In this document: piece after piece, positions 1 through 64,000 of the stretch
How the letters are laid out: every line of letters starts with the position of its first letter
Numbering within the stretch: position 1 is the first letter of the stretch
NCBI GenBank assembly: GCA_963732115.1
Contig: CAVSYN010000005.1
Coordinates: 65,410 to 129,409, forward strand
Source: an uncultured Bacteroidales bacterium
GTDB taxonomy: Bacteria > Bacteroidota > Bacteroidia > Bacteroidales > VadinHA17
Reading direction: 5' to 3'
Length of the DNA: 64,000 nucleotides
Translations under genes and position numbers: made by a program
The notes under the pieces: model-generated
What the model was told of the DNA's origin: nothing
The model's database searches: none
Seen by the model: only the letters and a program-made list of their open reading frames with translations

Positions 1-574
1 AAATGTATTTCCTGACGAAAGCGTCTTCGGCATTCAACTCAGTGGTGCCTGACCTTTTGGGAACATAGATCATAAGAGGTGTGACAAAATTGACTCTCAA
101 TCCCAGGAAATTAGCAATTCCGATTCCAGGAACAGCATATGGTCGGCCCTGGTCGGATCGGAGACTGAATTCCCCATCCCACATTGAACTGTCGATACCT
201 GTAACTCTGACATAATTATCATCAACCCCTTTTATTGCGGCAATATATTGCTTTTCACCATATTTGAGGAGTGCATTTTCCTCCACGCAAAGGGAATAGC
301 AGGCAACTCCGTCAACCTTTGAAAGCAGGGTTAGCTTTGCAGAGTCGGGAATAAAAGTTTTTCCTTCGGCCGGAGTGATCTTAAGGTCAGGATCAAAGGT
401 GTTGAAAATGGATCGCACAAGTGTCTCCAGCCCGTTGAAAACTGAAAGGACAATTATAAGAGCCATGGTCCCTATTGTAACCCCGGCAACTGATACCGAG
501 GAGATTATGTTAATGGCATTCCTCGATTTTTTCGCGAAGAGATACCTTTTTGCAATATACAGGGAAAGTTTCAC
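1..574 (-). CDS. FtsX-like ABC transporter permease, LolC/E family (5' part only; gene runs off left edge)
   Basis: The minus-strand frame is open from GTG at 574 to base 1. It is absent from the ORF track because there is no stop in the window. My translation starts (M)KLSLYIAKRYLFAKKSRNAINIISSVSVAGVTIGTMALIIVLSVFNGLETLV, the typical N-terminus plus first TM helix of LolC/LolE/FtsX-type permeases. Track ORF 375..677(+) is its antisense shadow. Confidence 0.7.
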   Translation of the reverse strand, partial: MKLSLYIAKRYLFAKKSRNAINIISSVSVAGVTIGTMALIIVLSVFNGLETLVRSIFNTFDPDLKITPAEGKTFIPDSAKLTLLSKVDGVACYSLCVEENALLKYGEKQYIAAIKGVDDNYVRVTGIDSSMWDGEFSLRSDQGRPYAVPGIGIANFLGLRVNFVTPLMIYVPKRSGTTELNAEDAFVRKYI

Positions 575-577
575 TTT

Positions 578-1294
578 TTACTTGCTTGCAAGCACCAGTA
601 AACCGGTTCCTGAATTATGGGTTATAGAAACATCAAGAAAATTAAGAAATAATGCGACAGGAAAGATGATCAAGTAGTAAAAAGGCAGAACCAGAAAAAA
701 TATTTTTGAAATATTGAGCATCTCAACCGGATATTTCATTGAAAGATGCCATGAAATAGCTCCGGGAGTTCCATAGGTATAGGATGCATTAATATTCTTA
801 AATCCCACGTTCTTTAGTTTTTGCGATATATCACTGATCCCATAACCGTTTCTTACATGTTCGTCGATAAATGAGTGATCGTCTTCATCATGGACATCAG
901 AACCGCCCTTATCTGATGGTGTTGAAATAAGCAATGAACCACCTGGTATCAGAGCCTGGCAGAAATTTCTGAAAACAAGTTCATCTTCTTTTATGTGCTC
1001 CATTACGTCTACAGACAGTATCAGATTGAAGGTATCTGCTTCTTTGAGTCCGGTAAGGTCAAGCACCTCAAATGTGACCCTGCCTGAAAGACCTGCTTTC
1101 CTGAAAAAACAATTACAGCCTGCGATATGATCCGGATCAATATCCACTGCTTTGATTTTCCAATTCGGGTTCATCAGGCTCATCCTCCAGGTGTATTGCC
1201 CGAATCCTGCCCCGGCATCAAGGACTGATGCATCAGAAGGGAGTTCGGGGGCCAATTTTCTCAGGGCTTTTTTTACATGCCAGGTCCGGAGCAA
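578..1294 (-). CDS. class I SAM-dependent methyltransferase with hydrophobic C-terminal segment
   Basis: 238-aa ORF. It has the SAM-binding glycine loop VLDAGAGFGQYT, then AVDID and LILSVDVMEHI motifs typical of class I methyltransferases. The last ~45 aa are strongly hydrophobic (FFLVLPFYYLIIFPVALFLNFL). Confidence 0.8.
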   Translation of the reverse strand: MLRTWHVKKALRKLAPELPSDASVLDAGAGFGQYTWRMSLMNPNWKIKAVDIDPDHIAGCNCFFRKAGLSGRVTFEVLDLTGLKEADTFNLILSVDVMEHIKEDELVFRNFCQALIPGGSLLISTPSDKGGSDVHDEDDHSFIDEHVRNGYGISDISQKLKNVGFKNINASYTYGTPGAISWHLSMKYPVEMLNISKIFFLVLPFYYLIIFPVALFLNFLDVSITHNSGTGLLVLASK

Positions 1295-1392
1295 AAGAAG
1301 ATCGAGCAGGGAAATAGAGGATTTTCCTCATAAAGAGAGGACCCGAAAAAAACCGTCCCAGTGTTTTTTTGATAGGGTCGTAATGCATTTTC

Positions 1393-1731
1393 TCAGGATT
1401 TCAGTAGCCTGTCAATATTATCGATATAATCAAGACTGTCATCAATAAAAAAAGCGATTTCCGGCACGATGCGAAGCTGCTTTCCTACTTTCTGCCCCAT
1501 TTCGAACCTTATCCTGGATGAGTGGTTGTGTATTTCCTTAAGTATGGTATCCTGTCCGGCTGACGGAAAGATACTGACATATATTTTTGCAAATGAAAGA
1601 TCGGGACTTATTCTCACTTTTGTAATTGAAATCATTTTTCCGTGAGCCAGCTCACTGCCTTTTTTCAGGAAGATCTCGGCCATCTCTTTCTGGATTAATC
1701 TTGATACTTTTTTTTGTCTTGTCGATTCCAT
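1393..1731 (-). CDS. rbfA: ribosome-binding factor A
   Basis: Track ORF 1393..1785. RbfA signature N-terminus MESTRQKKVSRLIQKEMAEIF and core KVRISPDLSFAKIYVSIFP. I place the start at the ATG of MESTRQ (1731) rather than the upstream ATG at 1785. Confidence 0.85.
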   Translation of the reverse strand: MESTRQKKVSRLIQKEMAEIFLKKGSELAHGKMISITKVRISPDLSFAKIYVSIFPSAGQDTILKEIHNHSSRIRFEMGQKVGKQLRIVPEIAFFIDDSLDYIDNIDRLLKS

Positions 1732-1815
1732 GGCCTCTGGTTTTAAGATTTGCAAAGGTACGATTTTCTGATAAATTTTAGCCATAATGCAGGAAGCACC
1801 ACATGATTGGTGCAG

Positions 1816-1968
1816 ACCTCTCCCAAATTCCTTCTCAGTGGTTTATGAACTCATCCCCCGAGGGATTGTCTAAAAAGCAACCTTTTATGTTTTTACCCCT
1901 AAATCCCCCAGGGGGGACTTATTGATTTATTGATGTTTATAAAGCCCCCCTTGGGGGGTTGGGGGGTA
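1816..1968. repeat. composite G/C-run palindromic intergenic repeat, copy 1
   Basis: Contains ccttctcagtgg (1830-1841), hairpin atcccccgagggat, acccctaaatcccccaggggggac (1895-1918) and agccccccttggggggttggggggt (1943-1967). Module for module it is the reverse complement of the element at 53107-53256. Confidence 0.65.
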
Positions 1969-2132
1969 AATATAGACTTTATCGACAACCCGTAAAATGC
2001 TTAATTACAACTATATAGCCCCTTACCTTAGGCTTAAGGGAAAGGTATTGGCATGGGTTAAGATTAATAAGCGCAGAAGGCAGTTCATATTATATCCCTG
2101 TGATGCCTTAACCGCCGGTAAAGAAAAACTCT

Positions 2133-2140
2133 TAATTTTG
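2133..2140 (+). promoter_or_regulatory. candidate Bacteroidota -7 promoter box (TAnnTTTG) for trpS
   Basis: taattttg lies 25 nt upstream of the ATG at 2165. It matches the TAnnTTTG -7 consensus of Bacteroidota sigma-A promoters and supports the downstream trpS start. Confidence 0.4.
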
Positions 2141-2164
2141 CCGTTAGTTTTATTTAGGAATATA

Positions 2165-3154
2165 ATGGAGACTGTAGTGAGCGGCATAAGATCGACGGGA
2201 AACCTTCATCTTGGTAATTATTTCGGAGCGGTAAAGAACTTTCTGAAAATGCAGGAGGAGAACAGGTGTTTTTTCTTTATCGCCGACTATCATTCGTTGA
2301 CAACTCATCCAAGACCAGATAACCTCCACGCAAACATTAAACAGGTTCTTGCAGAATATCTTGCGTGCGGAATCGATCCTGAAATTGCCACTATCTTCAT
2401 TCAGAGCGATGTCCCGGAAGTGACTGAACTGTATCTCCTTCTGAATATGGTAGCTTACGTCGGCGAGCTTGAGAGAACAACATCTTTCAAGGAAAAAATA
2501 AGGAAACATCCTGACAATATAAATGCAGGGCTGCTTACTTACCCGGTGCTGATGGCAGCCGATATAATTATTCACAGGGCACACAAAGTGCCTGTCGGAA
2601 AAGACCAGGAGCAGCACCTCGAAATGACAAGAAGATTTGCCAGGAGATTCAATACGCTTTATGAGGTAAACTATTTTCCGGAGCCTGATGCCTATAATTT
2701 CGGGAACGAGCTCGTTAAAATACCCGGCCTTGACGGAACGGGGAAAATGGGAAAAAGTGAAGGAAACGGCATCTTTCTGACTGACGAACCCTCTGCGATC
2801 AGGAAAAAAGTTATGAGTGCTGTTACCGACTCCGGGCCGACAGTATCGGGGCAGGAACCCTCTGAACCTGTAAAAAACCTGTTTACAATTATGAAAGTTG
2901 TTTCTGAACCATCTACTGTAAAATACTTTACAGATCAGCATGCTTCATGCCAGATTCGCTACGGTGATCTGAAAAAACAGCTGGCAGAAGACATTATTAA
3001 AGTTACTGATCCGATAAGGAGCAGGGCAAATGGAATCCTTGCCGATAATAAATATCTGGCAAAAGTAGTCAGGGAGGGCGGCGAAAAGGCAAGGGAAAGC
3101 GCTTCAAAGACCATCAGGGATGTTCGGGAGATTATAGGCTACAAACAGTTCTGA
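2165..3154 (+). CDS. trpS: tryptophan--tRNA ligase
   Basis: Track ORF 1997..3154. The class I aaRS HIGH-type motif region is SGIRSTGNLHLGNYFGA, and the KMSKS-type loop is GKMGKSEGN. I use the start METVVSG at 2165 (length ~329 aa, normal for TrpRS). The upstream 56 codons overlap the promoter box. Confidence 0.9.
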   Translation: METVVSGIRSTGNLHLGNYFGAVKNFLKMQEENRCFFFIADYHSLTTHPRPDNLHANIKQVLAEYLACGIDPEIATIFIQSDVPEVTELYLLLNMVAYVGELERTTSFKEKIRKHPDNINAGLLTYPVLMAADIIIHRAHKVPVGKDQEQHLEMTRRFARRFNTLYEVNYFPEPDAYNFGNELVKIPGLDGTGKMGKSEGNGIFLTDEPSAIRKKVMSAVTDSGPTVSGQEPSEPVKNLFTIMKVVSEPSTVKYFTDQHASCQIRYGDLKKQLAEDIIKVTDPIRSRANGILADNKYLAKVVREGGEKARESASKTIRDVREIIGYKQF

Positions 3155-3167
3155 GATAAAAAATGAA

Positions 3168-3188
3168 AGCCAGGCTTTTGACCTGGCT
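3168..3188 (+). terminator. possible stem-loop downstream of trpS
   Basis: agccagg-cttttga-cctggct is a 7-bp perfect stem 14 nt after the trpS stop. No U-tract follows, so terminator function is uncertain. Confidence 0.35.
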
Positions 3189-3288
3189 GCCCTTGAAGAA
3201 TCAAGTATATGTTTGAGATTGCCTGTGTACTATTCAAAGAACAAATTGCGTGCCAAATCTGTAAAAATACCCGTGTTTATTCTTAATT

Positions 3289-4545
3289 TTGACTGTCAGT
3301 AATCTTAGTAGATCTGAAGTGCGTAAACGCCTGGCATTCTTTCTGGTGATCCTCCTGGTTGCGGGTGTGGCTCTGCTTGGGTATTTCCTCCACCAGAGCA
3401 GGCAGACCCTGTATACCGATCCGTTCAAAGCTGTCGGCTCTGACGCCTGTTTTATTATTGAGACAGCCGACCTCCAAAGCTTTCTTAATTCGATGACCAC
3501 GGATAAGGGTATTTTTTCGGAGATCGGAAAAATAAAGGAATTTTCAGGGTTCAATTCAAAACTGAAATATCTTGCTGACCAGGCTAACCAACCGGCTTTT
3601 AATAAGCTGGTGCAGGAAGGCACGGCACTTATTTCATTTCATCCCACCCCCAACGGTAAGCTTGAACCGCTGTTATCAAAGGCAGTTCCGGCTGACATCA
3701 GCTACAGGCACCTCAGGGAAGCATTGCTTACCTCCGGTATAAATGGGATAACAGAACTCCGGATAAACGGAAAACGGGTACTGGGGCTTCCATACAGTAT
3801 TGATAGTGCAAGCGATACGGTTTTTGTCACAACAAATTCCGGCCTGCTGATCTCCAGCACGTCAAGGGGGTTGATAAAAAGAGCATTTATTCCGGCCACT
3901 CCCGAAACAGACATACGAAGCGCACCTGGCTTTTCGCGAATATTGATGTCTGCAGGCAAAAAGGAAGACAAATTGTTTATAATCTTCGGTAATCTGGCAG
4001 GGGTACTGGAACCTGTTTTCAAATCAGGTGGTTTGTCGCTAGAGAATAAAATTGCAAAGCTTGGCGGAAGTGCAGGAGGTGATATCTTTATAAATGATGA
4101 TGGGATTTCCCTGAGCGGCTACGCTGAAAGTAATGATCAATCGGAAATACTGTTCAGGTTTAAGTCAGTTCAACCGGCAGAATTTCAGACCTACAAGGTC
4201 CTTCCCGCCGAAACAGGCCTTTTTGAATCAATAGCATATTCTCCTGAAAGTACAGGAAATAGCACTCATCCACCTCTATCGGGTATTATAAACACCCTTG
4301 CTTCCAGGCTGAAACCTTACCTGGGAGAGGAAGTAACCAAAGCCTATATTGCAATCAGAAACAATCCATCCGGCGAAAACTCCCTTGTCATTTACGAATT
4401 AAAAAACAGGGTCCAGTGCGAGAACATTTTGCTTGAGACATTAAAAGAACAATTATCAATCAACTATTTCCGGCCGGATGAGCAGACTAAAATACCCATT
4501 TACTATACAGGCACGGTCAGGACTTATTTCAGCACTCAGGCCTGA
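3289..4545 (+). CDS. membrane-anchored hypothetical protein (probably the N-terminal part of one ~900-aa gene split by a frame break)
   Basis: 418-aa ORF with an N-terminal signal-anchor RKRLAFFLVILLVAGVALLGYFL. The TTG at 3289 overlaps a TAnnTTTG box (3284-3291), so the GTG at 3319 (MRKRLAFF) is a likelier start. It overlaps the next ORF by 68 nt in the +1 frame. Confidence 0.55.
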   Translation: MTVSNLSRSEVRKRLAFFLVILLVAGVALLGYFLHQSRQTLYTDPFKAVGSDACFIIETADLQSFLNSMTTDKGIFSEIGKIKEFSGFNSKLKYLADQANQPAFNKLVQEGTALISFHPTPNGKLEPLLSKAVPADISYRHLREALLTSGINGITELRINGKRVLGLPYSIDSASDTVFVTTNSGLLISSTSRGLIKRAFIPATPETDIRSAPGFSRILMSAGKKEDKLFIIFGNLAGVLEPVFKSGGLSLENKIAKLGGSAGGDIFINDDGISLSGYAESNDQSEILFRFKSVQPAEFQTYKVLPAETGLFESIAYSPESTGNSTHPPLSGIINTLASRLKPYLGEEVTKAYIAIRNNPSGENSLVIYELKNRVQCENILLETLKEQLSINYFRPDEQTKIPIYYTGTVRTYFSTQA

Positions 4546-5998
4546 TTTTACCCGGGGATTCCAGGATACCTTTTATGCCTTCTACGATAATTACATGATC
4601 ACCGGGAACTCGGGTGTCACGATCTCACGTTTTCTATATGACAATTTACTGAACAAGACCCTGGCAAACGATATGCTGTACCGCGATTTTGAAAAGACTC
4701 TGCCAAGCAGGGCAGGGTATCTGTTCTACTGCGTTCCATCACAGATAACCGACTACCTGTCAGCATACCTTGATAAGGATATTATGAAGGGAATCAGGGC
4801 AAATAAAACTTCGATAAACAAAATCCAGTCAATAGGGTTTCAGCTTGCTCCGATTAACGGGATGATCTATAACAGTCTGTCGGTCAGATATAAAGATGAG
4901 GTCGTTGAGAAATCCAATACTGAATGGGAGACATTGCTCGACACCACAGCCGGAATAAAGCCATTCTTCTTCACCAATCATAACACCGGTGCAAAGGAGA
5001 TATTTGTACAGGATATCAAGAACAACGCCTATCTTATCAATGCTGCAGGAAGGGTGCTGTGGAAGGTGCCCCTGAAAGAGAGAATAATGAGCCAGGTTTA
5101 CATGATCGACTACTACCGGAACGGGAAATACCAACTGCTGTTTTCGGGTAAAAACAACCTGCATCTGCTTGACAGGAACGGGAACTATGTTGAAAGATAC
5201 CCTGTCAGATTAAGGTCGCCTGCTTCAAATCCGCTTGCCCTTTTTGATTATGATAACAACCAGACTTACAGGCTGATAATTACCGGAGAGGATAAAATGG
5301 TTTACCTGTATGATAAAACAGGCAGTGTTGTGAAAGGATGGGAGCCATTCAGGACTGCAGGTCTTGTTACAGCTGAAGCAAGCTTTTACAGGGTCTCGGG
5401 TAAGGACTTTATAGTCGTTGCCGATGAGTCGTCAATTTATTTTCTTGACCGTTCGGGTAAGGTAAGGCTTCAACCCAGGGAGGCAGTTATAAAAGCCAAA
5501 GGGTCAACATTACGGTTTACCCCGGGGTCAGATCCCTTCCTTGTTTGCACCTCTCCTAACGGGACCATCCAGTATATTTATTTCAGTGGAGAAGTAAGGA
5601 AATCAAGCCTTAGAGAATTCTCCTTTGACCATTCCTTCGATTTTTTTGACGTAGATGGTGATGGTTTTGGCGAATATGTTTTTATTGACAAGGGTGTTTT
5701 ATACCTTTATGATCAAGACAGGAAAGAAATGTTTTCCAGAGATTTCAATTCGGATAAACTGGGGGGGCCAATGAATTTTATCTTTTCTTCAGCAGACAGG
5801 AAAATAGGGGTTTTTGACATGAACAAGAACCTTATTTACCTGATTAACAGCAAAGGAGAAATAATGAATGGATTTCCTCTCCGGGGAGCTTCAATGTTCT
5901 CCATCGGAAAGCTTTCGGCCGGTAATGAATGGCACCTGATCGTAGGCGGAACAGACAGGTTTATGTATAATTACAAATTGGACACCACTTTAAAGTAA
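4478..5998 (+). CDS. beta-propeller-like repeat protein (probably the C-terminal part of the preceding gene)
   Basis: 506-aa ORF with six to seven ~45-aa repeats of the form hYhhD..G....GFP: YLINAAGRVLWKVPL, LHLLDRNGNYVERYPVRL, VYLYDKTGSVVKGWEPF, IYFLDRSGKVRL, LYLYDQDRKEMF, IYLINSKGEIMNGFPL. It also has an FG-GAP-like DVDGDGFGEYVF. It has no signal peptide of its own. Confidence 0.55.
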   Translation: MSRLKYPFTIQARSGLISALRPDFTRGFQDTFYAFYDNYMITGNSGVTISRFLYDNLLNKTLANDMLYRDFEKTLPSRAGYLFYCVPSQITDYLSAYLDKDIMKGIRANKTSINKIQSIGFQLAPINGMIYNSLSVRYKDEVVEKSNTEWETLLDTTAGIKPFFFTNHNTGAKEIFVQDIKNNAYLINAAGRVLWKVPLKERIMSQVYMIDYYRNGKYQLLFSGKNNLHLLDRNGNYVERYPVRLRSPASNPLALFDYDNNQTYRLIITGEDKMVYLYDKTGSVVKGWEPFRTAGLVTAEASFYRVSGKDFIVVADESSIYFLDRSGKVRLQPREAVIKAKGSTLRFTPGSDPFLVCTSPNGTIQYIYFSGEVRKSSLREFSFDHSFDFFDVDGDGFGEYVFIDKGVLYLYDQDRKEMFSRDFNSDKLGGPMNFIFSSADRKIGVFDMNKNLIYLINSKGEIMNGFPLRGASMFSIGKLSAGNEWHLIVGGTDRFMYNYKLDTTLK

Positions 5999-6003
5999 AA
6001 ACT

Positions 6004-7467
6004 ATGAAATTTATCGGAAGATCAATATTAGCAGTACAGCTTTTGTTTGTTTTCGCAAGCTCTTCAGCCCAGAACAGCCAGGTTCTCTATTTTATGAATC
6101 TGCCTCAGAATCACCTTGTCAATCCGGCCTTAAAGCCTTCAAATTCTCTTTATATAGGATTTCCGGGGCTCACAAGCGTCAACGTCAATATCACAAACAA
6201 CTTTTTTAAATTTTCCGATGTGTTTACAAAGGGAATGAGGATCTCTGAATCAACCATCCCCTTTCTAAGTCCGGATTTTGACAGGAATAAATTCCTGAAA
6301 GGAATAAAAGACAGGAACTACTTTGAACCTCAGGCTTCGGTTCAGCTTCTTGGCGCCGGATTTTCAGTCGGTAATGACCTTTACTTTTTTATTGATGTAA
6401 CGGAACGGGCAGAAGCCAATATTGTCTTTCCCCGCGATCTGGTCAGGCTTGCATTCCTGGGAAATGAGGTATTTGCTGGTCAGACATTTGACCTCAAGTC
6501 TGCAAAAGCTGATTTTAACGGATATCATGAATTCGGGTTCGGAGCATCAGAGAAAATAACACCAAAATTACGTGTGGGTGCAAAAGGAAAACTCCTGTTC
6601 GGAATAGCGGCGGGTTCATTCAGCAGTAATACACTTGACCTGACAGTAAATGGGGATTACACAAATACCCTTAACGCCGACATGGCTTTGAATATTAGCG
6701 CCCCCATTATTTTTCAAATAGATTCGGAGCATCATATTGAAGATGTGAAGTTCAATGAGGCGAGATTTGATGAAAATGGCGGATGGAGACAGTTTATTAT
6801 AAGTACTAAAAATATGGGCCTGGGCCTCGATGTCGGCGCTGTTTATGAAATTACGAACAGAATTATCGTTTCGGCTGCAATTACCGATTTCGGATTTATA
6901 AGCTGGAAGAGCGATCTTTCTAACCTTTCTGCCAGGAGCAATATAAAATTGGATGGACGTGATTTTGTAGATATTTATGATGGCAATACGACTTTTGCAG
7001 ATCTGGCAAAAGGAGTGATCGATTCTATTGGTCAGTCACTGATTGTTTCCGATTCAAAAGCATCTTTTACAACAAGAACTCCGGTTGGAGTGTCGTTCGG
7101 AGGACAGTATCTTCTTAACGATAAGTTTTCAGCTGGAATACTATCCTACAGCAGGATAGTCGGCAAACAGGTTAAGGAAGCACTTACGTTATCGGGAAAT
7201 ATGAATCTTGGTTCTGTTTTTTCAGCAAGCCTGGCCTATACAATGTGCAACCACTCGTACACTAATTTAGGACTAGGCCTTGCGGCCAGAGCAGGATTTG
7301 CACAGTTCTATTTTCTTTTTGACAGGATTCCTCTCAAATGGAGCAAAGCTGGGCAAAGCGGTGACGCAGTTCCCCTACCTGCTAACTGGAATACAATAAA
7401 TACAAGGTTTGGAATAAATCTCGTATTTGGGAACAGGGTATCAAAATCGAAGGATACTGAAAAATAA
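6004..7467 (+). CDS. secreted outer-membrane beta-barrel-like protein (resembles the DUF5723 family)
   Basis: 487-aa ORF starting 6 nt after the previous stop. Signal peptide ILAVQLLFVFASSSAQ. N-terminal motif LYFMNLPQNHLVNPAL. The sequence shows an alternating hydrophobic pattern and ends near ...RFGINLVFG. The family assignment is from memory, not searched. Confidence 0.6.
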   Translation: MKFIGRSILAVQLLFVFASSSAQNSQVLYFMNLPQNHLVNPALKPSNSLYIGFPGLTSVNVNITNNFFKFSDVFTKGMRISESTIPFLSPDFDRNKFLKGIKDRNYFEPQASVQLLGAGFSVGNDLYFFIDVTERAEANIVFPRDLVRLAFLGNEVFAGQTFDLKSAKADFNGYHEFGFGASEKITPKLRVGAKGKLLFGIAAGSFSSNTLDLTVNGDYTNTLNADMALNISAPIIFQIDSEHHIEDVKFNEARFDENGGWRQFIISTKNMGLGLDVGAVYEITNRIIVSAAITDFGFISWKSDLSNLSARSNIKLDGRDFVDIYDGNTTFADLAKGVIDSIGQSLIVSDSKASFTTRTPVGVSFGGQYLLNDKFSAGILSYSRIVGKQVKEALTLSGNMNLGSVFSASLAYTMCNHSYTNLGLGLAARAGFAQFYFLFDRIPLKWSKAGQSGDAVPLPANWNTINTRFGINLVFGNRVSKSKDTEK

Positions 7468-7490
7468 TTATCTAAAACATTTTTTAAAAA

Positions 7491-7679
7491 ATGACATATC
7501 TGATCCGTTTCATTCTTGTTGGAATAATAATTTATCTCCTGGTAAGGTCGTTTGTCAGATATTTTGCGGAGCAGGAAACTGAAACAAGGAAATCCGGACA
7601 AGATAACAGGAATGAAGCAAAGACAAAAGGGGTCTCCAAGGAAATAGGAGAATATGTTGATTACGAAGAAGTTGATTGA
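7491..7679 (+). CDS. small single-TM protein, DUF4834-like
   Basis: 62-aa ORF with N-terminal TM helix LIRFILVGIIIYLLV, a charged middle and an acidic tail GEYVDYEEVD, as I recall for the Bacteroidota DUF4834 family. Confidence 0.55.
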   Translation: MTYLIRFILVGIIIYLLVRSFVRYFAEQETETRKSGQDNRNEAKTKGVSKEIGEYVDYEEVD

Positions 7680-7699
7680 CGAAGATAAAGAAACAGCAA

Positions 7700-8455
7700 T
7701 TATTTTAGGGATGATTTCAGCTGGCTGGCCAGCGCATTTGCAAATACGAAGTCATTCAACAAAGCGCAGTCGGAATGAAGGATTTCCTTATTGCTTCCTT
7801 CCCAGCATTTTACCCCATCGCTGATAAAAACAATTTTCTCCCCGATCTTCATAACTGAATTCATATCGTGAGTATTTACAATTGTTGTCATCGAGTACTC
7901 CTTTGTAAGCTCGCTTATAAGCTCATCGATAAGGATAGCAGTAAGGGGATCAAGTCCGGAATTTGGCTCATCGCAAAAGAGGTATTTGGGATTAAGTGAG
8001 ATTGCCCTTGCAATTGCGACTCTTTTCTTCATCCCTCCTGATAACTCTGAAGGGTATAATTTGTTGGCGTTCAGGATATTCACCCTGTTGAGGCAAAAGT
8101 TCACGCGCTCAATTTTTTCTTCCTCACTTTTGTTGGTAAACATGTCGAGTGGAAATCGCACATTCTGTTCCACAGTTAGAGAGTCAAAAAGAGCGCTCCC
8201 CTGGAATAGCATCCCGATCTCTTTCCTTATTTCCTTTTTTCCATTAAAATCAAGTTTATTGAAAAGGATCTCATCGTACCAGACCTCCCCGCTGTCAATA
8301 TCGTGAAGCCCAACAATTGATTTGAGCAATACTGTCTTGCCGGAGCCGCTCCTGCCGATAATCAGATTGGTTTTTCCAGGCTCAAAACTTACGGAGATAT
8401 TGGTCAAAACCAGGTGTCCGTTAAACGACTTGTTCAGTTTTTTTACTTCTATCAT
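7700..8455 (-). CDS. ABC transporter ATP-binding protein, MlaF-like
   Basis: Walker A GRSGSGKTVLLK, ABC signature LSGGMKKRVAIARA, Walker B LFCDEPNSGLD. Its start overlaps the stop of the upstream MlaE-like permease by 4 nt. Confidence 0.85.
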   Translation of the reverse strand: MIEVKKLNKSFNGHLVLTNISVSFEPGKTNLIIGRSGSGKTVLLKSIVGLHDIDSGEVWYDEILFNKLDFNGKKEIRKEIGMLFQGSALFDSLTVEQNVRFPLDMFTNKSEEEKIERVNFCLNRVNILNANKLYPSELSGGMKKRVAIARAISLNPKYLFCDEPNSGLDPLTAILIDELISELTKEYSMTTIVNTHDMNSVMKIGEKIVFISDGVKCWEGSNKEILHSDCALLNDFVFANALASQLKSSLK

Positions 8456-9195
8456 GACAGCAGAAGTTGAGTGAGGATTACATTGAAAAGGAGGATAAGG
8501 ACACTGCTGTAGACCACTGCTTTTGTACTTGCCCGCCCGACTTCAAGCGATCCTCCTTCAACGAAATATCCCTGAAAAGCCGATACGCTGGTTATTATAA
8601 ATGCGAAAAACAGGGTCTTAATCAGGGAGTAGGTGATGTAATAGGGAATGAATGCATATTGGATCCCGTAAACAAAATCTTCAGATGTGATTACTCCTGC
8701 CATTGTTCCGGCGATCCAGCCTCCGAAAATTCCAACGCAAATGCTTATTATGGTCAGAAAAGGATTAAACAGGAGCGTGGCGATAAGTTTGGGAAGTATA
8801 AGGTATGAAGCTGAATTAACCCCCATGGTTTCGAGAGCATCAATCTGTTCGCTAACCCTCATGGTCCCGATTTCTGATGCAATACTTGATCCGACTTTTC
8901 CCGCCAGGATAAGGGCTGCTACAGTTGAAGAGAATTCGAGGATAATCGAATCACGGCAGCCAAGGCCGATCAGGTATGTCGGATAAATAGGATTCTCCGT
9001 ATTATATGCAGTCTGCAGGGTAATTACCGCACCCATGAAAAAGGATATAATAGTGATTATTCCTACAGAATTCAGGCCGAGGAAGACCAGTTCGCGCATA
9101 GTCTGATTATAATAAACAGACGGTTTCTCGGGTTTTGATAAAACCTTTTTGAGGAGGATAAAGTAGCGCCCGAATTGCGTTAGAAATCTGAACAT
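8452..9195 (-). CDS. MlaE-family ABC transporter permease
   Basis: 247-aa polytopic membrane ORF with an MlaE-type core ([30 protein letters not shown]-like: here [30 protein letters not shown]). Translationally coupled to the ATPase. Confidence 0.85.
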   Translation of the reverse strand: [247 protein letters not shown]

Positions 9196-9280
9196 TTATT
9201 AAAAATCAGAGAGCTAAAAATACAAATATTTACTGTAATTCCTGCACAAAGGTTTAAATCAGGAATGGACAAAATAATTA

Positions 9281-9288
9281 TATATTTG
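9281..9288 (+). promoter_or_regulatory. candidate -7 box (TAnnTTTG) upstream of the mannose-1-P guanylyltransferase gene
   Basis: tatatttg lies 27 nt upstream of ORF start 9315, in an AT-rich divergent intergenic region. Confidence 0.35.
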
Positions 9289-9314
9289 CATAAAATTAAA
9301 TCATTTAAAATACT

Positions 9315-10406
9315 TTGCTGATGGACAACAGGTATGTGATTATCATGGCCGGTGGTGTAGGTAGTCGTTTCTGGCCATTGAGCCGCCGTGAACAACCAAA
9401 GCAATTTCTCGATATTCTTGGAAAAGGAGAGACCCTGTTACAGCAGACATTCAGGCGTTTCAGTTCAATCTGCAAAAAGGAGAATATTTATATTGTTACA
9501 AGTGCCGAACACAAGAGCCTGGTTACAAGTCAGCTTGATATAGATCCCGTCAATGTTCTTGCTGAGCCTTTCAGGCGGAATACTGCACCGTGCCTGGCTT
9601 ACGGTACATTCAGGATACAAAAGGAAAACGAAAAGGCTGTTATTGCCGTAACACCGGCCGATCACCTTATTATTAAAGAGGACAAATTCGTTGAGGTGAT
9701 AAAGAAAAGTTTTGAGTTTGCCGAGAAGAATGATGCTCTTCTGACTCTTGGAATTAAGCCCGACCGTCCCGAAACAGGGTACGGATACATACAGGCTGAT
9801 AAGAAAAAGCCCGTCAAAGGCTTTAATAACCTGTTGAAAGTAAAGACATTCACTGAAAAACCTGATATCGAGCTGGCTAGAGTATTTCTTGAGAGCGGTG
9901 ATTTCTTCTGGAACTCAGGAATATTCATCTGGAACATCAATTCGATACTGGCAGCATTCGAGAAACATCTGCCTGAAATGTTTTCAGCTTTTGATGAGGG
10001 CAAGGAATTTTACGGGACAAAACAGGAGAATAAATTCATTGGCAAAACCTATGCCGAGTGCCGCAGCATTTCGATCGATTACGGGATAATGGAGAAAGCC
10101 GACAACGTTTATGTTATGTGTACTGATATAGGCTGGTCGGATCTGGGGACCTGGAGCAGCCTCCACGAGCATTCGGAGGTTGATAAAAGGGGCAATTCGA
10201 TGGTAAGCGGCGAAGTCTTTTCCTACGACAGCCGCGGAAATATTTTCAATGTTTCTCCCGGGAAGATCGCTGTTGTTCAGGGCTTAAAGGATTTTATTGT
10301 TGTTGATTCAAAGGATGTCCTCTTGATCGTAAAGAAGGAAGAAGAACAGAACATCAAGCATTACCTTGAGGATGTGAAAAAAGCAACAGGGGAGAAATAT
10401 CAATGA
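9315..10406 (+). CDS. mannose-1-phosphate guanylyltransferase (nucleotidyltransferase domain only)
   Basis: 363 aa. N-terminal IIMAGGVGSRFWPLSRREQPKQFLD is the sugar-phosphate nucleotidyltransferase loop typical of ManC/GMP enzymes. There is no C-terminal cupin/isomerase extension. Confidence 0.8.
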   Translation: MLMDNRYVIIMAGGVGSRFWPLSRREQPKQFLDILGKGETLLQQTFRRFSSICKKENIYIVTSAEHKSLVTSQLDIDPVNVLAEPFRRNTAPCLAYGTFRIQKENEKAVIAVTPADHLIIKEDKFVEVIKKSFEFAEKNDALLTLGIKPDRPETGYGYIQADKKKPVKGFNNLLKVKTFTEKPDIELARVFLESGDFFWNSGIFIWNINSILAAFEKHLPEMFSAFDEGKEFYGTKQENKFIGKTYAECRSISIDYGIMEKADNVYVMCTDIGWSDLGTWSSLHEHSEVDKRGNSMVSGEVFSYDSRGNIFNVSPGKIAVVQGLKDFIVVDSKDVLLIVKKEEEQNIKHYLEDVKKATGEKYQ

Positions 10407-10428
10407 CCCCCTACCCCCCAAAGGGAGC

Positions 10429-10456
10429 AAAAAAAAGCTGCCGGAGCAGCCTTTTC
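10429..10456. terminator. bidirectional stem-loop between convergent genes
   Basis: aaaaaaaagctgc-cgga-gcagcctttt is a GC stem flanked by an A-run and a T-run. It lies between the guanylyltransferase stop (10406) and the gldN stop (10464). Confidence 0.55.
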
Positions 10457-10463
10457 TGGTTTA

Positions 10464-11288
10464 TTAGAATTCCCAAAGATCGTGTTCAAAATTAAAGAGT
10501 TCGTTTTTGATGCGTTCTGCTTCAAAAAGCGTGTACTTACCAATAGTATAATCGTTGATCATCCTGTCGTCGAAAACATTGGATTCGCCAAAGATTATAC
10601 TGCCGAATCTTCTCTGCATAAAGAGATCATCGTATGAGATCCTTTGAGCATCATTGTTTGCGAGAAATGCCTCGCTTTTTGCAAGAACATCACGAACATC
10701 ATCAAACTTGATCCAGAACAGCGGTTTGTGCAGGGCGCGACCCATCGTCTGGTCATAGCCCATCCAGTAAGGTTCAAGTCCAATGATCCTTACGTCGAGC
10801 TTTGATAATTTTTTATCAAAATACCATTCTTCGTAGATCATGAGCTGTTTCACCTCTTCAGGTCTTGCCGACAAGGTAATAACAGAGTCTTTGGTGGCTC
10901 CTTCGGCATTTAACTGGATTGTTTCAGTTTTCTGCCCTGCGCCCATCTGGACTTCAATGTCAGCATATGTAGTTGGCATATTGGTATCCTGAGGGTCGTA
11001 GGCACTAAGGCGTCCTGCCCTTATCTCTTCAAGAATGATGTTGATAAGGCTCTTCCTTCCGTCCTGTGTGTTTTTAGTTGGGTAATATAGCGGTTGGTTT
11101 ATCTTTTCCCTCAGGTCGACAAGGCGCCATATTTTCTTCGACCAGATCACATCAGCCTCTCTCAGATATGGATAATTTATCTTCTTGTTTTCCGGCATTG
11201 ATTTCTGGTATATATCGCCAAACGACTGCGCATTTGCCATACTGCCAATTGCGAGGACGATAATTCCAAAAAAGATTTTCTTATTCAT
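10464..11288 (-). CDS. gldN: gliding motility/T9SS protein GldN (PorN)
   Basis: 274 aa with a signal peptide. GldN-family N-terminal region [32 protein letters not shown]. Last gene of the gldKLMN array. Confidence 0.9.
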
Positions 11289-11307
11289 TTTCTTAATATT
11301 TATTTTT

Positions 11308-12909
11308 CTACTCTATTTTCAATATTATAGGATTCAGATCAAGTGATCTGCCATCCGGAGCAAGGCATGTAATATCCTTTATAAAAAGGTTCTTCCCGCG
11401 GGTAAGCCGGTTGATAAGATCTTTTTGTCTTTGTGTAAGAGCACTGCCCGCGCTTTTCTCTTCAAAATCATTCCCTTTGTCTGAGTAAAGAACCGTAAAT
11501 CCTGTAACCTTATAAACAAGGTCAAAATCGAAATCGGGCTGTGTTGCATAAACCCCGGTCTGGGCTGCTGCAGTGTTCTTAGGAATATTACCGGTACTTT
11601 TACCTGCAAATACAGCAATAGGTGGTGGAATAGGCTTAACCCTGAATTCTTTAGGAGGGTAGGAAGTAGCCTTGCCACTGGCATCTGTTGCTGAAACAAT
11701 TACCTGGACATTCTGTCCTACGGCCGATGGGTTTACAGCCCAGTTTCCTCCGTAGTTCTGTCCTTTGGCGTTCTTGACCTTTTGGGTAGTTATGGTGCCA
11801 TTCACAACCCGGACTTTAATGCTGTTGGGATTTACGCCTGGAACGGATACGTCAATGGGATTCAGAATTCCTCTATACATAACGTTCACGGCAGTCGGAG
11901 AAACAACCACATTCGGTACATCCACTGTATAAGACGATGAGAAGTCATATGATTTTGTCGATCCGTCAGGAGCTTTAAGTGAGATCACGCCCCCCCACGT
12001 TTTAGTTCCTGTTGATGAAGGCCGCACTCTGTAAATTCCACGGCCGGCGTCATCCCGTGGAAGTTCGGTACCATTGACAGTAACTATTGGCAACTGGGTT
12101 GTATCAGATGCAGACAGGAAAACCTTTGCTTCATAGTCGCCGCCAACCACCACATAGTTTGAAGTAGGGATAACAACAGGTGTCACTCTGTTAAGTTTGA
12201 ACGCTGCGGCATCTATCTGGGAATAGAGGTAATTGAGTACTTCTGTCTCACCGTTCCGGACATCAACCTGCATTTTTGAAAGTAATGTTTCAACGGCAAC
12301 CAGCGGCATTGTCTGAAAAGTAAGGTTTTCCCATGCTGAAGGCTGTCCGTCAGGGTCTTTGCCATCATCAGTATTAAGACTTTTACGGAGAGCCTCCTCG
12401 GCATCCGGATTTTTCCCGTCGAGGGTTGAGATAAGGAAATCCTTGTAGTCAGTCATCAGGGCCTTCAGAGCATGGGCTTTGCCTTGTTCATTGGATCCGA
12501 TGAGGATCTGTGAAGGAACATTATTATCATCAATATGTTTCTTTACTTCATCAATTATGATCTCATTACCCTGAACAGCCTTTGTGTCCTTTCCCTCGGA
12601 AGTTGTTATAATCTCAATTTTAAGATCCTGAATAAAACTAAATATTTCATCTGAACGGTTTTTAACCTCGTAGGCAAGGTCTTTATACTTTCCTGCCTTA
12701 ATTGGGTTTTCTGCCGCTGCCCTGTCAAACTCAGCGTAGATTGCCTTATTTTTTACAATATAGTTTGCCAGAGTAGTCGAAAGACTCTTGTCAACTTTCT
12801 TAAAAGCTTCAACGGCTTCCTTTGACACGTTAAGTGCAAGCATGGCAGTAAGAATCAGGTACATCATACCGATCATCTTTTGCCGTGGTGATAGCCTCTC
12901 GTGAGCCAT
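11308..12909 (-). CDS. gldM: gliding motility/T9SS protein GldM (PorM)
   Basis: 533 aa. Hallmark N-terminus [26 protein letters not shown] (single TM) followed by a long periplasmic region. Confidence 0.9.
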
Positions 12910-12947
12910 TTTTTAGTCAGTTTAGGTTTTTAACAAAATGTGTCACG

Positions 12948-13829
12948 CTATTTAACATTCATTGCAGCAAGCATATTTCCATATACATTGTTTAATGCCG
13001 CCAGGTTGTCGTTAAGCTTTGTGATCTGATCACGATATTTTTTAGTGTCGCCCGATGAATCAGCAAGATCTTTTACAATAGTCTGGATACCTTTAAAGAG
13101 TGACTCTGACTCCTTCACATGATCATTTGCATCTTTGCGCTGCAGTTCATAAACAGCATTCAGAGCTGAAAGATTCTTATTAAGCGATTCCAGTTGCTGC
13201 TGGTATGATTTGCCACCCGTTTCAATCATGGAAATTGAATCAGCTATTCTTCCGTAATTTGAATTTGTGTCATTCAGAATTTTAGAGGTGTTCTGGTATG
13301 AATCGGTTAACCGACCCAGGGAATCATTTGCTGCATGGATGGTGTTCATATATTTTGCAGAAGCTGCTGAAACATCACCCATCGTATTGATATTTGACGT
13401 TGATTCACTGAGCTTTTTCATTCCAACACCCAGTTTCTGGAATAGGTCCGGGGTAATGTCGGCTCTTTCAAGCATTTCATCGAATTTCGACAGGGCAACG
13501 GAACCTCCTCCGCCACCGCCTCCTCCGATACCGGCAGCACCATACCCGCCACCACCAACGCCCCGAGCTGAACCCGGCTCTTCTTCCTGAATCCCTGCAA
13601 GTTCAGGATAGACCAGTGTCCAGTCCACCTCCTCGTGGAGAGGTTCGAATGCAGAGAAGAAGAAAATGACTGACTCTGTGCAAAGACCAATTGCAAGCAT
13701 GGTTCCTGCACCATTCCAGTGCTGTATCTTAAATAATGCACCAATAATGACGATAGAAGCACCAATACCATAGAGTTTGGCCATAAAATTCTTCCATCCG
13801 CTGGTCTGAACTATTTCTGCTAGGTTCAT
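12948..13829 (-). CDS. gldL: gliding motility/T9SS protein GldL (PorL)
   Basis: 293 aa. Two N-terminal TM helices with GldL motifs KLYGIGASIVIIGALFKIQHW and ESVIFFFSAFEP, a Gly-rich linker (GGGGYGAAGIGGGGGGGG) and a coiled-coil-like C-terminus. Confidence 0.9.
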   Translation of the reverse strand: MNLAEIVQTSGWKNFMAKLYGIGASIVIIGALFKIQHWNGAGTMLAIGLCTESVIFFFSAFEPLHEEVDWTLVYPELAGIQEEEPGSARGVGGGGYGAAGIGGGGGGGGSVALSKFDEMLERADITPDLFQKLGVGMKKLSESTSNINTMGDVSAASAKYMNTIHAANDSLGRLTDSYQNTSKILNDTNSNYGRIADSISMIETGGKSYQQQLESLNKNLSALNAVYELQRKDANDHVKESESLFKGIQTIVKDLADSSGDTKKYRDQITKLNDNLAALNNVYGNMLAAMNVK

Positions 13830-13857
13830 ATGACTGGGTATTTTAAAATTGTTTTAA

Positions 13858-15201
13858 TTATTGATTTACTCCAATATAAGATCTTACATTACGGAATCCA
13901 ATATAGGATTTTGTTGAATCCTGATATTCATAATCCCTTGAACTTGTCTGAAGGAAATATGCAATGTCCTTCCAGGAACCTCCCCTGATCACTTTCCGTT
14001 TAAGAACGGGTGGATCCTGCGGCCTTGCATTATATTCATAGTTTGGATTAAGATCGTGCTGGAAAATATATGCATCGGGATGATATGCACAGCATGTCCA
14101 TTCTGCAACATTTCCTGACATATCGAATAAGCCATATTCGTTTGGTTCATAGGAACCGACTTTTGCAGTATATACTGTGCCATCGTCAATATAGTTACCA
14201 CGAAGCGGTTTAAAGTTAGCCAGGAAGCATCCCCTGTAATTACGTGTATATGGTCCACCCCATGGGTACATCGAAAGATCGAGACCTCCTCGGGAGGCAT
14301 ATTCCCATTCAGTTTCAAGTGGCAGCCTGTATGCCTGAACATCAGCCACACCATTTTTCCTGAGTGCAGTATTCATGTAATCTGTTCTCCATCTGCTGAA
14401 TGCAGTTGCCTGCGGCCATGAAACACCAACTACCGGATAATCGTCAAATGAAGGGTGCCAGAAATAAAGATCAGCCTGGGGATCATTGAAAGAGTAAGTG
14501 AAATCCCTGATCCAGACGAGTGTATCGGGATATATATTCAGTGTATCGTGCCTGATAAATGAAGAACGGTCTTTCACCGGAGTGGCATTCCCGTTACGGT
14601 CGATAACCTGCCCTACATACTTCCATGTGTTATTGGCATAGTCGTTGACGTATTTAGCTCTAGCTGCCTGCTGATAATCAACATAGAAATATGTGTAGTT
14701 AAGTTTTCTGATATCAATCTGTTTCTTTCCGCTGAACCTCTCTTCGGGAGGGTAGTACATTTCCTCAAGGACAGCAGCGGTTGTCTCTTCTTCAGGATCA
14801 ATTTTTTCGTCCCAGTTGATAACATGAGGCTCGATCACATTGCCGTCTCTGTCAACAATAAAATAATCACGGTCGGGAACCTGTGCTTCACCAAGCTTGG
14901 TTCTGAGAATAGAATCCCGTACATAATATACGAACTGACGGTATTTATTATTTGTGATCTCCGTCTGGTCCATCCAGAATGCTTCAACAGTGACGGTTTT
15001 TGAAATAGCGTTCTGTGCAAAAACTGCATCCTGATCGCTTGGACCCATCGTAAAACTTCCTGCGGGGATGAAGGCCATTTCAAAAGGTTCCGGTTCAAAG
15101 AAATTTTTCCTGCCGGCTACCCCTGTCAGTTCTCCGTTGTTTGAAGATTTACAGCCACTTAGCAAGATTATTATCGAAGCTGAAAGGATTACCTTTTTCA
15201 T
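13858..15201 (-). CDS. gldK: gliding motility/T9SS lipoprotein GldK (PorK), FGE/SUMF1-fold
   Basis: 447 aa. Lipobox LLSGC, then GELTGV...FEPEPFEMAFIPAGSFTMG. The C-terminal sulfatase-modifying-factor-like region is RGGSWKDIAYFLQTSSR. Confidence 0.9.
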   Translation of the reverse strand: MKKVILSASIIILLSGCKSSNNGELTGVAGRKNFFEPEPFEMAFIPAGSFTMGPSDQDAVFAQNAISKTVTVEAFWMDQTEITNNKYRQFVYYVRDSILRTKLGEAQVPDRDYFIVDRDGNVIEPHVINWDEKIDPEEETTAAVLEEMYYPPEERFSGKKQIDIRKLNYTYFYVDYQQAARAKYVNDYANNTWKYVGQVIDRNGNATPVKDRSSFIRHDTLNIYPDTLVWIRDFTYSFNDPQADLYFWHPSFDDYPVVGVSWPQATAFSRWRTDYMNTALRKNGVADVQAYRLPLETEWEYASRGGLDLSMYPWGGPYTRNYRGCFLANFKPLRGNYIDDGTVYTAKVGSYEPNEYGLFDMSGNVAEWTCCAYHPDAYIFQHDLNPNYEYNARPQDPPVLKRKVIRGGSWKDIAYFLQTSSRDYEYQDSTKSYIGFRNVRSYIGVNQ

Positions 15202-15245
15202 AATTTTTTAGAATTTTGTATTGCTAGTAAGTTATTTTTTTACAA

Positions 15246-16214
15246 TCATAAAAACCGTATGCTTTTATATCTCATAGGACTTTTGCCCAGACTAAGATCG
15301 AAACAGTAATTTACCATGAACTCGTGCGACCCGCTTGTGCTTTTTCTTACATCTGATAACGGGAAATCATAGGCGTAACCAACCCTGATCCCGTTAAACA
15401 ATTCAATCCCGACTATTCCAACCACCGCATCTCCGGGTCTGTAAGAAACGCCACCCCAAACCTTTTTATTGTATCTGAGCAAAGAAGTTGCAGAAATTTG
15501 TATGACTTTTCCATCGCTTAAAGCATAAAGCGAAGGCAGTAATTCGAATGAAGGATTTGACATCTGGAGAACGTAACCAGCTGTAAGATAATAATGCCGG
15601 CTTATATACGACACACCCTTGGTGAACTTCACCCTTGGCTGGTTTATGTGCGACACTGAAAGCCCTGCATAGTACTTGTCAGTGCGGTAATATGCTCCCA
15701 AACCCGCGTCAAATGTAACCACACTTTCCTTGCTTTCGGGGATAAGCGGATCGCCTGATGGAGGTGTGAATACATCGCCTGTCGGAATTTGCCAGTCAGG
15801 ATCAAGGGTCATATTATATATGCCTGCATTTAAGCCGACGCCCAGTTTCCCCTGGCCTATTTCTGCAATATAAGCGTAAATGAGGGAGAGATTTGTATTC
15901 TTATCGAATCCGATATTATCATTTTCGACAATCAGTCCTACGCCGCTGTTTATTTTAAAAGGCGAAACAGGAGCGCTGATATTGAACAGTGTCGTTGAAG
16001 GGGCTCCCTTGAATCCGATCCATTGCTGCCTGTTCATCGCGGTTGCACATATCATTCCGGAGGTACCAGCAAAACCCGGATTATAGTTTAAAGTGCTGAA
16101 CATATAATTGCTTGTGAGGGGATCTTGCTGGGACAAGCATGGATATAAAATCAACACTAAACAAATAAATGTTGTATATAGTTTTTTCACTTCTGTATGG
16201 CGGGATAAGCCCAT
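15246..16214 (-). CDS. porP: T9SS membrane protein, PorP/SprF family
   Basis: 322 aa. After the signal peptide comes the family motif SQQDPLTSNYMFSTLNYNPGFAG. It has beta-barrel character and ends in F. Located directly upstream of gldK, as in porPKLMN operons. Confidence 0.85.
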   Translation of the reverse strand: MGLSRHTEVKKLYTTFICLVLILYPCLSQQDPLTSNYMFSTLNYNPGFAGTSGMICATAMNRQQWIGFKGAPSTTLFNISAPVSPFKINSGVGLIVENDNIGFDKNTNLSLIYAYIAEIGQGKLGVGLNAGIYNMTLDPDWQIPTGDVFTPPSGDPLIPESKESVVTFDAGLGAYYRTDKYYAGLSVSHINQPRVKFTKGVSYISRHYYLTAGYVLQMSNPSFELLPSLYALSDGKVIQISATSLLRYNKKVWGGVSYRPGDAVVGIVGIELFNGIRVGYAYDFPLSDVRKSTSGSHEFMVNYCFDLSLGKSPMRYKSIRFL

Positions 16215-16288
16215 TTATTGAACTCTAAAAGTAATAAAAAACTTAAAAGTATGAATATGAACAAACTAATATTTAAAAATTATAAACA

Positions 16289-16314
16289 TTCCGGTTCAGT
16301 TTTTCACACCGGAA
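16289..16314 (-). terminator. stem-loop downstream of the arginase-fold gene
   Basis: On the minus strand: ttccggt-gtgaaaaactga-accggaa (7-bp stem), followed by a T-rich stretch (tgtttataattttt). Confidence 0.4.
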
Positions 16315-16362
16315 TATTTTCAACATTAATTTAACGCAAAAACCATGCAATTATTGGAACAA

Positions 16363-17094
16363 TCAGGACTTTAATCTGTTCATTGCCGTGACCCATTTAT
16401 CTGGCACCTCGTTCCTGTTGGCCTTGAGATAATCGTCGTGAGAGCAGGCAACATAAATGTTTCCTTCTTTTTCATCGGGGAGCTCGATCCACCATCGTTC
16501 AGTCAGATTGCTTTTAACGAAGATAAGGTCATCCTCAAGATCGGTGACCCTGACGTGATATTTTATAAAACGTCCTGATTTGCTATTGCTTAGAACAGGA
16601 GTTTCGTATTGCTTCTGTGAAAACCCTTCAAGGAAGAACCAGAGTATCTGGGCTGCAAGACCTGTAGTCTGCGACCTGATATCCAGGTCCGGGCATACAT
16701 CAAAAAGTCCGAAAACCTTCAGGTTGTCCGAAATTCCGGCATACCTTGCCAGGAGGCAGATTTCCTCTCCATAAAAACCGTTGGCTGAGGGTATTGCAGT
16801 TCCCGGAGCATCCGATTGCCTTATGGCTGAAATATCAAATACTGCAGCATCAGAATCCCTGAAAAGCGGTTCAGTCAAATAGATCGCCTGCCTGACATCG
16901 CCTATCCTTACAAGCTCCGAGTGTCGCTTGGTAAAGCGATTGATCACCTGCTGGTCGTTAAGGTAGGTCTGGTAACCAATATTTATATAATGGCTGAAGG
17001 TGCTTTTATGATCGGAAAGGATCCTGTTCAGATAGCTGAATGAATCGGTCTTTTCAGATTCGCTTAGTGTAATCAATCCTCGGATCCACAGCAA
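16363..17094 (-). CDS. arginase/formimidoylglutamase-fold protein, C-terminal fragment (frame break near 17070)
   Basis: 243-aa ORF. It contains the ureohydrolase-type segment VFDISAIRQSDAPGT, cf. the family motif S-x-D-x-D..DP..APG. It continues the upstream fragment after a +1 shift (…AVDPRID | TLSESEKTDSF…). Confidence 0.6.
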   Translation of the reverse strand: MLWIRGLITLSESEKTDSFSYLNRILSDHKSTFSHYINIGYQTYLNDQQVINRFTKRHSELVRIGDVRQAIYLTEPLFRDSDAAVFDISAIRQSDAPGTAIPSANGFYGEEICLLARYAGISDNLKVFGLFDVCPDLDIRSQTTGLAAQILWFFLEGFSQKQYETPVLSNSKSGRFIKYHVRVTDLEDDLIFVKSNLTERWWIELPDEKEGNIYVACSHDDYLKANRNEVPDKWVTAMNRLKS

Positions 17095-17533
17095 TCAGTG
17101 TATATTTTGTCTTTTGGGATGTAAGAGCCCTGTCGATTGCAGTGACAAGTGCACTACTTCCTCCGATTATCAAAGGGAAAATATTCTCCCTTAAGAGAAT
17201 GCAAAGTATATCTTTAAGGCCTGCCAGGGTATCATTGAAAGTTGTCCCCTGTTTCATATTGCCCAGATCGATGATCTTTACCTTTCCGGGAATTTTTGCA
17301 AGATTATAAAGCTGCATCCTGATTGCATCAGGGGCTGCAGACGAACCCTGATCAGCGGAATTTCTTCCCTCAGGCACTCCGAGAATAGCCACCTTGAATC
17401 CTCTTATTTCATTTATAGGACTGTTCTCGGTATGGATACTTATGTTATGAGGAAAGCCGGCATTACCTGTCAGATTTTCGTAACCAGGTCTCTCTATGGA
17501 AACAGGATTGAAATAATCATTAAGGTTAAACAT
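17054..17533 (-). CDS. arginase/formimidoylglutamase-fold protein, N-terminal fragment
   Basis: 159-aa ORF. VAILGVPEGRNS, PLIIGGSSALV (position of the family GGDHS motif) and LIAVDPRID (position of DAHxD) align by eye with the ureohydrolase fold. Confidence 0.6.
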   Translation of the reverse strand: MFNLNDYFNPVSIERPGYENLTGNAGFPHNISIHTENSPINEIRGFKVAILGVPEGRNSADQGSSAAPDAIRMQLYNLAKIPGKVKIIDLGNMKQGTTFNDTLAGLKDILCILLRENIFPLIIGGSSALVTAIDRALTSQKTKYTLIAVDPRIDYTKRI

Positions 17534-17536
17534 GAG

Positions 17537-17731
17537 TTATCTGGAACTTTTTTTGGTTTTTTTGCTTTGTTCAATGATCCTGATACAATCCTCCTTTGTC
17601 AGCTTATCGGCTTCAGTTCCCTTTGGAAGCCTGAAGTTTTCCTTGTCCATTACAAGATATGGTCCGAATCGTCCGTTCAGTACACGGATATCGTCCAAAA
17701 TCTTTAAGGACTTTCTTCTTATCACTTTCAC
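17537..17731 (-). CDS. topA: DNA topoisomerase I, extreme C-terminal fragment (third frame)
   Basis: 64-aa ORF with the TopA C-terminal repeat LNGRFGPYLVMDKENFRLPKG. Reached from the previous fragment by a +1 shift. Confidence 0.7.
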   Translation of the reverse strand: MKVIRRKSLKILDDIRVLNGRFGPYLVMDKENFRLPKGTEADKLTKEDCIRIIEQSKKTKKSSR

Positions 17732-17876
17732 TTTTTTCCTTCACGACCGCCAGTGCTCTTTCAAGCTCGATGGTATACGGATCGTCAACCCCTTTCTTGA
17801 GGGAATAGAATTTACTCTTGTACCGGACATAAGGTCCGAACTTCCCTATGCCTGACAACCATTTCGTCTCCATCAT
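17613..17876 (-). CDS. topA: DNA topoisomerase I, C-terminal fragment (second frame)
   Basis: 87-aa ORF with the repeat GIGKFGPYVRYKSKFYSLKKGVDDPYTIELERAL. The junction reads ...GDEMVV|(x)GIGKFGPY after removal of one base near 17850. Confidence 0.7.
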   Translation of the reverse strand: MMETKWLSGIGKFGPYVRYKSKFYSLKKGVDDPYTIELERALAVVKEKSESDKKKVLKDFGRYPCTERTIRTISCNGQGKLQASKGN

Positions 17877-19845
17877 AAATTCCGAGCGACCTTGGAAGAC
17901 GGAACAGATTCAGGGCTTCTCCGAGAGTGATTGTTTCAAGAAGCTGGTTTTTTGAAAGGCTTGCGAACCGTGGTTTTGTACCGTTTCCCGATTCTCCGAT
18001 CTGCGCAACCGGTCCGTATCTACCCATTTTTACCGAAACCGGTTCGCCGGTTTCGGGGTGATTCCCAAGAATCCTGACACCCGTTTTCCTGTCTTTATTC
18101 TCGAGGGCGTTTTCCACTGTCCTATGAAAGGGTGAATAAAATTTGTCAAGCATACCTGTCCATTTCAACTTGCCTTCAGCTATTTTGTCGAACTGCTCTT
18201 CAACCTCTGCGGTGAAATTGTAATCAACAATATCGGAGAAATTATCAATAAGAAAATCATTCACGATCATCCCGATATCCTGCGGAAAAAGCTTCGACTT
18301 CTCTTTTCCGGCTGATTCCGTTTTGGAGGTTGTTGAAATGTTCCCCTTTGAAAGGGCAATTACAATTACCTGGCGTTTTTCTCCAGGCCGGTCTTCCCTT
18401 AATACGTATCCTCTGTTCTGAATTGTAGAGATTGTAGGAGCATACGTTGAAGGGCGTCCGATACCAAGCTCTTCGAGTTTTTTCACAAGGCTTGCCTCAG
18501 TATATCTTGGCGGCGGGGAGGTATATTTCTGTGCTGCGGTTACTGTATCATAATGAAGTAGCATGTCCTTTTTAACTGCAGGAATTATAATTTTTTCGTC
18601 ATCTCCGTTTTCAGTGTCTGTCGATTCGGCATATACTTTAAGGAATCCATCGAATTTTATAACCTCGCCATTGGCTGAGAATGAGACCGGTGAATTATTC
18701 ATACCGATTGAAATTGTTGTTCTTTCAACTTCAGCATCAGCCATCTGTGAGGCTATTGTGCGTTTCCAGATCAGTTCATAAAGCTTCTTTTCATTCTGAT
18801 TTCCGGTAATTGATAATGCATCGGGGTAGGTTGGCCGTATTGCCTCATGTGCTTCCTGTGCTCCCTTCGATTTCGTCTTGAACTGGCGGGTCCTTGAGTA
18901 CTTTTCCCCGAATTCCGAAAGTATTACATCTCTCGATTTTACCAGCGCAAGCTTTGAAAGATTCGTGGAATCAGTTCTCATGTAGGTTATCTTTCCTGCC
19001 TCATAAAGCTTCTGCGCAACAGCCATTGTTTGAGCAACCGAAAAGCCAAGCTTCCGGTATGCTTCCTGCTGAAGCGTGGATGTTGTAAAGGGCGGTGCCG
19101 GAGATTTAGTTCCGGGTTTGACTGAAATGCCGGTGATCAGGAATTCAGCAGCCTTGCAAAGATCAAGGAACTTTAGTGCCTCTTTTTCTGCGGGAAATCT
19201 TTTGGAAGCTTCTGCTCTGATGATGTTATTCTCCGGGTCAGCATTATCAATTTTAAAGTTCCCGTTTATCCTGAATGAGGATTCTGTCTTAAATGCGATT
19301 ATCTCCCTTTCCCTATCAACTATCAGCCTGACTGCCACTGACTGAACCCTGCCTGCAGATAAAGACGGCTGAACTTTTTTCCAGAGTACGGGTGATATCT
19401 CAAAACCGACAAGACGGTCGAGTATCCGGCGAGCCTGCTGCGAGTTAACGAGGTTCATATCGATATGGCGTGGATTGAGAACCGCGTTGTCGATGGCGTC
19501 TTTGGTGATCTCATGAAAGACTATTCTTTTGGTTGTAGGCAGATCGAGGTTAAGGACGTTTATCAGGTGCCATGCAATAGCCTCCCCTTCGCGGTCCTCA
19601 TCAGATGCAATCCATATTGTTTTAGATTCAGCTGCAGCTTTCCGCAGATCTCCTACAACTTTTAGCTTTTCTTTAGGAATTTCATATTCGGGAGAGAAAT
19701 TATTCCCGATATCAATACCGAGATTCTTTTTGGCGAGGTCGCGTATATGGCCATAACTTGATATTACCCGGAAATCTTTTCCTAAAATTTTTTCTATAGT
19801 TTTAGCTTTTGCAGGCGACTCAACAATCACAAGATTTTCGATCAT
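17812..19845 (-). CDS. topA: DNA topoisomerase I, main body
   Basis: Track ORF 17812..19878. Toprim N-terminus MIENLVIVESPAKAKTIEKILG (I start at this ATG, 19845). Active-site region ITYMRTDS. The rest is full type IA topoisomerase core. Confidence 0.9.
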   Translation of the reverse strand: MIENLVIVESPAKAKTIEKILGKDFRVISSYGHIRDLAKKNLGIDIGNNFSPEYEIPKEKLKVVGDLRKAAAESKTIWIASDEDREGEAIAWHLINVLNLDLPTTKRIVFHEITKDAIDNAVLNPRHIDMNLVNSQQARRILDRLVGFEISPVLWKKVQPSLSAGRVQSVAVRLIVDREREIIAFKTESSFRINGNFKIDNADPENNIIRAEASKRFPAEKEALKFLDLCKAAEFLITGISVKPGTKSPAPPFTTSTLQQEAYRKLGFSVAQTMAVAQKLYEAGKITYMRTDSTNLSKLALVKSRDVILSEFGEKYSRTRQFKTKSKGAQEAHEAIRPTYPDALSITGNQNEKKLYELIWKRTIASQMADAEVERTTISIGMNNSPVSFSANGEVIKFDGFLKVYAESTDTENGDDEKIIIPAVKKDMLLHYDTVTAAQKYTSPPPRYTEASLVKKLEELGIGRPSTYAPTISTIQNRGYVLREDRPGEKRQVIVIALSKGNISTTSKTESAGKEKSKLFPQDIGMIVNDFLIDNFSDIVDYNFTAEVEEQFDKIAEGKLKWTGMLDKFYSPFHRTVENALENKDRKTGVRILGNHPETGEPVSVKMGRYGPVAQIGESGNGTKPRFASLSKNQLLETITLGEALNLFRLPRSLGIYDGDEMVVRHREVRTLCPVQE

Positions 19846-19941
19846 ATCTGTTGAAATTAACACTTTTTTAAAAAACACGACAAAGTAAGTGATTTAGGTA
19901 CCAAACTTCAAAATAAACCGTTAAGATTCTTTATTAATTAC

Positions 19942-19949
19942 TATTTTTG
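19942..19949 (+). promoter_or_regulatory. candidate -7 box (TAnnTTTG) upstream of the PBP1A gene
   Basis: tatttttg lies 11 nt before the ATG at 19960, in the divergent topA/PBP1A intergenic region. Confidence 0.3.
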
Positions 19950-19959
19950 GCCCAAACCC

Positions 19960-22320
19960 ATGAAGGAAATGAATGGTAATTCGCCCATCAAAAAATACCT
20001 TAGAGTATTCTGGTCACTCTTCGCTCTTCCTTTCGTTATAGTCATTATTCTTTTCATCCTTATTTCAAACGGAAAGCTTGGTCCTATGCCGTCATTCAGA
20101 GAACTCGAAAACCCTGAATACAACCTTGCAGCCGAGGTTTATTCTGAAGATGGGGTTCTTCTTGGAAAGATAAGCATTGAAAACAGAACATGGACTGAAT
20201 ATACCGAATTGTCGCCATACCTGGTAAACGCTCTTATTGCAACAGAGGATATCAGGTACTACAGACACTCAGGGATTGATGTACGCGGACTGGGAAGGGC
20301 TTTTGTACGCACTGTTCTCATGGGGCAGAAAACCGGAGGGGGCAGTACAATTACACAACAACTGGCAAAACAATTATATCCAAGGGATACTGCTCGTGTT
20401 TCTGCAATTACCAGAAAACTCAGGCTTGGTGTTTCAAAGTTCAAGGAATGGCAGACGGCAATTAAGCTTGAAAACAGGTATACCAAAGAAGAGATAATTG
20501 CGATGTATCTGAATAAATATGATTTTCTCTATCATGCGATAGGGATAAAATCAGCAGCAAGAGTTTATTTCAATACCACCCCTGATTCCCTGAATGTACA
20601 GCAGGCAGCCGTAATTGTAGGCATGTTGAAGAATTCAAGCGCGTATAATCCTTACAAATATTATGACCGTATGCTTCAGCGACGGAATATTGTTTTATCA
20701 CAGATGGCAAAATACGGTTATCTCCATCCGGATGTTGCTGATTCGGTAAAGCAGCTGCCAATCGAGCTTCATTTTAAAATGGAAGACCATAATACAGGGC
20801 CTGCAACTTACCTCAGGGAATATCTGAGGAATATTATGAAAAAACCGGAACCTGACCCGAATAGATATGAAACGAAATCATCATACGAGGATGCACTATG
20901 GGAATGGGAAAATAATCCGCTTTACGGGTGGTGCAACAAGAATAAAAAACCTGACGGGTCTAACTATGATGTTTACAAGGATGGATTGAAAATTTATACC
21001 ACCATTAACTCCCGGATGCAGCAATATGCCGAAGAAGCTGTTTCTGAGCATCTTGCCAAAGAAGTTCAGCCTGATTTTTACAATCGTGCAAAAGGTTTCA
21101 GGAATCCTCCATATTCAAATGACCTTTCAAAAAATGAGATTGACGAGTTGATATTCAGATCAATCAAAGACAGCGAGAGGTACACTATGATGAATGCCAG
21201 GAAAGTTCCCCTGGATTCCATAATGCTTGCTTTTAATACAAAGGTCCCGATGAAAGTCTTTTCATGGAAAGGAGAGAGGGACACTATAATGACACCCTAT
21301 GATTCTGTAAGGTATTATAAATACTTCGTCCGGTCCTCATTTCTTGTTGAAGATCCGCATAACGGTTTTGTGAAAGCGTATGTGGGCGGACCGGATTTCA
21401 GGTATTTTAAATGGGATGCGGTAACCCAGCAAAGGAAACAGGTAGGAAGCACCATCAAGCCTTTCCTCTATACGATTGCAATGCAAAACGGGTACACACC
21501 CTGTGATGAAGTGGAAAATATTCCAAGATCCTTTGATCTGCCGGGCGACTCCGTTCCATGGATACCCAGAAGTTCAGGGCCCAAGGAATATCATGGTAAA
21601 ATGGTCACTCTCAAATGGGGGCTGGCGCAGTCGGAAAACTATATTTCAGCCTGGCTTATGCAACAGTTCCGGCCGTCGGCTGTTACTGACCTGATGAAAA
21701 AAATGGGGGTTAGAAGTTTTATTGATCCGGTGCCATCAATATTCCTTGGTACCTCGGATATCAAACTTGAAGAGATGGTGGGAGCATATGGAACTTTTAC
21801 CAACAAAGGTGTTTATACAAGGCCAATGTATGTCACCCGCATTGAAGATAAAAACAGTAACATAATCTCAAAATTCACTCCGAGGATTGAGGAGGTGCTG
21901 AGCGAGGAACAGGCCTTTCTTATGCTGGACCTTCTGCAGGGGGTTGTTCTGACCGGCTCAGGGAACAGGCTGAGAAGAGAACCTTACAATTTGCTGAACC
22001 AGATCGGAGGTAAAACCGGAACTACCCAGAATCATGCCAATGGCTGGTTCATGGGGGTGACACCTAATCTTATCGGAGGAGTCTGGAGCGGTTGGGAGGA
22101 CCAGGCTATCCATTTTGAAACACTTAGTGAAGGGCAGGGTGCGCAGATGGCGCTTCCGATATTTGGGATCTTCATGAGGAAAGTTTATAATGATCCTCAG
22201 TTTGGCATTATGGAAGCTGACGAATTTGAACGTCCTTCAAATTTCAGCATTGAGCTGGACTGTGATAAGGTGAAGAGGGAGAATTCAAGAAGAGGGAATT
22301 ATATCAGGGAAAGATACTAG
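19960..22320 (+). CDS. mrcA: penicillin-binding protein 1A (bifunctional glycosyltransferase/transpeptidase)
   Basis: 786 aa. N-terminal TM, GT51 motifs EDIRYYRHSGID and GGSTITQQLAKQLY, transpeptidase SxxK motif GSTIKPF. Confidence 0.9.
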   Translation: MKEMNGNSPIKKYLRVFWSLFALPFVIVIILFILISNGKLGPMPSFRELENPEYNLAAEVYSEDGVLLGKISIENRTWTEYTELSPYLVNALIATEDIRYYRHSGIDVRGLGRAFVRTVLMGQKTGGGSTITQQLAKQLYPRDTARVSAITRKLRLGVSKFKEWQTAIKLENRYTKEEIIAMYLNKYDFLYHAIGIKSAARVYFNTTPDSLNVQQAAVIVGMLKNSSAYNPYKYYDRMLQRRNIVLSQMAKYGYLHPDVADSVKQLPIELHFKMEDHNTGPATYLREYLRNIMKKPEPDPNRYETKSSYEDALWEWENNPLYGWCNKNKKPDGSNYDVYKDGLKIYTTINSRMQQYAEEAVSEHLAKEVQPDFYNRAKGFRNPPYSNDLSKNEIDELIFRSIKDSERYTMMNARKVPLDSIMLAFNTKVPMKVFSWKGERDTIMTPYDSVRYYKYFVRSSFLVEDPHNGFVKAYVGGPDFRYFKWDAVTQQRKQVGSTIKPFLYTIAMQNGYTPCDEVENIPRSFDLPGDSVPWIPRSSGPKEYHGKMVTLKWGLAQSENYISAWLMQQFRPSAVTDLMKKMGVRSFIDPVPSIFLGTSDIKLEEMVGAYGTFTNKGVYTRPMYVTRIEDKNSNIISKFTPRIEEVLSEEQAFLMLDLLQGVVLTGSGNRLRREPYNLLNQIGGKTGTTQNHANGWFMGVTPNLIGGVWSGWEDQAIHFETLSEGQGAQMALPIFGIFMRKVYNDPQFGIMEADEFERPSNFSIELDCDKVKRENSRRGNYIRERY

Positions 22321-22440
22321 ACGACACACGGTCTACGACACACGATGCACGGCACACGTTTCACGACGCACGATGCAGGGCACACGACTCACGGAATTGC
22401 CTTTTCCGTGTGCCGTTAGCCGTTAGTCTTGTGTCGTTCT
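22321..22440. repeat. degenerate 14-nt tandem repeat plus inverted partner (probable bidirectional terminator)
   Basis: Five to six units: acgacacacggtct / acgacacacgatgc / acggcacacgtttc / acgacgcacgatgc / agggcacacgactc / acggaattgccttt. They are followed by ccgtgtgccgt and cttgtgtcgt, which are complementary to the units. The repeat fills the whole gap between the convergent PBP1A and radA stops. Confidence 0.7.
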
Positions 22441-23802
22441 TCAGCTGAAAAGCGACCGCACCAGTGCTTCCACCTTACCGACCTGTATTACTTCAATTTC
22501 AGTCCCCTTGTATGACAGGTTCCTGTGAAATTTTGAAATATATATCTTCCTGAAACCCATTTTTGAAGCCTCTTTAATGCGTTGTTCAATCCGTGAAACC
22601 GGTCGGATCTCTCCGGAAAGGCCCACTTCACCTGAAAAACATATATCCTTTCCTGCCGGTATATCAAGGTTTGAAGATAGCACGGAACTTATAATTGCGA
22701 GGTCAATTGCCGGATCTTCGACTTTTATCCCACCGGCTATATTCAGGAAAACATCTTTGACCCCAAGCCTGAATCCTGCTCTTTTTTCAAGTACTGCAAG
22801 AAGCATATTAAGGCGCCTTATATCAAATCCTGTCGAACTCCTCTGAGGTGTTCCGTACACGGCGCTGCTGACAAGAGCCTGGGTCTCGATCAGAAATGGT
22901 CTGATACCGTCCACTGTGGCTGCAATTGATATTCCGCTGAGAGGTTCGTCGTGCTGGTTTATAAACATCTCGGATGGATTAGCAACTTCTCTTAGTCCGC
23001 TTTCCAGCATTTCGAAAATTCCAAGCTCTGAAGTTGACCCGAACCTGTTCTTGACCGACCTGAGGATACGGTAAATATAATTGTTGTCACCTTCAAAGTA
23101 AAGCACCACATCGACAATATGCTCAAGCACTTTGGGCCCGGCAAGAGTCCCATCCTTTGTTATGTGCCCGATAAGAAAAACCGGGATACCCGTGATCTTT
23201 GAATACTTAAGTAGCTGAGCGGCACATTCCCTTACCTGCGAAACTGAACCTGCCGAGGATTCAAGAATTCCAGTCCTGATTGTCTGAATTGAATCTACGA
23301 TAATTAATCCGGGTTTTATATTTTCAGCCTGTGCAAGTATACTTTCAAGCTCCGTCTCGCTGTAAACATAACATAATGGATTTGATTTCTTCAGCCTTTT
23401 AGCCCTCAGGCTGATCTGTTCCTCACTTTCCTCTCCTGATACATAAAGAATAGTTTTTTCCTTAAGAGCCAGTGCAAGCTGAAGGGCAAGAGTTGATTTA
23501 CCGACGCCCGGTTCTCCGCCAAGCAGTATCAATGATCCGGCAACCATGCCTCCTCCGAGTATCCGGTCGAGTTCAGGAATACCGGTTTTCTGCCTGTTAT
23601 GCTCGTCTGAACTGACACTGCTCAAAAGCTCAGGCTTCCTTTTCTCCTGGCTAAGAACAAAAGCGCTTTCACGCGAGGTAGCCGGGGCTACGATCTCCTC
23701 ATGGTATGTATTCCATTCCTTGCATGAAGGGCATCTTCCGATCCATTTTGGCGATTCGGCACCGCAGTTCTGACAGACAAAGACAGTTTTGGTTTTTGAC
23801 AT
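22441..23802 (-). CDS. radA: DNA repair protein RadA/Sms
   Basis: 453 aa. N-terminal zinc finger CQNCGAESPKWIGRCPSCKEW, Walker A GGEPGVGKST, KNRFG motif, Lon-like C-terminal domain. Confidence 0.92.
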   Translation of the reverse strand: MSKTKTVFVCQNCGAESPKWIGRCPSCKEWNTYHEEIVAPATSRESAFVLSQEKRKPELLSSVSSDEHNRQKTGIPELDRILGGGMVAGSLILLGGEPGVGKSTLALQLALALKEKTILYVSGEESEEQISLRAKRLKKSNPLCYVYSETELESILAQAENIKPGLIIVDSIQTIRTGILESSAGSVSQVRECAAQLLKYSKITGIPVFLIGHITKDGTLAGPKVLEHIVDVVLYFEGDNNYIYRILRSVKNRFGSTSELGIFEMLESGLREVANPSEMFINQHDEPLSGISIAATVDGIRPFLIETQALVSSAVYGTPQRSSTGFDIRRLNMLLAVLEKRAGFRLGVKDVFLNIAGGIKVEDPAIDLAIISSVLSSNLDIPAGKDICFSGEVGLSGEIRPVSRIEQRIKEASKMGFRKIYISKFHRNLSYKGTEIEVIQVGKVEALVRSLFS

Positions 23803-23897
23803 AATATAAATTTAGCTGTATTTTCTGTATCAATAATATTTCATGTTGATTTTCTTTCAATAAGATCAGGGGCAAATCTGGTACCACCCATGGGAGA

Positions 23898-24676
23898 CAT
23901 GCACTCACCCCCTTTGATTCCCCCTCTCTACTCTGTAACTCTTTATACACATCTTCCTTGTTGTTAAATATGGTTATTGTTTCGTGATTATTAATTCTGC
24001 ACCCTCCTGATAGCTTGCGGGAATATTGACCAGACACGGCCGGCTGGCAGGATCGTTAAGCTCGAATGCCCTGTCAGGTGCTTAACAAAGCAGTCATGAA
24101 TATGACTGAATATGAATAACCTCCGGTGCAACCGGAGGTAGGCAGGCTCTCCAGATGTCAAGCCCTGAAGGGCCTTAATATAGTTGCATCTTAAGAAGAG
24201 GAGTTTTGACGAGGAATATAGGAGCCGGATAATTCAATCCGGTATAAAGATTGATGAGAGGTATTTCCCCTAGACTGCATATTCAGCTCCTTCAGAGCTG
24301 ACAATCGTAGAGAGATCAGCCGCCCCCGGTTTGCACCGGGAGTTATTCACATCGCACTACTCCGTGGTGCCTTTGTTAAGCCCTTTCAGGGCTTCGGACT
24401 ATGTAGACAATCCGGGATTCATGTACTACATAAGGGATTTAACAAATCCCTTAACACAGTAACAAGCTAGATATTGTAACTCATCAAGTATTATATGGGT
24501 GACAATAAACATATTACCTATAACAATATGGTATTTACCAACAAAGAACATAAAGTATTAGAACAAAAGATGTTTATAAAAGGTAGACTATGTAAAGAGG
24601 GGGAACAAATAGATATTCAGCATTATAACTCCCCATCTTTGCGAAGCAGAGAGGGGGTATGGGGGGTGAGTACATG
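23898..24676. other. ORF-free, hairpin-dense foldback element (candidate large structured ncRNA or foldback MITE)
   Basis: Terminal inverted repeats catgcactcaccccc (23898-23912) and ggggggtgagtacatg (24661-24676). Long-range complementarity: 24081-24090 cttaacaaag with 24371-24380 ctttgttaag, and 24113-24120 tgaataac with 24342-24349 gttattca. There are many local stem-loops. See finding 1. Confidence 0.5.
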
Positions 24677-24715
24677 AAACAGCTAATGATTTCAGAAGTA
24701 TACTTTCAAATCCTT

Positions 24716-25732
24716 TCAGGCAATCTTCTTTTCTTCATGATTTCTCCTGAAGATGAGGAAAAATGAAATCGTTCCGACTATGATAACAAACAGCATCTGC
24801 GATTCATGGCTGAGAAAAGCATAAATCAGGCCATCTTCAAGTTTAACACCTTCGACAAAAGCCAGTCCGCGGGAAATGATATAATGGAATGCCCCGAGCC
24901 CGCTCTGTACCGGGGCAGACATAGCCAGGCCTCCTATTACAAGGAGAAAAACGCTGTCTCCAAGTGTCAGATGGGATGTGGGTTCAATTGAAAAGACCAC
25001 CACCCAGGTCATAAGCAAATAGGCGAACCACATAAAGACCGTATGAAATATGAACTCCCATTTCCTTTGAAGATTTGTAATGGTTTTCAATCCGTTGATC
25101 ACTCCTCTTGCAAGATCGAAGATCTTTGAAAAAAACTTTGTTTTTCGCAGAGACTTTCTGTATTTTATCAAAAGGAACCCTGAAAGGAACGCGACGAATG
25201 CGATTATGACCCAGATTACCCATGTAAAACCAAACAGCGAAAATACTTTCTCCTGCAGCGGAACAAATATGCTGACTTTCAGGAACTGGTTTATCTGCTT
25301 CCCTCTGAAAAGGATCAGGCCAAACATTATTGCAAGGAGAGCAAGAAAATCAATAGTCCGTTCTATAACCACAGTCCCGATAAGCTGGTCGACAGGGATC
25401 TTTTCTTTCTTTCCGAGAGCAACGCACCTTGTTATCTCGCCTACTCTTGGCAATGCCAGGTTTGCAAGGTAGCCTGTCATTAAAGAATAAAAGGTACTTG
25501 AAAAAGCGGGTTTATAACCCAGCGGATTGATGAGAATTATCCAGCGACGGGCCCTGCTCATAAATGCCAGTGCTCCAAAAATAATTGAAAGCACAACCCA
25601 TTTATAATCAGCTTCTTTCAGCCCTTCAACAAGCTTCTTGAACTCAACATTGCGGAATGCGAGCCACAGAAGAATAACTCCGATAATAAGAAAGATGAAA
25701 AACTTAAAGGTCTGAATTAAGCCTTTTCTCAA
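24716..25732 (-). CDS. flippase-like / lysyl-phosphatidylglycerol-synthase TM-domain family membrane protein (UPF0104-like)
   Basis: 338-aa polytopic membrane ORF. The N-terminus KFFIFLIIGVILLWLAFRNVEFKKLVEGLKEADYKWVVLSI and the segment SRARRW are typical of this family as I recall it. It starts 2 nt after the panD stop. Confidence 0.65.
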   Translation of the reverse strand: MRKGLIQTFKFFIFLIIGVILLWLAFRNVEFKKLVEGLKEADYKWVVLSIIFGALAFMSRARRWIILINPLGYKPAFSSTFYSLMTGYLANLALPRVGEITRCVALGKKEKIPVDQLIGTVVIERTIDFLALLAIMFGLILFRGKQINQFLKVSIFVPLQEKVFSLFGFTWVIWVIIAFVAFLSGFLLIKYRKSLRKTKFFSKIFDLARGVINGLKTITNLQRKWEFIFHTVFMWFAYLLMTWVVVFSIEPTSHLTLGDSVFLLVIGGLAMSAPVQSGLGAFHYIISRGLAFVEGVKLEDGLIYAFLSHESQMLFVIIVGTISFFLIFRRNHEEKKIA

Positions 25733-25733
25733 C

Positions 25734-26084
25734 TTAGATCAGTTTATTTGTTTTGGTATCAGGGAAGATTAGTGTGGGTTTAAATGATCTGGCTTCCTGA
25801 AAATCGACCGATGCAAACGACATAATCAGAACAACATCACCCACGACCACCTTTCTGGCGGCCGGACCATTCATGCAAATTTCACCTGAACCCCTCTTAC
25901 CTTTGATCACATATGTTTCAAGACGTTCGCCATTATTCATATTCAGGACCTGCACTTTTTCGTTCTCAATTATATTTGATGCGTCCATGAGGTCTTCATC
26001 AATTGCAATACTCCCTACATAATGCAGATTTGCATCAGTAACCGTCACCTTATGGATTTTAGATTTTAGTACCTCTATAAACAT
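25734..26084 (-). CDS. panD: aspartate 1-decarboxylase
   Basis: 116 aa. [30 protein letters not shown] contains the G-S self-processing site. Near-full-length PanD pattern. Confidence 0.92.
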
Positions 26085-26135
26085 GCTCCTTATTGGAATT
26101 AATTATGGCGCAAATTTAAGTATCCTTTTGATTGA

Positions 26136-26990
26136 TTACAAAGGAATTTCAATATTATCTATCAGCCTTACCTTTCCAGCTTTAGCTGCAATACAGCCGA
26201 AATACCTCTTACCTTTTTTTAATTCCGCCCTGGCTCTCACTGGCTTAAGTTCCGTTTCGTCGACGATGTTGAAATACTCAACACTGAATCCTTTAGTATT
26301 GTCGATGGATCTTCTAACATAGCTTTCCAAATCAGGTATATCATGATCCATTATCATCGTTGAGGCTATCTTGATCGTCTTATAAATAATGCCGGCTTTC
26401 TTCCTTATTTCAGGATCAAGCAATGTATTCCTGCTGCTCATCGCCAGACCATCATCCTCCCGTATAATCGGGCAGCCTTCGATTTTAACCTGACTTCCTG
26501 TCTGTCTGACAAGTTCCCTGATAACAGCAAGCTGCTGGAAGTCCTTTTGCCCGAAAAATGCATAGGCGGGCTTTACAATCTCAAACAGCCTGGTGATTAC
26601 CTGGGCAACTCCGTTGAAATGACCCGGCCGGTGCAATGCCTCCATCACATTGTCAAGATTCCCGAAATGAAATACCCTTTTATCCTCCACGGAATAAATT
26701 TCTTTATCATCCGGAGTAAATACAAGGTCATTTTCTCTGAGAACTTCCCTTAGCATAGCCAGGTCTTCTTTTACGTTCCTTGGATAATTCTTCAGGTCGT
26801 TTTTATCATTGAACTGGGTGGGATTGACATAAATGCTGACAACTATTACAGGACAGGATGAGGCCGCGGTGCGGACAAGTGAAAGATGTCCCTTGTGCAA
26901 TGCACCCATTGTTGGTACAAATCCTACAGGTGACAAATGGGCTCGCTTAAGATGATCCTCTAACTCACGGATCGTACTTACCACTTTCAT
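26136..26990 (-). CDS. panC: pantoate--beta-alanine ligase
   Basis: 284 aa. GFVPTMGALHKGHLSLV (HIGH-like motif of PanC) and FGQKDFQQL. Confidence 0.92.
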   Translation of the reverse strand: MKVVSTIRELEDHLKRAHLSPVGFVPTMGALHKGHLSLVRTAASSCPVIVVSIYVNPTQFNDKNDLKNYPRNVKEDLAMLREVLRENDLVFTPDDKEIYSVEDKRVFHFGNLDNVMEALHRPGHFNGVAQVITRLFEIVKPAYAFFGQKDFQQLAVIRELVRQTGSQVKIEGCPIIREDDGLAMSSRNTLLDPEIRKKAGIIYKTIKIASTMIMDHDIPDLESYVRRSIDNTKGFSVEYFNIVDETELKPVRARAELKKGKRYFGCIAAKAGKVRLIDNIEIPL

Positions 26991-27112
26991 ATTTCAGGAA
27001 TTAAATGAAACCTAAATTAACAAAAATATGTATCATTTATGGGTAGAATTTAATTGGAGCTTGTCATCGGTGCATCTAAATGAGTATTGATAATTATCTC
27101 ATTTTTTATTAT

Positions 27113-27120
27113 TATCTTTG
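27113..27120 (+). promoter_or_regulatory. candidate -7 box (TAnnTTTG) upstream of the glycogen-synthase-like gene
   Basis: tatctttg lies 36 nt upstream of the ATG at 27156. Confidence 0.4.
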
Positions 27121-27155
27121 CACCTTGTTACGGAATGGTATATCCAGGCAGGTAA

Positions 27156-27962
27156 ATGGAAAGCAAAAAGGTATTATTCATTTCACAAGAGATCACTCCA
27201 TATTTAGGTGAAACAAAATTATCAAAGATAGGAAGATATCTCCCGCAGGGTATTCAGGAGCGAGGAAAGGAGATACGCACTTTTATGCCCCGGTACGGGA
27301 GCATAAATGAAAGAAGGAACCAGCTTCATGAAGTGATAAGGCTTTCAGGGATGAACCTTATTATCGATGATACTGATCATCCGCTCATTATAAAAGTTGC
27401 CTCGATCCAATCTGCCCGCATGCAGGTCTATTTTATCGATAATGACGACTATTTCCAGAGAAAACATATTGTGACCGACTCGACTGGAAAAGAGTTTGAG
27501 GACAATGATGAACGTGCGCTGTTTTTTGCAAGGGGAGTTATTGAAACTGTAAAAAAGCTGAGATGGGCTCCTGATATTGTCCATTGCCATGGCTGGATGG
27601 CATCACTGGTCCCGGTATACCTGCGGAGCATTTACAATGATGATCCTTTATTCCACGACTATAAGATCGTCTATTCCATTTATAATAATGATTTCAAAAC
27701 TCCTTTCAGGTCAACTTTTACCGATAAGCTGAGATTTGACGGGATTGACGGGGAGAGCCTGAAGCTTGTAAAGAAACCCGATTTTATTAATGTTTCAAAG
27801 CTCGCCATTAAATATTCAGATGCAATCATTATAGGAAGCGAAGAAATCAATCAGGAATTATCTAAATATGTCAGCACAATTAGCAAGCCGGTTCTTGCAT
27901 TTCAGGATGAAGCACATTATATTGACGCATATAATGATTTTTACGACAAAATCCTCTCCTGA
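27156..27962 (+). CDS. short glycogen/starch synthase-like protein (GT5 N-terminal domain only)
   Basis: 268 aa. KVLFISQEITPYLGETKLSKIGRYLPQGIQERGKEIRTFMPRYG matches the GlgA N-terminal catalytic-domain pattern. There is no C-terminal GT1 domain. A stop and ~100 nt of intergenic sequence follow, so the gene is not truncated by a frame break. Confidence 0.7.
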   Translation: MESKKVLFISQEITPYLGETKLSKIGRYLPQGIQERGKEIRTFMPRYGSINERRNQLHEVIRLSGMNLIIDDTDHPLIIKVASIQSARMQVYFIDNDDYFQRKHIVTDSTGKEFEDNDERALFFARGVIETVKKLRWAPDIVHCHGWMASLVPVYLRSIYNDDPLFHDYKIVYSIYNNDFKTPFRSTFTDKLRFDGIDGESLKLVKKPDFINVSKLAIKYSDAIIIGSEEINQELSKYVSTISKPVLAFQDEAHYIDAYNDFYDKILS

Positions 27963-28064
27963 AGCCTGATTTTCAGGGCGGCGGCAATATTTGAATCCAG
28001 TTACCCGTTTTTTTATGTTCAGGATAAGTTAATTACTCTCATTACCTTTATTTAAAATTAACCT

Positions 28065-29900
28065 ATGTGTGGAATAGTTGGTTATATCGGATCCAGACCT
28101 GCGCGTGAAATCATCATTAACGGACTGAAACGGCTGGAATACCGCGGATATGATTCTGCGGGACTTGCAATTGTCAATGGGGAAACGAAAATATTCAAGT
28201 GTAAGGGCAGGGTAAACGATCTGGAGGAAATGGTGAACAAGACCGACTTTAACGGAACAGTCGGAATGGGGCACACAAGATGGGCAACTCACGGAGAGCC
28301 GAATGAACTGAATGCTCATCCCCAGGTCTCATACAAAGGTAATTTTGTTGTTGTCCATAACGGAATTATCGAGAATTATGCCCGTATAAAGAAACATCTG
28401 GAAAGCCGGGGCATTCAGTTTACCAGCCAGACTGACACTGAAGTACTTGCCAACCTGATTGAACATCTTTATCTTGAGGGGGATCTTACCGCTGAACAGG
28501 CAATTACCCTTGCCCTTAACAGGGTTGAAGGCGCATACGGCCTTGTAATAATTTGCTCAAAGGAGCCTGACAGGCTCTTTGCTGCCAAGAAAGGAAGCCC
28601 GCTGGTTATTGGTGTGGGTGAGGGAGAAAACTTCATCGCTTCAGATGCCACACCAATAGTTGAGTATACTCAAAGGGTAATCTATCTTAAAGACGATGAT
28701 ATTGCAATTATAAAGAAGGATGAACTTGTCCTGAAGACTATCAGGCCAAAGAACATAGAACCTGAAGTAAAGGAAGTTGACCTTAAGATCGGTGAGATTG
28801 ACAAGGAAGGATTTGCTCACTTTATGCTCAAGGAAATATTTGAACAACCCCGAGCTATTCATGATACCTTCAGAGGCAGGGTTTTGCCCGATCATTCCGG
28901 GATTATGCTGGGAGGTCTCCATAATGCCCTGGAGTCCATTTCCCAATCGGAAAAAATCATAATCGTGGCATGCGGCACTTCATGGCATGCGGGTTTACTG
29001 GGTGAATATATATTTGAAGAATATACAAGGATTCCAGTTGAGGTGGAGTATGCCTCTGAATTCCGTTACAGGGATCCGATTATAAAAAAAGGAGATATTG
29101 TCATAGCCATCAGCCAGAGCGGTGAAACAGCAGATACACTTGCGGCAGTTAAGCTGGCAAAGGAGCGTGGCGCCACAGTTATAGGTATATGCAATGTAGT
29201 CGGCTCAAGCATACCACGCGAAACCGACGCAGGGGTTTATACGCATGCGGGACCTGAAATAGGTGTTGCATCAACAAAAGCCTTTACATCCCAGGTTACT
29301 GTACTTGCAATGATGGCATTTGAAATAGGTTTTCTGAAGGGTGTTATTTCACCCGAAACTTATAAAATCCTGATAGATGAACTGGTTTCAATACCGGATA
29401 AGATAGAAAGAGCCCTTAAGGTCAATGATCAGGCGCTTGAACTTGCAAGAAAATTCCAGGAGACCAGGAATGCTCTTTATTTAGGAAGGGGATACCTTTT
29501 CCCTGTAGCGCTTGAAGGAGCGCTTAAGCTGAAGGAGATTTCGTATATCCATGCCGAGGGTTACCCGGCAGCCGAAATGAAGCATGGTCCTATTGCGTTG
29601 ATCGATGAGAACATGCCGGTAGTGGTTGTGGCTACAAAAGACGATACCTATGAAAAGATAATCAGCAATATCCAGGAGATCAAGGCCAGGAAAGGTAATG
29701 TAATTGCTATAGTCACCGAAGGGGACGAACTGATTAGGAAAATGGCCGACTATGTGCTTGAAGTTCCGGAAACGCTTCCGGCATTTTCAGGGATACTTGC
29801 TGTAATCCCGCTTCAGCTTTTATCATATCATATTGCCGTACTGAGAGGCTGCAATGTTGATCAGCCGAGAAATCTTGCCAAATCAGTAACTGTCGAATAA
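28065..29900 (+). CDS. glmS: glutamine--fructose-6-phosphate aminotransferase (isomerising)
   Basis: 611 aa. N-terminal nucleophile MCGIVGYIG, two SIS domains, C-terminal ...KSVTVE. Confidence 0.95.
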   Translation: MCGIVGYIGSRPAREIIINGLKRLEYRGYDSAGLAIVNGETKIFKCKGRVNDLEEMVNKTDFNGTVGMGHTRWATHGEPNELNAHPQVSYKGNFVVVHNGIIENYARIKKHLESRGIQFTSQTDTEVLANLIEHLYLEGDLTAEQAITLALNRVEGAYGLVIICSKEPDRLFAAKKGSPLVIGVGEGENFIASDATPIVEYTQRVIYLKDDDIAIIKKDELVLKTIRPKNIEPEVKEVDLKIGEIDKEGFAHFMLKEIFEQPRAIHDTFRGRVLPDHSGIMLGGLHNALESISQSEKIIIVACGTSWHAGLLGEYIFEEYTRIPVEVEYASEFRYRDPIIKKGDIVIAISQSGETADTLAAVKLAKERGATVIGICNVVGSSIPRETDAGVYTHAGPEIGVASTKAFTSQVTVLAMMAFEIGFLKGVISPETYKILIDELVSIPDKIERALKVNDQALELARKFQETRNALYLGRGYLFPVALEGALKLKEISYIHAEGYPAAEMKHGPIALIDENMPVVVVATKDDTYEKIISNIQEIKARKGNVIAIVTEGDELIRKMADYVLEVPETLPAFSGILAVIPLQLLSYHIAVLRGCNVDQPRNLAKSVTVE

Positions 29901-29920
29901 AACCTTTATCCCTTTCTTAG

Positions 29921-31921
29921 ATGGACCCAAATATTGAATTCAGGAAACTTTCCGGGTCAGAAATTGAAAAGCTGACCTCAAATGGTTGTATCTGCGATGA
30001 CTGGAACAGGGTTGAAGTTGTTGAAGGATTTAACCCTGAAAGATGCACTAATGTGACTTTCTCGGGAGAAGTTAAGCTTGGCAGCTTCAGCAAGCAACAT
30101 ACAAATAAGTCGGGAGTTATCATCAGGAGCGGTATCTCGAATGCCCACATACATAATTGCACTATTGGCTCAAATGTTCTGATCAGCAGGATCGGAGAAT
30201 ATATTGCGAATTACCGGATAGATGATGATGTGGTAATTAAAAACTGCGAAAAGATCCATTGCGAAGGTGTTTCAACCTTCGGGAACGGAACAGAGGTGGC
30301 AGTGCTGAATGAGACAGGCGGCCGGTCGGTTATGATCTGGGATCAGTTATCGGCGCATCAGGCTTATATAATAGCCTTATACCGGCACCGTATAAAGGCT
30401 GTCAAAAAGATCGAGCAGATGGTAACTGACTATTCAAAGTCGGTAAGTTCGAGCATGGGCATCATAGGAAAGGGATCAAGGATCAGCAGCTGCCGCTCAA
30501 TACGGAATGTAAAGATAGGGTCATGCACGCATATTGAGGGTGCGATAAGTCTTAGCGAGGGTTCTATAAATTGCTGCCATGAAGACCCGGTTTTCATAGG
30601 CCCCGGAGTTATTATGGAACATTTCATCGTTTGTTCAGGCTCAACTGTTACAGAGTCAACCCTGATAGACAAATGCTTTATAGGACAGGGATGTGTTCTG
30701 GCAAAACATTATTCAGCTGAGAACTCGCTGTTCTTCGCCAACTGCGGAGGATACCACGGGGAGGCATGTTCAATTTTCGCAGGGCCGTATACTGTGACTC
30801 ACCATAAATCGACCCTCCTGATTGCCGGTATCTTTTCCTTCATGAATGCCGGAAGCGGATCAAACCAGAGCAATCACATGTATAAGCTAGGGCCTATACA
30901 CCAGGGAATCATGGAACGGGGCTCTAAAACCACAAGCGATTCGTATCTGCTTTGGCCAGCAAGGATAGGACCATACACCCTTGTAATGGGACGCCACTAT
31001 AAAAACATGGATACTTCCTCGCTTCCTTTTTCATACCTTATCGAAAGCAATGATGAAAGCATTCTTGTTCCCGGAATTAACCTGAGAAGTGTCGGAACCA
31101 TAAGGGACGCTCAGAAGTGGCCTATTCGCGACATAAGAAAGGACCCGGTTAAGCTTGACCAGGTTAATTTTAACCTTCTCAGCCCATATACTATCCATAA
31201 AATGCTTGAAGGCAGAAACCTCCTGAAAAGGCTTAAAACCGTATCAGGAACTGTCTCTTCATCATATACTTACAATAACATGCTCATCAAAGGTCCATCC
31301 CTTGAAAGAGGAATAGAACTTTACCAGACAGGCATCAATAAATTCCTGGGCAATTCTCTTATCAAAAGGCTTGAAAATACCCATTTCAAGACCAACAAAG
31401 AGTTACAAAAAAGGCTTGACCCCGATCAGCCGACAGGCAAGGGGGAATGGGTAGACCTGGCCGGACTGCTTGCACCAAAGCAGGTTGTAAGCAAGCTACT
31501 TGATGATATTGAATCTGGTAAGGTAAATTCAATTGAGGAGGTTCAGGAAGCATTCATACAGATGCATAACTCCTACTACCAGTGGGAATGGACCTGGGTA
31601 TGGGAAAGAATTGAGGAGGAAGAAGGCAAGACTGTTAATGATTTCACAGGTAATGATATTATCAGGATAGTTGAAAGGTGGAAGAAAAGCGTCATCGACC
31701 TTGACAAAATGCTGTATGAGGATGCAAGAAAGGAATTCAACCTTTCATCAATGACAGGATTCGGAATTGATGGCGGAGAGGAAATAAAGAAACAGGATTT
31801 TGAGCAGGTAAGGGGGGATTTTAATTCTAACAAAGTTGTTGCAGCAATTCAGGAACATATTAAAAAGAAGAGCGCACTTGGCGACGAACTTATTGAACGG
31901 ATGAACAGGATCAGGAATTGA
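29921..31921 (+). CDS. conserved hypothetical protein, DUF4954-like (predicted beta-helix N-terminal half)
   Basis: 666-aa ORF starting 20 nt after glmS. The N-terminal half is rich in short hexapeptide-like repeats (NVTFSGEVKLG, IHNCTIGSNVLIS, IRNVKIGSCTHIEG). The family name is from memory of Bacteroidota annotations, not from a search. Confidence 0.55.
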   Translation: MDPNIEFRKLSGSEIEKLTSNGCICDDWNRVEVVEGFNPERCTNVTFSGEVKLGSFSKQHTNKSGVIIRSGISNAHIHNCTIGSNVLISRIGEYIANYRIDDDVVIKNCEKIHCEGVSTFGNGTEVAVLNETGGRSVMIWDQLSAHQAYIIALYRHRIKAVKKIEQMVTDYSKSVSSSMGIIGKGSRISSCRSIRNVKIGSCTHIEGAISLSEGSINCCHEDPVFIGPGVIMEHFIVCSGSTVTESTLIDKCFIGQGCVLAKHYSAENSLFFANCGGYHGEACSIFAGPYTVTHHKSTLLIAGIFSFMNAGSGSNQSNHMYKLGPIHQGIMERGSKTTSDSYLLWPARIGPYTLVMGRHYKNMDTSSLPFSYLIESNDESILVPGINLRSVGTIRDAQKWPIRDIRKDPVKLDQVNFNLLSPYTIHKMLEGRNLLKRLKTVSGTVSSSYTYNNMLIKGPSLERGIELYQTGINKFLGNSLIKRLENTHFKTNKELQKRLDPDQPTGKGEWVDLAGLLAPKQVVSKLLDDIESGKVNSIEEVQEAFIQMHNSYYQWEWTWVWERIEEEEGKTVNDFTGNDIIRIVERWKKSVIDLDKMLYEDARKEFNLSSMTGFGIDGGEEIKKQDFEQVRGDFNSNKVVAAIQEHIKKKSALGDELIERMNRIRN

Positions 31922-31927
31922 GATAAC

Positions 31928-32650
31928 CTATCTTCCCGAGTACATCTTATCGTAATATTTTTCGTAATCCCCTGAAATAACCCTTTCAAGCCACCTTGTG
32001 TTCGAAAGGTACCAGTCTACAGTTTTTTCAAGCCCGCTGACAAAATCAGGTATCGGCGACCAGCCGAGTTCCCTCTGCAGCTTTGAGGAATCAATCGCAT
32101 ACCGCAGGTCATGTCCCGGCCTGTCCTTCACAAAGGTGATCAGCTTTTCGGAAGTGCCTTCAGGACGTCCAAGCTTTTTATCCATTATTTTGCAAAGCAG
32201 CCTGATAAGGTCAATATTCTTCCACTCATTATTGCCGCCGATATTGTATGTTTCACCTGGTCTTCCCTTTTGAAAGATTAGATCGATTGCTGAAGCATGA
32301 TCTTCAACATAGAGCCAGTCGCGTATATTCTCACCCTTTCCGTACACCGGTAGAGGCTTATTGTTTTTTATATTGTTTATTACCAGCGGAATAAGTTTTT
32401 CGGGGAACTGATTGGGGCCGTAATTATTTGAACAGTTTGAAATTACAAAAGGGATCCCGAAAGTGTGGCCAAAAGCTCTTACCATGTGGTCGGAACTGGC
32501 TTTTGAGGCAGAATAGGGACTTTTAGGATCATAGGCAGTTTTTTCGGTGAACATTCCATCTTTCCCAAGCGAACCGTAAACCTCATCGGTGGAAATATGA
32601 TAGAATAATTTACCTTCCGCTGTTGTTTTTCCACATAATATTAGCTGCAC
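31928..32650 (-). CDS. rfbB: dTDP-glucose 4,6-dehydratase, C-terminal fragment (frame break near 32620)
   Basis: 240-aa ORF containing [10 protein letters not shown] and [11 protein letters not shown] (the catalytic YxxxK). Confidence 0.8.
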
Positions 32651-32990
32651 TCAGCAGGTTTACCGTACCTAAAATGTTGGTGTACACGAAATCGTCAGGA
32701 GCCGTAATTGACCTGTCAACATGCGATTCAGCTGCAAGGTGAATCACCCCGTCAAATCCGTATTTTGAAAATAGCCCTGCAACAGCCAGCTTTTCTGTAA
32801 TATCTGTTTTCTCGAAGACGTAGTTCTTTCTTGACTCTACATCGGTCAGGTTTTCAAGATTTCCCGCGTAGGTAAGCTTGTCGGCATTTATGAGCATGTA
32901 ATCCGGATACCTGTTCACAAACCGCCGTACGACATGTGAACCTATGAATCCGGCGCCGCCGGTAATAAGAATAACTTTTTTTTCTTTCAT
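32610..32990 (-). CDS. rfbB: dTDP-glucose 4,6-dehydratase, N-terminal fragment
   Basis: 126-aa ORF with Rossmann motif [15 protein letters not shown] and [12 protein letters not shown]. It joins the downstream fragment by removing one base (…WKNNSG|[11 protein letters not shown]). Confidence 0.8.
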
Positions 32991-34024
32991 CCTTTCTTAT
33001 TCTTACGTATATATTTTTCCCAATCCCAAGCAGTTTTCATTGCTTCATCGAGGGTGCTGACAGTTTTCCATCCAAGCTCTCTGTTTGCAAGAGAAGGATC
33101 GGCCCAGATCTTTTCAATATCTCCAGCCCTGCGTGAGGTAATCTTATATTTCAGTTTAATTCCGGTTACACGCTCAAACGATGCTATTGCTTCCAGAACC
33201 GACACGCCTTTCCCTGTCCCGAGGTTAAAAACTTCATAGTTCGATTTGCCGGTATTCTCAATCAGCCTTTTCACTGCTGTGACATGAGCTTTTGCAAGGT
33301 CGACCACGTGAAGGTAATCCCTGATGCACGAGCCGTCGGGTGTATTGTAATCATTGCCAAAGACTTTCATTTCCTCCCTCAGCCCGTAGGCTGTCTGTGT
33401 AATAAACGGAACAAGATTCTCAGGAACACCTCTTGGAAGTTCGCCGATAAGGGCCGATGGATGGGCGCCTATCGGATTGAAATACCTTAGTGAAATAGCT
33501 TTTATTTTTTTGTCAGCGGTTGCAGTATCCCTTATGATCTCTTCCCCGATTTGCTTCGTATTCCCATAGGGCGACATGGCAGGCTGAATTGGTGAATCCT
33601 CGGATACAGGTAATTTTTGGGGTTGCCCGTAAACTGTGCAGGATGAAGAGAAGACAAATCCGGCGATCCCATGGGTTTTCACGGCATCCAGTAGATTGAT
33701 CAGGGACAGGAGATTATTCCTGTAATATTCAAGCGGCTTATTAACTGATTCGCCAACGGCTTTATATGCGGCAAAATGGATTATGCCGGTTATTTTTTTA
33801 TGTTTTTTGAAGAACAGTTCCAGCTTTTCCCTGTCGCAGATATCGAAAACCGCAAGTTCGGGCCTTTTGCCGGTAATCTGAAATATCCTGTCAACTACTT
33901 CCGCCTCAGAGTTATACAGGTTATCTATAATTACAACATCAAAGCCTTTTTCAATAAGTTCAACTGTTGTGTGAGATCCTATGTATCCGGTCCCCCCGGT
34001 TACGAGTATTTTCGTTTTCATCAT
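32987..34024 (-). CDS. galE: UDP-glucose 4-epimerase
   Basis: 345 aa. ILVTGGTGYIGSHT, catalytic PYGNTKQ (YxxxK), full GalE-length SDR. Confidence 0.88.
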   Translation of the reverse strand: MMKTKILVTGGTGYIGSHTTVELIEKGFDVVIIDNLYNSEAEVVDRIFQITGKRPELAVFDICDREKLELFFKKHKKITGIIHFAAYKAVGESVNKPLEYYRNNLLSLINLLDAVKTHGIAGFVFSSSCTVYGQPQKLPVSEDSPIQPAMSPYGNTKQIGEEIIRDTATADKKIKAISLRYFNPIGAHPSALIGELPRGVPENLVPFITQTAYGLREEMKVFGNDYNTPDGSCIRDYLHVVDLAKAHVTAVKRLIENTGKSNYEVFNLGTGKGVSVLEAIASFERVTGIKLKYKITSRRAGDIEKIWADPSLANRELGWKTVSTLDEAMKTAWDWEKYIRKNKKG

Positions 34025-34085
34025 TAGCCTGAATAACTTTTTTTTTATTTTCCCTTTCCGGGAAGTTCATAACACATTCTGCTGA

Positions 34086-35042
34086 TTATCTGTTTTTCAG
34101 TATCGGATGATAATCCCCGACAAGTCCGACAGGATTTGAATTTCTTATAGTGAAAGCGGTTATCACTGATTGTCTTGCATCCTGGAGGCCGAATCCTTTC
34201 CCGTCAAGAATTTTCCTGTACGATTCGGTGTGAAGCTCACCGAAACCCTCGCTGAATTCTATTTCCTCCCCTTCGATGACAATTGACCTGAATGTTCTTT
34301 TACCTGCTTCTTTTGAAGTCAATGGCAGGTCGTTATAATCAATGCTCAGGAACCACCTCACTCTTGCATTCTCAAGTTCAATATATCCAGCAGCTTTGTT
34401 AGGCTGTGAAAGATGCACAATGCTCTTTGTCGTATCTCCGAATATCCAGGTCAGCATATCGAAAAAATGAATGCCGATGTTTGTTGCAACTCCTCCCGAT
34501 TTCTGGATATCGCCTTTCCAGGAAATGTAATACCAGTTTCCGCGGCTTGTAATATATGACAGGTCTATATCATATATTTTCCCTTTAGGACCATTTTTTA
34601 TCTTGTCCCTGAGCTCAAGGATCTTGGGATGAAGCCGCAGCTGAAGAATAGTATAAATTTTTCGCCCTGTTTCATTTTCAATCTCCTGGAGGGCGTCAAC
34701 ATTCCATGGATTAAGCACGATGGGTTTTTCACAGATTGCCTCTGCCTGATGACGCAAAGCAAAGCGGATGTGAGAGTCGTGAAGATAATTGGGCGAGCAG
34801 ATGCTGACAAAATCAATTTTTGTTCCGGTTCTTTTCAGCTTATCAAAATGCCTGTCAAATCTTTCAAACTCAACAAAGAAATCACTTTGCGGGAAATACC
34901 CGTCAAGAAGCCCAACGCTGTCGAATTTGTCAAGACTGGCCAGCAGATTGTTGCCGGTATCTTTTATTGCCCGTAGGTGCCGGATAGCAATATATCCTGA
35001 AACACCGATCAGTCCAAAATTTTTAGGAGTCGCTTCCACCAT
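34086..35042 (-). CDS. Gfo/Idh/MocA-family sugar-nucleotide oxidoreductase (WbpB-like)
   Basis: 318 aa. N-terminal Rossmann FGLIGVSGYIAIRHLRAI and EKP motif AICEKPIV. Located directly downstream of the acetyltransferase and aminotransferase genes. Confidence 0.7.
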   Translation of the reverse strand: MVEATPKNFGLIGVSGYIAIRHLRAIKDTGNNLLASLDKFDSVGLLDGYFPQSDFFVEFERFDRHFDKLKRTGTKIDFVSICSPNYLHDSHIRFALRHQAEAICEKPIVLNPWNVDALQEIENETGRKIYTILQLRLHPKILELRDKIKNGPKGKIYDIDLSYITSRGNWYYISWKGDIQKSGGVATNIGIHFFDMLTWIFGDTTKSIVHLSQPNKAAGYIELENARVRWFLSIDYNDLPLTSKEAGKRTFRSIVIEGEEIEFSEGFGELHTESYRKILDGKGFGLQDARQSVITAFTIRNSNPVGLVGDYHPILKNR

Positions 35043-35065
35043 CTTATAATTAATAGGATTAAAAA

Positions 35066-35647
35066 CTACTTATTTATTTTTGTTACGGAACCGTCATGCA
35101 ACCTGTATTTTTCCCCGCTTTCAGGGCAGACTGCAATTCCGTTCTCATCAAATTTCAGCTTGTGCCCGTATTCACTCATCCAACCTGTTTGCCTGGCCGG
35201 ATTCCCGATAACAAGGGCATATGGCTTCACGTCTTTTGTTACCACAGCTCCAGCGCCGATAAATGAAAACCTTCCAATCGTATTGCCGCAGATAATTGTA
35301 GAATTAGCCCCTATCGATGCCCCTTTCTCCACAAGCGTCGATACATAACTGTCCTTGCGGATAATAGCGCTCCTCGGATTTATGATATTCGTAAAAACCA
35401 TTGATGGGCCCAGGAAAACGTCATCCTCACAGATAACACCTGTATAAATCGAAACATTGTTCTGAACTTTTACATTCTTTCCAAGCCTGACACCCTGAGA
35501 AACAACAACGTTCTGTCCGATGTTGCAATTTTCACCTATCACTGAACCTGTCATAATATGGCTGAAGTGCCATATTCTGGTACCCCTGCCAATTTTGCAG
35601 TCCTTGTCTATGACTGCAGTTTCGTGAGCAAAATACTCCTTTTCCAT
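35066..35647 (-). CDS. hexapeptide-repeat N-acetyltransferase (WbpD-like)
   Basis: 193 aa with left-handed beta-helix repeats (IGRGTRIWHFSHIMTGSVIGENCNIGQNVVVSQGVRLGKNVKVQNNVSI). Confidence 0.75.
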   Translation of the reverse strand: MEKEYFAHETAVIDKDCKIGRGTRIWHFSHIMTGSVIGENCNIGQNVVVSQGVRLGKNVKVQNNVSIYTGVICEDDVFLGPSMVFTNIINPRSAIIRKDSYVSTLVEKGASIGANSTIICGNTIGRFSFIGAGAVVTKDVKPYALVIGNPARQTGWMSEYGHKLKFDENGIAVCPESGEKYRLHDGSVTKINK

Positions 35648-35649
35648 TA

Positions 35650-36783
35650 TTAAATCCTTTCAATAAACTCAAGTATACTCTGTGTGATATATTCCAGTTG
35701 TTCCTGATCCATTTCAGTATGCATTGGTAAAGAAAGGACCTCTTTACAGAGAGTATCTGTCACGGGGAAATCCTGCTCCGTATATCCGAGATGCCTGTAT
35801 GCTTCCTGCATATGCATAGGTCCGGGATAGTAGATCATCGACGGGATATTCTTTCCTTCCAGATACTTTTTCAGTTCGTCTCTTCTTCCATTGGGAATCC
35901 TGACCGTATACTGATGAAATATATGGGACGAATATTTTTCTCGTAAAGGAACAATTATATCCCTGCATCCGGAAAATGCTTTATCGTAATAGTCTGCTGC
36001 CATCCTCCTTGAGTTGTTAAACCGGTCGAGGTATTTCAGCTTAACTCTCAATATTGCAGCCTGCAGTGTATCGAGCCTTGAATTGACACCTATATCATTA
36101 TAATGGTAGCGGACTTTCATTCCATGATTTGCTATGCTCCTGATCTTAGTGCCAAGTTCGTCATCGTCAGTATAAACTGCACCTCCATCGCCAAAACAGC
36201 CAAGGTTTTTGGAAGGGAAAAATGAGGTAGTTCCGGCATTTCCGATTGTTCCGGCTTTCTTTTTCCTGCCATCGTGAAAAAAATAATCGGTGCCGGTTGC
36301 CTGGGCACCATCTTCAATGACAAAAAGATTATGCTCAGATGCCAGTTTCATTATCTTGTCCATATCGGAGCATTGCCCGAAAAGATGAACCGGAACTATT
36401 GCCCTTGTTTTAGGCGTGATTGCATTTCTGATATTTTCAGTTGAAATATTATAATTATCGGGATCCGGATCGACAATAACCGGTTTCAGTCCGAGGAGTG
36501 CAACGACCTCAATAGTTGCCACAAATGTAAAATTGGTTGTAATCACCTCGTCACCGGGTTTTAAACCGAGCGACATAAATGTTATCTGAAGGGCATCAGT
36601 ACCGTTTGCACAGGAGATAACATGCTTCACCCCCAGATAATTCTGAAGTTCTTCTTCAAATAATTTTACTTCGGGCCCTTTAATGAAAGCAGTAGAATTT
36701 ATGACCGAGAAAATTGCCTTATCTATTTCTGACCTGATGTTTTCATACTGGGTTCTCAGGTCAACCATTTGGATCTCCCTCAT
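35650..36783 (-). CDS. DegT/DnrJ/EryC1/StrS-family PLP aminotransferase (WbpE-like)
   Basis: Track ORF 35650..36846. I start at MREIQMVDLRTQYENI (36783). It has the typical fold-type I sugar aminotransferase pattern, including the FFPSKNLG PLP-lysine motif. Confidence 0.8.
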   Translation of the reverse strand: MREIQMVDLRTQYENIRSEIDKAIFSVINSTAFIKGPEVKLFEEELQNYLGVKHVISCANGTDALQITFMSLGLKPGDEVITTNFTFVATIEVVALLGLKPVIVDPDPDNYNISTENIRNAITPKTRAIVPVHLFGQCSDMDKIMKLASEHNLFVIEDGAQATGTDYFFHDGRKKKAGTIGNAGTTSFFPSKNLGCFGDGGAVYTDDDELGTKIRSIANHGMKVRYHYNDIGVNSRLDTLQAAILRVKLKYLDRFNNSRRMAADYYDKAFSGCRDIIVPLREKYSSHIFHQYTVRIPNGRRDELKKYLEGKNIPSMIYYPGPMHMQEAYRHLGYTEQDFPVTDTLCKEVLSLPMHTEMDQEQLEYITQSILEFIERI

Positions 36784-36953
36784 GTGAGAAGATTTTAATA
36801 AAGCCTCTAAGATAATACTTTTTTGGGGTTGAAATTCATGTAACAATCAAGGGATCATACCTTTTAAAACACCATTGTTTATGAACAACGGATTCTTAGC
36901 AAAATGTTAATAACATCAATGTATATTTCACGGAAGGAGAGGCGGAATAGTCT

Positions 36954-36961
36954 TATTTTTG
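36954..36961 (+). promoter_or_regulatory. candidate -7 box (TAnnTTTG) upstream of the HU/SPOR gene
   Basis: tatttttg lies 23 nt upstream of the TTG start at 36984. Confidence 0.35.
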
Positions 36962-36983
36962 TTATATAAGAAAGGGTATTTTC

Positions 36984-37934
36984 TTGGACATAAAAGCTTA
37001 CATAAGGGAGTTGTTGTTCAGCCATGACTGTGTCATTATTCCGGGCTTTGGGGGATTTATCGGCAATTTTTATCCTGCCGCCATCGAAAAGAATACAGGG
37101 ACATTTTATCCCCCGGCAAGGAAAATCTCCTTCAACAGGAACCTGAATCACAATGACGGTCTTCTGATAAGCAAAATTTCACAGGCAACCGGGATAAATT
37201 ACGGCGATTCAAGGAATATTGTTGAGGAGTTTGTAAGGGAGTTGAACAATAAGCTTTCAAGAGGCGAAAAAGTTGTATTTGACCATCTCGGGACTTTTCT
37301 AAACAACGTAGAAAATAACATCCAGTTTGAACCGGATCCAAATATCAACTATTACCTTGATTCGTACGGACTTGAGTCGTTCCACTGCCTGCCGTTAAAG
37401 GAATATGATGTAAGAAAACGGGTTATCAGGCGCACTGATCCGGAGCCTGTAAAACGTTCTTCAACCAGACGAAACCTTTGGAGGGCCGCCGTTATTATCC
37501 CTGTACTTGCGCTTCTCGTGGCAATCCCCCTGAAGACCGATCTTTTCAAGGCTAAAGTGGAATCGTCAAGCCTGAATCCCCTGGTAACGGCTGAATTTGA
37601 AAATAACAGAAAGGCAATTGATGAGGCTGCCATTAAGATACCCGACAGCAGTTTCACAGCCAAACCTCCGGAAACTATTACGGCAGAACCCATACCAGCT
37701 GTACCTGTTGAGAAACATTATTATTGTGTGATCACGGGCAGCTTCAAATCGGAAGCAAATGCCTTTGCACATGTTAACAAACTTAAGGAGCAGGGTTTTG
37801 AACCTGAAATCAGCCAGGCTGCCAGCGGATTTTTCAGAGTCATTGCTATAAAATGTGCTGATATGAAAACTGCACTGTCAAAGAAAGACAGTATTGCCCG
37901 GAAATTCCCGGACACCTGGATCTCCAAACGTTAA
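36984..37934 (+). CDS. HU-like (HU-CCDC81-type) plus SPOR domain protein
   Basis: 316 aa (TTG start). The N-terminal half is LLFSHDCVIIPGFGGFIGNFYPA...VVFDHLGTF, followed by a central TM (AAVIIPVLALLVAIPL). The C-terminal SPOR-like segment is YYCVITGSFKSEANAFAHVNKLKEQGFEPEI. Confidence 0.65.
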   Translation: MDIKAYIRELLFSHDCVIIPGFGGFIGNFYPAAIEKNTGTFYPPARKISFNRNLNHNDGLLISKISQATGINYGDSRNIVEEFVRELNNKLSRGEKVVFDHLGTFLNNVENNIQFEPDPNINYYLDSYGLESFHCLPLKEYDVRKRVIRRTDPEPVKRSSTRRNLWRAAVIIPVLALLVAIPLKTDLFKAKVESSSLNPLVTAEFENNRKAIDEAAIKIPDSSFTAKPPETITAEPIPAVPVEKHYYCVITGSFKSEANAFAHVNKLKEQGFEPEISQAASGFFRVIAIKCADMKTALSKKDSIARKFPDTWISKR

Positions 37935-37936
37935 TC

Positions 37937-38167
37937 TTATTTTATTGTACTTCCGTTACTTACTTTCCCCTCGGGTGAAACAATTACTAGCTTTCCGTCC
38001 CTGTCTTCGGCCATAAGGATCATCCCTTTTGATTCAATACCTCTTATTTTCCTCGGTTCAAGGTTTGCAACGATTGAGATCTGCTTGCCGATCATTGCTT
38101 CAGGTTCAAAGTATTCGGCAATGCCCGACACAATTGTTCGGATATCGAGACCTGTATCAATTTTCAA
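37937..38167 (-). CDS. metG: methionine--tRNA ligase, C-terminal tRNA-binding (Trbp111/EMAPII-like) domain fragment
   Basis: 76-aa ORF KIDTGLDIRTIVSGIAEYFEPEAMIGKQISIVANLEPRKIRGIESKGMILMAED. A further unlisted 43-codon piece (about 38165-38295: [41 protein letters not shown]) lies in another frame just upstream. Confidence 0.75.
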   Translation of the reverse strand: MKIDTGLDIRTIVSGIAEYFEPEAMIGKQISIVANLEPRKIRGIESKGMILMAEDRDGKLVIVSPEGKVSNGSTIK

Positions 38168-38230
38168 GCTTCAGGAGCTTTGTTGTTTTCGGAACTTTTT
38201 CCGCTTCAAGAACAGTTGCTGTCCGGATAT

Positions 38231-38431
38231 CTACTTTTGTAAAATCATCAAAAGTGACCGGATCCTTTGAAGGCAGAACTCTTTGAGGATTCCGACGTCA
38301 TTTGCTTTTTTTGTCCGATTGAGCTTGTCTATCTGCTTTTCGATCTCGCTATCCTCGATCTTTTCAAACAGAAGATCGGGTTTGCTTATCTGGTGGCCCG
38401 GTTTCATTAGATCAGACACGGCCTCCATCAT
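38231..38431 (-). CDS. metG: methionine--tRNA ligase fragment (linker region)
   Basis: 66-aa ORF. The real part is ...[37 protein letters not shown]. The tail after that is out of frame. Confidence 0.65.
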
Positions 38432-38705
38432 CCCAATGTAGCAGTTTCAGATTGATCAGTTTTCCGAGCTTTTCCATTGAAAACGGAAGAAATGGTTCAA
38501 GCAGGATCGACAGGTTTGCAGTGATCTGGAGGGAGATGTTCATAATTGTCTTTACCCTTTCAGGATCTGTTTTGACAACTTTCCATGGTTCGGCGTCGGC
38601 AAGATACTTGTTGCCCAGCCGGGCAAGGTTCATCGCCTCTTTCAGAGCTTCGCGGAATCTGAATGTTTCAATGCTGGCTTCTACATTTTCCTTTATCACC
38701 TTCAT
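38412..38705 (-). CDS. metG: methionine--tRNA ligase fragment (anticodon-binding domain)
   Basis: 97-aa [45 protein letters not shown]. Confidence 0.75.
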
Positions 38706-39975
38706 TTCGGCAAGAACTGAATTGTCGTATCAGGTCTGCTTTTCCTCTTTCCGGAACTTTACCTCCGTAGTAGTTATTGGTAAGGACGAGAGTCCGGTTA
38801 ACAAAATTACCAAGAATTGCAACAAGCTCATTATTGTTGCGTGCCTGAAAATCCTTCCAGGTGAAGTCGTTGTCCTTTGTTTCAGGGGCATTTGAACATA
38901 GTGTATATCTCAGAACATCCTGTTTCCCCGGAAAATCCTCAAGGTATTCATGCAGCCAGACTGCCCAGTTGCGGGAAGTTGATATCTTATCATTTTCAAG
39001 GTTCAGGAATTCATTTGCCGGGACATTTTCAGGAAGGATGAACGAACCTTCAGCCTTAAGCATGGCAGGGAAAATAATGCAATGGAAAACTATGTTATCT
39101 TTTCCTATAAAATGAACCATTTTTGTTTCAGGATCTTTCCAGTACTTTTCCCAGTCGGTCGTCAGCTCTTTTGTAGCGGAAATATATCCGATCGGTGCAT
39201 CAAACCATACGTAAAGCACTTTACCTTTTGCTCCTTCAACGGGAACCGGTATGCCCCAGTCGAGATCGCGGCTTACTGCCCTTGGCTGTAATCCCTGGTC
39301 GAGCCATGATTTACACTGTCCGTAAACATTCGGCTTCCATTCCTTGTGTTCTTCAAGGATCCATTTCTTCAGCCATCCTTCATATTTGTCGAGAGGAAGA
39401 TACCAGTGCAATGTTTCACGGAGGACCGGCTTGCTTCCGCTTATCGTTGAGTGGGGATTTATCAGGTCGGTGGGACTGAGGGATGTGCCGCATTTTTCAC
39501 ACTGGTCGCCGTAGGCATTCTCATTGCCGCAGTGGGGGCATGTTCCCATGATATACCTGTCGGCAAGGAAACAGCCTGCTTCCTCGTCATAATATTGTTC
39601 CGATGTTTTTTCAGTGAATTCACCCTTGTTGTACAATTTGAGAAAGAATTCGGATGCAGTTTCGTAGTGCACTTTATTGGATGTGCGGGAATAAATATCA
39701 AATGCTATTCCGAAATCTTCAAATGCTTTCTTATTCAGCGAATGGTATCTGTTAACAACCTCCTGGGGAGTAATACCTTCATTTCGTGCCTTTAAGGTGA
39801 TCGGCACCCCATGCTCATCCGACCCGCAGATTGAAATTACATCCGCCCCTTTCATCCGCAGGTACCTGGTGTAAATATCGGAAGGAACATAAACTCCTGC
39901 CAGGTGACCGATATGCAAAGGTCCGTTGGCATAGGGAAGAGCAGAAGTGACCAGATATCTTTTAAAATTCTTCAT
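38668..39975 (-). CDS. metG: methionine--tRNA ligase, catalytic body
   Basis: 435-aa [16 protein letters not shown] (HIGH), zinc knuckle [25 protein letters not shown] (KMSKS-type). A candidate -7 box (tatatttg on the minus strand, plus coordinates 40015-40022) lies upstream. Confidence 0.9.
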
Positions 39976-40086
39976 GTAACTATAATAATGAACAATCCTG
40001 AGTTTTCAAAGTTGCAAATATAATGTTTATTCGAGGAGTTGGATGAATGGGCAATAAGGATTATTTTTACATTACATATTGAAAAG

Positions 40087-40395
40087 ATGCCTGTAAGAAA
40101 GAGAGTTCCTCCTCTTCTAAAGGAGGGCGATGAAGTCGGTATAATCTCACCTTCGTGGGCGATAGATGAAGATAAAATCAATGCAGCTGTAATTTTCCTT
40201 GAAAACTGGGGCTTAAAGGTCAGATTCGGGAAGAACATCCTTAAGCGTTCGGGTCCTTTTGCAGGAACTGACAGGGATCGTCTTTCAGACCTGCAAGAGA
40301 TGACGGATGACCCAAATATCAAGGCAGTTTTCTGTTCAAGGGGAGGCTATGGATTGCTCAGGATTATAAGCAAGGCTGATTTTTCAGGGCCTTAA
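40087..40395 (+). CDS. LD-carboxypeptidase (peptidase S66), fragment 1 of 4
   Basis: Track ORF 40039..40395. I start at MPVRKRVPPLLKEGDEVGIISPS (40087). It contains GTDRDRLSDLQEM and the SRGGYG motif. Confidence 0.75.
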   Translation: MPVRKRVPPLLKEGDEVGIISPSWAIDEDKINAAVIFLENWGLKVRFGKNILKRSGPFAGTDRDRLSDLQEMTDDPNIKAVFCSRGGYGLLRIISKADFSGP

Positions 40396-40609
40396 AAGAT
40401 TACCTAAATGGTATGTCGGATTCAGTGATATCACAGTGTTACATATCTGGCTGAGTGAAGTTTACGGCATCGCCTCAATTCATGGCGATATGCCTCTTAA
40501 CTATTCCGATAAGGATAAATCGGAAGAAACTTTTAAGACACTACATGGTGCCCTCTTTGGAGGATACAGACCTCTTTCATGGAGCGGAACTTTTATCAGA
40601 CCGGTCTGA
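40391..40609 (+). CDS. LD-carboxypeptidase, fragment 2 of 4 (no start codon; not in ORF track)
   Basis: My translation of the +1 frame is [66 protein letters not shown]. It contains the S66 nucleophile motif GFSD. Confidence 0.65.
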   Translation, partial: LKRLPKWYVGFSDITVLHIWLSEVYGIASIHGDMPLNYSDKDKSEETFKTLHGALFGGYRPLSWSGTFIRPV

Positions 40610-40739
40610 TATTGAGGGTGAAATGACAGGTGGTAACCTGTCTTTGATTTACAGCCTTATCGGGACAAAGGCTGAGCCAAAAACCAGAGGAAGAATACTT
40701 TTTATTAGAGGAAGTGGGAGAGTACTATTACCATCTTGA
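40455..40739 (+). CDS. LD-carboxypeptidase, fragment 3 of 4 (only the 3' half of this track ORF is genuine)
   Basis: From about 40590 the ORF reads [34 protein letters not shown], the S66 GGNL region. The upstream part of the ORF is out-of-frame read-through of fragment 2. Confidence 0.6.
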
Positions 40740-41004
40740 CAGGATGATGACCTCATTAAAGCTTGCCGGAAAACTGAAAGGGCTTGCAGCGCTGGTCGTT
40801 GGCGGCCTTTCAAAGATGGAAGACACAAAGATCCCCTGGGGAAAGAGCGCAGAGACAACAATCGCCGAAGTTGTTACGGATTATAAATACCCTGTCTTAT
40901 TTGGTTTTCCTGCAGGTCATATTAACGATAACCGTGCATTCTATATCGGCCGGCAGGCAAGGATTGCTATGGATGGACAAAAGGCTGTCCTGACATTCGC
41001 CTGA
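40714..41004 (+). CDS. LD-carboxypeptidase, fragment 4 of 4
   Basis: 96-aa ORF (GTG start artefact) [32 protein letters not shown]...[11 protein letters not shown] (catalytic His region). Confidence 0.7.
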
Positions 41005-41007
41005 AGA

Positions 41008-42015
41008 TCAGAATGCTGAAATAAGAAGATCAAGATCTTTTGATATCGCACCAAATTTCTGGCCGAGGGTTTCATTGGTCAGGATTCCGTTGAAAAGGTA
41101 AACTCCGTTCCGGAGTCCGCGGTCATTCTTCAGCAACTGGGTTATTCCTCCTGCTTCGGCAATACTCTGAAGAAGGGGATTGAAAATATTGCTGAGTCCA
41201 ATCGAGGCAGTACGTGCTACCCTTGAAGGAAGGTTCCAGGCAGAAAAATGTATTACACCATGTTTTTCATAGACCGGATCTCTCAGGGCACGGCATTCGG
41301 TTGTTTCTATGCAGCCTCCCCGGTCAATGCTGAGATCGATGACAACAGATCCTTTTTTCATGGTCTTTATCATTTCTTCGGTGATATAGTACCACGGCCG
41401 GAGATCCTCAAGCTCACATGCCCCGATCAGGACATCAGCTGATTTAAGTGCCTTTTTCAATACCTGGGGATGAAAAACCGAGGTCTGAAGTCTCTGGTTA
41501 AAAACGTTCTGGAACTTTCTCAGATTATGGAGTGACTGATCGAAAATCCTGACTACAGATCCGAGTCCGAGAGCTGCCCGTGCGGCATACTCGCCGGCAG
41601 TATTGGCACCGATTATTACAACTTCTGTCGGGGTGACACCGGTTATTCCGCCGAGAAGCACTCCCTTACCACCGTGATGGTTGCTCAAATAGTCGGATGC
41701 AATAAGAATGGAAGTCACTCCGCTAATCTCGCTCATTGACTCCATCACAGGCATAACTCCGTTAATGTCACGGATCTTCTCAAAAGCGAGGGCTGTCACT
41801 TTCTTCCTGATAAGTTTTCCGAGCGTTTCTTCGCTGAGTCTGAGAACATTCAGAAAAGACATAACTATCTGGTTGCCTTTAAGATATTCGGCTTCCTGAA
41901 TTGTAAAAGGTGCAACCTTTATCACTGCATCTGCACTAAATACTCTGGCTGGTGAGTCTGTAATCACTGCCCCGTTCTCGGCATAATCCTTATCGACTGT
42001 AATTTGCGCCAGCAC
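41008..42015 (-). CDS. ald: alanine dehydrogenase-family protein, main fragment (frame break near 42000)
   Basis: 335-aa ORF. NAD-binding VIIGANTAGEYAARAALGLG and the AlaDH/PNT C-terminal domain pattern. Confidence 0.8.
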   Translation of the reverse strand: MLAQITVDKDYAENGAVITDSPARVFSADAVIKVAPFTIQEAEYLKGNQIVMSFLNVLRLSEETLGKLIRKKVTALAFEKIRDINGVMPVMESMSEISGVTSILIASDYLSNHHGGKGVLLGGITGVTPTEVVIIGANTAGEYAARAALGLGSVVRIFDQSLHNLRKFQNVFNQRLQTSVFHPQVLKKALKSADVLIGACELEDLRPWYYITEEMIKTMKKGSVVIDLSIDRGGCIETTECRALRDPVYEKHGVIHFSAWNLPSRVARTASIGLSNIFNPLLQSIAEAGGITQLLKNDRGLRNGVYLFNGILTNETLGQKFGAISKDLDLLISAF

Positions 42016-42229
42016 CTGCTCCTTTCTGAACTATCACCTCGTTATCATTCTCCACAAGAATATTTACTGCCTCAGGTGTCAACGCCACTCTTTTCTCATC
42101 ACCTTTCTTGTCGGCCGGAATTCCAACTGAGATCTTCTTACGCCTTACTGCCGTCTCAAGCTGTTCTTCCTTCGGCATAAAAGCTGCGTTGCCAAAACTT
42201 AAATTTCCGTTTTTGCCTTTTTCGTTCAT
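41990..42229 (-). CDS. ald: alanine dehydrogenase-family protein, N-terminal fragment
   Basis: 79-aa ORF KISVGIPADKKGDEKRVALTPEAVNILVENDNEVIVQKGAGAGA. It joins the next fragment as ...GANYS|DKDYAENGA after removal of one base. Confidence 0.75.
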   Translation of the reverse strand: MNEKGKNGNLSFGNAAFMPKEEQLETAVRRKKISVGIPADKKGDEKRVALTPEAVNILVENDNEVIVQKGAGAGANYSR

Positions 42230-42295
42230 TTTGAGAAATGAGGTTAATTATTCAAAGGTAAAAAAAATGCAATACAGGAACAAAATAAGATTAGC

Positions 42296-42709
42296 TTACG
42301 CGATGTCAAGAGTACGTTCTTCATTATCCCCCACGGTTATTCTGATCTTCGCAGTTTCAGAAGGGAGGATGTCCTCAATTAGTTCAGGCCATTCCATCAG
42401 GCAATATGAACCGCTTGCAAAGTATTCTTCAATTCCGAAATCAAATACCTCTTCCTTTTTTTTGATGCGGTAGAAGTCAATATGATAGATCGAATCGCCC
42501 TTTGCAGTTATATATTCATTGACAAGGGTAAAAGTGGGGCTGGTTACAAGGTCTTCTGCTCCCAGTACCTTGCATAACGCTTTTATGATTGTTGTTTTTC
42601 CGGACCCCATTGCACCATAGAAAGCCAGTAATTTAAAGGCGGAGGTATATTTAAGGATCTTTTTGGCGGCTGCCGGAATGTGTTTTTTATCTTTTATCAG
42701 GATCCTCAT
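42296..42709 (-). CDS. tsaE: tRNA t6A37 biosynthesis ATPase TsaE
   Basis: Track ORF 42296..42748. I start at MRILIKD (42709). Walker A FYGAMGSGKTT and TsaE motif SPTFTLVNEY...HIDFYR. Confidence 0.85.
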   Translation of the reverse strand: MRILIKDKKHIPAAAKKILKYTSAFKLLAFYGAMGSGKTTIIKALCKVLGAEDLVTSPTFTLVNEYITAKGDSIYHIDFYRIKKKEEVFDFGIEEYFASGSYCLMEWPELIEDILPSETAKIRITVGDNEERTLDIA

Positions 42710-42726
42710 TCTTACCATGCGATTAA

Positions 42727-43680
42727 TCAGGAAACAGGTTCCAGGCATGCAACAGGGAGCAGGATCTCCTGCATTGAAATGCCGCCATGCTGAAATGTAT
42801 CCTTGTAATAACCTGCATAGTAATTATAATTGTTCTGGTAGACAAGAAAATCCTTATTGAGGGCGAATATATATTTTGATGTGATATTGGTTTTCGGAAG
42901 GCCGGCCTTTTCAGGGTACTTCAGTTCAAAAACCTGCCTGGGATTATAGTCGAGATTTCTCCCCATCTTGTACCTGAGATTTGAAGATGTTTGCCTGTCG
43001 CCGATAACCTTGATGGGATTCTGTACCCTTATTGTCCCGTGATCGGTGCTGAAAATTATTTTTACCGGCTGGGTTGACAATGCAACCAGCAGTTCAAACA
43101 GCGGAGAGTGAACGAACCATGAACGGGTCAGGCTCCTGTAAGCCCGTTCATCATTAGCAAGATCCCTTATCAGGCCGATCTCAGTCCTTGCATGGGAAAG
43201 CATATCAACAAAATTGTAAACAAGTATATTGATGTCATTCTCAAGCATCTGCCTGATATTGTCGTTGACTTTTCTTCCTACCTGATTACTTGTAATTTTA
43301 TGGTATGACCATTTATATTTATGTCCCTTCCTTGCCAGCTGATATTTGAAAAGTTCCTCTTCGAAGTTGTTTTTCCCCTCATCTTCATCATCGTCGACCC
43401 ACAGCTCAGGCAGTATTGCTGCAATTGCCGAAGGCATCAGTCCCGAAAAAATCGCATTCCGGCTGTACTGGGTGGCCGTTGGAAGTATGCTGTAGTAAAT
43501 ATCTTCCTCGATCACCCTGTAGATCCCGGCAAGTTCGGAGGCAATTGTCTTCCACTGGTCGAATCTCAGGTTATCGATCAGATATAAAGAACACAGGCTT
43601 TCCTTGCTGCACATTGGGAAATATCTTCTTTGAAAATAGCGAGGGAGAGAGTATTGGCTTATCTTCAGCATCCGGGTCAA
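42727..43680 (-). CDS. porX: PorX-type response regulator, PglZ/alkaline-phosphatase-like domain fragment (frame break near 43590)
   Basis: 317-aa ORF. The genuine part starts ...LIDNLRFDQWKTI and includes FSTDHGT, both PglZ-domain features. Confidence 0.75.
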   Translation of the reverse strand: MTRMLKISQYSLPRYFQRRYFPMCSKESLCSLYLIDNLRFDQWKTIASELAGIYRVIEEDIYYSILPTATQYSRNAIFSGLMPSAIAAILPELWVDDDEDEGKNNFEEELFKYQLARKGHKYKWSYHKITSNQVGRKVNDNIRQMLENDINILVYNFVDMLSHARTEIGLIRDLANDERAYRSLTRSWFVHSPLFELLVALSTQPVKIIFSTDHGTIRVQNPIKVIGDRQTSSNLRYKMGRNLDYNPRQVFELKYPEKAGLPKTNITSKYIFALNKDFLVYQNNYNYYAGYYKDTFQHGGISMQEILLPVACLEPVS

Positions 43681-44293
43681 GCCATGAGAGATAATTATTC
43701 ATCAGATATTTTACAAATGCGTTGTTTGCTTCGCTCTCCTGCATCTTCAGGATCTGGGTCATTCCCGGATCAGTGGATTTCTCAAGCTCTGATTCCCAGA
43801 AAGTTATTTTCCTGTAAAGGTCGGTCCAGTCTGAATGGGTTCTGGCCGACATTATCATGTTCCCAATGTTGCTGAATTCCTGCCGGTAATTGGTCGTTGT
43901 CTTTTCGGTGATAAGCCTGCGTTGTTCGGTTATCCTTTTTATTACAAGCAGGATCTGATTTGGCTTTACGGGCTTGATGAGGTAATCTGCCATCTCTGAT
44001 CCAATCGCAGCCTCCATTATCCCTTCTTCCTCATTTTTGGTGATCATTACTACGGGGATATCAGAACGAACTTCCTTTATGAGACGGAGGGTTTCAAGGC
44101 CGCTTAGTCCCGGCATGGTTTCATCCAGAAAAATCAGATCATAGGGATTATGACGGACCAGATCGACTGTATCGATGCCGTTGGTGCATGTGTCGACCTC
44201 ATAGCCTTTTTCCCTCAGGAATAATACATGTGCCTTTAGGATTTCAATCTCGTCGTCTGTCCACAAAATTCTTATTTTCCTCATCGCCATCAT
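43571..44293 (-). CDS. porX: PorX-type response regulator, CheY receiver plus linker fragment
   Basis: 240-aa ORF. Receiver KIRILWTDDEIEILKAHVLFLREKGYEV...DLIFLDETMPGLSGLE...ADYLIKP. The receiver+PglZ architecture is the PorX (T9SS regulator) architecture. Confidence 0.8.
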   Translation of the reverse strand: MMAMRKIRILWTDDEIEILKAHVLFLREKGYEVDTCTNGIDTVDLVRHNPYDLIFLDETMPGLSGLETLRLIKEVRSDIPVVMITKNEEEGIMEAAIGSEMADYLIKPVKPNQILLVIKRITEQRRLITEKTTTNYRQEFSNIGNMIMSARTHSDWTDLYRKITFWESELEKSTDPGMTQILKMQESEANNAFVKYLMNNYLSWLDPDAEDKPILSPSLFSKKIFPNVQQGKPVFFISDR

Positions 44294-44314
44294 CCCGAAT
44301 AGAACTCTGTAAAT

Positions 44315-46765
44315 TTACCTAATCTTTCTTCGAGTGAGGTAGTTTTGGTTAAAGAAAAGGTAATATCGTTCGGGATTCTTATCATTTTCAAGCGCCTTGA
44401 GGTTGTTACTGTTTATCAGGAAGGTCATTACCGTGGCCCCTGAAGTATTTCTGATAATCTGATCTGCTTTAAAAGCATTGTAGTATTCCCATGCCTGGGT
44501 GTTATTTGCAAATCCCGAGACCATAATCCTCACGTAGCTGTTGTTAATCAGCATCCCGTCGGTCCGGTAATTCTTGTTTGTATAATTATCAATATTATAG
44601 CTGATTACATCAAATGATGCCTGGTTCACGTTGAATGCAGGATCCACAATGATGATTGCAAATGTGAACAATGAAGCCGTGTCAGCAACATAGATCTCTG
44701 CGGCAATCTGCTTATCTTCTTCAATTTTCAGTTCAGGGAGCTTCTGGTTCAGATACGCACTGAGCTCTGCAGCTTTTTTACCCTCATCAGTCTCAGGCCA
44801 TTCTTTTACCACCTTGTTCAGCTCCTCCTTAAAATCCCTTTCAGTGCTTACCCTGGCTACTGAATAGGCACGCAGAAGCATAAACTTTGGCGCAAGGCTA
44901 CCCTGCGGATTAATACTGACTGCACTGTCGCAGAGAGTAATAGCTCTGTTAAAGTTTTCAAGACTGTAAATATCAAAAGCTTCCTGGTAGAGCTTTTCTT
45001 CCAGCCTGTTTTCTGCCATTCTCTTGTTGAAATAATCGGGATCTGAAAGGATTCTTGAAAACTCACTTTCAGGATATTTTTCAAGCAATCGCTGACGGCT
45101 GATCTCTGATTTCTGATTGTTGTCTTCCTTATAAACTTTGTATAATTCGTAAAGCGTTTCCGGGACAAGTTCGTTTTCGGGGTACCGTGACAACAGTTTT
45201 TCATACGATTCGGCTGCTTTCTGCCTGTCGGAAATCTTTTCGGAAAAGACCCTCCCGGAATTGAAATAGGCATTTGCTATCTTTTCATTTGAAATTGCCA
45301 GCAATGAATCAGTCAGAGGCAGATTTTTAAGATAAAATTCAGGCTTTTTATAGTCCACAACAGCCTTTGATGTATCCGAACCTTCTTTACCGTTTTCTTC
45401 CTGTCCTGCAGCCGCCTGGTTAACGTTTACTCTTGCCCTGTTTGACCTCCTCCAGTTGTCTTCAAGACGTCTCTCTCCCCATCTTCTCCTGAATTCTGTC
45501 CGGCCGAAAGTAAGTGCAGCCTGATTGTAGAAGTACCATTTCCCTTCCTGGGAAATATTTGTCTGAAATCTTCTTTCGTTTTCGTAATACTGTCCAATAT
45601 TGGCTCTGTCGGCATATTCGGAAGTTTTCCCTTCACTTTCGTCCTTGATGATCTTTTCAATTATTCCGGCAATCAGTGTCTCCCTTTCGGCGGAAGGCAT
45701 CGAGGCAACTTTCTGCAGGCTGTCTTCTGTCTGGATGACAGTCAATTGTGCTACCAGTGAATTAAGATTCTGCGATTTGGTCTTCAGATCCTTATAGTCG
45801 GGATACTTCTGATCGATAAAATAAACGGTACTGTCATAATACACACCAGCTTTCATATAATCCGGCTTGCTGTAGTAATAATCGGCCAGGGCCAGGTATG
45901 ATTTTCCTTTCTGATTCTGGTTAGTTGAACTTGATGAAGCCGATTTCTTATAGTAATCCAGTGCATCTTTCATATTTCCCTCTTTCTTCATCATATTCCC
46001 GAGGGCATAATAGATCTGATCCTGAAACTCCTTATTCTTCGAGTCTCTCAGCATCCTTTCAAGCTCTCTTTTGATTTCCTGGGGATTTCCTGAATTAACA
46101 TCGAAAACTCCTGCGATATTTATGCGGGCATTGAACTCAACATCATAAGGCGGATGCATTTTAACGACATCCTTGTATAATGAGGTGGCCATTACAGCGT
46201 CACCAGCGCGTTCATACAGCTGGGCAAGGAGATACGTGAGCCTGTATTTCGTTCTTTTTCCGCTAGAGTATTTCATCGATTCTTTCAAAGGATCGACGGC
46301 TTCCTGGAACTTTTTAAGCTTTATATTCAGGTCGGCAAGAGTCGAGTAATAGATGGTTTTTAGCAGCTTTGAGGTTAATGAACCGGTTTCAATTTCAGTT
46401 AAAAGCCTGTTTGCCTCGATATAGTTCCCACGCTCACTATTGATCCTTGCAAGCCATACCGACGATTCAGTCTTTATTTCCGGATCATTTGCATTGTTTA
46501 TGCAATAGCTGAAAACCGAAGCAGCTTCGTTGAATTCATGCTTGTAAAATCTTGCTTTGGCAATTAGAAAATAGCTGTCGTCGACCCATTCATTGAATTC
46601 CTTTTGTTCGAGCAGTGCCTTATCTTTCTCGGTGAGATCCTTCTTCGGGTTAAAATCGGGCCGGGCAGTTATCGATTTCAGCGAAATGAGCTTTCGATGC
46701 TTTCTGGATTGCTTTTTCCATGTCGGTTGAGCAAAGCGAAACAGTTGATGGATCGCTGTTTTCAA
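44315..46765 (-). CDS. sprE: TPR-repeat lipoprotein, SprE/PorW-like, main body
   Basis: 816-aa ORF with multiple TPR-like repeats. The true N-terminus lies upstream in three other frames (see next feature). Confidence 0.6.
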   Translation of the reverse strand: MKTAIHQLFRFAQPTWKKQSRKHRKLISLKSITARPDFNPKKDLTEKDKALLEQKEFNEWVDDSYFLIAKARFYKHEFNEAASVFSYCINNANDPEIKTESSVWLARINSERGNYIEANRLLTEIETGSLTSKLLKTIYYSTLADLNIKLKKFQEAVDPLKESMKYSSGKRTKYRLTYLLAQLYERAGDAVMATSLYKDVVKMHPPYDVEFNARINIAGVFDVNSGNPQEIKRELERMLRDSKNKEFQDQIYYALGNMMKKEGNMKDALDYYKKSASSSSTNQNQKGKSYLALADYYYSKPDYMKAGVYYDSTVYFIDQKYPDYKDLKTKSQNLNSLVAQLTVIQTEDSLQKVASMPSAERETLIAGIIEKIIKDESEGKTSEYADRANIGQYYENERRFQTNISQEGKWYFYNQAALTFGRTEFRRRWGERRLEDNWRRSNRARVNVNQAAAGQEENGKEGSDTSKAVVDYKKPEFYLKNLPLTDSLLAISNEKIANAYFNSGRVFSEKISDRQKAAESYEKLLSRYPENELVPETLYELYKVYKEDNNQKSEISRQRLLEKYPESEFSRILSDPDYFNKRMAENRLEEKLYQEAFDIYSLENFNRAITLCDSAVSINPQGSLAPKFMLLRAYSVARVSTERDFKEELNKVVKEWPETDEGKKAAELSAYLNQKLPELKIEEDKQIAAEIYVADTASLFTFAIIIVDPAFNVNQASFDVISYNIDNYTNKNYRTDGMLINNSYVRIMVSGFANNTQAWEYYNAFKADQIIRNTSGATVMTFLINSNNLKALENDKNPERYYLFFNQNYLTRRKIR

Positions 46766-46987
46766 ATACCTTTAAGAGTTCTGAAAAATCGTCTCTGTAG
46801 CCATTATTTATTTTGAGAATGCCCGTCCTTGAAGCTTTCATAGCCGTTGAAGTAGATATTGAACCGTGAGGTCAGGCCGTGATAAAACCGTTGTTGTGGC
46901 GGTGTTTTTTTCCACGGAGCAGTCAGGCAGGATCAGCAATAACCCGGCAAGAGCAAGTAATTTATATATTGATTTCCCTGCTGACAA
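46650..46987 (-). CDS. sprE: SprE/PorW-like lipoprotein, N-terminal pieces (three frame breaks)
   Basis: My translations across frames are (TTG 46987) SAGKSIYKLLALAGLLLILPDCSVEKNTATT | RFYHGLTSRFNIYFNGYESFKDG | ILKINNGYRDDFSELLKVFENSDPSTVSLCSTDMEKAIQKASKA | ISLKSITARPDFN... They show a lipobox and the KNT..R.YH.LT..FN.YFNG pattern I associate with SprE-family proteins. Track ORF 46650..46841 is the third piece. Confidence 0.55.
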
Positions 46988-47068
46988 TAAGTTAACTTTA
47001 ATACTATAAACTTACTATATCCGAGTATAGTATTTCAAAGTTTGTTAAAATTGGAACAGGCCGTATAA

Positions 47069-47308
47069 TCAGGCTGAAATAACTCTTTTTATTTCCGGGA
47101 CTTCCTGCATGATTGCCTGTTCCACACCTGCCTTCAGGGTCTGCAGGCTGAACGGACAACCGTGACAGGCGCCGGTCAGCTTTACCTTCACTGTAAGATC
47201 ATCAGTTATTTCAACCAGGTCGATATCGCCTCCGTCATTCTGAAGGTAAGGCCTCACTCTGTTAAGGGCTTTTAAAACCCTTTCTTTCACACTTTTCTCA
47301 TCTGCCAT
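47069..47308 (-). CDS. NifU-like Fe-S cluster domain protein
   Basis: Track ORF 47069..47404. I start at MADEKSVKERV (47308). NifU C-terminal domain motif RPYLQNDGGDIDLVEI...GACHGCPFS. Confidence 0.8.
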   Translation of the reverse strand: MADEKSVKERVLKALNRVRPYLQNDGGDIDLVEITDDLTVKVKLTGACHGCPFSLQTLKAGVEQAIMQEVPEIKRVISA

Positions 47309-47336
47309 CTCTTTGTTTTTATTTGTTTTTAAATGA

Positions 47337-47519
47337 TTACTGTTTGTTGATTTCAACTCTGGCTGTTGGCTTGATATCCCTGTTCCTTTTTTCCACTTTT
47401 TCAATTACTTCATCAGCCAGGTCCATAAAAGCTTCCCCTGTTATGGAATCGTTAAAAGCGGCCGGATTGCCGCTGTCGCTTCCTTCACAGATACTCTGAA
47501 CGAGATGGTATCTGTCCAA
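47337..47519 (-). CDS. apbC: Mrp/ApbC Fe-S carrier ATPase, C-terminal fragment
   Basis: 60-aa ORF. The genuine part is LVQSICEGSDSGNPAAFNDSITGEAFMDLADEVIEKV. Confidence 0.65.
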   Translation of the reverse strand: MDRYHLVQSICEGSDSGNPAAFNDSITGEAFMDLADEVIEKVEKRNRDIKPTARVEINKQ

Positions 47520-47826
47520 GCAGCGGGATATTCATTTTCCGTGCAAGTGCTTTGCAGCCCTCTTTTCCGAAGATGTAATACCTGTTACCCGGGAGTTCGG
47601 CGGGTGTGAACCATGACATATTTTCGACCAGGCCAAGCACCGGAACATTAATCCTTTCATTTCTGAACATTGAAATCCCTTTCACTGCGTCTGCAAGCGC
47701 AACCTCCTGCGGCGTACTTACAATTATTGCACCAGTGACCGGAACTTCCTGAACAAGAGTCAGATGAATATCGCTGGTGCCCGGGAGGGAGGTCGAAAAT
47801 AAGATAGTCGAGTTCTCCCCAATCAC
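47485..47826 (-). CDS. apbC: Mrp/ApbC Fe-S carrier ATPase, middle fragment
   Basis: 113-aa ORF [42 protein letters not shown]...GLVENMSWF. Confidence 0.75.
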   Translation of the reverse strand: [113 protein letters not shown]

Positions 47827-48445
47827 CCTGGGTAATCAGCTGTTTCAGGAATCCTGAGGCCATTGGCCCCCTCCATACAACGGCTTCTGAAGGATTTACA
47901 AAAAAACCGGGCGATAGTACTTTCACTCCGTATTTTGTCAATGGCTTGATAAGGTCCGTATCTCCTGAGCGGACCACTTCAGGCTGGTAGCCTTCAGCGC
48001 CGAACATTCTGGGGATAGACGGTCCGAAAACATCTGCATCAAGAAGCCCGACAGAAAATCCTTTTGCCGCCAGGGCAACGGCAAGGTTTACAGCAATAGT
48101 CGTCTTCCCTACGCCTCCTTTACCTGATGAAACCGCAACAATATTTTTCACACCGGGCAGAACCTCTTTTGACTTTTCATGGCTTAAAGGAACAACTGTT
48201 TTCGGTTTGATTTTTATCTGCCTGATTACAGCATCAGTTCCGAGTACCTCTTTTAGTGTTCTTGCAACGGAGCTCCTTATTGAAGACATAAACGGATCAT
48301 TCGATCTTTCAGGTTCAAGAGTTACTGAAATACCATCTTCGCCCGATTCAACCTCAGAGATCATTCCCAACGCCACCAGATCCATTCCTTTTTCAGGATG
48401 GATCACTTTTGAAAGTGCTTTTAATACCTGTTCTTTAGTAAACAT
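47657..48445 (-). CDS. apbC: Mrp/ApbC Fe-S carrier ATPase, N-terminal fragment
   Basis: 262-aa ORF. The N-terminal DUF59-like part is VLKALSKVIHPEKGMDLVALGMI, and the deviant Walker A is VSSGKGGVGKTT. The last ~45 aa are out of frame. Confidence 0.85.
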   Translation of the reverse strand: MFTKEQVLKALSKVIHPEKGMDLVALGMISEVESGEDGISVTLEPERSNDPFMSSIRSSVARTLKEVLGTDAVIRQIKIKPKTVVPLSHEKSKEVLPGVKNIVAVSSGKGGVGKTTIAVNLAVALAAKGFSVGLLDADVFGPSIPRMFGAEGYQPEVVRSGDTDLIKPLTKYGVKVLSPGFFVNPSEAVVWRGPMASGFLKQLITQGDWGELDYLIFDLPPGHQRYSSDSCSGSSGHWCNNCKYAAGGCACRRSERDFNVQK

Positions 48446-48599
48446 TTATAAATCAAATAATTTCAACGAGGCTGTTTGAAAAGTAGCTTTTTATAGGTTC
48501 ACAAAGAATTGTTTCGGCAGCCCCATTGAGGGTTATTTTTATTTAAATTAAATTTAAACAACCTGCAATTTTACCAATTTTTTTTGTGAAACCAAAAGA

Positions 48600-48947
48600 T
48601 CATTTCAATTCCAGGGAAGGGTCCCAGAATTTCTCATTGAAGTTCAGTATTTTATCATCTTCGACATGAAACCCCTCATTTTCAAGGAGCTGCTGCATGG
48701 TTGATGTATTTCCAAAGTGAAATTTTCCAGTCAGTAATCCGTTACGGTTAACTACCCTGTGAGCGGGAATAAATTCAGGTCGGGTGTGCGAGACGTTAAG
48801 TGCCCAGCCCACCATGCGTGCTGATTGACCTGTTCCGAGATATCGGGCAATGGCTCCGTAAGATGTAACTCTGCCGCAGGGTATTAGTTTGGTTACTTCA
48901 TAGACACGGCTGAAAAAATCATTATTCTTTTGTTTTTTCCCAACCAT
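48600..48947 (-). CDS. MGMT-family DNA-binding protein lacking the acceptor cysteine (alkyltransferase-like, ATL-type)
   Basis: Track ORF 48600..48983. I start at MVGKKQ (48947). GRVTSYGAIARYLG, and the active-site position reads IPAHRVV instead of the canonical PCHRV. Confidence 0.75.
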   Translation of the reverse strand: MVGKKQKNNDFFSRVYEVTKLIPCGRVTSYGAIARYLGTGQSARMVGWALNVSHTRPEFIPAHRVVNRNGLLTGKFHFGNTSTMQQLLENEGFHVEDDKILNFNEKFWDPSLELK

Positions 48948-49698
48948 GGAAGATCGTTTTATTTTTATCCAGTCTGAATGCAAGATAGTTGATTGTCATT
49001 CCCTTTTTCAGAAACCCTTTTTCATAATAAGTTCTTATTGAGAGAATTTTCTCCGGGATCTGTTCCCGGGAACCGCATTTTTCTCCACAGGTATAAACTT
49101 CTTTAAGAACGGTTTTATCGATAAGTGTTGATGAATAAAGGTCATCCGTCGAAAAAAGCAATTCAAGTCCGTTATCCGTTACAAGCTTCCTGGTGTAATT
49201 ATACAGTTCCTTATTATCAGTTTTGAGATGAATTATTCCTTTGCTTTTCAGGAAATTGCGATATGTATTCAGGAACCAGGGACAAGTAAGCCGTTTGTTC
49301 GAATTTCTTTTACCTGTATATGGGTCAGGGAAAATGATCCAAATCTCGTCGACCTCGTCGACGGTAAAAAAGCAATTAATAAATTCAATTCTGGTCCGGA
49401 GGAAGGCAACATTATTTAATTTTTTTTCACTGGCCGTCTTAGCCCCGCGCCACAATCGTGCTCCCTTTATATCAACACCAATGAAATTCCTTTCAGTAAA
49501 AATTTCCGATAATCCTAACGTGTATTCTCCTTTACCGCAGCCAAGCTCAAGAACAATCGGATTTTCATTCCGGAAGATCTCGCTTTTCCATTTTCCTTTA
49601 ATTGCGTGGTCGCTGCCGAGGGTCAGTGATGCATCAGGCTGGATGACTTTATCCAGAGTGCCAAGTTCAGCCCACCGAAGAAGCTTGTTTTTCCCCAC
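48922..49698 (-). CDS. trmB: tRNA (guanine46-N7)-methyltransferase
   Basis: 258 aa. KNKLLRWAEL..., SAM loop VLELGCGKGEYTLGL, IFPDPY motif. Confidence 0.85.
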   Translation of the reverse strand: MGKNKLLRWAELGTLDKVIQPDASLTLGSDHAIKGKWKSEIFRNENPIVLELGCGKGEYTLGLSEIFTERNFIGVDIKGARLWRGAKTASEKKLNNVAFLRTRIEFINCFFTVDEVDEIWIIFPDPYTGKRNSNKRLTCPWFLNTYRNFLKSKGIIHLKTDNKELYNYTRKLVTDNGLELLFSTDDLYSSTLIDKTVLKEVYTCGEKCGSREQIPEKILSIRTYYEKGFLKKGMTINYLAFRLDKNKTIFHGWEKTKE

Positions 49699-49708
49699 CT
49701 CCGAGTTA

Positions 49709-50185
49709 TTATTTGGCAGCTTTTTCTACCCGCAAACCTATGTCGTACACTCCTTTAAGATCTTCAATGCGCATGCCATGCTGGATGCTTATCCGGTAGG
49801 TACCCGAAAGCGGAAAGAATACATTTGATTTATAGGGAAGCTTTAACTCATGAATATCCCCGAATCCCTTCCCGTACCAATTCCCTTTTTCATCGGCAAG
49901 TTCATACTGGAGAGTATCTGTCAGCCTTTTACTATCGGGAGAAGTTGTGGTTACGAAAAGATAAATGTTCCTGAATGGATATGATGATCCGGTCCTTATT
50001 GTAAAGAATACGTTGTCGCTGTTGACAGTATCTTTTACCGGTATATTAAAAACAGCGACATCGGCAAGCTTCCAGGTTTTTCCTTCCAATTGTGCTGTGT
50101 CGGTAAATACAACATTTCTTCCGCACGACTGTAAAATGAGCATGAGAAACAGAAAATTCAGAAACCTACCTATCCCTTTTTTCAT
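49709..50185 (-). CDS. gldH: gliding motility lipoprotein GldH
   Basis: 158 aa. Lipobox ILQSCG, with size and pattern (FTIRTGSSYPFRNIYLFV) fitting GldH. It sits downstream of holB and the PSP1 gene, a neighbourhood I recall for gldH. Confidence 0.7.
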   Translation of the reverse strand: MKKGIGRFLNFLFLMLILQSCGRNVVFTDTAQLEGKTWKLADVAVFNIPVKDTVNSDNVFFTIRTGSSYPFRNIYLFVTTTSPDSKRLTDTLQYELADEKGNWYGKGFGDIHELKLPYKSNVFFPLSGTYRISIQHGMRIEDLKGVYDIGLRVEKAAK

Positions 50186-51347
50186 TGTATCTTCTGCTTT
50201 TCCTTTTATTGGAATGCCGGCGATTCATATTCTTTGATTCAGGAGCATCGAAGCGTGTAAGGCTGTTGTTTTTTAACAGATCCTGTGAAACAGGAGTTGT
50301 ATCGGAAGAACCATCAAAAACCAGCAGTTTCTCAGGTTTTTTACCATTCCTGTTCATAGTCTGGATCTCCCTGACCCTTTCAACCGGAACTGCTGTCAGG
50401 TTTGTAGGAGAATGGGGATCCGTAGTGTACCAGTAAATATTTTTGTGGACCTCCACCTTCTGGAAATAAGCTGTCGAATCTGCAAGTTCAAGCGGTACTT
50501 CCCTTGGAGGAAATGACCGCTGTGCATCGACATAGCAATCGAATTCAAAGTTAAGGCAGCATTTCAGTTTACAGCACTGCCCTGCAAGCTTCTGGGGATT
50601 AAGCGATAATTCCTGGTATTTTGCATGAGTGGTAGTAACCGAGATAAAATTTGTAATGTGCGTTGCACAACATAATTCTCTTCCGCACGAACCTATTCCG
50701 CCTATTCTTCCGGCTTCCTGGCGTGCTCCGATCTGCCGCATTTCAATTCTTACCTTGAATTCTTCAGCCAGGACTTTAATAAGCTGCCTGAAGTCAACTC
50801 TTTCATCAGCGATATAATAGAAAATTGCCTTGGTCTTATCTCCCTGATATTCAACATCACCAATCTTCATGTTGAGCTTAAGCTCCTCAGAGATCTGCCT
50901 CGACCTCAACATCGTCGGGACTTCAAGCTTTTTAGCTTCATCCCATTTCTGGATATCGACAGGTTTGGCTTTCCTGTAAACTTTTTTCAGATCGTCTGTA
51001 GCAGGCTGGACCTTTAATTCCTTAAGCTGCTCATATATAAGGTGACCGATCATCGAAATCCTGCCAATATCATGACCGGGAGATGCTTCAACGGCAACGA
51101 TGTCGCCTATTTCCAGCCTGAGGCCGTTAACATTCCTGTAAAATCCTTTTCTTGTATTTTTGAAACGTACCTCAACTATATCATTTTCCCCCGGCACACA
51201 GGTTACATCTTTCAGCCAATTGAAAGAATCAAGCTTATTGCATCCGGGTTTGTATTTAAGATCAGGCAGATGTATCTCTTCACCATGCTGCCCTGTCAAA
51301 TCCTCATTATCTGTCATTAAAAATCCTTCTAGAAAATAGTCCCGCAA
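50166..51347 (-). CDS. PSP1 domain protein (RicT/YaaT-like)
   Basis: 393 aa. Cys-rich PSP1 core GIGSCGRELCCATHITNF...LAGQCCKLKCCLNFE. An alternative start, MTDNEDL, lies at 51317. Confidence 0.8.
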   Translation of the reverse strand: MRDYFLEGFLMTDNEDLTGQHGEEIHLPDLKYKPGCNKLDSFNWLKDVTCVPGENDIVEVRFKNTRKGFYRNVNGLRLEIGDIVAVEASPGHDIGRISMIGHLIYEQLKELKVQPATDDLKKVYRKAKPVDIQKWDEAKKLEVPTMLRSRQISEELKLNMKIGDVEYQGDKTKAIFYYIADERVDFRQLIKVLAEEFKVRIEMRQIGARQEAGRIGGIGSCGRELCCATHITNFISVTTTHAKYQELSLNPQKLAGQCCKLKCCLNFEFDCYVDAQRSFPPREVPLELADSTAYFQKVEVHKNIYWYTTDPHSPTNLTAVPVERVREIQTMNRNGKKPEKLLVFDGSSDTTPVSQDLLKNNSLTRFDAPESKNMNRRHSNKRKSRRYNEKRDR

Positions 51348-51390
51348 AAATAGTGAATAAATGCGTTAATGTCAAAAATCCGGAAATCAG

Positions 51391-52521
51391 TTACCTGATA
51401 ATAATACGTGTTATCTTCAGGGCCAGATCAAGAAAGATTATTTTGGAATTTCCGTTGGCTTCGATATGGGAATAGGCAAGATTCAGCTCATCGGCAAATG
51501 TGTAAATATTCCCATTGTTAATGAAAGGATGAAATTTTGAGGAGAATTCGGCTTCTTCTCCAGTCATGAAAATAAGCCTGTTTTTCTTCTGATTAAGCGT
51601 GAGCATAAGGTTCTCCCTTACAAGGCGAAGGGTAAATGTAATAAAGGCTTTCTGAGCCTCCCGGCCGATTGCCGCCGTTTCTTCCGACCAGTTTATGAGT
51701 GAAAGAATATCCCGCTTCCATGCAAATCTCATAAGATTCTTGAATCGGTCGAGGTTGAGCAGAGAGGAATCTTCATTCTCGCACAATTCAATTGCCCTGA
51801 TAATGTTCCCGTTGGCAACCCTTGAGATGTCAGCGGCTTTTTCTTTCTTTATGCTAAACCGGTCTATGAGATAATTTACTATATCCTTTGATTCAAAAGC
51901 AGGTATTTTTATGAGCTGGCACCTCGACAGAATTGTAGGGATGATCTTATCGGATTCGTCGGAGACAAGCAGGAACAAGGTTCTTTCGGGCGGTTCCTCG
52001 ATCAATTTCAGAAGCTTATTGGCAGTTGCAAGGTGCATTTTTTCCGGCAGCCAGATCACCATGATCTTGAAATCAGATTCAAAAGCCTTAAGGCTAAGTT
52101 TCTTGATTATTTCCGAAGCTTCTGTTGCGAAAATTAGTCCCTGGGCATTACCCACCTCTATGGAATCGAGCCATTGGTTAAGGTTGAAGAAGGCTGAGTT
52201 TTTTACGAATTCCCTCCAATGGACTATGTAATTATCGCTTACAGGTTCGTTCGATTTTTTATCCCTGATGACAGGAAATACGAAATGGAGATCAGGGTGA
52301 ATCATCTTTTCGTATTTAACGCACGACTTGCATACCCCACAGGAGTCAACCGGAGTCCTGTTTTCACAGCTGATGAACTGTGCATAAGCCAGTGCGAGAG
52401 CAAGATTGCCGCAGCCTTCGGGTCCGGCAAAAAGCTGGGCATGACTGACCCTTTCCCGGTGTACTGAACTGATAAGCTTATCTATAATTTCTTTCTGTCC
52501 GGGTATATCCGAAAACTTCAT
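51391..52521 (-). CDS. holB: DNA polymerase III subunit delta'
   Basis: 376 aa. HAQLFAGPEGCGNLALALAYAQFISC, Zn module CGVCKSCVK, and the SRC motif in ILSRCQ. Confidence 0.85.
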   Translation of the reverse strand: MKFSDIPGQKEIIDKLISSVHRERVSHAQLFAGPEGCGNLALALAYAQFISCENRTPVDSCGVCKSCVKYEKMIHPDLHFVFPVIRDKKSNEPVSDNYIVHWREFVKNSAFFNLNQWLDSIEVGNAQGLIFATEASEIIKKLSLKAFESDFKIMVIWLPEKMHLATANKLLKLIEEPPERTLFLLVSDESDKIIPTILSRCQLIKIPAFESKDIVNYLIDRFSIKKEKAADISRVANGNIIRAIELCENEDSSLLNLDRFKNLMRFAWKRDILSLINWSEETAAIGREAQKAFITFTLRLVRENLMLTLNQKKNRLIFMTGEEAEFSSKFHPFINNGNIYTFADELNLAYSHIEANGNSKIIFLDLALKITRIIIR

Positions 52522-52544
52522 CTTTCAATTTCTTCTGCTGAGAT

Positions 52545-53042
52545 CTACAAAGCTGCCAATGCTGCATCATAGTCAGGCTCTGTACCATGTTCCGGAACAA
52601 GCTGGGTATAGACTACATTGCCTGCTTCATTAATAACTACAATAGCCCGTGTGTAAAGACCTGCTAAGGAAGTATCCACGATTTCGACACCATAGGATTT
52701 TCCAAAATCTTTATCACGGAATCCGGAAAGGGGAATTACATTGGTTATACCTTCAGTCGTACAAAAGCGTTTGTGTGCAAAAGGAAGATCCTTAGAAATA
52801 GCCAGAACAACAGCATTTGTTTTTCCAGCTGCCAGTTGATTGAATTTACGAACTGAAGTTGCGCAAACTGATGTATCGAGACTTGTAAATATATTGAGGA
52901 TTAGCTTCTTCCCCTTAAGCTCTGAAAGCTTAAGATTTCCAAGGTCTGACTTAACAAGCAGGAAATCAGGAGCAACGGTGCCTTTTTTGGGAAGGTCGCC
53001 GGACGTATTGGCTGGTTTCCCTTTTAACATAAATTTTGCCAT
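52545..53042 (-). CDS. tpx: thiol peroxidase (atypical 2-Cys peroxiredoxin)
   Basis: 165 aa. SLDTSVCATSVRKFN contains the peroxidatic Cys, and the ORF has Tpx length. Confidence 0.88.
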   Translation of the reverse strand: MAKFMLKGKPANTSGDLPKKGTVAPDFLLVKSDLGNLKLSELKGKKLILNIFTSLDTSVCATSVRKFNQLAAGKTNAVVLAISKDLPFAHKRFCTTEGITNVIPLSGFRDKDFGKSYGVEIVDTSLAGLYTRAIVVINEAGNVVYTQLVPEHGTEPDYDAALAAL

Positions 53043-53106
53043 AACTTTTTTTCAAATTTAGTGATTCTTTTAAGAAAAGGAAACATCTGTAAGAGAGGGT
53101 TAGTTC

Positions 53107-53256
53107 GCCCCCAACCCCTTAAAGGGGGCTTTTTTCGTGTTCAAAAGTCCCCTTCAGGGGATTTAGGGGCAGAATTTACACAGGGGAGGCACAGAGTTCC
53201 ACTGAGGATGCTCCCACACCTATTTAGCAAAAAAGCCCCTTGAAGGGGGTTGGGGG
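53107..53256. repeat. composite G/C-run palindromic intergenic repeat, copy 2
   Basis: gcccccaaccccttaaagggggc (53107-53129), gtccccttcaggggatttaggggc (53148-53170), a ccactgagg module (~53200), and agccccttgaagggggttggggg (53234-53256). The two end modules are inverted copies of each other. Track ORF 53061..53243 is a translation artefact of this repeat. Confidence 0.65.
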
Positions 53257-53320
53257 TTTCCAAAAAAAATGTAGGTTTGCAGATGGAATAATAATTCTGT
53301 TAATTAAAAATATACAATCT

Positions 53321-54583
53321 ATGAAAATGATTCAGGACTTTAATTTTAAGGGAATTAAAACCATTGTCAGAGTTGATTTTAATGTACCTATCGACAAAAA
53401 GACATTTGCTGTTACTGATGATACCCGGATAAAGGGTGCCTTGCTAACTATAAGGAAGATCATTAGCGACGGAGGCTCGGTTATCCTTATGTCACATCTT
53501 GGCCGTCCTGAAGGAAGGATGGAGAAATACTCCCTGAAACCTGTGCTTCCGGTTCTTGAAAAGCTACTTGGACAGAAAGTGCTTTTTGCTGATGATTGCC
53601 TCGGTGAATCGGCAGTAAGAATGTCGGCAGCCCTCAAGCCGGGTGAAGTCCTGCTTCTTGAAAATGTCAGATTTTATCCGGAGGAAGAAGGAAAACCAAT
53701 TCTTCCTGAAACAGCAACAGATGAGGAAAAGAAGGCAGCCAAAGCTGAAATGAAAGCCAGACAGAAAGAGCTTGCGAAAAAGCTTTCCACCTATGCGGAG
53801 GTCTATGTAAATGACGCTTTCGGAACTGCACACAGAGCGCACGGAACCACAGCTGTAATGGCTGACTATTTCCCGAAAGACAAGATTATGTTCGGGTTTC
53901 TTATTAACAGTGAGCTTGCAGCAATGGACAAAGTTCTGAACAATGCCCGGCATCCCTTCACTGCAATTATGGGTGGTGCGAAAGTTTCAGACAAGATCAT
54001 GCTTATCGAAAACCTGCTCAACAGGGTTGATAATCTGATTATCGGAGGAGGAATGACATATACTTTCATTAAGGCAAAAGGTGGGAAAATAGGAAAGTCT
54101 CTTTGTGAGGAGGATAAGCTTGATCTGGCCCTGAAAATTATTGAGAAGGCAAAGGAAAAGAAGGTGAATCTGTACCTGCCGGTCGACAGTCTGAACGCTG
54201 ATAAGTTTGAAAATGAGGCCAGCACTAAAGTAACTGCAGTTGACGCAGTTGAGGACGGCTGGCTGGGACTTGATATTGCTGACAAATCAATCAAAATATT
54301 CTCCGACGTTATTGAAAAATCAAAAACCATCCTCTGGAACGGTCCAATGGGTGTTTTTGAAATGGAAAAATTCTCAAAAGGCACCACAGCTATTGCTAAA
54401 GCGATTGCCGCTGCAACCTCAAAAGGGGCATTCAGCCTTATCGGGGGAGGTGATTCCGTAGCTGCCATCAACAAGAACGGACTTGCCGACAAGGTAAGCT
54501 ATGTCTCGACGGGAGGCGGTGCAATGCTTGAATATATGGAAGGGAAGAAACTCCCCGGGATAGTGGCTATACGAGGAGAATAA
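53321..54583 (+). CDS. pgk: phosphoglycerate kinase
   Basis: Track ORF 53240..54583. I start at [23 protein letters not shown] (ATG 53321). [10 protein letters not shown] and the rest of the PGK pattern are present. Confidence 0.92.
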
Positions 54584-54589
54584 GAAATT

Positions 54590-54693
54590 TTAACCACTGA
54601 GGTACGAAGGGTTTCGAGGAGTTACACAGAGTAAATCTTTTAACAGAATAAGCCGTGTTACTCCGTGCTGACTTCGTGCGACTCCGTGGTTAA
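54590..54693. repeat. 104-nt imperfect palindrome of CACGGAG/CACTGAGG-type units (probable pgk terminator)
   Basis: The left arm is ttaaccactgaggtacgaagggtttcgaggagttacacagag. The reverse complement of the right arm is ttaaccacggagtcgcacgaagtcagcacggagtaacacgg. It starts 7 nt after the pgk stop. Confidence 0.6.
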
Positions 54694-54748
54694 GTTCATT
54701 GAGTGTTTTCCTTCGGTTCCTGGGTGAACAAAGCTCACTTAATTCGGT

Positions 54749-54756
54749 TATCTTTG
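54749..54756 (+). promoter_or_regulatory. candidate -7 box (TAnnTTTG) upstream of the lipoprotein gene
   Basis: tatctttg lies 9 nt upstream of the ATG at 54765. Confidence 0.35.
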
Positions 54757-54764
54757 TAGTAATT

Positions 54765-55292
54765 ATGAAGAAGAATTTATTCATCATATTGCCTTTATTG
54801 ATTCTGATTCAGGCCTCCTGTAAAAAAGAGAATACTCCGGATAATTCGGGAACTGTTACAATTGATAACACTACGCTATTTGCACAGACCTATTATGTTT
54901 ACGGATTTCTGTTCTCGGAAGCAAAGAAGGCATCAACACTTGATCCAACACCCCCGGATATAACAGTGGACAGCGACGGCACCGACCTTCTGTTGCAGGC
55001 CAATAACCTGAAAAACTCTTTTTACAAATCCGGGGAGTATGCTGACGGCGCAACTGCTAAAACGGCATATAATAATCTTACTTCTGCCAGTATTCCCGAA
55101 ACAAACTGGCTTGGTCTTGCAACTCCTTTAAAAGCTAATCAGGTCTGGATATACAGGTCCGGAACAAACCATTACGCAAAGTTCAGAGTCATTTCCACGG
55201 TTTCTGAGGTCCGAGCAGGAAGAAACTATGCAGAATGCACATTCGAATGGGCATATCAGCCTGACGGGACGTTAACCTTTCCGGGTAAATGA
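54765..55292 (+). CDS. hypothetical lipoprotein
   Basis: Track ORF 54699..55292. I start at MKKNLFIILPLLILIQASCKK (lipobox). I recognise no family. Its stop overlaps the next gene's start (ATGA). Confidence 0.6.
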   Translation: MKKNLFIILPLLILIQASCKKENTPDNSGTVTIDNTTLFAQTYYVYGFLFSEAKKASTLDPTPPDITVDSDGTDLLLQANNLKNSFYKSGEYADGATAKTAYNNLTSASIPETNWLGLATPLKANQVWIYRSGTNHYAKFRVISTVSEVRAGRNYAECTFEWAYQPDGTLTFPGK

Positions 55293-55771
55293 TGAACGAT
55301 TTATCGGATCAGATTTTCAGCATCAGTAACACCGGATCCTTTTCTGAAACAGCCTTGAAAATATTCAGATACCAGGCAGACAATAATCCGGTATACAATG
55401 AATTCATTTCCAGGTTGGGAAAGGCAAAAAACAGCATAAAAAGCGTGGCTGAAATTCCCTTTTTGCCTGTAGAATTCTTCCGGGACCAGACAGTGCTAAC
55501 CGAAAACCTCTCTTTGGAAATTATTTTTGAAAGCAGCAGGACCACAGGTACCTCTCCCGGGCGCCATTTTGTGCATGACCTGAAAGTTTATGAAACTAGT
55601 TTCCTGAACACTTTCAGGCTTTTTTACGGAGATCCGGCTGAATACTTAATTGCAGCTCTTTTGCCGTCATATTCTGAAAGAATGAATTCTTCCCTGATTT
55701 ATATGGCCGACAACCTGATCAGTAAGAGCCGGGATAATGAAAGCGGCTTTTACAATAATAAAGGGGCGTGA
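55289..55771 (+). CDS. LuxE/PaaK-like acyl-adenylate-forming protein ('acyl transferase' family), N-terminal fragment
   Basis: 160-aa ORF. IFRYQADNNPVYNEF...EIPFLPVEFFRD...LLPSYSERMNSSLIYM matches my memory of the Bacteroidota LuxE-like family. The break is at a G-run (aaa gggg cgt) near 55765. Confidence 0.6.
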   Translation: MMNDLSDQIFSISNTGSFSETALKIFRYQADNNPVYNEFISRLGKAKNSIKSVAEIPFLPVEFFRDQTVLTENLSLEIIFESSRTTGTSPGRHFVHDLKVYETSFLNTFRLFYGDPAEYLIAALLPSYSERMNSSLIYMADNLISKSRDNESGFYNNKGA

Positions 55772-56279
55772 ACTGGTCAGAACACTGCAAAACCAGAAAC
55801 ATTCCGGGAAGAAAATCCTCCTGCTTGGGGTGAGTTTTGCACTACTTGACCTGGCCGAAGCCTATTCGCCCGATCTCTCAGGTATCATAGTGATGGAGAC
55901 AGGCGGCATGAAAGGACGAAGAAAAGAGGTAACAAGGGAGGAGTTGCATGAGACTCTGAAAGAGAAGTTTAACGTTCAGGTTATTCATTCTGAATATGGA
56001 ATGACAGAACTTTTAAGCCAGGCATATTCAAAAGGGAAGGGGATATTCAATTGTCCGCCATGGATGAGGATAATGCTAAGAGACCTACACGATCCTCTTT
56101 CAATTATTAACGAACCGGGAAAAACCGGAGGGATAAACGTTGTTGACCTGGCAAATCTTTATTCCTGTTCCTTCATTGCAACCAACGACCTGGGGAAGCT
56201 GCACAATGACGGCAGTTTTGAAGTTCTGGGCAGGTTTGACAACAGTGACATCAGGGGTTGTAACCTGATGGCGGACTGA
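55737..56279 (+). CDS. LuxE/PaaK-like protein, C-terminal fragment
   Basis: 180-aa ORF. The genuine part begins RELVRTLQNQKHSGKKILLLGVSFALLD and includes METGGMKGRRKE and SEYGMTELLSQAY. Confidence 0.6.
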   Translation: MKAAFTIIKGRELVRTLQNQKHSGKKILLLGVSFALLDLAEAYSPDLSGIIVMETGGMKGRRKEVTREELHETLKEKFNVQVIHSEYGMTELLSQAYSKGKGIFNCPPWMRIMLRDLHDPLSIINEPGKTGGINVVDLANLYSCSFIATNDLGKLHNDGSFEVLGRFDNSDIRGCNLMAD

Positions 56280-56283
56280 AGGT

Positions 56284-57327
56284 TTATTTAAGGTAAACTA
56301 TCTTATTATTTCTGGCGCTTTCATAAATTGCTTCTACAATTTCCACTGCCTTGCGTGCTTCCAAGGCATCAATTGCGGGAGCGTGACCATTATCAACTGC
56401 CTTAATAAAATCGAGAAGCTGACGCAGATGCCCGATATCTCCTATTGCTTTAGGATCAGATACACCGCCGCCTGAGTTATGTTCACCCGAATATTTCTGC
56501 CTTACTATCTGATCGGAGTCTCTTTCTTCATCGAATTTCCATATGGAAATGTTTTCTTCCTCAACAATAACTGATCCATTTGTACCAAGTATTTCGATCT
56601 TCCGGTAAAAACCGGGGCTAATTGCTGTTGATGCTTCAATCACTCCAAGGGCACCATTAGCAAATCGGAGCGAGGCGACTGCGGCGTCCTCCACTTCCAG
56701 GTTGGTGTGCCCAAGACAGCCGGAAAATGCACAGACTGAAACCACCTTACCCATGAACCATTGCAGCAAATCGACCGAATGGATACCCTGACTCATCACG
56801 GCGCCACCGCCACTCAGGGCTATACTCGATCTCCACTTTACGTTACTATAGTATTCGGGTGTTCTGTGCCATTTAATGAATGCGTCGCCCATAACGAGGT
56901 TGCCAAAACGACCTTCATCAATCGCTTTTTTAAGTTCAATATTCACCTTGTTGAAACGCATCGGGAAAATACCGCCAACCATCACCTTTTGCTTTATGCC
57001 GGCATCAATAATCTTGTCACAGCGTTCCAGAGTAATTTCAAGGGGCTTTTCAATAACACAGTGCTTCCCGCAACTAATCACTTTGAGTGCAGGCTCGAGA
57101 TGCAAACCGGAGGGAGTGCAGATGCACACCATATCAATTTTGCTGTCATTGCAAAGCTCTTCAGCACTACCAAATGGCTTGCAATTGAATTGCTGGCTGA
57201 AAGCAAGGGTATTAACAGGATTCAGGTCATATACCCCTACCAGTTCAACATCCATAATTGTGTCGATAGCCCTTGCATGTACCTCAGCAATTGCACCTGC
57301 ACCGATTATACCAAAACCATGTTTCAT
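56284..57327 (-). CDS. Gfo/Idh/MocA-family oxidoreductase
   Basis: 347 aa. Rossmann GFGIIGAGAIAEVHARAI and the EKP motif VIEKPLE. Confidence 0.8.
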   Translation of the reverse strand: MKHGFGIIGAGAIAEVHARAIDTIMDVELVGVYDLNPVNTLAFSQQFNCKPFGSAEELCNDSKIDMVCICTPSGLHLEPALKVISCGKHCVIEKPLEITLERCDKIIDAGIKQKVMVGGIFPMRFNKVNIELKKAIDEGRFGNLVMGDAFIKWHRTPEYYSNVKWRSSIALSGGGAVMSQGIHSVDLLQWFMGKVVSVCAFSGCLGHTNLEVEDAAVASLRFANGALGVIEASTAISPGFYRKIEILGTNGSVIVEEENISIWKFDEERDSDQIVRQKYSGEHNSGGGVSDPKAIGDIGHLRQLLDFIKAVDNGHAPAIDALEARKAVEIVEAIYESARNNKIVYLK

Positions 57328-57347
57328 AACTTATTCATGGTCTGCCA

Positions 57348-57677
57348 TCATTCTTTTTTGGATTTCTTCAGAACCTGTTCATATGAATGATCGATCCACG
57401 AGAACACCTCTTTATCCGGAATAGTCCCATCAAGCTGAACTGTATTCCAGTATTTTTTATTCATGTGGTAGCCCGGGGTAACCGCCTGGTATCTTTCCCT
57501 CAGCTCCAGTGCCAGTTCGGGATCGCACTTAAGATTAATGCTAAGTTCTCCCTCTAGGCTTACCAATGCAAATATTTTACCTTCCACCTTAAAAACAAGT
57601 GTTTCATCATCGAACGGAAAACTTTCAGTAACATTGTTTTTCGATATGCAGTGTTCTCTTAAAGACTCAATATTCAT
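57348..57677 (-). CDS. MmcQ/YjbR-family protein
   Basis: 109 aa. ESFPFDDETLVFKVEGKIFA...TPGYHMNKKYWNTV is the YjbR pattern. Confidence 0.75.
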   Translation of the reverse strand: MNIESLREHCISKNNVTESFPFDDETLVFKVEGKIFALVSLEGELSINLKCDPELALELRERYQAVTPGYHMNKKYWNTVQLDGTIPDKEVFSWIDHSYEQVLKKSKKE

Positions 57678-57687
57678 AAATAGATTT

Positions 57688-58050
57688 TTATCTTAAAGTC
57701 GGATAAAAGGCGTCTTCTATATGGTTGATCCTGAATTTATCGTCTTCATTAATTAATACGATCACATCAAACCTGCTTTCCTTTTCCAGTCCAAATCTCC
57801 GTAAATATGTGTCGGCCACAAAAACAATTGATCTCTGCTTATCGCGGCTTACAAGATCGCGGGCATCAACCAGATCTTCCGACCTTGTTTTGACTTCAAC
57901 AAAAACTATAAGGTCTTTGTTCTCCGCGACAATATCAACCTCATGTTTGCCTGATTTCCAGTTCCTGTGCCGTATTTTAAAGCCTTTTTTCTGAAGGTAT
58001 TCGGCAGCAAAAGCTTCCCCTTTTTGTCCAAGAGATTGTGATTCGCTCAT
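57688..58050 (-). CDS. YraN-family (UPF0102) endonuclease-fold protein
   Basis: 120 aa. GQKGEAFAAEYLQKKGFKIRHRNWKSGKHEVDIVAENKDLIVFVEVKTR shows the PD-(D/E)xK-like D...EVK arrangement. Confidence 0.8.
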   Translation of the reverse strand: MSESQSLGQKGEAFAAEYLQKKGFKIRHRNWKSGKHEVDIVAENKDLIVFVEVKTRSEDLVDARDLVSRDKQRSIVFVADTYLRRFGLEKESRFDVIVLINEDDKFRINHIEDAFYPTLR

Positions 58051-58078
58051 ATGACGTTGATTTACAGTAGAAAAGTAA

Positions 58079-58720
58079 CTAAATTTCTATCAGCTTGTTT
58101 TTAATCGCGTAGAGGATCAGGCTTGCAGTGTTTTTGGAATTTGTTTTCCCGAGAAGATTTGCCCTGTGCTTATCCACGGTCCTTTTACTGATGAAGAGCG
58201 CCTCTGCAATTTCCTGGTTGGACAGCCCCTCACATATTTTCATGAGTATCTCCTTTTCCCTTTTTGACAGGTTTGCAGTTTTGATTTCGTTTTCCCTGTG
58301 CTTTATTTTCTGGATCACATGGTATAAAAGCTCCTGCGAAAAATAACTTCCTCCCTTATTGACTGTCAGTATTGCCTCCTTGACCTCAGCGATATCCGAA
58401 TCCTTAAGTACGAATCCCTTTGCACCGGCATCGACCATTTTATAATAGTATTCTTCTTCACCATACATTGAAAGGGCAATTATATTTATGTCGGGAGTGA
58501 TCTTTAGTCCTTTTCTTGTTGCCTCGATGCCATCCATTTCCGGCATATTTATGTCCATGAGAGCAATGTCGGCCTTTGTGTTTCTAAGCACTTTCAGAAA
58601 TTCTTCTCCGTTTGAAGCCTCTCCTGCAACTTCAAACTCGGGAAACGCATTAAGCAGTATTTTAAGGCCATTACGAAAAAGCTGATGATCATCCGCGATT
58701 ATAATTCTGATCTTTTCCAT
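58079..58720 (-). CDS. NarL/FixJ-type response regulator (receiver + LuxR HTH)
   Basis: 213 aa. Receiver IRIIIADDHQLF...DIALMDINMPEMDG. HTH segment LSKREKEILMKICEGLSNQEIAEALFISKRTVDKH. Confidence 0.88.
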   Translation of the reverse strand: MEKIRIIIADDHQLFRNGLKILLNAFPEFEVAGEASNGEEFLKVLRNTKADIALMDINMPEMDGIEATRKGLKITPDINIIALSMYGEEEYYYKMVDAGAKGFVLKDSDIAEVKEAILTVNKGGSYFSQELLYHVIQKIKHRENEIKTANLSKREKEILMKICEGLSNQEIAEALFISKRTVDKHRANLLGKTNSKNTASLILYAIKNKLIEI

Positions 58721-58728
58721 ATTCCGGT

Positions 58729-58920
58729 TCAGTCAATGATTTTAATAAGAGCGCTTGTCCCCTTGCCGGGAGTGCTCTCAAGTATGAAAACACCATCAAC
58801 GGATCTGACCCGGGTCTCTATATTCGATATCCCCATACCTTTTGTATCTTCTTCTCTCCAGAGACGAAGTGTCAAAACCGCGCCCGTTGTCATAAAACTG
58901 CAAGGTAATAAATTTTTCAT
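58729..58920 (-). CDS. sensor histidine kinase, C-terminal fragment (G2 box)
   Basis: 63-aa ORF. The genuine part is KGMGISNIETRVRSVDGVFILESTPGKGTSALIKI. Confidence 0.65.
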   Translation of the reverse strand: MKNLLPCSFMTTGAVLTLRLWREEDTKGMGISNIETRVRSVDGVFILESTPGKGTSALIKIID

Positions 58921-59185
58921 GTTTGTTTAACTCTATCTCTATCCTTGAAGCCCCCGAGTGCCTGATGGAATTATTGATCAGTTCACATGCCGCCCTGTAT
59001 ACAACAACCTCTTTTTCACTTTCAAGCCGCTGATTCTCCATGTTCGATTTGAAATCGATTTCGATGGCTTTGGTCTGGTTGATTTTTGCCGTAAATGCCG
59101 ACAGAGCGCTGGTAAGTCCGAAATTTGACAATACATGCGGACTGAGGTTGTTTGAAATATCCTTCAAGTGTATTGATAGCCTCAT
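58796..59185 (-). CDS. sensor histidine kinase, HATPase fragment
   Basis: 129-aa ORF LKDISNNLSPHVLSNFGLTSAL...VVYRAACELINNSIRHSGAS...FYDNGRGF (N and G1 boxes). Confidence 0.7.
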   Translation of the reverse strand: MRLSIHLKDISNNLSPHVLSNFGLTSALSAFTAKINQTKAIEIDFKSNMENQRLESEKEVVVYRAACELINNSIRHSGASRIEIELNKHEKFITLQFYDNGRGFDTSSLERRRYKRYGDIEYRDPGQIR

Positions 59186-59675
59186 TCACCAGGTAATTTG
59201 TGTTGTTGAGGATATCCGTTCCCGACTGGTCCTTGATCCTTTCGCTTAAAGCCGAAAGTGACATCTTCACGGTCGACATCAAAGGTCCGAGTCCGTCGTG
59301 AAGGTCTTTTGCAAATCTCTTCCTTTCATTCTCTTCTGTATTGATTATGGCATTTATGACCCTTTTTTCTGACCTGAGACGGTCAATCTCAGCCCGTTTG
59401 AGAGAATAGAACAGTTCGCGCATAAGAATCACACCAACGAATATCATAACTGAAATCAGCACACCGGTCCACTGATCAACCATCTGCCAGGTAAAAGGAG
59501 AACCAAGGAAGTATTCAAACAACTGGAAAATCAAACGGGCAGCCATAAAAACAAACGAAAGCGAAAGGAGTATCCACGAGAGCCGGTATTTAGTAAGCTT
59601 CATGAATCTCAGGGCTATTGAGGCCGCTACGATTTGCAGAACAACCGAAATGATCAGGGCAATTAACCTTACCAT
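59022..59675 (-). CDS. sensor histidine kinase (HisKA_3 type), membrane + dimerisation fragment
   Basis: 217-aa ORF with 4 predicted TM helices, then the H-box ERKRFAKDLHDGLGP. The last ~45 aa are out of frame. Confidence 0.8.
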   Translation of the reverse strand: MVRLIALIISVVLQIVAASIALRFMKLTKYRLSWILLSLSFVFMAARLIFQLFEYFLGSPFTWQMVDQWTGVLISVMIFVGVILMRELFYSLKRAEIDRLRSEKRVINAIINTEENERKRFAKDLHDGLGPLMSTVKMSLSALSERIKDQSGTDILNNTNYLVNEAINTLEGYFKQPQSACIVKFRTYQRSVGIYGKNQPDQSHRNRFQIEHGESAA

Positions 59676-59806
59676 GGCGTATCAGGTATTATGGTACAAA
59701 AGTATAAGTAATTCTGAAATGGTTCAAAGGTGAAAAGGCATAAAGACCTTTGCACCTTTGTACCGTTATACCTTTTTACTACCTTTGGCCAGGTCAATTC
59801 TTTTTT

Positions 59807-61054
59807 ATGAATGTTATTTATAACCTTGGTATCCTGATATATATCTTTCTTGTCAGGCTGGCTTCACCTTATAATTCCAAGGCCAGCTTATGGATAAGCG
59901 GCAGGAAAAACTGGGAAAGTTTACTTAAGAACAAAATAAACCCGGCTGATAAAAATATCTGGATCCATTGCGCATCGCTCGGAGAGTTTGAGCAGGGCAG
60001 GACGGTAATTGAAATGCTTAAAAAAGAAAGGCCGGAATTTAAGATCGTCCTGACATTCTTTTCACCTTCAGGTTATGAGGTGCGCAAAAATTACCCATTT
60101 GCTGACTATGTTTGCTACCTTCCTGCAGATACACCGGGAAATGCTTCAAAGTTTGTCTCGCTTATCAATCCGGCATTTGTGGTCTTTGTGAAATATGAAT
60201 TCTGGAATAATTACATCCTTAAGCTTTCCTGGAACAAAGTGCCGCTCTACCTTATCTCGGGAATATTCAGGCTGGACCAGCCCTTCTTTAAATGGTATGG
60301 TACCTTTTTCAGGAAGGTACTATCCGGCTTCACACACTTCTTTGTCCAGAACCAGGAATCGATGGAATTGCTTAAAGGAATTGGGATTGACAATGTAATG
60401 GTTACAGGCGATACCAGGTTCGACAGGGTTGTTCAGATTGCTGAAGCTGCAAAGGACATTCCGCAGCTTAAGCTTTTCAGAGGTGAGGAGAAGCTGTTCC
60501 TTGCCGGAAGCAGCTGGCCGGGTGATGAAGAGATCATAGCGGCTTATATAAATAAATACCCATTAAAGATGAAATGGGTATTCGCGCCTCATGAAATAGA
60601 ACAGAATAATCTTGAAAGGCTGTCAAGGCTTTTTGATACAAGTGTTGTGAGATTCTCTCAATTTGCAGAAGATAAAAGTGATGCACGGGTGATGATCATG
60701 GATAATATAGGGATGCTTTCATCGGCTTACAAATATGCAGAAATTGCTGAAGTAGGAGGCGGGTTCGGGAAGGGGATCCATAATATACTGGAAGCGGCGT
60801 GCTGGGGAATTCCGGTTATCTTTGGTCCGAATCACAAAAAATTCAGAGAAGCAACAGATCTGATGGAACTGGGCGGGGCCAGGTGCTTTAATACTTTTGA
60901 TGAGTTTTCAGAGATCCTGGATAACTTATTGTCTGATAGTGATATGTATTCCGGATCAGCAAAATCAGCTGCCGGTTATGTTAAACAAAATACAGGTGCG
61001 ACAGCTAAAATAATGGCAAAGTTAGTTCCCAAAGATATGAACAGCGCACTTTAA
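59807..61054 (+). CDS. waaA: 3-deoxy-D-manno-octulosonic acid (Kdo) transferase
   Basis: Track ORF 59750..61054 (TTG). I start at the ATG at 59807 (MNVIYNLGILIY). IWIHCASLGEFEQGR and TFFSPSG are WaaA/KdtA motifs. Confidence 0.85.
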   Translation: MNVIYNLGILIYIFLVRLASPYNSKASLWISGRKNWESLLKNKINPADKNIWIHCASLGEFEQGRTVIEMLKKERPEFKIVLTFFSPSGYEVRKNYPFADYVCYLPADTPGNASKFVSLINPAFVVFVKYEFWNNYILKLSWNKVPLYLISGIFRLDQPFFKWYGTFFRKVLSGFTHFFVQNQESMELLKGIGIDNVMVTGDTRFDRVVQIAEAAKDIPQLKLFRGEEKLFLAGSSWPGDEEIIAAYINKYPLKMKWVFAPHEIEQNNLERLSRLFDTSVVRFSQFAEDKSDARVMIMDNIGMLSSAYKYAEIAEVGGGFGKGIHNILEAACWGIPVIFGPNHKKFREATDLMELGGARCFNTFDEFSEILDNLLSDSDMYSGSAKSAAGYVKQNTGATAKIMAKLVPKDMNSAL

Positions 61055-61214
61055 TAAGTTGTTTAAAACTTAACCAGACCTGTTTAAAAGGCTTCCTTTA
61101 AAGAGATGTAAATTGTTGCTCCGGATTTGAAAAAAAGGCCTGTTCGTAATGATCAAACATTTAAGTAATTAGTATAATCAGAAAAAATATTTATTAATCC
61201 TTAATCCTAAATTT

Positions 61215-63566
61215 ATGATAAAACAATTGAAAAGATTTCTGGTGATGCTGATTCTTCTGCCGGTATCTGTTGTGATATTCGGTCAGGGATCAACAACGTC
61301 GGAACTAAAGGGAAGGGTACTTGACAGTTCAGGGCAGCCGCTGCCGGGTGCAGCCATTGTCGCTGTTCATGTTCCGTCAGGTACGCAGTATGCCACATCT
61401 GCAGATGCCGCAGGAAACTACCGGATTCAGAATATGAGGGTAGGCGGGCCTTATACCATTAAAGTTACATTTATCGGGTACTTATCAAGCAGTTACACCG
61501 ATGCTTACCTGAAACTGGGCGAGAGTTATGTTCAGAATGCAGAACTATCCCAGGCAACAACCACCTTACAGGAGGTAGTTGTCTCTTCCAACGCCCGAGG
61601 TTCCATATTAAGCTCGGAGCGATCAGGAACCCAGACAAACATCAGCAGCCGTGATTTAGCCAGTCTGCCCACAATCAGCCGCAGCATTACAGACTTCGCT
61701 AAGTTAACTCCGCAATCGCAGGGTAACTCTATTCTTGGCCGTGATGGCCGTTTTAATACAATCACAGTTGACGGTGCTGCATTCAACAACAACTTCGGTC
61801 TGAGCAGCAACCCGCTGCCGGGAGGAGAAGCTCAGCCTATTGCCCTCGATGCTATTGAGGAAGTTTCTGTCAGCATTGCTCCTTACGACGTGCGCATGTC
61901 GCAATTTACCGGCGCCAGCATTAATGCTGTGACCCGCAGCGGCGATAACTCTTTTAAAGGATCTGTTTACACCTATCTGCGTCCAAAATCGTTTACAGGC
62001 AACACAGTTGACGGCACTGAAGTTACAGGTGCAAACAGCAGGAGTTCTCAGAATTTCGGTTTCCGCATTGGAGGTCCGATAATCAAGAACAAACTCTTTT
62101 TCTTCCTTAGCGGTGAATATGAAAAAGTGCTGATACCTGGTGTTGACTGGAAGCCAAGCACCGACGGTGTGGCCAATGCAGACCTGAAAATCTCAAGGAC
62201 AACGGAGGCTGACATGGTCAGAGTAAGGGATTTCCTGATGTCAACTTATAATTATGATCCAGGGAAATACAAGGATTTTGATCCTTTTCAGAACAAGAAT
62301 ACCAAAATTCTTGCCCGTGTCGACTGGAACATCAGCAAAGATCATAAGTTTACCCTGCGTTATAACGATGTTGTCGGCACCTCCGATCAGCAGACAAATT
62401 CAACCAGCGGTCCTCCGAACAACCTGCGTAATTCAGGAAGGATAAGCAGCCAGTCACTTGCATTCTCAAATGCTTTCTACGGCTTTAAAAATACTGTACG
62501 CTCCCTCACCGGTGAACTTAACAGTAATTTCGGATCAAGATTTTCAAATAAACTGCTTGCCAGCTATACATTCATAGAGGATACCCGTACAAGCAATTCA
62601 GACCTCTTCCCGTTTGTCGATATCTGGCAGGGCGGCGATCAGTACATGTCGTTCGGTTATGAGCTTTTCACCTTTAACAATGATGTGACCAACAAAACAC
62701 TAAGCATAACCGATAATTTCACTGTCAACCTGAACAAACACTCGCTCACTGCAGGCCTTGCATACGATCGTCTCTATTTCTACAATTCCTATATCCGTGA
62801 AGGTACATCCTACTACAGGTATGGCTCAGTTGATGATTTTATAAATGGTGCTGATCCTACCGGATTCGGAGTAACATACGGCTATAACGGTAATGATGCT
62901 CCGGGCGCAATCCTGACCTTTGGAATGATGGCAGGTTACCTGCAGGATGAGTGGCAGATCAGCCCGAAACTGACTGCAACTTATGGCGTCAGGTTTGAAA
63001 TGCCGGTTTACCTCGACAAAATGAAAGATAATCCGGCTATTTCAGCTTTGACCTTTGCGGATGGTTATAAAATGGATGTAAGTGCATGGCCTAAAAACCA
63101 GCTGTTGATCTCCCCGCGTTTAGGATTCAACTATGACGTTCTTGGCGACCGTTCTCTCCAGATCCGCGGAGGATCAGGAATCTTTACCGGTATGCTTCCG
63201 TTCGTATGGTTCACAAACCAGCCGACAAACTCAGGACTGATCCAGGTTCCTGAAATAGGATGGGGACCTGGCAATGTAAACCTTGTGGGACTTGAATTCC
63301 AGCCTGATTACAAGGAATTTATTGCAAGCAGACCTGACCTGTTCCCTCAGAGCGCGAGCACGCTTCCAGTCGGTTCTTCACTGGCTGAGGTCAGCAAGGA
63401 TTTCAAATTCCCGCAGATCTGGCGTTCAAATCTTGGTATTGATGTTGAGCTTCCATGGAATATGATATTCACAGGCGAAGCAATCTTCTCGAAAGACATA
63501 AATGCCATAAAACAGATAAACGTGAACGAAGTCAGCTCCTGCAGGGACAATGGCCGGACCGGATAA
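61215..63566 (+). CDS. TonB-dependent receptor with N-terminal carboxypeptidase-regulatory-like domain (main body; frame break near 63530)
   Basis: 783-aa ORF. It has a signal peptide. The CarboxypepD_reg-like segment is GRVLDSSGQPLPGAAIVAVHVPSGTQYATSADAAGNYRIQNM, and the plug region is RSITDFAKLTPQ. Confidence 0.8.
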   Translation: MIKQLKRFLVMLILLPVSVVIFGQGSTTSELKGRVLDSSGQPLPGAAIVAVHVPSGTQYATSADAAGNYRIQNMRVGGPYTIKVTFIGYLSSSYTDAYLKLGESYVQNAELSQATTTLQEVVVSSNARGSILSSERSGTQTNISSRDLASLPTISRSITDFAKLTPQSQGNSILGRDGRFNTITVDGAAFNNNFGLSSNPLPGGEAQPIALDAIEEVSVSIAPYDVRMSQFTGASINAVTRSGDNSFKGSVYTYLRPKSFTGNTVDGTEVTGANSRSSQNFGFRIGGPIIKNKLFFFLSGEYEKVLIPGVDWKPSTDGVANADLKISRTTEADMVRVRDFLMSTYNYDPGKYKDFDPFQNKNTKILARVDWNISKDHKFTLRYNDVVGTSDQQTNSTSGPPNNLRNSGRISSQSLAFSNAFYGFKNTVRSLTGELNSNFGSRFSNKLLASYTFIEDTRTSNSDLFPFVDIWQGGDQYMSFGYELFTFNNDVTNKTLSITDNFTVNLNKHSLTAGLAYDRLYFYNSYIREGTSYYRYGSVDDFINGADPTGFGVTYGYNGNDAPGAILTFGMMAGYLQDEWQISPKLTATYGVRFEMPVYLDKMKDNPAISALTFADGYKMDVSAWPKNQLLISPRLGFNYDVLGDRSLQIRGGSGIFTGMLPFVWFTNQPTNSGLIQVPEIGWGPGNVNLVGLEFQPDYKEFIASRPDLFPQSASTLPVGSSLAEVSKDFKFPQIWRSNLGIDVELPWNMIFTGEAIFSKDINAIKQINVNEVSSCRDNGRTG

Positions 63567-64000
63567 CCGTCCATACTGGACAAACAAAACAGTGGTTGGA
63601 TCAGTATCAAGCGCCATGGTTCTTTCCAACACTCACGAGGGATACCAGTTCTCCCTGACAGCACAACTCACCAAGAACTTTACAAATGGTCTGTCCGGTA
63701 TGTTCGCCTATACCTATACAATGGCTAAAGACATTACAGCCAATCCGGGTTCGGCAGCATATTCTGCTTTCTCCTCCAACACAGCTGTCGGGAGCCTGAA
63801 TAATCCTGGCCTTAGCTATTCTAATTTTGCCACGCCTCATAAACTTATAGGTGATATTTCATACCGTATAGAATATGCAAATCATTTTGCCACAACATTC
63901 TCGCTTGTTTACCAGGGATACCAGACAGGACGCTGGTCATATATTTATTCCAATGACCTTAACGGCGACGGTATCTCATCCGACCTGATGTATATTCCCA
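63526..64000 (+). CDS. TonB-dependent receptor, continuation in +1 frame (runs off right edge)
   Basis: My translation from 63526 is TKSAPAGTMAGPDNRPYWTNKTVVGSVSSAMVLSNTHEGYQFSLTAQLTKNFTNGLSGMFAYTYTMAKD...NDLNGDGISSDLMYIP. It is open to the end of the window and has beta-barrel strand character. Confidence 0.7.

Follow-up and report, generated by a model that had tools for sequence, protein, structure and literature searches.

The present study addresses the question of what a 0.78-kb foldback segment (23898-24676), located upstream of radA between radA and an LPG-synthase-like gene, represents in the window, i.e. the whole 64-kb stretch of DNA that was analysed. The earlier note favored a structured RNA with a function tied to the radA/panCD spacer, or a DNA structure under selection there, and offered a non-autonomous foldback MITE or nested small palindromic repeats as the alternative. 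The alternative proved to be correct and can now be split into three layers. The segment is composed of three palindromic pieces of mobile DNA nested in one another around a small, wrecked transposase gene, and represents the remains of parasites and not a structured RNA gene. Most likely, this "Russian doll" consists of three nested inverted-repeat mobile or dispersed DNA elements, all of which are now non-autonomous (Table 1). Homology, architecture, dispersal, target duplications, covariation, and absence from a close relative were all directly supported herein.

The inverted repeats previously described in this segment were recovered. The terminal repeats (23898-23912 and 24662-24676) are 15 nt long and 93% complementary, subterminal repeats pair 23942-23955 with 24567-24580 and 23967-23980 with 24502-24515, the inner arms pair at 24080-24090/24371-24381 (11/11) and at 24110-24143/24319-24352, and all of the local hairpins listed by the earlier note are present in their places. 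The minimum free energy of a 796-nt stretch was -289 kcal/mol on the plus strand and -304 kcal/mol on the minus strand, compared with about -208 for shuffles (z = -12.2 and -11.6, respectively), that is, approximately 12 standard deviations on both strands alike. The gap between the two genes had been called by far the largest non-coding stretch of the window; it is indeed the longest without a frame of at least 120 codons (907 nt), but "by far" was an overstatement. A second stretch without long frames, at 46772-47659, extends over 888 nt, though with small genes. BLASTN revealed no second copy of the segment in the rest of the 64-kb window and no match in plasmid and phage collections, and the flanks (23803-23897 and 24677-24765) are unique sequence and not repeats.

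The segment is absent from an approximately 96-97% identical contig (L002), which was found through an exact-protein look-up with PanD; the corresponding look-ups with RadA and the LPG-synthase-like protein returned neither on record. Since radA in this relative begins only 35 nt downstream of the preceding gene (LPG-synthase-like stop codon to radA ATG), the 0.9-kb hairpin-rich insert probably alters the transcription of radA here. The L002 spacer is too diverged to align with the 40-nt and 95-nt flanks of the window, and no exact empty site was found. Syntenic conservation at the radA locus, another point raised previously, was not observed either: L002 apart, none of the approximately 235 related loci is syntenic, and none encodes RadA or the LPG-synthase-like protein.

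The outer layer, unit A, is laid out as CATGYACTCACCCCC, a first G/C-run hairpin, a spacer, a second G/C-run hairpin, and GGGGGTGAGTRCATG. Its terminus pattern was observed in at least 117 stretches or loci of environmental Bacteroidales/Rikenellaceae MAG DNA, and a single MAG contributed as many as about 25 contigs to the terminus matches listed. Only the ends of the segment (23898-23938 and 24587-24676) match these loci, and 10 intact units (117-123 nt) can be aligned over their full length with the two halves in the window once these are joined. The "~50-nt insertion" previously noted in the right arm exists, but it is the spacer and second hairpin of unit A (24604-24660). Longer units of 444-564 nt contain a DUF559 ORF between the hairpins (PF04480, E = 2.8e-27). 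The terminal repeat and hairpin are present on both sides of this gene in L043, L019, and L114 and partially in L051 and L008, and the gene is truncated in the 444-nt unit of L111. In its full-length form, unit A thus contains a DUF559 (Vsr-like nuclease) gene in the spacer. No target duplication was visible in 11 copies of unit A; since the terminal CATG is its own reverse complement, a 4-bp duplication is still conceivable.

Table 1. Coordinates of the nested layers of the segment and of their parts (positions in the window).
Feature	Position	Strand	Basis or remark
Unit A	23898-23931 + 24592-24676		Copy of a ~120-nt dispersed palindromic repeat
Unit A, left terminal inverted repeat CATGCACTCACCCCC	23898-23912		Pairs with 24662-24676; aligned with 10 intact units
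Unit A, hairpin 1, ascending half CCCCCTCTCTAC	23920-23931		Aligned with intact units (CCCCCTCTCTRC-loop4-GYAAAGAGGGGG)
Target-site duplication, copy 1 (ACTCTGTAA)	23930-23938		Direct repeat of 24587-24595, 8/9
Element B	23939-24586		648 nt, non-autonomous, in the loop of unit A hairpin 1
Element B, left terminus (CT-CTTTATACACATCTTCC)	23939-23957		Terminal-motif match
Element B, left arm	23958-24090		Collinear with B copies in L208 and L154
Left-end (L-type) three-hairpin module	24091-24183	+	H0 24091-24108; TGAATAAC 24113-24120; H1 24120-24138; H2 24160-24176
Y1 (IS200-like) transposase gene, 3'-end relic	24187-24273	+	24199-24270 = RSFDEEYRSRIIQSGIKIDERYFP; stop 24271-24273
Right-end (R-type) module, inverted	24279-24371	-	H2 24284-24300; H1 ~24322-24341; GTTATTCA 24342-24349; decayed H0 24352-24370
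Element B, right arm with stem-loops 24378-24394 and 24432-24452	24372-24566		Collinear with L208 and L154, extra hairpins included
Element B, right terminus (AAGATGTTTATAAAAGGTAG)	24567-24586		Terminal motif, inverted repeat of the left end
Target-site duplication, copy 2 (ACTATGTAA)	24587-24595		Partner of 23930-23938
Unit A, hairpin 1, descending half GTAAAGAGGGGG	24592-24603		Alignment with intact units
Unit A, variable central spacer	24604-24630		Site of the DUF559 gene in full-length relatives
Unit A, hairpin 2 CCCCATCTTTGC-GAAG-CAGAGAGGGGG	24631-24657		Alignment with intact units
Unit A, right terminal inverted repeat GGGGGTGAGTACATG	24662-24676		Pairs with 23898-23912; terminus pattern, unit alignment

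The middle layer, element B, is bounded by terminal inverted repeats of the form CTAMY-CTTTATACACATCT, and excising it together with one copy of the duplication restores an intact unit A hairpin 1 (CCCCCTCTCTAC-TCTG-TAAAGAGGGGG). With 0-1 mismatch allowed, the terminal motif was matched 42 times in 1.59 Mb (fetched loci plus window), compared with about 0.5 matches expected by our own estimate, and often in inverted pairs 133-925 nt apart; the other matches in the 64-kb window, near 1944 and 22957, are single-mismatch and unpaired. Full-length collinear relatives occur in L208 (78% identity) and L154 (68.5%) and differ from the copy in the window in the extent of internal deletion. Among 11 complete copies, the target duplication is perfect over 9-10 bp in four and 8/9 in two more, the window included, and four or five show no convincing duplication. 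In the control, which consisted of cross-paired flanks, 1 of 110 reached 8 matched bases. The reconstructed empty sites are G/C-run hairpins in all six copies with a scoreable duplication, and the insertion lies in the apical part of the hairpin. The junction between the left end of unit A and a B terminus recurs in L033, L040, L057 (twice), L094, L098, L176, and L238. Element B belongs to a group of short, non-coding, multi-copy elements with terminal inverted repeats and a target-site duplication of fixed length (9-10 bp), as in MITEs. Judged by the terminal-motif matches, an autonomous B element with a transposase was found neither in the window nor in the 1.59 Mb of fetched loci, and when a DDE transposase was sought beside the B termini in L061 and L180, nothing but housekeeping genes or fragments of Y1 genes turned up. 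Both the termini and the duplications of 9-10 bp suggest that element B was moved in trans by an IS4/IS50-like transposase.

Contamination with the Nextera adapter was considered as a source of CTTTATACACATCT and rejected. The motif lies within contigs, shows consistent differences from the adapter along with variation among copies, and runs on into conserved element sequence and not into adapter. In addition, motif-bounded copies are flanked by target duplications in hairpins and are present in many independent assemblies, some of which are apparently long-read MAGs by their record names.

The core of element B had been described as asymmetric, which it is, and this asymmetric core is a fragment of a transposase pseudogene. 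Likewise, the statement that the segment has no credible ORF is true, but 24199-24273 is an in-frame relic; with the frame open two codons further upstream (KK, 24193-24198), the last 26 codons of a transposase are followed by the stop. In tblastn, the relic was 64% identical to residues 121-148 of an intact 148-aa Y1 protein (E = 1.7e-6), and at the DNA level it is collinear with a longer relic in L154. The hairpin at 24224-24242, which lies inside the relic and is not conserved in L154, was treated as incidental. The intact protein matches PF01797 (Y1_Tnp, E = 1.4e-18), contains the HUH motif NHLH and the Y motif YIKNQQEHH, and scores under the NCBIfam IS200 cut-off (46.3 vs 55 bits); a PDB sequence search with this protein gave no meaningful match. 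No intact Y1 or DUF559 gene was detected by tblastn of the 64-kb window with the two proteins.

On either side of the relic, the core contains a three-hairpin module, and the pattern of this module was observed in at least 120 metagenome stretches. The left module of the window aligns with 141 other modules among the matches listed; among the module loci listed, 32 contain a Y1 gene, 23 of which are near full length. Inverted doublets of the module have gaps of 0-170 nt. The module after the stop codon of the gene is of the AGCTC..GAGCTG (R) type and in the opposite orientation in 20/20 intact elements among the matches listed, and the right module of the window is of the same type and orientation. 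The module upstream of the gene is of the AGCCC..GGGCTT (L) type in 6/6 loci with one matched, and in each of the six loci where both flanking modules were matched they are mutually inverted. The left H2 stem of the window (GCCC/GGGC) fits the L type by inspection, the copy itself missing the typing pattern. The "mirrored, sequence-divergent hairpins" of the earlier note are the distinct left and right end modules of a Y1 element, although the pair 24121-24137/24325-24340 is divergent only in part, being mostly the same sequence with indels and with compensatory changes at some stem positions. The module loops are mostly GAA, with 4-nt loops in the left module of the window, and TGAATAAC is invariant in the modules, partly imposed by the search pattern. 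From these homologies, the core of element B is most likely a decayed IS200-like Y1 transposase element, with its modules on both sides of the final 26 codons.

Across 142 copies, 96.3% of the cells at stem positions are paired, compared with 82.7% in shuffles and 33-54% in slid controls, and double changes occur in 12/20 pairs (443 double-change cells vs 137 in shuffles). The observation that mirrored stems keep their pairing is therefore real at the family level. The best explanation of the covariation is that the ends of the transposons form DNA hairpins and occur as distinct left and right variants, and not that an RNA is involved.

Herein, we propose a nested-insertion scheme to describe the origin of the segment. 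Unit A would have landed between the LPG-synthase-like gene and radA, and element B would have inserted in the apical loop of hairpin 1, duplicating 9 bp of its target, as cut-and-paste elements of the DDE type do. The innermost layer would be the remains of an IS200-like Y1 (HUH) element with two facing ends of approximately 90 nt and three hairpins each, one L-type and one R-type, in which an internal deletion would have spared only the final 26 codons of the gene. The ends of elements moved by Y1 transposases, such as IS608/ISDra2 and E. coli TnpA-REP, are recognised as single-stranded DNA hairpins. By analogy with these systems, pairing would be selected while the sequence drifts, and the left and right ends would have diverged. 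Each layer is an inverted repeat, with each inner layer in or near the symmetry centre of the next outer layer, and such stacking results in a 0.78-kb imperfect foldback with mirrored local hairpins. We infer which enzymes move each layer, as well as any present-day mobility.

Other readings of the segment were also considered. A large structured non-coding RNA gene, or an RNA regulating radA or the pan operon in cis, with stems kept by selection on RNA folding in either case, could be advocated from the very low folding energy, the real covariation of the three hairpins across the family, and a T-G pair that closes the H2 loop in 111/142 copies and is a wobble on one strand only. This reading is nevertheless extremely improbable. 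The two strands fold equally well, and no relevant match was obtained in the Rfam search that the earlier note had suggested: Rfam 15 yielded no match at the gathering threshold in the whole 64-kb window and, at E up to 10 in 23600-24900, no family beyond two chance-level snoRNA matches. The covarying hairpins occur in both orientations in each element, flanking a transposase gene, and the asymmetric centre is a protein-coding relic. In addition, L002 is a close relative without the segment, homologues are located at unrelated loci, and large internal deletions distinguish the copies. Most of the loops are GAA triloops, which form unusually stable DNA mini-hairpins. The combination of a conserved syntenic locus with strand-specific covariation, as in a structured RNA, was not found, and a function specific to the radA/panCD spacer is unsupported. 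A foldback MITE in one piece, i.e. a single non-autonomous 779-nt element that has long terminal inverted repeats and is moved whole by one transposase, would be consistent with the clean 15-nt termini and the continuous arm pairing. The junction between the left end of unit A and a B terminus, which recurs in eight or more other loci, also suggests that the composite may be duplicated in one piece, wholly or in part. However, the outer shell is found alone as intact 120-nt units, the inner element is found outside any unit A (L055 and L208), the internal 9-bp duplication marks a separate insertion event, and no other full-length copy of 779 nt was found; we regard this possibility as highly improbable.

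A reading with only two layers deserves more weight than these, yet it is still rather unlikely. Element B and the Y1 element would then be one "TIRtron"-like element, the ends of which comprise a terminal inverted repeat of approximately 20 nt and a three-hairpin module, and the 9-10-bp duplications in hairpin loops would be the work of the Y1 enzyme or of its partners and not of a DDE transposase. Y1 genes with flanking terminal inverted repeats have been described (TIRYT/TIRtrons, PMC3733652). Consistent with this reading, the terminal motif stands at a constant 40-55 nt outside the module in many copies, no DDE gene was found with B ends in the fetched loci, and in L138 (1583-2433) a complete Y1 gene lies between its two modules, with the motif at both outer ends and an 8/9 duplication flanking the whole. 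However, the three layers are separable. Only 16/125 modules have a B terminus nearby, and the motif is absent near most modules and Y1 genes (109/125 modules, e.g. L150). Of five assessable B termini, three are without modules, and B-type elements occur without a module (L084, 133 nt) or with unit A inside, the latter being a reverse nesting (L138, 1024-1324). Moreover, the characterised Y1 transposases (IS608 and ISDra2) do not duplicate their target upon insertion, duplications of 9-10 bp are those of the IS4 family, and the termini look like IS50 ends, agreeing with the Tn5 mosaic end at 15/19 positions.

As in REP/REPIN-RAYT systems (REPtrons, and BIMEs as REP mosaics), a small HUH Y1 gene lies between inverted hairpin-forming repeats, the module copies are dispersed alone or as inverted doublets, and the stems covary. 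Two module variants occur here, one per side, similar to the two REP variants, Y and Z2, at the two sides in E. coli (PMC6006769). In contrast, the ends are approximately 90 nt long with three hairpins, whereas a REP is one palindrome of 20-40 nt, the GTAG/CGTC tag of REPs was not seen in the modules, and two Y1 copies are present on one contig (L207), whereas domesticated RAYTs are single-copy. The doublet in the window still retains a gene relic, indicating a deletion derivative of a gene-bearing copy, unlike REP doublets. The Y---Q--HH signature and the length of 148 aa place the protein in subclass 1.2 (class 1) of TnpA-Y1, whereas RAYTs fall in class 2 (Quentin et al. 2018, PMC6006769). 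Members of subclass 1.2 are reported to have a mean length of 148 aa, to be generally without IS200-type terminal structures, and to have no REP-like repeats (PMC6006769); the end modules here, by contrast, are clear, dispersed, and covarying. The Y1_Tnp match, NHLH, and YIKNQQEHH are shared with IS200/IS605 and subclass 1.2, and the length with the latter; hairpin ends with distinct left and right forms and the decay to non-coding palindromic derivatives are further points in common with IS200/IS605 and its gene-less derivatives (PATEs). Unlike IS200/IS605, the ends are homologous inverted modules and not unrelated left and right ends, and the protein is below the NCBIfam IS200 cut-off. In TIRtrons/TIRYT, Y1 genes are also bracketed by terminal inverted repeats that can form repeat families, but the described repeats share GGGGWSAS or are unrelated to those found here, and most described TIRtrons belong to subclass 2.1 (Di Nocera et al. 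2013, PMC3733652). When searched by term, that paper mentioned neither target duplications nor the targeting of hairpin loops.

Element B resembles the IS4 family (IS50/Tn5-like) and its MITEs in having termini of approximately 19-20 bp that start with CT, 15/19 identity to the Tn5 mosaic end CTGTCTCTTATACACATCT, 9-10-bp target duplications, and many short non-coding copies. It differs in that no IS4-type transposase was found with B ends in the fetched loci, in that its cargo is the remains of another transposon or a palindromic unit, and in that all six insertions with a scoreable duplication occupy the apical portion of G/C-run hairpins. IS1397 and ISKpn1, IS3-family elements of enterobacteria with 3-4-bp duplications, insert into the loops of BIME palindromic units. 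Element B similarly targets the loop of a chromosomal repeated hairpin and thereby generates nested repeats, but its ends and duplication size are IS4-like and its hosts are Bacteroidales. The hairpin modules of the Y1 element are distinct on the left and right, yet homologous inverted copies, and CTTTATACACATCT-bounded composites occur with 9-10-bp duplications.

With these results, a candidate large structured RNA is removed, and the largest non-coding gap of the window represents decayed mobile DNA. In kind, the segment is ordinary nested MITE/REP-like debris; the families from which it derives seem not to have been described so far and are plentiful in Bacteroidales MAGs from fen, peat, and sediment. 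Scans of viral contigs with both repeat patterns gave 0 matches each, and thus no link to phages is indicated. We tentatively hypothesize, with somewhat less than even confidence in the whole, that the window exemplifies a community of selfish elements, centred on hairpins and not described before, which has three parts and occurs in environmental Bacteroidales. One might be a mini-cassette of approximately 560 nt that encodes only a DUF559 (Vsr-like) nuclease between CATGTACTCACCCCC repeats and two G/C-run hairpins, with gene-less 120-nt derivatives in high copy number. The next might be an IS50-like MITE family specific for the apical loops of G/C-run hairpins, with 9-10-bp duplications and reciprocal nesting with the cassette (B inside A here, A inside B in L138). 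The last might be subclass 1.2 Y1 transposases whose three-hairpin modules with GAA loops differ between left and right, spread in the manner of REPs, and are carried within the MITEs. Research on mobile DNA may take an interest in the targeting of hairpin loops, the DUF559 mini-cassette, and the end modules of Y1 elements of subclass 1.2. Many copies are located at contig ends, indicating that these families break assemblies. Moreover, since the B terminus is close to the Tn5/Nextera mosaic end (15/19), adapter trimmers and contamination screens could clip or flag genuine sequence.

The segment at 23898-24676 is of an ordinary kind, nested non-autonomous mobile DNA, and all of the inverted repeats and hairpins described for it in an earlier note are present. 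The folding energy of the single strand was -289 kcal/mol (plus) and -304 kcal/mol (minus) against approximately -208 kcal/mol for dinucleotide shuffles (z-scores of -12.2 and -11.6 for the two strands), and the equal folding of the two strands indicates a DNA-level palindrome. The gap that holds it (907 nt) is longer than any other stretch of the window lacking an open frame of at least 120 codons; its description as by far the largest non-coding stretch was too strong, since a rival of 888 nt at 46772-47659, also without a long frame yet with small genes inside, is near in size. The 40-nt and 95-nt flanks of the segment are unique sequence.

The outer layer is a palindromic repeat, unit A (23898-23931 and 24592-24676). 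Its terminus pattern, CATGYACTCACCCCC-N3-8-CCCCCTC, when scanned exactly against 185,579 species genomes, matched at least 117 stretches; the matches listed came nearly all from Bacteroidales/Rikenellaceae MAGs (fens, peat, lake sediment and reactors), with about 25 contigs from one MAG and many copies at contig ends. BLASTN matches between the window's element and the unit A loci were confined to 23898-23938 and 24587-24676. Inverted terminus pairs are typically spaced 117-123 nt apart, and 10 intact units of this size align end to end with the two halves of the window's copy joined, in which the loop of hairpin 1 is broken by about 650 nt. The sequence noted in the right arm as a ~50-nt insertion is the spacer plus hairpin 2 of unit A. 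In larger units (444-564 nt in the fetched loci L111, L043 and L019; similar in L114 and L051), the spacer holds a DUF559 ORF (PF04480, E = 2.8e-27), which is bracketed on both sides by terminal repeat and hairpin in L043, L019 and L114 and partly so in L051 and L008. These mini-cassettes of ~560 nt encode a Vsr-like PD-(D/E)XK nuclease of about 125-133 aa between terminal repeats CATGTACTCACCCC and two G/C-run hairpins; no description of them was found in the literature searched. Thus, judged by sequence, the 120-nt units appear to derive from a small DUF559 cassette through loss of the gene. The nuclease suggests that unit A might have spread by a homing-like route, and no target duplication of unit A was seen. 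Unit-A-like left ends (CATGYACTCACCCCC with CCCCCTCTC...) were also observed in two loci labelled outside Bacteroidota, L042:3572-3700 (Bacillota MAG) and L062:280-429 (Dehalococcoidales MAG), which could reflect horizontal spread, the presence of related repeat families or errors in contig binning.

Features of the segment, its neighbourhood and related loci (window positions unless a fetched locus, L, is named)
Feature	Location	Strand	Sequence or remark
radA	22441-23802	minus	
LPG_synthase_TM-like gene	24716-25732	minus	
panD	25734-26084	minus	
panC	26136-26990	minus	
Mrp/ApbC-like ORF, 113 aa	47485-47826	minus	
Mrp/ApbC-like ORF, 262 aa	47657-48445	minus	
Unit A, 5' part			CATGTACTCACCCCC - (4-8 nt) - hairpin 1 CCCCCTCTCTRC-N4-GYAAAGAGGGGG - ~35 nt variable spacer
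Unit A, 3' part (after spacer)			hairpin 2 CCCCTCTTTRC-N4-GYAGAGAGGGGG - (4-8 nt) - GGGGGTGAGTACATG
DUF559 mini-cassette	L043:5499-6062		
DUF559 mini-cassette	L019:1048-1604		
DUF559 mini-cassette	L114:~3573-4123		
DUF559 mini-cassette	L051:~3253-3806		
DUF559 mini-cassette	L111:3670-4113		truncated gene
Element B	23939-24586		own inverted termini CT-CTTTATACACATCTTCC and AAGATGTTTATAAAAGGTAG
B duplication, window (8/9)	23930-23938; 24587-24595		ACTCTGTAA; ACTATGTAA
B duplication, perfect	L138 1024-1324		CTTTTGAAG (9 bp)
B duplication, perfect	L135		CCCGGGAGAG
B duplication, perfect	L203		TCCCAAGAG
B duplication, perfect	L084		TTATTTCTAA

Nested in the loop of hairpin 1 is element B. Its 14-nt terminus core, preceded by a conserved CTAMY, was matched 42 times (0-1 mismatch) in the 1.59 Mb of fetched loci and window, where we estimate that roughly 0.5 matches would be expected, and is often found in inverted pairs spaced 133-925 nt. 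Full-length relatives in L208 (78% identity) and L154 (68.5%) are collinear with the window's B, including the right-arm stem-loops previously regarded as extra. With the element ends placed at CTAMY, perfect direct duplications were observed around four B copies and 8/9 duplications around L138 1583-2433 and the window's copy, and at least 8 matched bases were found in 1/110 cross-paired controls. Each of the six empty sites that we reconstructed is a C-run/G-run hairpin with the duplication across its apical loop; the window minus B and one duplicate reads CCCCCTCTCTAC-TCTG-TAAAGAGGGGG, which is precisely hairpin 1 of unit A in its intact form. The same junction of an A left end with a B terminus ~42-46 nt further in was observed in L033, L040, L057 (twice), L094, L098, L176 and L238. 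The L138 contig holds three B-type elements, of which one (1583-2433) encloses an intact Y1 transposase gene and another (1024-1324) has unit-A-like sequence within it, the opposite nesting to that in the window; thus, each of the two families inserts into the other.

Terminal inverted repeats accompanied by 9-10-bp duplications are characteristic of DDE cut-and-paste elements, and the IS4 family produces duplications of 9-12 bp. Between the B terminus CTACCCTTTATACACATCT and the Tn5 mosaic end CTGTCTCTTATACACATCT, 15/19 positions are identical. Termini and duplication size suggest that B might be moved by an IS4/IS50-like transposase; no autonomous partner with a DDE transposase was found in the fetched loci. 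The natural terminus CTTTATACACATCT (e.g. 23941-23954 and 24568-24581) is one base off the final 14 nt of the Tn5/Nextera mosaic end (TCTTATACACATCT). An adapter artefact was rejected, as the motif lies inside contigs, always differs from the adapter, is variable among copies and runs on into conserved element sequence, in many independent assemblies, some of them apparently long-read MAGs by record name. Genuine B termini could be clipped by adapter trimmers or flagged in contamination screens, and repeats of this kind may be one cause of contig breaks.

Inside B, only two inverted modules of ~90 nt (24091-24183 and 24279-24371) have many relatives. An exact scan of metagenome contigs, with TGAATAAC and part of hairpin H2 fixed and the H2 Y/R positions left free, gave at least 120 stretches. 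Inverted modules about 527 nt apart enclose a 148-aa ORF (Pfam Y1_Tnp, PF01797, E = 1.4e-18; score under the NCBIfam IS200 equivalog cut-off), and among the module matches listed the gene is present in 32 loci, near full length in 23. The window's centre (24199-24270) reads RSFDEEYRSRIIQSGIKIDERYFP before a stop at 24271-24273; with two more open codons upstream (KK, 24193-24198), this relic spans 26 codons and is 64% identical to residues 121-148 of the intact protein (E = 1.7e-6). The sole difference among the three B relatives is the length of gene remaining: L154 retains about 115 codons, the window 26 and L208 about 3. Therefore, the core called asymmetric in the earlier note is a Y1 pseudogene fragment; the hairpin assigned to it (24224-24242) is not conserved in L154. 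The protein's Y motif (YIKNQQEHH) and its 148-aa length fit TnpA-Y1 subclass 1.2, a low-copy-number group of Cyanobacteria and Bacteroidetes reportedly without IS200-type end structures and without REP-like repeats (Quentin et al. 2018, PMC6006769). A PDB sequence search with the protein gave no meaningful match.

Three hairpins (H0, H1 and H2), most of which have GAA loops, emerged from an alignment of 142 distinct modules. With the pairing scheme that we specified, standard pairs fill 96.3% of cells versus 82.7% in column shuffles and 33-54% with partners slid by 1-3 columns; 12/20 pairs change on both sides, and 443 double-change cells were observed versus 137 expected. A caveat on these figures is that the search pattern had fixed TGAATAAC and part of H2. 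The Y/R positions of H2, which it left free, show perfect covariation, with U-A in 84 copies, C-G in 58 and no unpaired copy. The module after the stop codon is of the AGCTC..GAGCTG type in opposite orientation in 20/20 loci and the upstream one of the AGCCC..GGGCTT type in 6/6. In the window, the right module fits the R-type pattern directly; the left module misses the typing pattern, and its GCCC/GGGC H2 stem was assigned to the L-type by inspection. Thus, the mirrored, sequence-divergent hairpins are real and represent the distinct left and right ends of one transposon, in which pairing has probably been preserved because the ends work as hairpins. A third subfamily has a compensated H1 stem (CCGTGGG..CCCACGG) and H0 = TGCCGCGAAGTGGCA (e.g. 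L241, L168 and L186), and one such module occurs at L187 together with two Y1 genes (172-609 and 4921-5358) that share only about 33% identity with the main family, which suggests co-divergence of transposase and end-module lineages.

Preserved pairing might also be read as a structured-RNA gene, which we consider very improbable. Rfam 15, the check proposed in the earlier note, gave no match in the whole window at the gathering threshold and two chance-level matches in the segment region at E up to 10. In L002, a metagenome contig ~96-97% identical over panC, panD, the LPG-synthase-like gene and radA, the segment is absent and a 35-nt spacer separates the LPG-synthase-like stop codon from the radA ATG; the segment's flanks are too diverged from this contig to define an exact empty site. 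Neither RadA nor the LPG-synthase-like protein is encoded at any of about 235 loci with related sequence. Exact-protein look-ups of the two returned no record, and neither BLASTN of the element against plasmid and phage collections nor viral contig scans gave a match. The last ~15 codons of the LPG_synthase_TM-like gene (24716-24765 versus L002:1700-1765; ends ...GTISFFLIFRRNHEEKKIA versus ...GIISFYMIYRTHNLLKGANKNNS) are far more diverged than the rest, and this 3' end may have been remodelled along with the spacer. Speculatively, the insert has probably uncoupled radA from the upstream operon.

As to the number of elements, B and the Y1 element might be one, like the TIRtron-type elements of PMC3733652 (a Y1 gene bracketed by terminal inverted repeats), and in many copies the terminus indeed lies a constant 40-55 nt outside the module. 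However, a B terminus lies within 350 nt of only 16/125 assessable modules, no module accompanies 3/5 assessable B termini in A-selected loci, and module-less B elements exist (L084, 133 nt), as does B with unit A inside. A single B-Y1 element is thus unlikely, and three separate layers, A, B and the Y1 element, are favoured. Recognition of hairpin ends by Y1 enzymes is established for IS608/ISDra2 and E. coli TnpA-REP. By analogy, the Y1 enzyme would recognise the end modules as single-stranded DNA hairpins, and the window's copy, lacking the gene, would move only in trans, if at all.

The segment is comparable to REP/BIME mosaics, PATEs, MITEs and insertion sequences targeting palindromic-unit loops; the A, B and module families appear to be undescribed. 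Of possible interest to specialists are the hairpin-loop specificity of an IS50-like MITE, the distinct end modules, each of three hairpins, of subclass 1.2 Y1 transposases and a DUF559 mini-cassette with high-copy derivatives. Two more small G/C-run palindromic units of other sequence families lie at 1844-1972 and 53105-53260, presumably the short units mentioned in the earlier note; one reads TTTACCCC..CCCCCAGGGGGG..GATGTTTATAAAG-CCCCCCTTGGGGGG-TT-GGGGGGTAAA, with a B-terminus-like motif within, and another CCCCCAA-CCCCTTAAAGGGGG...CCCCTTGAAGGGGG-TTGGGGG. In addition, a small NifU-like ORF (47069-47404) adjoins an Mrp/ApbC-like P-loop ATPase gene (47485-48445, minus strand) that looks split into overlapping ORFs, which could reflect a frameshift, a pseudogene or a sequencing error.
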